A DNA stretch of 10,511 nucleotides from positions 41,550 to 52,060 of the forward strand of contig CAZGKV010000022.1 in assembly GCA_964526305.1 (NCBI GenBank), in the 5' to 3' direction. The position numbers were made by a program, and so were the translations under genes. The stretch is from an uncultured Planctomycetales bacterium. GTDB taxonomy: Bacteria > Planctomycetota > MHYJ01 > JACPRB01. Shown one piece after another: positions 1 through 10,511 of the stretch. The notes beneath the pieces were generated by a model. The model was not told the DNA's origin. It did no database searches and saw only the letters and a list, made by a program, of their open reading frames with translations. The number at the start of each line of letters is the position of its first letter. Position 1 is the stretch's first letter.

Positions 1-7800: not shown

Positions 7801-8133
7801 CCCTCGGGAACGGCACAGTACGGGAGCGAAGGCGTCGTCGATCCCGTGACCCTGGGAACGTCGGTATCCGCCGGCGACGTAACGGCTCGATATGTGTGGC
7901 TGCGGGTTCTTTTAGACGATACCTCGAGCGCGGCCGTGAATCCGGACGCGTCGAACGTCCGGGACGTCACCGACGTTCAGGTGGGATACGGCGTGGTCCC
8001 CAGCCCGGACCCGATTCCGGCCCCGACCGGAACGCGCAACAGCGAGAAGACCTTCCATCTCGGCCGATGCGGGCTTCTGGGAATGGAAGCCCTTTTCCTC
8101 CTGGGATTCCTATGGATTCGGCGCCGCTCCTAG
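4840..8133 (+). CDS. Large secreted Kelch-repeat (beta-propeller) protein, 1097 aa, with N-terminal signal peptide and C-terminal Cys-Gly/hydrophobic/Arg-cluster sorting-signal-like tail
   Basis: GTG start at 4840 with GGGAG 8 nt upstream. The N-terminus MRCRSLGVILGGGAVVVLTLF looks like a signal peptide. Residues ~290-945 hold 13 tandem ~47-50-aa repeats with the Kelch-like consensus GHTSVAYNGYLYVIGGYDGS..L.DVQVAPINSDGTLG.WS.TT.F.T.R. A ~110-aa non-repeat domain follows. The protein ends ...TFHLGRCGLLGMEALFLLGFLWIRRRS* (stop TAG 8131-8133). Confidence 0.85.
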   Translation: MRCRSLGVILGGGAVVVLTLFRNGTPNPVLSSRGCSAPEVDRAIEKLELRGEVPPEEMRFEATKERYLFQAAFTASFSRDSAQVRVEGPDSAYPLEVSSVSSDFHPAELGAGTIRYRHREAALSALYRPTSSGVKEDIVVLSPETDLAPLLQWRLALKPGSEPRLESDGSIGIYGPHETLSGNIKIGDEKTAYLIAKAREHSPKSRLLYRFPAPVLVDAAGTKHANLARYELWRDCLVVRTEEAIRDLEYPISIDPTIVVSTTSEFNSIGNLEGMVSTAGDRVTRSPASTGRVGTWVGTTAFTTGRYGHTSVAHNGFLYVIGGYNNGTYLDNVQVAPINSNGTLGGWVVTTSLPMTIWGHTSVAWNGYLYVIGGYDGSMRRAEVQVAPINSDGTLGTWSTTTALGTARYRHTSVAYNGYLYVLGGDSGSNLNDVQVAAINADGTLGGWSATASFATVRWGHTSAAYNGYLYVIGGYDGSTYRYDVQSAPINANGTVGTWSGTTGFTTGRRAFSSVANNGFLYVIGGYQGSSPLADVQVAPINAGGAVGAWTPTTSFPSPRYSHSSVAHNGYLYVIGGFDGGYRNDIQVAPINSNGTVGSWTSTQAFTTAREGHRSVVHNGFLYVVGGSPATSSYLNDVQYSLIGVHGTVGSWSSMNSFTGTRFRHTSVAYNSYLYVIGGSDGTAKADVQVARLNEDGTVGSWSTTTALGTARYGHTSVAEKGKLYVIGGTGMSDLNDVQVAPINSDGTLGGWSSTTGFSTARYGHASAVYNGYLYVIGGFGSAYLDDVQVARINSDGSLGPWSTTTAFTTARVGHKSVVYNGYLYVIGGENGSNLGDVQFAALNADGTVGTWSTTMGYPMTSYGHAVVAQDGYLYLLGGNNSASQKDVKVAPINSEGALGCWTSINAFSSARYGHGAVSYNGFLYVVGGYDGTSYFNDVQSTTLWTPAARGYYSRQIDLGSDQPVNTILINGTSGLRGTVRLQYRLAPSGTAQYGSEGVVDPVTLGTSVSAGDVTARYVWLRVLLDDTSSAAVNPDASNVRDVTDVQVGYGVVPSPDPIPAPTGTRNSEKTFHLGRCGLLGMEALFLLGFLWIRRRS
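5716..7670 (+). repeat. Intragenic tandem array of 13 Kelch-repeat-encoding units, period ~141-150 bp (approximate bounds)
   Basis: Units share strings at the DNA level (e.g. tacaacggctatctctatgtgatcgggggata / gtgcaggtggcgccgatcaactccgatgggac recurring with small substitutions). Thirteen YV[IVL]GG cores were counted. The opposite-strand 638-aa ORF (5791..7707) is a shadow of this array. Confidence 0.8.
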
Positions 8134-9464
8134 AGCCGATCGACGTCCCCGCGGTCTTGAAGGCAGCCACGCTCTTCGCCGGATTGGCGCCGGAGGACTT
8201 GGACCGAATCGCGGCCGTCACGCAGGTGCGCCGGTTCGATGGGGACGAGGCCGTCTTTTCCGAAGGAGATCCTGCTACCTGCATGTACGTGATCGCCCAA
8301 GGGCGCGTGAGCATCGTCCGGAACGCCGCGGACGGCCAGGTCGTGAGACTGGCGATGCTCCGGATCGGGGACTTCTTCGGCGAGATGGCGATCGTGGAGT
8401 CGATGACTCGATCGGCCACGGCTCGGGCCCATCGAAAACCCGCGCTTCTCCTGGAGGTGGATCGGGGGCGCTTTCGCGAACTCCTCGGCGCGAATCCGGA
8501 CCTCTCCCTGCGCATCCTGGCTTGCGTGCTCGAGCGGCTCCGCCAGTCGAACAAGCGTGTGGTGGAAGTGGACCACGAGGCGCGGAAGTACGCCCCGACG
8601 CTTTCGGAGCGGGTCACTCGGGAATATCCGCATCCGATCGCCGTGGTCTTCCGCGAGATGGAGACGGCGGTCGACTCCTTGACCAAGCTCCAGCGGCTCT
8701 TCGAGACGATGGAGTCTTGCCTCCTCTATCTCCGGGCCGTCTGCATGGGGCTGTATCTTCGACAATCACCCGGCGCGCGGGAGTTGGATGCCGAGATCGG
8801 TTCCTCCCGCTTCGCTCCCACGCTGGGGGCTCTTCACCTCCTTGTGGGGCGCTTCCTCGATCACTTCGACAAGGGGGGTATGCCGGGGCTTCCTCAGAAG
8901 CTCCATGCGTGGTACTCGGCGAAGGAGCGGGACGCCAAGGACGTCGAGGGCATCCTGCGCGATCTCCGAAACGCCCGGAATCTTCTCAAGCACGGGTCGG
9001 AAGCCTCGCTCGACGAGCACGCGGCGGAGAAAGTTCTGGGGGAATGCGCGCCGAAGTTTCGTGACCTCCTCGAGTCGCTCTCTTTTCTACGCGACTACCC
9101 GCTCGTGTACATCCAGGGCATGGCGTACGGAGGAGGGATCTTCCGGTACACGGTGCTGAATTGCATGGGCGCGTTCCGCAGTTTTCATAGCGCGCGAATC
9201 GAAAGCGACAAGCCGTTCGAGACGGAGAAGCTCTATGTCCGGGATGGGGACGATCTTGTGCCGCTCACGCCTTGGATGGAGCTGCTCCGATGCGGGACGT
9301 GCGGGGATCGCGAGGCGGTGTTGATCCAGGTCTGGACACCGCAGGTTCTAAAGTATCTCGAATTCGCGCGCGGGCATCGTACGGAGATCAAGGAAGTGAG
9401 TCCCGCCGTGGCCAAAACCGTGACGCGATTTGTAGAAGCGGCGGAAGAAAAAGGGCGGGGCTAG
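8112..9464 (+). CDS. Cyclic-nucleotide-binding (cNMP/CAP-effector-type) domain protein with an uncharacterised ~300-aa C-terminal domain containing an R-N-x3-H (HEPN-like) motif; 450 aa
   Basis: The first ATG of the frame after the Kelch gene is at 8112 (MDSAPLLEPIDVPAVLKAATLFAGL...). It overlaps the Kelch CDS by 22 nt. TTG at 8157 is a non-overlapping alternative start. The part of the 7092..9464 ORF upstream of 8112 lies out of frame inside the Kelch gene and is rejected. Residues ~15-140 (LFAGLAPEDLDRIAAVTQVRRFDGDEAVFSEGDPATCMYVIAQGRVSIVR...IGDFFGEMAIVES..RSATARA) form a canonical cNMP-binding beta-barrel including the FGEMA(L/I) phosphate-binding-cassette-like segment. The C-terminal region is mostly helical and contains ...ILRDLRNARNLLKHGSEA... 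(R-N-x-x-x-H at 8976-8993). The stop is TAG at 9462-9464. Confidence 0.8.
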   Translation: MDSAPLLEPIDVPAVLKAATLFAGLAPEDLDRIAAVTQVRRFDGDEAVFSEGDPATCMYVIAQGRVSIVRNAADGQVVRLAMLRIGDFFGEMAIVESMTRSATARAHRKPALLLEVDRGRFRELLGANPDLSLRILACVLERLRQSNKRVVEVDHEARKYAPTLSERVTREYPHPIAVVFREMETAVDSLTKLQRLFETMESCLLYLRAVCMGLYLRQSPGARELDAEIGSSRFAPTLGALHLLVGRFLDHFDKGGMPGLPQKLHAWYSAKERDAKDVEGILRDLRNARNLLKHGSEASLDEHAAEKVLGECAPKFRDLLESLSFLRDYPLVYIQGMAYGGGIFRYTVLNCMGAFRSFHSARIESDKPFETEKLYVRDGDDLVPLTPWMELLRCGTCGDREAVLIQVWTPQVLKYLEFARGHRTEIKEVSPAVAKTVTRFVEAAEEKGRG

Positions 9465-9634
9465 GAACGGGCCGGGGTTTAACCGACCCATGCGGCAATT
9501 TTAAGTCACCGCAATCGCCTTTACGATGGCTACCTATCCCCGCCCAAGATTTCGGCGGCGACTGAACTCTATCTCACTTCCTCCACTTGTCAAGGCGTCT
9601 CTTCCATTGCTTGAGGCCACCCTAGTTCTCACAA

Positions 9635-9663
9635 GAATTCGGACTGGGAGAAACCCCGAATTC
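9635..9663 (+). promoter_or_regulatory. 29-bp dyad-symmetric element (GAATTCGG-N13-CCGAATTC) abutting a TATACT -10-like hexamer upstream of the secreted-protein gene; candidate operator or RNA hairpin
   Basis: gaattcgg (9635-9642), a 13-nt spacer, then ccgaattc (9656-9663) form an 8-bp perfect inverted repeat. The hexamer TATACT follows immediately at 9665-9670, about 34 bp upstream of the ATG at 9704, inside a 240-bp intergenic region that is visibly less GC-rich. Confidence 0.4.
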
Positions 9664-9703
9664 CACTATACTCACGGCCTTCCCTTTCTTGAGAGGAGAG
9701 CCG

Positions 9704-10354
9704 ATGAGGACGCTCGCGCTGGCGGTCATATCCCTGGCGATGCAAGACGAGAAGAAATTCACCGACACATTCCCAGTCGCGGCGGACGAGTGGTCCAGCA
9801 CCGGTTCGAATCCCTACTTCGTTTTGGAGGAAGGCCACACCTTGACCCTCGAGGGAGGAAAGGGGGTACTCACGGTCACGGTGCTCGGCGAGACGAAAAA
9901 GGTCGATGGAGTGGAGACCCGGATCGTGGAAGAGCGGGAGACCGAGGGGGGCGAGCTGAAAGAAGTCTCGCGCAATTACTTCGCGATCTCGCGGAAAACG
10001 TCGAGCGTCTACTACTTCGGCGAAGACGTCGACATCTACGAAAGGGGGACGGTCGTCGGACACGACGGCTCTTGGCTTTCGGGCGAGAAGGGCGCGAGGT
10101 TCGGCCTCATGATGCCCGGCACGCCTCTCTTGGGCGCACGGTATTACCAAGAAATCGCCCCCCGGGTGGCCATGGATCGCGCCGAGATCGTGAGTCTCGA
10201 GGAGAAGTTCGACGGGAAGTTCGAAAGGTGCCTGAAGATCGAAGAATCCTCGCCGCTGGAGAAGGGAAAGCAGTACAAGCTCTACGCTCCTGGGGTGGGG
10301 CTGGTGCAGGACGGGGAGCTGAAGCTGACCCGGGTTACGCGAGCCCGGAAATAG
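9704..10354 (+). CDS. Secreted hypothetical protein (216 aa) with N-terminal signal peptide
   Basis: ATG at 9704 follows GAGAGGAGAG (9691-9700) with 3-nt spacing. The listed 9689 start is a TTG five codons upstream that overlaps the SD. MRTLALAVISLA-MQ is a typical signal peptide with a Ser-Leu-Ala cleavage motif and no lipobox Cys. The mature protein is mixed beta/charged with no recognisable family. The stop is TAG at 10352-10354. Confidence 0.65.
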   Translation: MRTLALAVISLAMQDEKKFTDTFPVAADEWSSTGSNPYFVLEEGHTLTLEGGKGVLTVTVLGETKKVDGVETRIVEERETEGGELKEVSRNYFAISRKTSSVYYFGEDVDIYERGTVVGHDGSWLSGEKGARFGLMMPGTPLLGARYYQEIAPRVAMDRAEIVSLEEKFDGKFERCLKIEESSPLEKGKQYKLYAPGVGLVQDGELKLTRVTRARK

Positions 10355-10429
10355 CCCCCGGTCAAACGGCGAGCGCGAAATGCGATAGTGGGTCTATAGG
10401 CTGTATACTTCATGCACCCTAGAGGACCC

Positions 10430-10511
10430 GTGAAAGACACCACCGCCCCCCTGCTGCAGCTCCCAGGACCGAGCTTGTCCCGCGAATTGTTGAAACGACT
10501 GGAAGATTCCC
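10430..10511 (+). CDS. Possible 5' end of a further gene (GTG start) running off the window
   Basis: AGAGGA (10421-10426) lies 3 nt before GTG at 10430. The frame is open to the window end (VKDTTAPLLQLPGPSLSRELLKRLEDS...). It is too short to assess and is not in the ORF track. Confidence 0.15.
   Translation, partial: MKDTTAPLLQLPGPSLSRELLKRLEDS

Follow-up and report, generated by a model that had tools for sequence, protein, structure and literature searches.

A planctomycete gene joining a cyclic-nucleotide-binding sensor to a HEPN-like domain: a probable ligand-gated RNase

The stretch of DNA analyzed here (the window, 10,511 nucleotides from an uncultured Planctomycetales bacterium) contains, on its forward strand, a complete gene for a protein of 450 amino acids (P0001), whose features are compiled in Table 1. 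A mechanical list of open reading frames extends the frame upstream to a TTG at position 7092, but the ATG at 8112 is the better start codon, since homologues start there, with M1, E8, P9, I10 and D11 being invariant with respect to P0002. Public gene calls likewise yielded 450 amino acids, and the codon-position GC values in this frame (0.69/0.43/0.79) were gene-like, in contrast to those of the overlapping frames. The Kelch gene upstream overlaps the start: the ATG is situated 22 nt within its 3' end. A terminator-like hairpin at 8071-8092 was discarded, as it performed no better than shuffled sequences.

The gene is surrounded by Kelch, WD40, DoxX, vault-like and kinase genes, and the downstream gene at 9689-10354 matched no family. 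Defence models produced no match among the four window proteins scanned, and cas-family models matched none of the six window proteins scanned, and none is recorded for the flanking genes; the window showed neither a toxin-antitoxin or defence context nor an Rfam family. In line with the preliminary description, the window held no cyclase. Further, no cyclase family was on record for any gene within 10 kb on each side (locus L001), and scans of three unannotated neighbors detected none, so the signal in this genome must come from a cyclase encoded elsewhere. The neighbors were not conserved between this locus and two loci with homologues, L012 and L013, where no cyclase was detected among the neighbors scanned. 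A relationship between the vault-like gene of the window and an SPFH gene beside the L012 homologue was ruled out (E 1.4).

Table 1. Features of the gene and its 450-residue product
Feature	Position (nt)	Strand	Basis
Complete gene, protein P0001	8112..9464	+	450 aa plus stop; homologue N-termini, public gene calls, codon-position GC
Cyclic-nucleotide-binding (CNB) sensor domain, aa 1-128	8112..8495	+	Pfam E 7.5e-21
Phosphate-binding cassette FGEMAIVESMTRSA, aa 89-102	8376..8417	+	Intact, canonical; with Glu and Arg
Long connecting helix, aa 129-160, at the position of the CRP C-helix	8496..8591	+	One continuous helix in the predicted model
HEPN-like helical domain, aa 164-328	8601..9095	+	Model secondary structure mapped on the published HEPN description; weak HEPN matches
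Family signature YPHPIA, aa 172-177, start of H1	8625..8642	+	P173 in 124/126, P175 in 119, A177 in 119
Proposed helices H1 174-185, H2 189-217, helical insert 223-269, H3 278-295, H4 302-328			Predicted model
E201, conserved acidic residue in proposed helix 2	8712..8714	+	E in 102/126 aligned domain copies; in helix 189-217
R289-N290-L-L-K-H294, candidate catalytic Rx4-6H motif	8976..8993	+	RNLLKH, aa 289-294; family-wide conservation
β-rich C-terminal subdomain, aa 331-426	9102..9389	+	Nine strands, pLDDT above 95; G353 in 125/126, P387 in 126/126
C394-G-T-C397 (CGTC), with G421-H422 (nt 9372-9377) a putative metal (Zn) site	9291..9302	+	CxxC in 108/126
C-terminal amphipathic helix, aa 431-449	9402..9458	+	Predicted model; poorly conserved

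The N-terminal stretch of about 130 residues had been described as a cyclic-nucleotide-binding module, and this assignment was confirmed. PF00027 matched above its curated cut-off, the fold is a β-barrel with an intact cassette containing Glu and Arg, and the domain was significant in Pfam, in the PDB sequence search and in the fold search. In CRP and PKA, these Glu and Arg residues contact the ribose and the phosphate of the ligand. The cassette pattern FGE[ML]AL.....R[ST]A was retained in ten relatives that likewise join a cNMP-binding domain to a C-terminal domain of the type found here (cNMP-X proteins). The sensor also matched PycTIR models and structures (PADLOC and fold search, respectively), and the PADLOC matches on the window protein were confined to the generic CNB domain, which CRP and PKA match equally. 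The long helix that follows the sensor in the structural model may serve in dimerisation or in signal transmission.

For residues 150-450, where no recognizable family had been noted, all Pfam, NCBIfam and PADLOC models indeed remained below threshold; consequently, no curated model of a known non-nuclease family reached its cut-off in the C-terminal region. This region of about 290 residues is not an orphan: an exhaustive profile HMM search recovered 715 clusters at E<=1e-3, 105 of them at <=1e-10. Such a search was needed for the family to become visible, as a word-indexed search with the C-terminal region recovered one relative and, with a 35-sequence profile, P0001 and P0002 only. A narrow alignment (A7) located four Myxococcota loci in genomes, while two metagenome scans for relatives and a tblastn search of plasmids with the C-terminal region found nothing. 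Proteins of this family are currently annotated by their other domains only, or wrongly as CRP-family regulators. The conservation values given here refer to 126 aligned domain copies, at approximately 20% identity to the window protein.

A structural model of the full-length protein, built from 77 sequences, attained a mean pLDDT of 94.1; an earlier one from two sequences was unusable (pLDDT 46.7). The layout predicted from the letters of the sequence, helical at first and β-rich thereafter, was reproduced in the better model, with helices in residues 164-328 and strands in residues 331-426. The R-N-x3-H motif was located at the C-terminal end of the helix spanning 278-295, followed by a loop (296-301) and the next helix (302-322), with helices 223-269 intervening between the helix of E201 and that of the motif. 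According to a published survey, HEPN domains show this same arrangement of a motif helix and then a loop, with inserts, and in many of them helix 2 bears a conserved acidic residue near the motif (PMC3710099). The predicted helix topology of the window protein matches that description, and E201, by its conservation and its placement in helix 189-217, would correspond to the acidic residue of HEPN helix 2.

The signature R-[NQ]-x3-H was present as noted previously, at residues 289-294, together with the caveat that such a motif could arise by chance in a helical protein. This caveat holds for the motif taken alone: its expected chance occurrence, estimated from the composition of the protein itself, was about 0.03 per protein, so that by itself it would lack significance, and the looser R-x4-6-H was found four times in the window protein. 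It does not hold for the family, since R, N and H were conserved across 126 copies at about 20% identity and therefore exceed chance. In an ortholog alignment, as proposed in the preliminary description, R occupied position 289 in 108 of 126 copies, with K in a further 15, N occupied position 290 in 119 of 125, and H position 294 in 112 of 123; all three rank among the best-conserved columns. The exact R, N and H were found in 94/126 copies, and 111/126 fitted [RK][ND]H; the spacing between R and H was mostly 4-6 across the family, and the motif did not vary among the nine cNMP-X sequences of alignment A6. The family therefore displays what characterizes HEPN domains, namely a conserved Rx4-6H whose Arg is followed by a polar residue (N, D or H). 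About 10-25% of the members lacked the full motif. One of these, P0016, in which cNMP-X is fused to a protein with HEAT repeats and a cold-shock domain (CSD), lacked both N and H, which indicates that some family members are probably inactive.

Profile comparisons pointed in the same direction below the curated cut-offs. HEPN_RiboL-PSP (PF18735) weakly matched 5 of 35 members (best E 1e-4, below its curated cut-off); in P0068, residues 41-179 (139 residues) aligned to positions 38-183 of the 191 in the profile, with 21.4 bits vs. a cut-off of 28.4, and this was the closest that any curated HEPN model came to its cut-off among the family members scanned. Other sub-cut-off matches were obtained for Cas_Csm6_HEPN (0.011), HEPN_Swt1 (0.056), PADLOC Csm6 (7.7e-5) and CARF_HEPN (0.02), and the window protein itself matched HEPN_Apea (E 0.16, at about residues 264-308). 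The models behind the weak matches that recurred or scored best were all HEPN ones, drawn from two libraries and spanning several families, while the remaining matches concerned single members vs. unrelated families. In three fold searches with the full-length model, CNB-domain matches filled every list and no solved HEPN structure was among them; the lack of a three-dimensional match for the C-terminal region is due to the sensor domain having swamped these searches. A profile search of PDB sequences returned no HEPN protein, and such searches with alignments A3 and A5 gave no meaningful C-terminal match, a hit to 'LIKVRNRHH' in PDK4 (E 0.14) being judged as chance. Taken together, these results support the view that the C-terminal region is HEPN-like, a relative of the HEPN RNA-cutting enzymes.

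The β-rich subdomain was always attached to the helical domain. The CGTC cluster, reported earlier in this segment, was located at residues 394-397, and CxxC plus H422 occurred in 101/126 aligned copies. Since zinc-ribbon models also weakly matched some family members, the CxxC...GH arrangement may be read from the sequences as a putative metal (Zn) site.

Across the family, the domain was found C-terminal to cNMP-binding domains (11 proteins), Ser/Thr kinases (15) and receiver domains (4), and also to type I restriction-modification (R-M) methylase or specificity modules. The kinase shared a polypeptide with the domain in 15 of the 149 proteins of the wider family, and in P0019 the domain directly followed it. 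Co-occurrence with STAND NTPase, TPR or WD40 modules was also observed, the domain being N-terminal to them in P0078, P0015 and P0068, and on Streptomyces plasmids it was embedded in genes that bear the annotations restriction endonuclease and N-6 DNA methylase. Two proteins contained tandem copies, as would suit an enzyme that depends on two motifs. Judged from these sequences, the placement of the domain suggests an effector.

The loci of cNMP-X relatives connected them to RNA-binding partners and, in one case, to a cyclase. A HEAT-CSD gene overlapped or adjoined cNMP-X downstream in L006, L008, L010/L011 and L018. In L008, the genes for cNMP-X, HEAT-CSD and a class III cyclase (Guanylate_cyc) overlapped by 4 nt each, and the cyclase carried additional N-terminal sensor-like domains (DUF5939, SRPBCC-like). 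In L003, the genes flanking cNMP-X encoded an RlaP nucleotidyltransferase and an HD protein similar to the HD end of CCA-adding enzymes. An orthologous ABC exporter, often with a small stand-alone cNMP protein, adjoined cNMP-X in L003, L005, L008, L010/L011, L015 and L018; so frequent a neighbor hints at a signalling or regulatory rather than a toxic role.

On balance, the gene probably encodes a cytoplasmic, ligand-switched enzyme, namely a cyclic-nucleotide-gated HEPN RNase. Its CNB domain would bind a 3',5'-cyclic mononucleotide, cAMP or cGMP being the default guess, and would control a C-terminal effector of about 290 residues via the long connecting helix. The effector would consist of a HEPN-like core, with the R-N-x3-H motif and the conserved Glu, fused permanently to the Cys/His β subdomain. 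If it works like other HEPN enzymes, the Rx4-6H motifs of two protomers would come together in an RNase site that requires no metal and yields 2',3'-cyclic phosphate ends; the geometry of the paired motifs would be dictated by ligand binding in the CNB dimer. That the protein cleaves RNA, that it dimerises and that the ligand activates rather than inhibits it are inferred, as are the identity of that ligand and a stress- or defence-type role in RNA cleavage. The earlier proposal of a cNMP sensor coupled to a HEPN-like candidate ligand-gated effector is hence supported: pursued as far as possible, neither the predicted helix topology, nor the conservation of R and H, nor the search for a known non-nuclease family refuted it.

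Another reading, which we regard as rather unlikely, is that the C-terminal domain is HEPN-derived or HEPN-like without being a nuclease, its R/N/H/E pocket and Cys/His subdomain binding a ligand or partner, so that the protein would act as a cNMP-dependent regulator or adaptor, e.g., of the neighboring ABC exporter and HEAT-CSD protein. The recurrent exporter, the members without the full motif (P0016 among them) and the lack of a toxin-antitoxin or defence context in the window agree with it, as does the fact that some HEPN families are non-catalytic (PMC3710099, Table 1). However, such families typically lose Rx4-6H (PMC3710099), which here ranks with the best-conserved features, however different the architectures; further, fusion to restriction endonuclease/methylase and an N-terminal spot on STAND NTPases are typical of effectors. 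Whether a gated RNase would serve against phages, as the effector of a Pycsar-like system in which an infection-triggered cyclase makes the signal and the HEPN RNase aborts infection, is a matter of biological role that is compatible with the mechanism of a cyclic-nucleotide-gated RNase. We consider that role distinctly improbable for this gene, given the generic nature of the PADLOC matches, the lack of a cyclase within 10 kb on either side, neighbors of the Kelch, WD40, DoxX, vault-like and kinase types with no defence-model match among the four scanned, and the resemblance of the L008 cyclase, through its sensor-like domains, to a signalling cyclase.

Least plausible by far is a transcription factor of the CRP/FNR family. 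Two relatives, P0014 and P0153, carry in public records the name 'CRP/FNR family cyclic AMP-dependent transcriptional regulator', and the NCBIfam CRP model matched at 4.3e-17. This model, however, aligned on positions 13-138 of 214 only, i.e., the sensor half, with 62 bits vs. a cut-off of 266, no HTH model matched the C-terminal region, and the 290 residues in question form a different, widely shared domain. On the basis of this domain analysis, a CRP-type identity was rejected. The resemblance to CRP/CAP concerns the order of a CNB domain, a long helix and then an output domain, with CRP as the best NCBIfam match for the sensor; the output itself differs from the winged-helix DNA-binding domain.

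In agreement with the preliminary description, which was aware of no such established architecture, a CNB domain joined to a HEPN-like domain was not found in the models, database names or literature searched, the latter covering HEPN with cNMP- or cyclic-nucleotide-binding domains and cAMP- or cGMP-activated RNases. The outputs of CNB receptors met in these searches were transcription factors, kinases, channels and TIR or membrane effectors, with no RNase among them. The closest parallel in design is Csm6/Csx1 (CARF-HEPN, type III CRISPR), in which an N-terminal receptor of a nucleotide signal likewise precedes a C-terminal HEPN RNase and a ligand-controlled, dimeric composite Rx4-6H site would be expected in both. 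Of the weak Csm6 matches, the one to the PADLOC model (7.7e-5) and the one to Pfam Cas_Csm6_HEPN (0.011) came from different family members. In contrast to Csm6/Csx1, the sensor here is a CNB β-barrel for cyclic mononucleotides instead of a CARF Rossmann domain for cyclic oligoadenylates, the HEPN core bears a fixed Cys/His β subdomain, and no cas-family model matched the window genes scanned. With Pycsar (PycTIR, PycTM), the protein shares a CNB-type sensor fused to an output, and its relative at L008 lies in an operon with a class III-type cyclase; the output, however, is HEPN-like rather than TIR or transmembrane, and the window locus has no adjacent cyclase.

Among curated sequence models, RiboL-PSP-HEPN (PF18735) is nearest to the C-terminal family, and the 2013 HEPN survey relates it distantly to AbiD and AbiF. 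The YPxPIA and SxGxW signatures and the CxxC...GH subdomain of the window family nevertheless fell outside the P0068 match. Ire1 and RNase L (kinase-KEN/HEPN), whose KEN domain is a circular permutation of HEPN (PMC3710099), are likewise HEPN RNases under the control of an attached module for sensing or dimerising. The order in P0019, kinase and then domain, is that of kinase-KEN; the window protein, in contrast, has a CNB domain rather than a kinase, and the C-terminal family showed no significant sequence match to Ire1 or RNase L (E 1.8 in the PDB profile search). The locus also differs from HEPN-MNT (type VII toxin-antitoxin) in that no minimal nucleotidyltransferase gene was recognized beside the window gene, P0002 alone preceding a pol-β-type RlaP.

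A broader and more tentative possibility is that the C-terminal module, helical core plus Cys/His β subdomain, constitutes a new, widespread HEPN clade. It might provide a general bacterial RNase output for CNB domains, Ser/Thr kinases (as a bacterial counterpart of Ire1/RNase L), receiver domains, STAND/NLR-like NTPases and R-M modules. Equally tentatively, cNMP-X, its HEAT-cold-shock partner, the unusual ABC exporter, the small cNMP protein and sometimes a cyclase might form an undescribed signalling or defence system with an RNase gated directly by a cyclic mononucleotide. If the proposed RNase activity is real, direct RNA cleavage would join the outputs of cyclic-mononucleotide messengers, providing a cyclic-mononucleotide counterpart of Csm6, and a domain shared by at least 715 protein clusters would gain a name and a testable activity. 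The kinase-fused members would then merit attention with regard to how the Ire1/RNase L architecture arose, and a compact, small-molecule-switched RNase could serve as a tool.

The gene under study (window 8112-9464, +) is an intact open reading frame of 450 codons. A mechanical list of open reading frames prolonged it upstream to a TTG at 7092. Since the closest homologue aligns with the window protein from residue 1, public annotations of two further assemblies of this sequence likewise call a 450-aa product, and codon-position GC is gene-like in the 8112-9464 frame only, the start is the ATG at 8112 and not the TTG. This ATG overlaps the 3' end of the upstream Kelch gene by 22 nt, so the two genes may be co-transcribed. 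At window 8071-8092 (+), in the last part of the Kelch gene and 20 nt 5' of the ATG, a 9-bp hairpin precedes TTTTCCTCCT. This hairpin could serve as an attenuator; such sites showed no excess over shuffled sequence in the scan, and an Rfam scan of the window returned no family.

The preliminary description had assigned the C-terminal region to no recognised family, and this was borne out by Pfam, NCBIfam and PADLOC, none of which gave a model match at threshold on aa 150-450. A word-indexed search retrieved only one relative, which comes from a Coriobacteriia MAG, is 448 aa long and shares 47% identity. An exhaustive HMM search with this pair as query yielded 715 clusters at E<=1e-3 and 105 at E<=1e-10, so the C-terminal domain belongs to a large family that no curated model covers. 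The domain spans approximately 270-290 aa and is located at either protein end across family members.

Conservation was analyzed in 126 near-full-length domain copies, approximately 20% identical to the window protein. P387 was invariant (126/126), followed by G353 (125/126), the YPxPIA residues P173, P175 and A177 (124/126, 119/126 and 119/126), and G239 and W241 (120/126 and 107/126). Within the candidate catalytic motif, R289 was conserved in 108/126 copies, with K in 15 more, N290 in 119/125 and H294 in 112/123; E201 was retained in 102/126, and the putative metal-site residues C394, C397 and H422 in 110/124, 108/122 and 105/116, respectively. The number of residues between R and H varied across the family but was mostly 4-6, the spacing of the HEPN Rx4-6H motif. 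An R-[NQ]-x3-H match is expected by chance approximately 0.03 times per protein of this composition, as estimated from residue frequencies; it is conservation across the family that makes the motif meaningful and answers the earlier caution that it might be fortuitous.

Three lines of evidence, namely sequence models, structure prediction and architecture, agree on a HEPN-like identity; in a fourth, fold searches with the full-length model, the hit lists were filled with CNB-domain matches. In a loose-threshold scan of 35 domain-only sequences, HEPN_RiboL-PSP was the sole recurrent family (5/35 members, best E 1e-4). Cas_Csm6_HEPN (0.011) and HEPN_Swt1 (0.056) gave single matches, the window protein itself matched HEPN_Apea (0.16, about aa 264-308), and the remaining weak matches concerned one member each and unrelated families. 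The RiboL-PSP match of P0068, a TPR protein of the family, was 139 residues long, aligned to profile positions 38-183 of 191, and scored 21.4 bits vs. a cut-off of 28.4. With PADLOC, the Csm6 model matched at 7.7e-5, and the CARF_HEPN model matched two family members at 0.02. The AlphaFold model, built from a 77-sequence alignment, had a mean pLDDT of 94.1. Its predicted helices map one to one onto the HEPN description in PMC3710099, where a conserved acidic residue is located in helix 2 and inserts are frequent between helices 2 and 3. With the motif at the end of one helix and E201 in an earlier one, the model supports the HEPN-like reading proposed initially.

Coordinates of predicted structural elements, window-locus genes (L001, 10 kb on each side) and features of relatives' loci (cNMP-X, proteins joining a cNMP-binding sensor to the family domain)
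Feature	Location	Strand	Details
Single long helix after CNB barrel	aa 129-160		AlphaFold model
Helix	aa 174-185		AlphaFold model
Helix containing E201	aa 189-217		AlphaFold model
Helical insert	aa 223-269		AlphaFold model
Helix	aa 278-295		AlphaFold model; R289/N290/H294 at C-terminal end
Helix after short loop	aa 302-322/328		AlphaFold model
ABC permeases and solute-binding protein	L001		
Vault-like protein	window 689-2908	-	739 aa
DoxX	L001		
WD40 protein	window 3856-4758		300 aa, just upstream of Kelch gene
Kelch protein	window 4840-8133	+	1097 aa
216-aa protein	L001		No family
Ser/Thr kinase with TPR repeats	L001		
Sigma-70-like protein	L001		
ABC exporter	L003 1-1293		
ABC exporter	L005 85-2628		
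ABC exporter	L008 3-2360	-	
ABC exporter	L010 813-3212	-	
ABC exporter	L015		
ABC exporter	L018 3216-5723		
Small cNMP protein, HD protein, homologue, RlaP nucleotidyltransferase, IS transposase	L003 1321-5116		Coriobacteriia MAG
Three-gene operon	L008 2406-6441		4-nt overlaps
P0016	L009 3789-6197		HEAT-CSD fused to cNMP-X
Co-directional gene set	L018 856-7280		
Suv3-like helicase	L013 6839-9271		
'Restriction endonuclease'	L016 5344-6837		497 aa, NZ_CP109414.1
'N-6 DNA methylase'	L017 3922-6813		963 aa, NZ_CP109471.1

Pfam scans of 149 family proteins identified as fusion partners cNMP_binding (11 proteins), Ser/Thr protein kinase (15), receiver domains (4), N6_Mtase and Methylase_S (type I R-M methylase and specificity modules), TPR, WD40 and HEAT repeats, and STAND-type NTPases (NACHT, AAA_16). 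The family domain is N-terminal in P0078 (NTPase matches at 335-473) and in the TPR proteins P0015 and P0068, and C-terminal in P0019 (kinase), in P0020 and P0071 (methylase modules) and in the two Streptomyces linear-plasmid proteins of L016 and L017. Such positions are typical for effector or output domains. Precedents exist for HEPN domains, which act as N-terminal effectors in NACHT proteins and accompany R-M systems as partners. Two very large proteins, P0011 (1694 aa; copies at aa 1-322 and 406-719) and P0034 (1841 aa), carry two tandem copies at the N-terminus, which fits an enzyme requiring two motifs. Kinase-HEPN-like fusions in bacteria comprise P0019, P0066 and 13 other family proteins. 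In P0019, the HEPN-like domain (279-547) directly follows the kinase (aa 54-261), the same order as in Ire1 and RNase L (kinase-KEN), while P0066 has the opposite order.

Related loci in GTDB genomes were four, all from Myxococcota MAGs. Apart from the gene itself, nothing is common to the window locus, L012 and L013. A HEAT-plus-cold-shock-domain (HEAT-CSD) gene lies directly downstream of cNMP-X in L006, L008, L010/L011 and L018, and in P0016 both form a single chain, whose motif has lost N and H; this protein is therefore probably catalytically inactive. An orthologous ABC exporter of approximately 800-850 aa adjoins cNMP-X genes in six loci (L003, L005, L008, L010/L011, L015 and L018). In the L005 copy, an insertion of approximately 250 aa seems to interrupt the ATP-binding domain: the MsbA model aligns at 14-439, and the final part of this domain (CydD model) at 693-816. 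A small stand-alone cNMP protein occurs in L003, L005, L015 and L018. The L018 set consists of cNMP-X, HEAT-CSD, the exporter, a 158-aa cNMP protein and a membrane protein without known family; L019 has this membrane protein, too, next to a different cNMP-X gene. The L008 operon, encoding cNMP-X, HEAT-CSD and a 627-aa class III cyclase with DUF5939 and an SRPBCC-like N-terminal region, is the single locus with a visibly linked signal source. In L003, the HD protein upstream of the homologue resembles the HD end of CCA-adding enzymes, and downstream lie an RlaP ('RNA repair pathway') nucleotidyltransferase and an IS transposase; the HD protein and RlaP could be related to RNA-end repair or signal turnover. 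These two enzymes and the cold-shock partner suggest that the substrate is RNA. A Suv3-like DExQ-box helicase gene is found directly upstream of cNMP-X on the same strand in L013 and L014, both from related Myxococcota MAGs.

On balance, we favor the view that the window protein acts as an RNase in the cytoplasm and that a cyclic mononucleotide gates it. Its CNB domain would bind the nucleotide, the long helix would pass on the change, like the C-helix in CRP, and two HEPN-like domains would assemble a composite R/N/H site that, assisted by E201, would cut RNA metal-independently. The Cys/His beta subdomain is probably a zinc-binding element, with a possible role in holding RNA or stabilizing the dimer. 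Activation rather than inhibition, dimerization, ligand identity and biological purpose are all points that we infer. A HEPN-like protein that is not catalytic but regulates the associated exporter or CSD proteins is an unlikely alternative in view of the conserved motif, despite the recurrence of these neighbors and the altered motif of P0016. A specifically Pycsar-like anti-phage role, which would be compatible with the gated RNase, seems somewhat less probable still, since an adjacent cyclase is absent at the window locus: as the preliminary description had noted for the window, no cyclase gene was found, nor was there one among the L001 genes in the 10 kb on each side.

Matches to the PADLOC PycTIR, effector and PycC models, and likewise to the NCBIfam CRP model, were confined to the CNB domain, and thus identify a CNB domain and nothing more specific. 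Public records name relatives only as 'cyclic nucleotide-binding domain-containing protein' or as CRP/FNR regulators. The latter naming is wrong; a CRP-type transcription factor was rejected as highly improbable. The window protein resembles Csm6/Csx1 as a sensor-gated HEPN protein and Pycsar effectors in its CNB-gated output. However, its sensor is not CARF, its output is neither TIR nor transmembrane, and CRISPR and PycC neighbors are absent at the window locus; it is therefore a member of neither group. A literature search, of incomplete coverage so that prior mention elsewhere is possible, found nothing pairing HEPN with a cyclic nucleotide-binding domain and no description of a cAMP- or cGMP-activated RNase. 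What is new here is the pairing of sensor and effector, the latter drawn from a HEPN-type family that lacks a model.

Among the neighbors at the window locus, the vault-like protein resembles the eukaryotic major vault protein (MVP_shoulder E 4.9e-32, Vault_3 5.3e-8, Vault_4 0.011). The Kelch protein contains numerous Kelch repeats. Its N-terminus is hydrophobic, and so is a C-terminal stretch with a final RRRS, an end that looks like a sorting-signal tail.

Follow-up and report, generated by a model that had tools for sequence, protein, structure and literature searches.

The window (the whole stretch of DNA that was analysed, 10,511 nucleotides) contains an ORF on the forward strand (4840-8133) that encodes, by the ORF list and translation, a 1097-aa Kelch protein. 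The gene and its parts are listed below.

4840-8133 (+): Kelch-repeat gene bearing the C-terminal tail (ORF list, translation, Kelch Pfam families)
4840-4905 (+): signal-peptide-like N-terminus MRCRSLGVILGGGAVVVLTLFR, a basic start and then a 17-residue hydrophobic core (Kyte-Doolittle)
5725-7740 (+): about 14 Kelch blades, two propellers (13 Y[VL][IVL]GG motifs; Pfam Kelch_1, Kelch_6, PF24681)
7741-7989 (+): post-Kelch domain, residues ~968-1050, ARGYYSRQIDLG...DVTDVQVGY, common to Kelch homologues
7990-8067 (+): Pro-rich linker and the residues before the Cys, GVVPSPDPIPAPTGTRNSEKTFHLGR (translation)
8068-8088 (+): signature motif C-G-L-L-G-M-E, residues 1077-1083, fitting the consensus C-G-L-[LVI]-G-[ILVM]-E
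8068-8118 (+): 17-residue hydrophobic segment CGLLGMEALFLLGFLWI, signature included; predicted membrane helix (mean hydropathy 1.97)
8119-8133 (+): basic cluster RRRS and TAG stop (translation)

The Kelch gene and its C-terminal tail

The Kelch ORF is a real gene. A GGGAG ribosome-binding site precedes its GTG start by 7 nt, nine models of Kelch type in Pfam match it (best E=1e-73), and its 13 blade motifs recur about every 50 residues; gene calls on independent contigs from ENA, JGI, and Logan gave the identical ORF. Its end is overlapped by the start of the cNMP-binding gene downstream (ATG at 8112). Only two strongly hydrophobic stretches are present in the protein: N-terminal residues 5-21, which form its top Kyte-Doolittle window, and the C-terminal tail. 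No obvious signal-peptidase site was recognized in the N-terminal segment, so this segment could conceivably act as a signal anchor. A lipoprotein reading of Cys35 (SSRGC) was rejected; the residue lies 14 residues past the hydrophobic core and has no lipobox. Phmmer alignments of Kelch homologues extend to query residues 1050-1066, and the post-Kelch block is also found in homologues P0005, P0006, and P0010. The Pro-rich linker is not conserved among the other proteins that carry the tail.

At the extreme C-terminus, positions 8056-8133 (+) encode, in frame with the Kelch ORF, HLGRCGLLGMEALFLLGFLWIRRRS and the stop; the residues read H-L-G-R, then C-G-L-L-G-M-E, then A-L-F-L-L-G-F-L-W-I, then R-R-R-S-stop. 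This in-frame translation bears out the tripartite end described in an earlier note on this DNA, namely a Cys signature, a hydrophobic segment, and an Arg cluster. The hydrophobic segment is present, although it covers 17 residues (C1077-I1093) instead of the approximately 18 given there and has one Glu inside before RRR is reached. Neither stable anchors nor known sorting signals usually have a helix of 17 residues with a Glu in it.

No second tail was found in the ~34 kb of DNA available from this organism. A leftward extension of the contig via P0179 gave nothing relevant. Protein word-index searches were unsuited to the tail: with the last 217 aa they returned one partial Kelch match, and with a 54-sequence tail profile no more than a 35-aa fragment.

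Recurrence of the tail on unrelated secreted proteins

The Kelch homologue P0028, which was found by Kelch homology alone and independently of any tail pattern, ends in KCGLTGIELLLVLALVAIRRRRR, in the same register as the window tail; the spacing from Cys to RRR is 17 residues in both. Genomes were scanned with a codon pattern for the residues common to both tails, and 14 loci matched, compared with about two matches expected by chance (our own estimate). Twelve of these 14 matches fall in long ORFs, 2-24 residues ahead of the stop, and in one further locus (L018) the tail is fused in frame to a downstream protein. At least about 60 additional C-terminal tails were obtained with a relaxed codon pattern from metagenomes (the source metagenome, 3300025157, lies outside the matches listed). 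The genome and metagenome collections together hold at least 73 distinct tails of the shape C-G-L-[LVI]-G-[ILVM]-E-x-L-(8 residues)-RRR(R). Among the matches listed, nearly all end no more than 12 residues from the stop codon and are on GC-rich contigs.

The apparent invariance of C1, G2, G5, E7, and R18-20 in this collection is circular, because these positions were fixed by the search patterns, as was the spacing from Cys to RRR. The Cys, both Gly, and the Glu are nevertheless common to the two examples found without a pattern (the window tail and P0028). Among the matches listed, L3 is present in 70 of 73 tails and L9 in 63 of 73, at positions where the pattern required NTN codons only; the residue before the Cys is S, G, or A in 53 of 73 and a fourth Arg follows in 42 of 73, both being unconstrained. 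Met occupies position 6 in 3/73 and Pro occupies position 8 in 11/73 of the same matches, and many tails have Pro at position 8, 10, or 11.

It is hardly conceivable that the window tail is an ordinary hydrophobic C-terminus that looks tripartite by chance. The sequence is short and of low complexity, with a single copy in the ~34 kb of this organism's DNA; the chance reading is refuted, however, because the tail recurs, with 13 of the 14 genome matches and the at least about 60 metagenome matches in frame at the C-termini of long ORFs. Moreover, an HMM built from 56 tails from elsewhere, with the window tail and P0028 left out, scored the Kelch ORF at 28.6 bits (E=9e-9 over the 182 six-frame ORFs of the window, the training tails having been retrieved by a pattern derived from the window tail itself); the runner-up reached 3.7 bits.

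Carriers with at least 200 upstream residues were grouped by BLASTP, and the 57 carriers among the matches listed form at least 19 mutually unrelated clusters. Carrier types include Kelch proteins, multicopper oxidases, subtilases, metallophosphoesterases, fn3/Ig proteins, and lactonase-like propellers (Pfam: Cu-oxidase, Peptidase_S8, Metallophos, fn3, Big/Glucodextran_B, Lactonase, Kelch), and their existing annotation is "hypothetical" or the name of the catalytic domain only. Signal-peptide-like N-termini were seen by inspection in all six genome-scan carriers with a readable start (L013-L017, L020). More than one tail per genome or contig was observed: MAG CAZUJF01 has two (L015, L021), as does contig L124, and contig L128 has one canonical and one variant tail. 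These results establish the tail as a recurrent feature of secreted proteins that are unrelated to one another.

The genome-scan matches are labelled Deltaproteobacteria/Myxococcota, Planctomycetota, and even Spirochaetales, with about half of them under Deltaproteobacteria, Myxococcota, or Myxococcales. The carriers span several phylum labels, and the hint at the lineage that the earlier note saw in the tail is a weak one. The nearest labelled relatives of an ABC ATPase on the Kelch contig are Planctomycetota.

Relation to known sorting signals

The set of proteins that a bacterium presents at its surface depends on C-terminal sorting tags. No sorting-domain model of NCBIfam (June 2026) or Pfam reached its cutoff on the tails submitted, which for NCBIfam were the whole Kelch protein, its last 67 aa, its last 33 aa, and nine other tails, and for Pfam ten tails. 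The known models gave weak matches only, to the helix and Arg part. Membership in the MYXO-, PEP-, GlyGly-, CGP-, Synerg-, JDVT-, and VPDSG-CTERM classes was rejected with HMM scores below cutoff, and so was membership in the PTPA-, PVV-, and GPS-CTERM classes and the LPXTG anchor. In the same models, control MYXO-CTERM tails scored 21-27 bits, above the NCBIfam cutoffs, and four genuine PEP-CTERM tails near carriers scored 17.9-25.9 bits on TIGR02595 (cutoff 16). A literature search for the CGL motif and for new CTERM classes found no mention of the motif, and the CGL tail is apparently a recurring C-terminal tag that has so far not been described.

The tail has much in common with the MYXO-CTERM/myxosortase (MrtX) system: a tripartite tag whose signature contains a Cys and is followed by a helix and an Arg cluster, found on many unrelated secreted proteins. 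At least 12 of the best 150 Kelch homologues bear MYXO-CTERM-like tails at the equivalent place (most others among these 150 end in an unrelated ...LQPLDTC motif), and four of the six such tails tested exceed the NCBIfam cutoffs. Beyond the likeness pointed out in the earlier note, membership in the MYXO-CTERM class was not supported by the models. The window tail gave no match at E<=10 to TIGR03901.2 or TIGR03382, and the nine other tails scored about 8-12 bits (maximum 11.7), against cutoffs of 20 and 15.85. The MYXO-CTERM helix is characteristically free of Glu and Pro (10.1101/2023.06.07.544157), whereas the CGL helix has a Glu in every retrieved tail (a position fixed by the pattern) and frequently a Pro. 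The CGL tail also has a single Cys, compared with the GCGC often seen in MYXO-CTERM, and it has no Gly/Ser-rich spacer. MYXO-CTERM is expected to be restricted to Myxococcota and Bradymonadales whose genome has a myxosortase (NF040914 core); CGL carriers are not confined to Myxococcota labels, some being labelled Planctomycetota, and no myxosortase was seen near them. A true but divergent MYXO-CTERM domain (TIGR03901/TIGR03382) is therefore very improbable, despite the Cys-containing tripartite plan and the MYXO-CTERM tails of related Kelch proteins.

The CGP-CTERM/archaeomyxosortase (MrtA) system of Thermococcales (TIGR04288) resembles the CGL tail in being a domain of ~20 residues in which Cys-Gly abuts the helix directly, but it is archaeal, has Pro after Cys-Gly, and has no conserved Glu. 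The GlyGly-CTERM/rhombosortase system (TIGR03501), whose protease is intramembrane, likewise opens its helix with small signature residues and has Arg after it; the CGL tail differs in having no Gly-Gly, and the only rhomboid near CGL carriers is generic and 5 kb away. Neither model matched at E<=10, and the tail reads Cys-Gly-Leu.

With the PEP-CTERM/exosortase system the tail shares a motif that abuts or enters the helix, a conserved Glu, a terminal Arg cluster, and an occurrence on the same contigs, with EPS genes nearby. The absence of the PEP motif stated in the earlier note was confirmed: there is no P-E-P in the window tail, and neither TIGR02595 nor PF07589 matched it. Instead, Cys-Gly-Leu-x-Gly precedes the Glu, and this Glu is 10 residues from RRR, compared with ~16-18 residues after PEP, so the CGL motif lies within the helix and not at its edge. 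The PEP-CTERM HMMs fail on CGL tails and pass on the true PEP-CTERM tails next to them. Judged by its sequence, the CGL tail is of the known tripartite kind, and is neither MYXO-CTERM nor PEP-CTERM.

We consider it fairly likely that CGLLGMEALFLLGFLWIRRRS, the final 21 residues, represents a single copy of a tripartite C-terminal sorting domain that is recurrent and uncurated. Its parts would be the signature C-G-L-x-G-h-E, with which a short membrane helix would begin, then ten further residues, mostly hydrophobic, and the Arg cluster. The view that the tail is of the sorting-signal type, and not a generic anchor, gained support because CGLxGxE recurs at the C-termini of at least 19 unrelated secreted groups, in the same register, and also because Kelch homologues bear MYXO-CTERM at the equivalent place. 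The same signature across unrelated proteins is the hallmark by which processed sorting signals are defined (10.1101/2023.06.07.544157). Cleavage of a MYXO-CTERM tail has been shown experimentally for TraA of M. xanthus (PMC11980579).

The tail could also be a permanent C-terminal TM anchor in which CGLxGxE serves helix packing, oligomerization, or binding of a membrane partner. It would fit the hydrophobic helix with its positive-inside Arg cluster, and no cognate enzyme turned up near the Kelch gene, nor with any consistency around the carriers. Helix-helix contacts typically involve small-residue motifs and an acidic residue that is buried, and in such an anchor they would be made by a Gly-x-x-Gly-like face and the buried Glu. 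We nevertheless regard a permanent anchor as unlikely: at least 19 unrelated groups with several phylum labels keep the seven-residue signature, a Glu-containing helix of 17 residues makes a poor permanent anchor, and Kelch homologues have, at the same place, a class of tail for which cleavage was shown in TraA (PMC11980579).

Candidate enzymes and the proposed sorting route

A survey of 26 multi-pass membrane ORFs in ~0.5 Mb around carriers revealed no recurrent candidate sorting enzyme, and none was found in the ~34 kb of this organism's DNA. The multi-pass ORFs included one exosortase, one generic rhomboid, and two lnt, and no CPBP (PF02517) protease. The exosortase is encoded ~6 kb from the L113 carrier and scores 141 bits with 8TM_EpsH; with XrtA it scores 143 (cutoff 208), and it has no named subtype. 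In at least 11 loci the carrier has PEP-CTERM genes within ~5 kb; they lie directly downstream of it in four cases (L113, L039, L088, L042) and are fused in frame with it in two (L018 and L099). The only tails seen beside CGL tails in the carrier loci were PEP-CTERM ones; none was of the MYXO type. Wza/Wzy-type EPS export and pseudopilin genes flank the L142 carrier, a PilM gene is nearby, and a GspE/PilB-type MshEN gene is located 12 kb from the Kelch gene of the window.

These neighbourhoods bear on two further explanations. The tail may be a variant of PEP-CTERM that has diverged and is served by an exosortase paralogue, with the Glu of G-[ILV]-E-[PAV] acting as the Glu of P-E-P. The adjoining or fused PEP-CTERM genes, the exosortase near L113, the EPS genes at L142, and the Pro found at position 8 in some of the tails listed all point in this direction, whereas no PEP-CTERM-type model reached cutoff on any tested tail, the motif is inside the helix with its Glu too near RRR for PEP-CTERM, and a single exosortase in ~0.5 Mb is not significant. 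On balance we hold this reading to be possible but doubtful.

The second explanation, to which we give a similarly low weight, is a new Cys-type signal: a CPBP (Rce1-like) glutamic intramembrane protease would cut the chain after the Cys, and the Cys itself would carry a modification. MYXO-CTERM, CGP-CTERM, JDVT-CTERM, and Synerg-CTERM are processed by proteases of this family. The Cys-Gly abuts the helix without a spacer as in CGP-CTERM, the Cys is present in both independently found examples, Kelch homologues have MYXO-CTERM at the same position, and Deltaproteobacteria, Myxococcota, or Myxococcales labels account for about half of the genome matches. The pseudopilin and PilM genes near L142 and the MshEN gene near the Kelch gene are also consistent with it, as MYXO-CTERM proteins need the T2SS (PMC11980579). 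Against it, no PF02517 protein is among the multi-pass neighbours of carriers, the carrier loci have PEP-CTERM tails in place of MYXO-type ones, all four Cys-type HMMs fail on the tails, and the Cys was fixed by the search patterns.

Under the preferred reading, a sorting domain, the tail probably directs its carriers to the cell surface via a putative dedicated enzyme. The Kelch protein would be exported by Sec through its N-terminal signal-like segment, and the C-terminal helix would retain it in the inner membrane, its RRR on the cytoplasmic side. A membrane-embedded sorting enzyme would recognize the CGLxGxE signature, which would lie in the helix's outer half, and cut the helix away; through the Cys, or a residue adjacent to it, the protein would stay joined to a lipid or a component of the envelope for surface display. 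An exosortase-family paralogue ranks first among the candidates for this enzyme, though only tentatively and well short of an even chance. A CPBP/myxosortase-like glutamic protease cutting the Cys-Gly bond is a possible candidate of lower rank, it is rather doubtful that the tail is not cleaved at all, and a rhombosortase-like protease, ranked lowest, is improbable.

There is perhaps an even chance that CGLxGxE-helix-RRR represents an undescribed class of sorting signal with its own enzyme, operating in parallel with PEP-CTERM/exosortase in the same cells and widespread in uncultured GC-rich bacteria of soil, sediment, and groundwater with Planctomycetota and Myxococcota/"Deltaproteobacteria" labels. 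Such a class might be served by an enzyme from a new subfamily of exosortases or of CPBP proteases, or by one of another kind. To our knowledge, each new tag class so far (PEP-CTERM, GlyGly-CTERM, MYXO-CTERM) has led to a new family of sorting enzymes. The tail marks large enzymes and adhesin-like proteins of abundant uncultured lineages as probably surface-anchored, among them Kelch propellers, multicopper oxidases, subtilases, and phosphatases. A profile made from the at least 73 tails would improve annotation at once, and it would make the search for the cognate enzyme testable through phylogenetic profiling.

The regular pairing of the tail with PEP-CTERM cohesin-like proteins hints at a two-signal system of surface assembly. 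In three loci (L018, L099, L023) the reading frame continues past the RRR into a signal-peptide-like segment and a further exported domain; these fusions are a clue to the topology of the tail.

The Kelch gene and its C-terminal end

The ORF at 4840-8133 is a genuine gene. A GGGAG ribosome-binding site lies 7 nt upstream of its start codon, and the product matches nine Kelch-type Pfam models (top E=1e-73), carries 13 regularly spaced Y[VL][IVL]GG blade motifs and was called, identical, on independent ENA, JGI and Logan contigs.

Kelch gene and its tail
4840-8133 (+): Kelch gene, 1097-codon ORF, GTG start
8056-8133 (+): C-terminal tail end, last 25 codons and TAG stop; reads HLGRCGLLGMEALFLLGFLWIRRRS, then stop

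Strongly hydrophobic stretches were found only at residues 5-21 (N-terminus) and 1077-1093 (C-terminus), and the tripartite tail described in the earlier note is therefore confirmed, with the correction that the hydrophobic stretch has 17 residues, among them the Cys-Gly signature and a Glu. Downstream, a cyclic-nucleotide-binding-domain gene (PF00027, 450 aa; 8112-9464, +) starts at an ATG inside the Kelch gene and overlaps its final 22 nt, so that the IRRRS codons and the stop are read in two frames. This overlap suggests translational coupling.

Recurrence of the tail and the proteins that carry it

A phmmer search with the full-length Kelch protein found 25,252 Kelch relatives among 1.84 billion representative proteins, and the C-termini of the best 150 were inspected. 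At least 12 of these 150 end in MYXO-CTERM-type tripartite tails with Cys (GCGC or CGC, helix, RRRR). Most of the others (P0015-P0151) share a conserved ...RLRGGK.F....LQPLDTC(G/P) C-terminus unrelated to the tail studied here; it is a second recurrent motif, and it too may be an uncatalogued anchoring or sorting feature. One homologue, P0028 (2442 aa, from a different organism, 68% GC), ends in ...KKKKCGLTGIELLLVLALVAIRRRRR and has C, G, L, G, E, L, I and RRR in common with the window tail in exactly the same register. We call this ending the CGL tail.

The shared residues were converted into a codon pattern, for which about 2 chance matches were estimated in 596 Gb. A scan of bacteria and archaea, with one genome for each species, gave fourteen loci (L handles denote loci or contigs from the scans). 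The in-frame match lies 2-24 residues ahead of a long-ORF stop at 12 of these, and at one (L018) the tail is joined in frame to a downstream protein; one is a chance match in a 51-codon ORF on a Selenomonad contig (49% GC). A relaxed pattern applied to metagenome contigs added at least about 60 C-terminal tails, each from a contig with 60-75% GC. C-terminal position was never required by the codon patterns.

Among the matches listed, 73 distinct tails give the consensus (Cys = 1) C-G-L-[LVI]-G-[ILVM]-E-x-L-[LPA]-[LVP]-L-x-x-x-x-x-R-R-R-(R). Invariance of C1, G2, G5, E7 and R18-20 is circular, because the patterns fixed these positions. Where only an NTN codon was specified, L3 was found in 70/73 listed tails, L/V/I4 in 70/73 and L9 in 63/73. 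Two features that the patterns left free also recur: 53/73 tails have a small residue ahead of the Cys, and 42/73 have a fourth Arg. An HMM built without the window protein and P0028 scored the window ORF at 28.6 bits (E=9e-9) and the next window ORF at 3.7 bits.

Proteins carrying the tail (Pfam)
Kelch: window protein, P0028
Multicopper oxidase: L013, L022
Lactonase-like propellers: L014, L020
fn3: L015
Subtilase S8: L016
Metallophosphoesterase: L017
Ig-like and Glucodextran_B arrays: L021

Carrier N-termini, where present, are signal-peptide-like, and the 57 carriers that have 200 or more upstream residues, among the matches listed, fall into 19 BLASTP clusters. This recurrence across unrelated proteins supports the suggestion of the earlier note that the tail is a non-canonical sorting signal. 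Two CGL tails each were found in MAG CAZUJF01 (L015, L021) and on contig L124, and contig L128 has a canonical CGLLGIE tail together with a shortened variant, CGLGFE. The variant (ORF end at 2400, +) reads PLCGLGFEVALALAALRRWSARRS and has one residue less from Gly-Leu to Gly.

In the largest carrier cluster an Asp-rich, Cys-bracketed module, DG(L/I)xD(M/L)ADxxC(G/A)NPWSDNE, directly precedes the tail, within the last ~45 residues of the ORFs (L009, L014, L019, L020, L034, L040, L052, L057-L059, L066, L093, L105, L108, L126, L129, L138). From its residues the module looks calcium-binding or dockerin-like.

Relation to catalogued sorting signals

NCBIfam release 20 (June 2026), which holds curated PEP-, MYXO-, GlyGly-, CGP-, Synerg- and JDVT-CTERM models and many newer tags, gave nothing at E<=10 on the whole Kelch protein or its last 67 or 33 residues. 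Pfam likewise yielded nothing for CGL tails. The NCBIfam result is not a sensitivity problem, since in the same kind of scan 4/6 Cys-containing tails of related Kelch proteins pass MYXO-CTERM models (21-27 bits) and four PEP tails of neighbouring genes pass TIGR02595 (18-26 bits). In NCBI three carriers are entered as 'metallophosphoesterase family protein', 'S8 family serine peptidase' and 'hypothetical protein', names with no reference to a sorting domain. No description of the CGL motif, or of a new CTERM class matching it, was found by full-text literature searches.

The resemblance to MYXO-CTERM proposed previously does not extend to membership, which we rejected: the HMMs stay below cutoff, and whereas the published MYXO-CTERM logo has a helix without charged or Pro residues and often GCGC (10.1101/2023.06.07.544157), the CGL helix has Glu at position 7 in every retrieved tail (a pattern-fixed position) and often Pro, with a single Cys and no spacer. 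PEP-CTERM was also rejected; PEP is absent, Glu is just 10 residues from RRR, and the HMM passes genuine PEP-CTERM on the same contigs but not CGL tails. The nearest formal analogue is archaeal CGP-CTERM (~20 residues, Cys-Gly directly at the helix). The CGL tail has all of Haft's published attributes of tripartite sorting signals apart from two: many per genome, which is only partly shown, and the cognate enzyme, for which there are candidates (below). It appears to represent a version, so far uncurated, of a familiar type of sorting system.

Gene neighbourhoods and the candidate processing enzyme

If the CGL tail works like every characterised member of this design, the carrier would be exported and kept in place by its C-terminal helix, with RRR facing the cytoplasm. 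The helix would then be removed by an intramembrane enzyme, and the protein anchored for surface display. The RRR-inside topology is supported by L018, L099 and L023, where the Arg cluster continues in frame into a signal-peptide-like segment and another exported domain.

An exosortase-family enzyme is one candidate. Bona fide PEP-CTERM genes lie within ~5 kb of carriers at 11 or more of ~68 non-redundant loci, often immediately downstream and twice fused in frame; one carrier has an exosortase without a named subtype ~6 kb away, another is flanked by EPS export genes, and the CGL motif has a conserved Glu (pattern-fixed in the scan set). A CPBP/myxosortase-like enzyme is the other candidate, to which the Cys-Gly start shared with other Cys-type signals, the MYXO-CTERM tails of homologous Kelch proteins and the pseudopilin, PilM and MshEN genes near two carriers point. 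However, no family recurred among 26 multi-pass membrane neighbours in ~0.5 Mb, where CPBP was absent. Neither a second CGL tail nor a candidate enzyme was found within ~34 kb of this organism's DNA. We consider it unlikely that the helix is instead a permanent anchor, its conserved motif serving in packing.

Immediately downstream of several CGL-tail genes a cohesin-like protein of ~200 aa with a signal peptide and PEP-CTERM tail is encoded.

Cohesin-like PEP-CTERM loci
L018:565-4437 (+)
L099:2536-6330 (-)
L113:8503-9249 (-)
L039:3432-4181 (-)
L088:2249-2857 (-)
L042:497-1207 (-)

At L018 and L099 this protein is fused in frame past the Arg cluster, and at L113/L039 and L032/L041 lnt follows the cohesin-like gene. 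The Asp-rich module could pair with these proteins. At L023:5437-12573 (+) the reading frame runs on from the tail CGLLGLEVLLLLSIGRARRS into a lipoprotein-like signal peptide, LLALLSLSLLAC, and then a further large protein; the arrangement resembles either a missing stop codon or a second type of fusion between tail and signal peptide. At L142:4970-23689, in MAG CAZUJF01, a CGL-tail fn3 gene is bordered on one side by genes for Wza-like Poly_export and Wzy_C/TPR proteins, and on the other by a PilM-like gene and two prepilin-type ones (N_methyl), which makes this an EPS plus T2SS/T4P-like envelope locus.

The tail had also been proposed as a possible lineage hint, but it does not pin down the phylum, since carriers in the genome scan are labelled Deltaproteobacteria/Myxococcota, Planctomycetota and Spirochaetales. 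For the contig's ABC ATPase, the closest homologues that carry an organism label are from Planctomycetota MAGs (67-68% identity), a weak hint at that lineage. Elsewhere in the window, the gene at 689-2851 (-) is a bacterial major-vault-protein-like gene: its 720-aa product has the Pfam domains MVP_shoulder (E=5e-32) and Vault_3. A DoxX gene (3078-3512, -) adjoins it. A same-strand gene 81 nt ahead of the Kelch gene (3856-4758, +) encodes a 300-aa WD40 propeller protein, making two propeller proteins in tandem; the N-terminal residues of the WD40 protein are hydrophobic, and a clear signal peptide was not seen there. Some 12 kb past the Kelch gene, where the contig stretch read comes to an end (L003:20208-20651, -), a gene encodes an MshEN domain (N-terminus of GspE/PilB-type secretion ATPases) and is a possible marker of a T2SS or T4P cluster in this organism.
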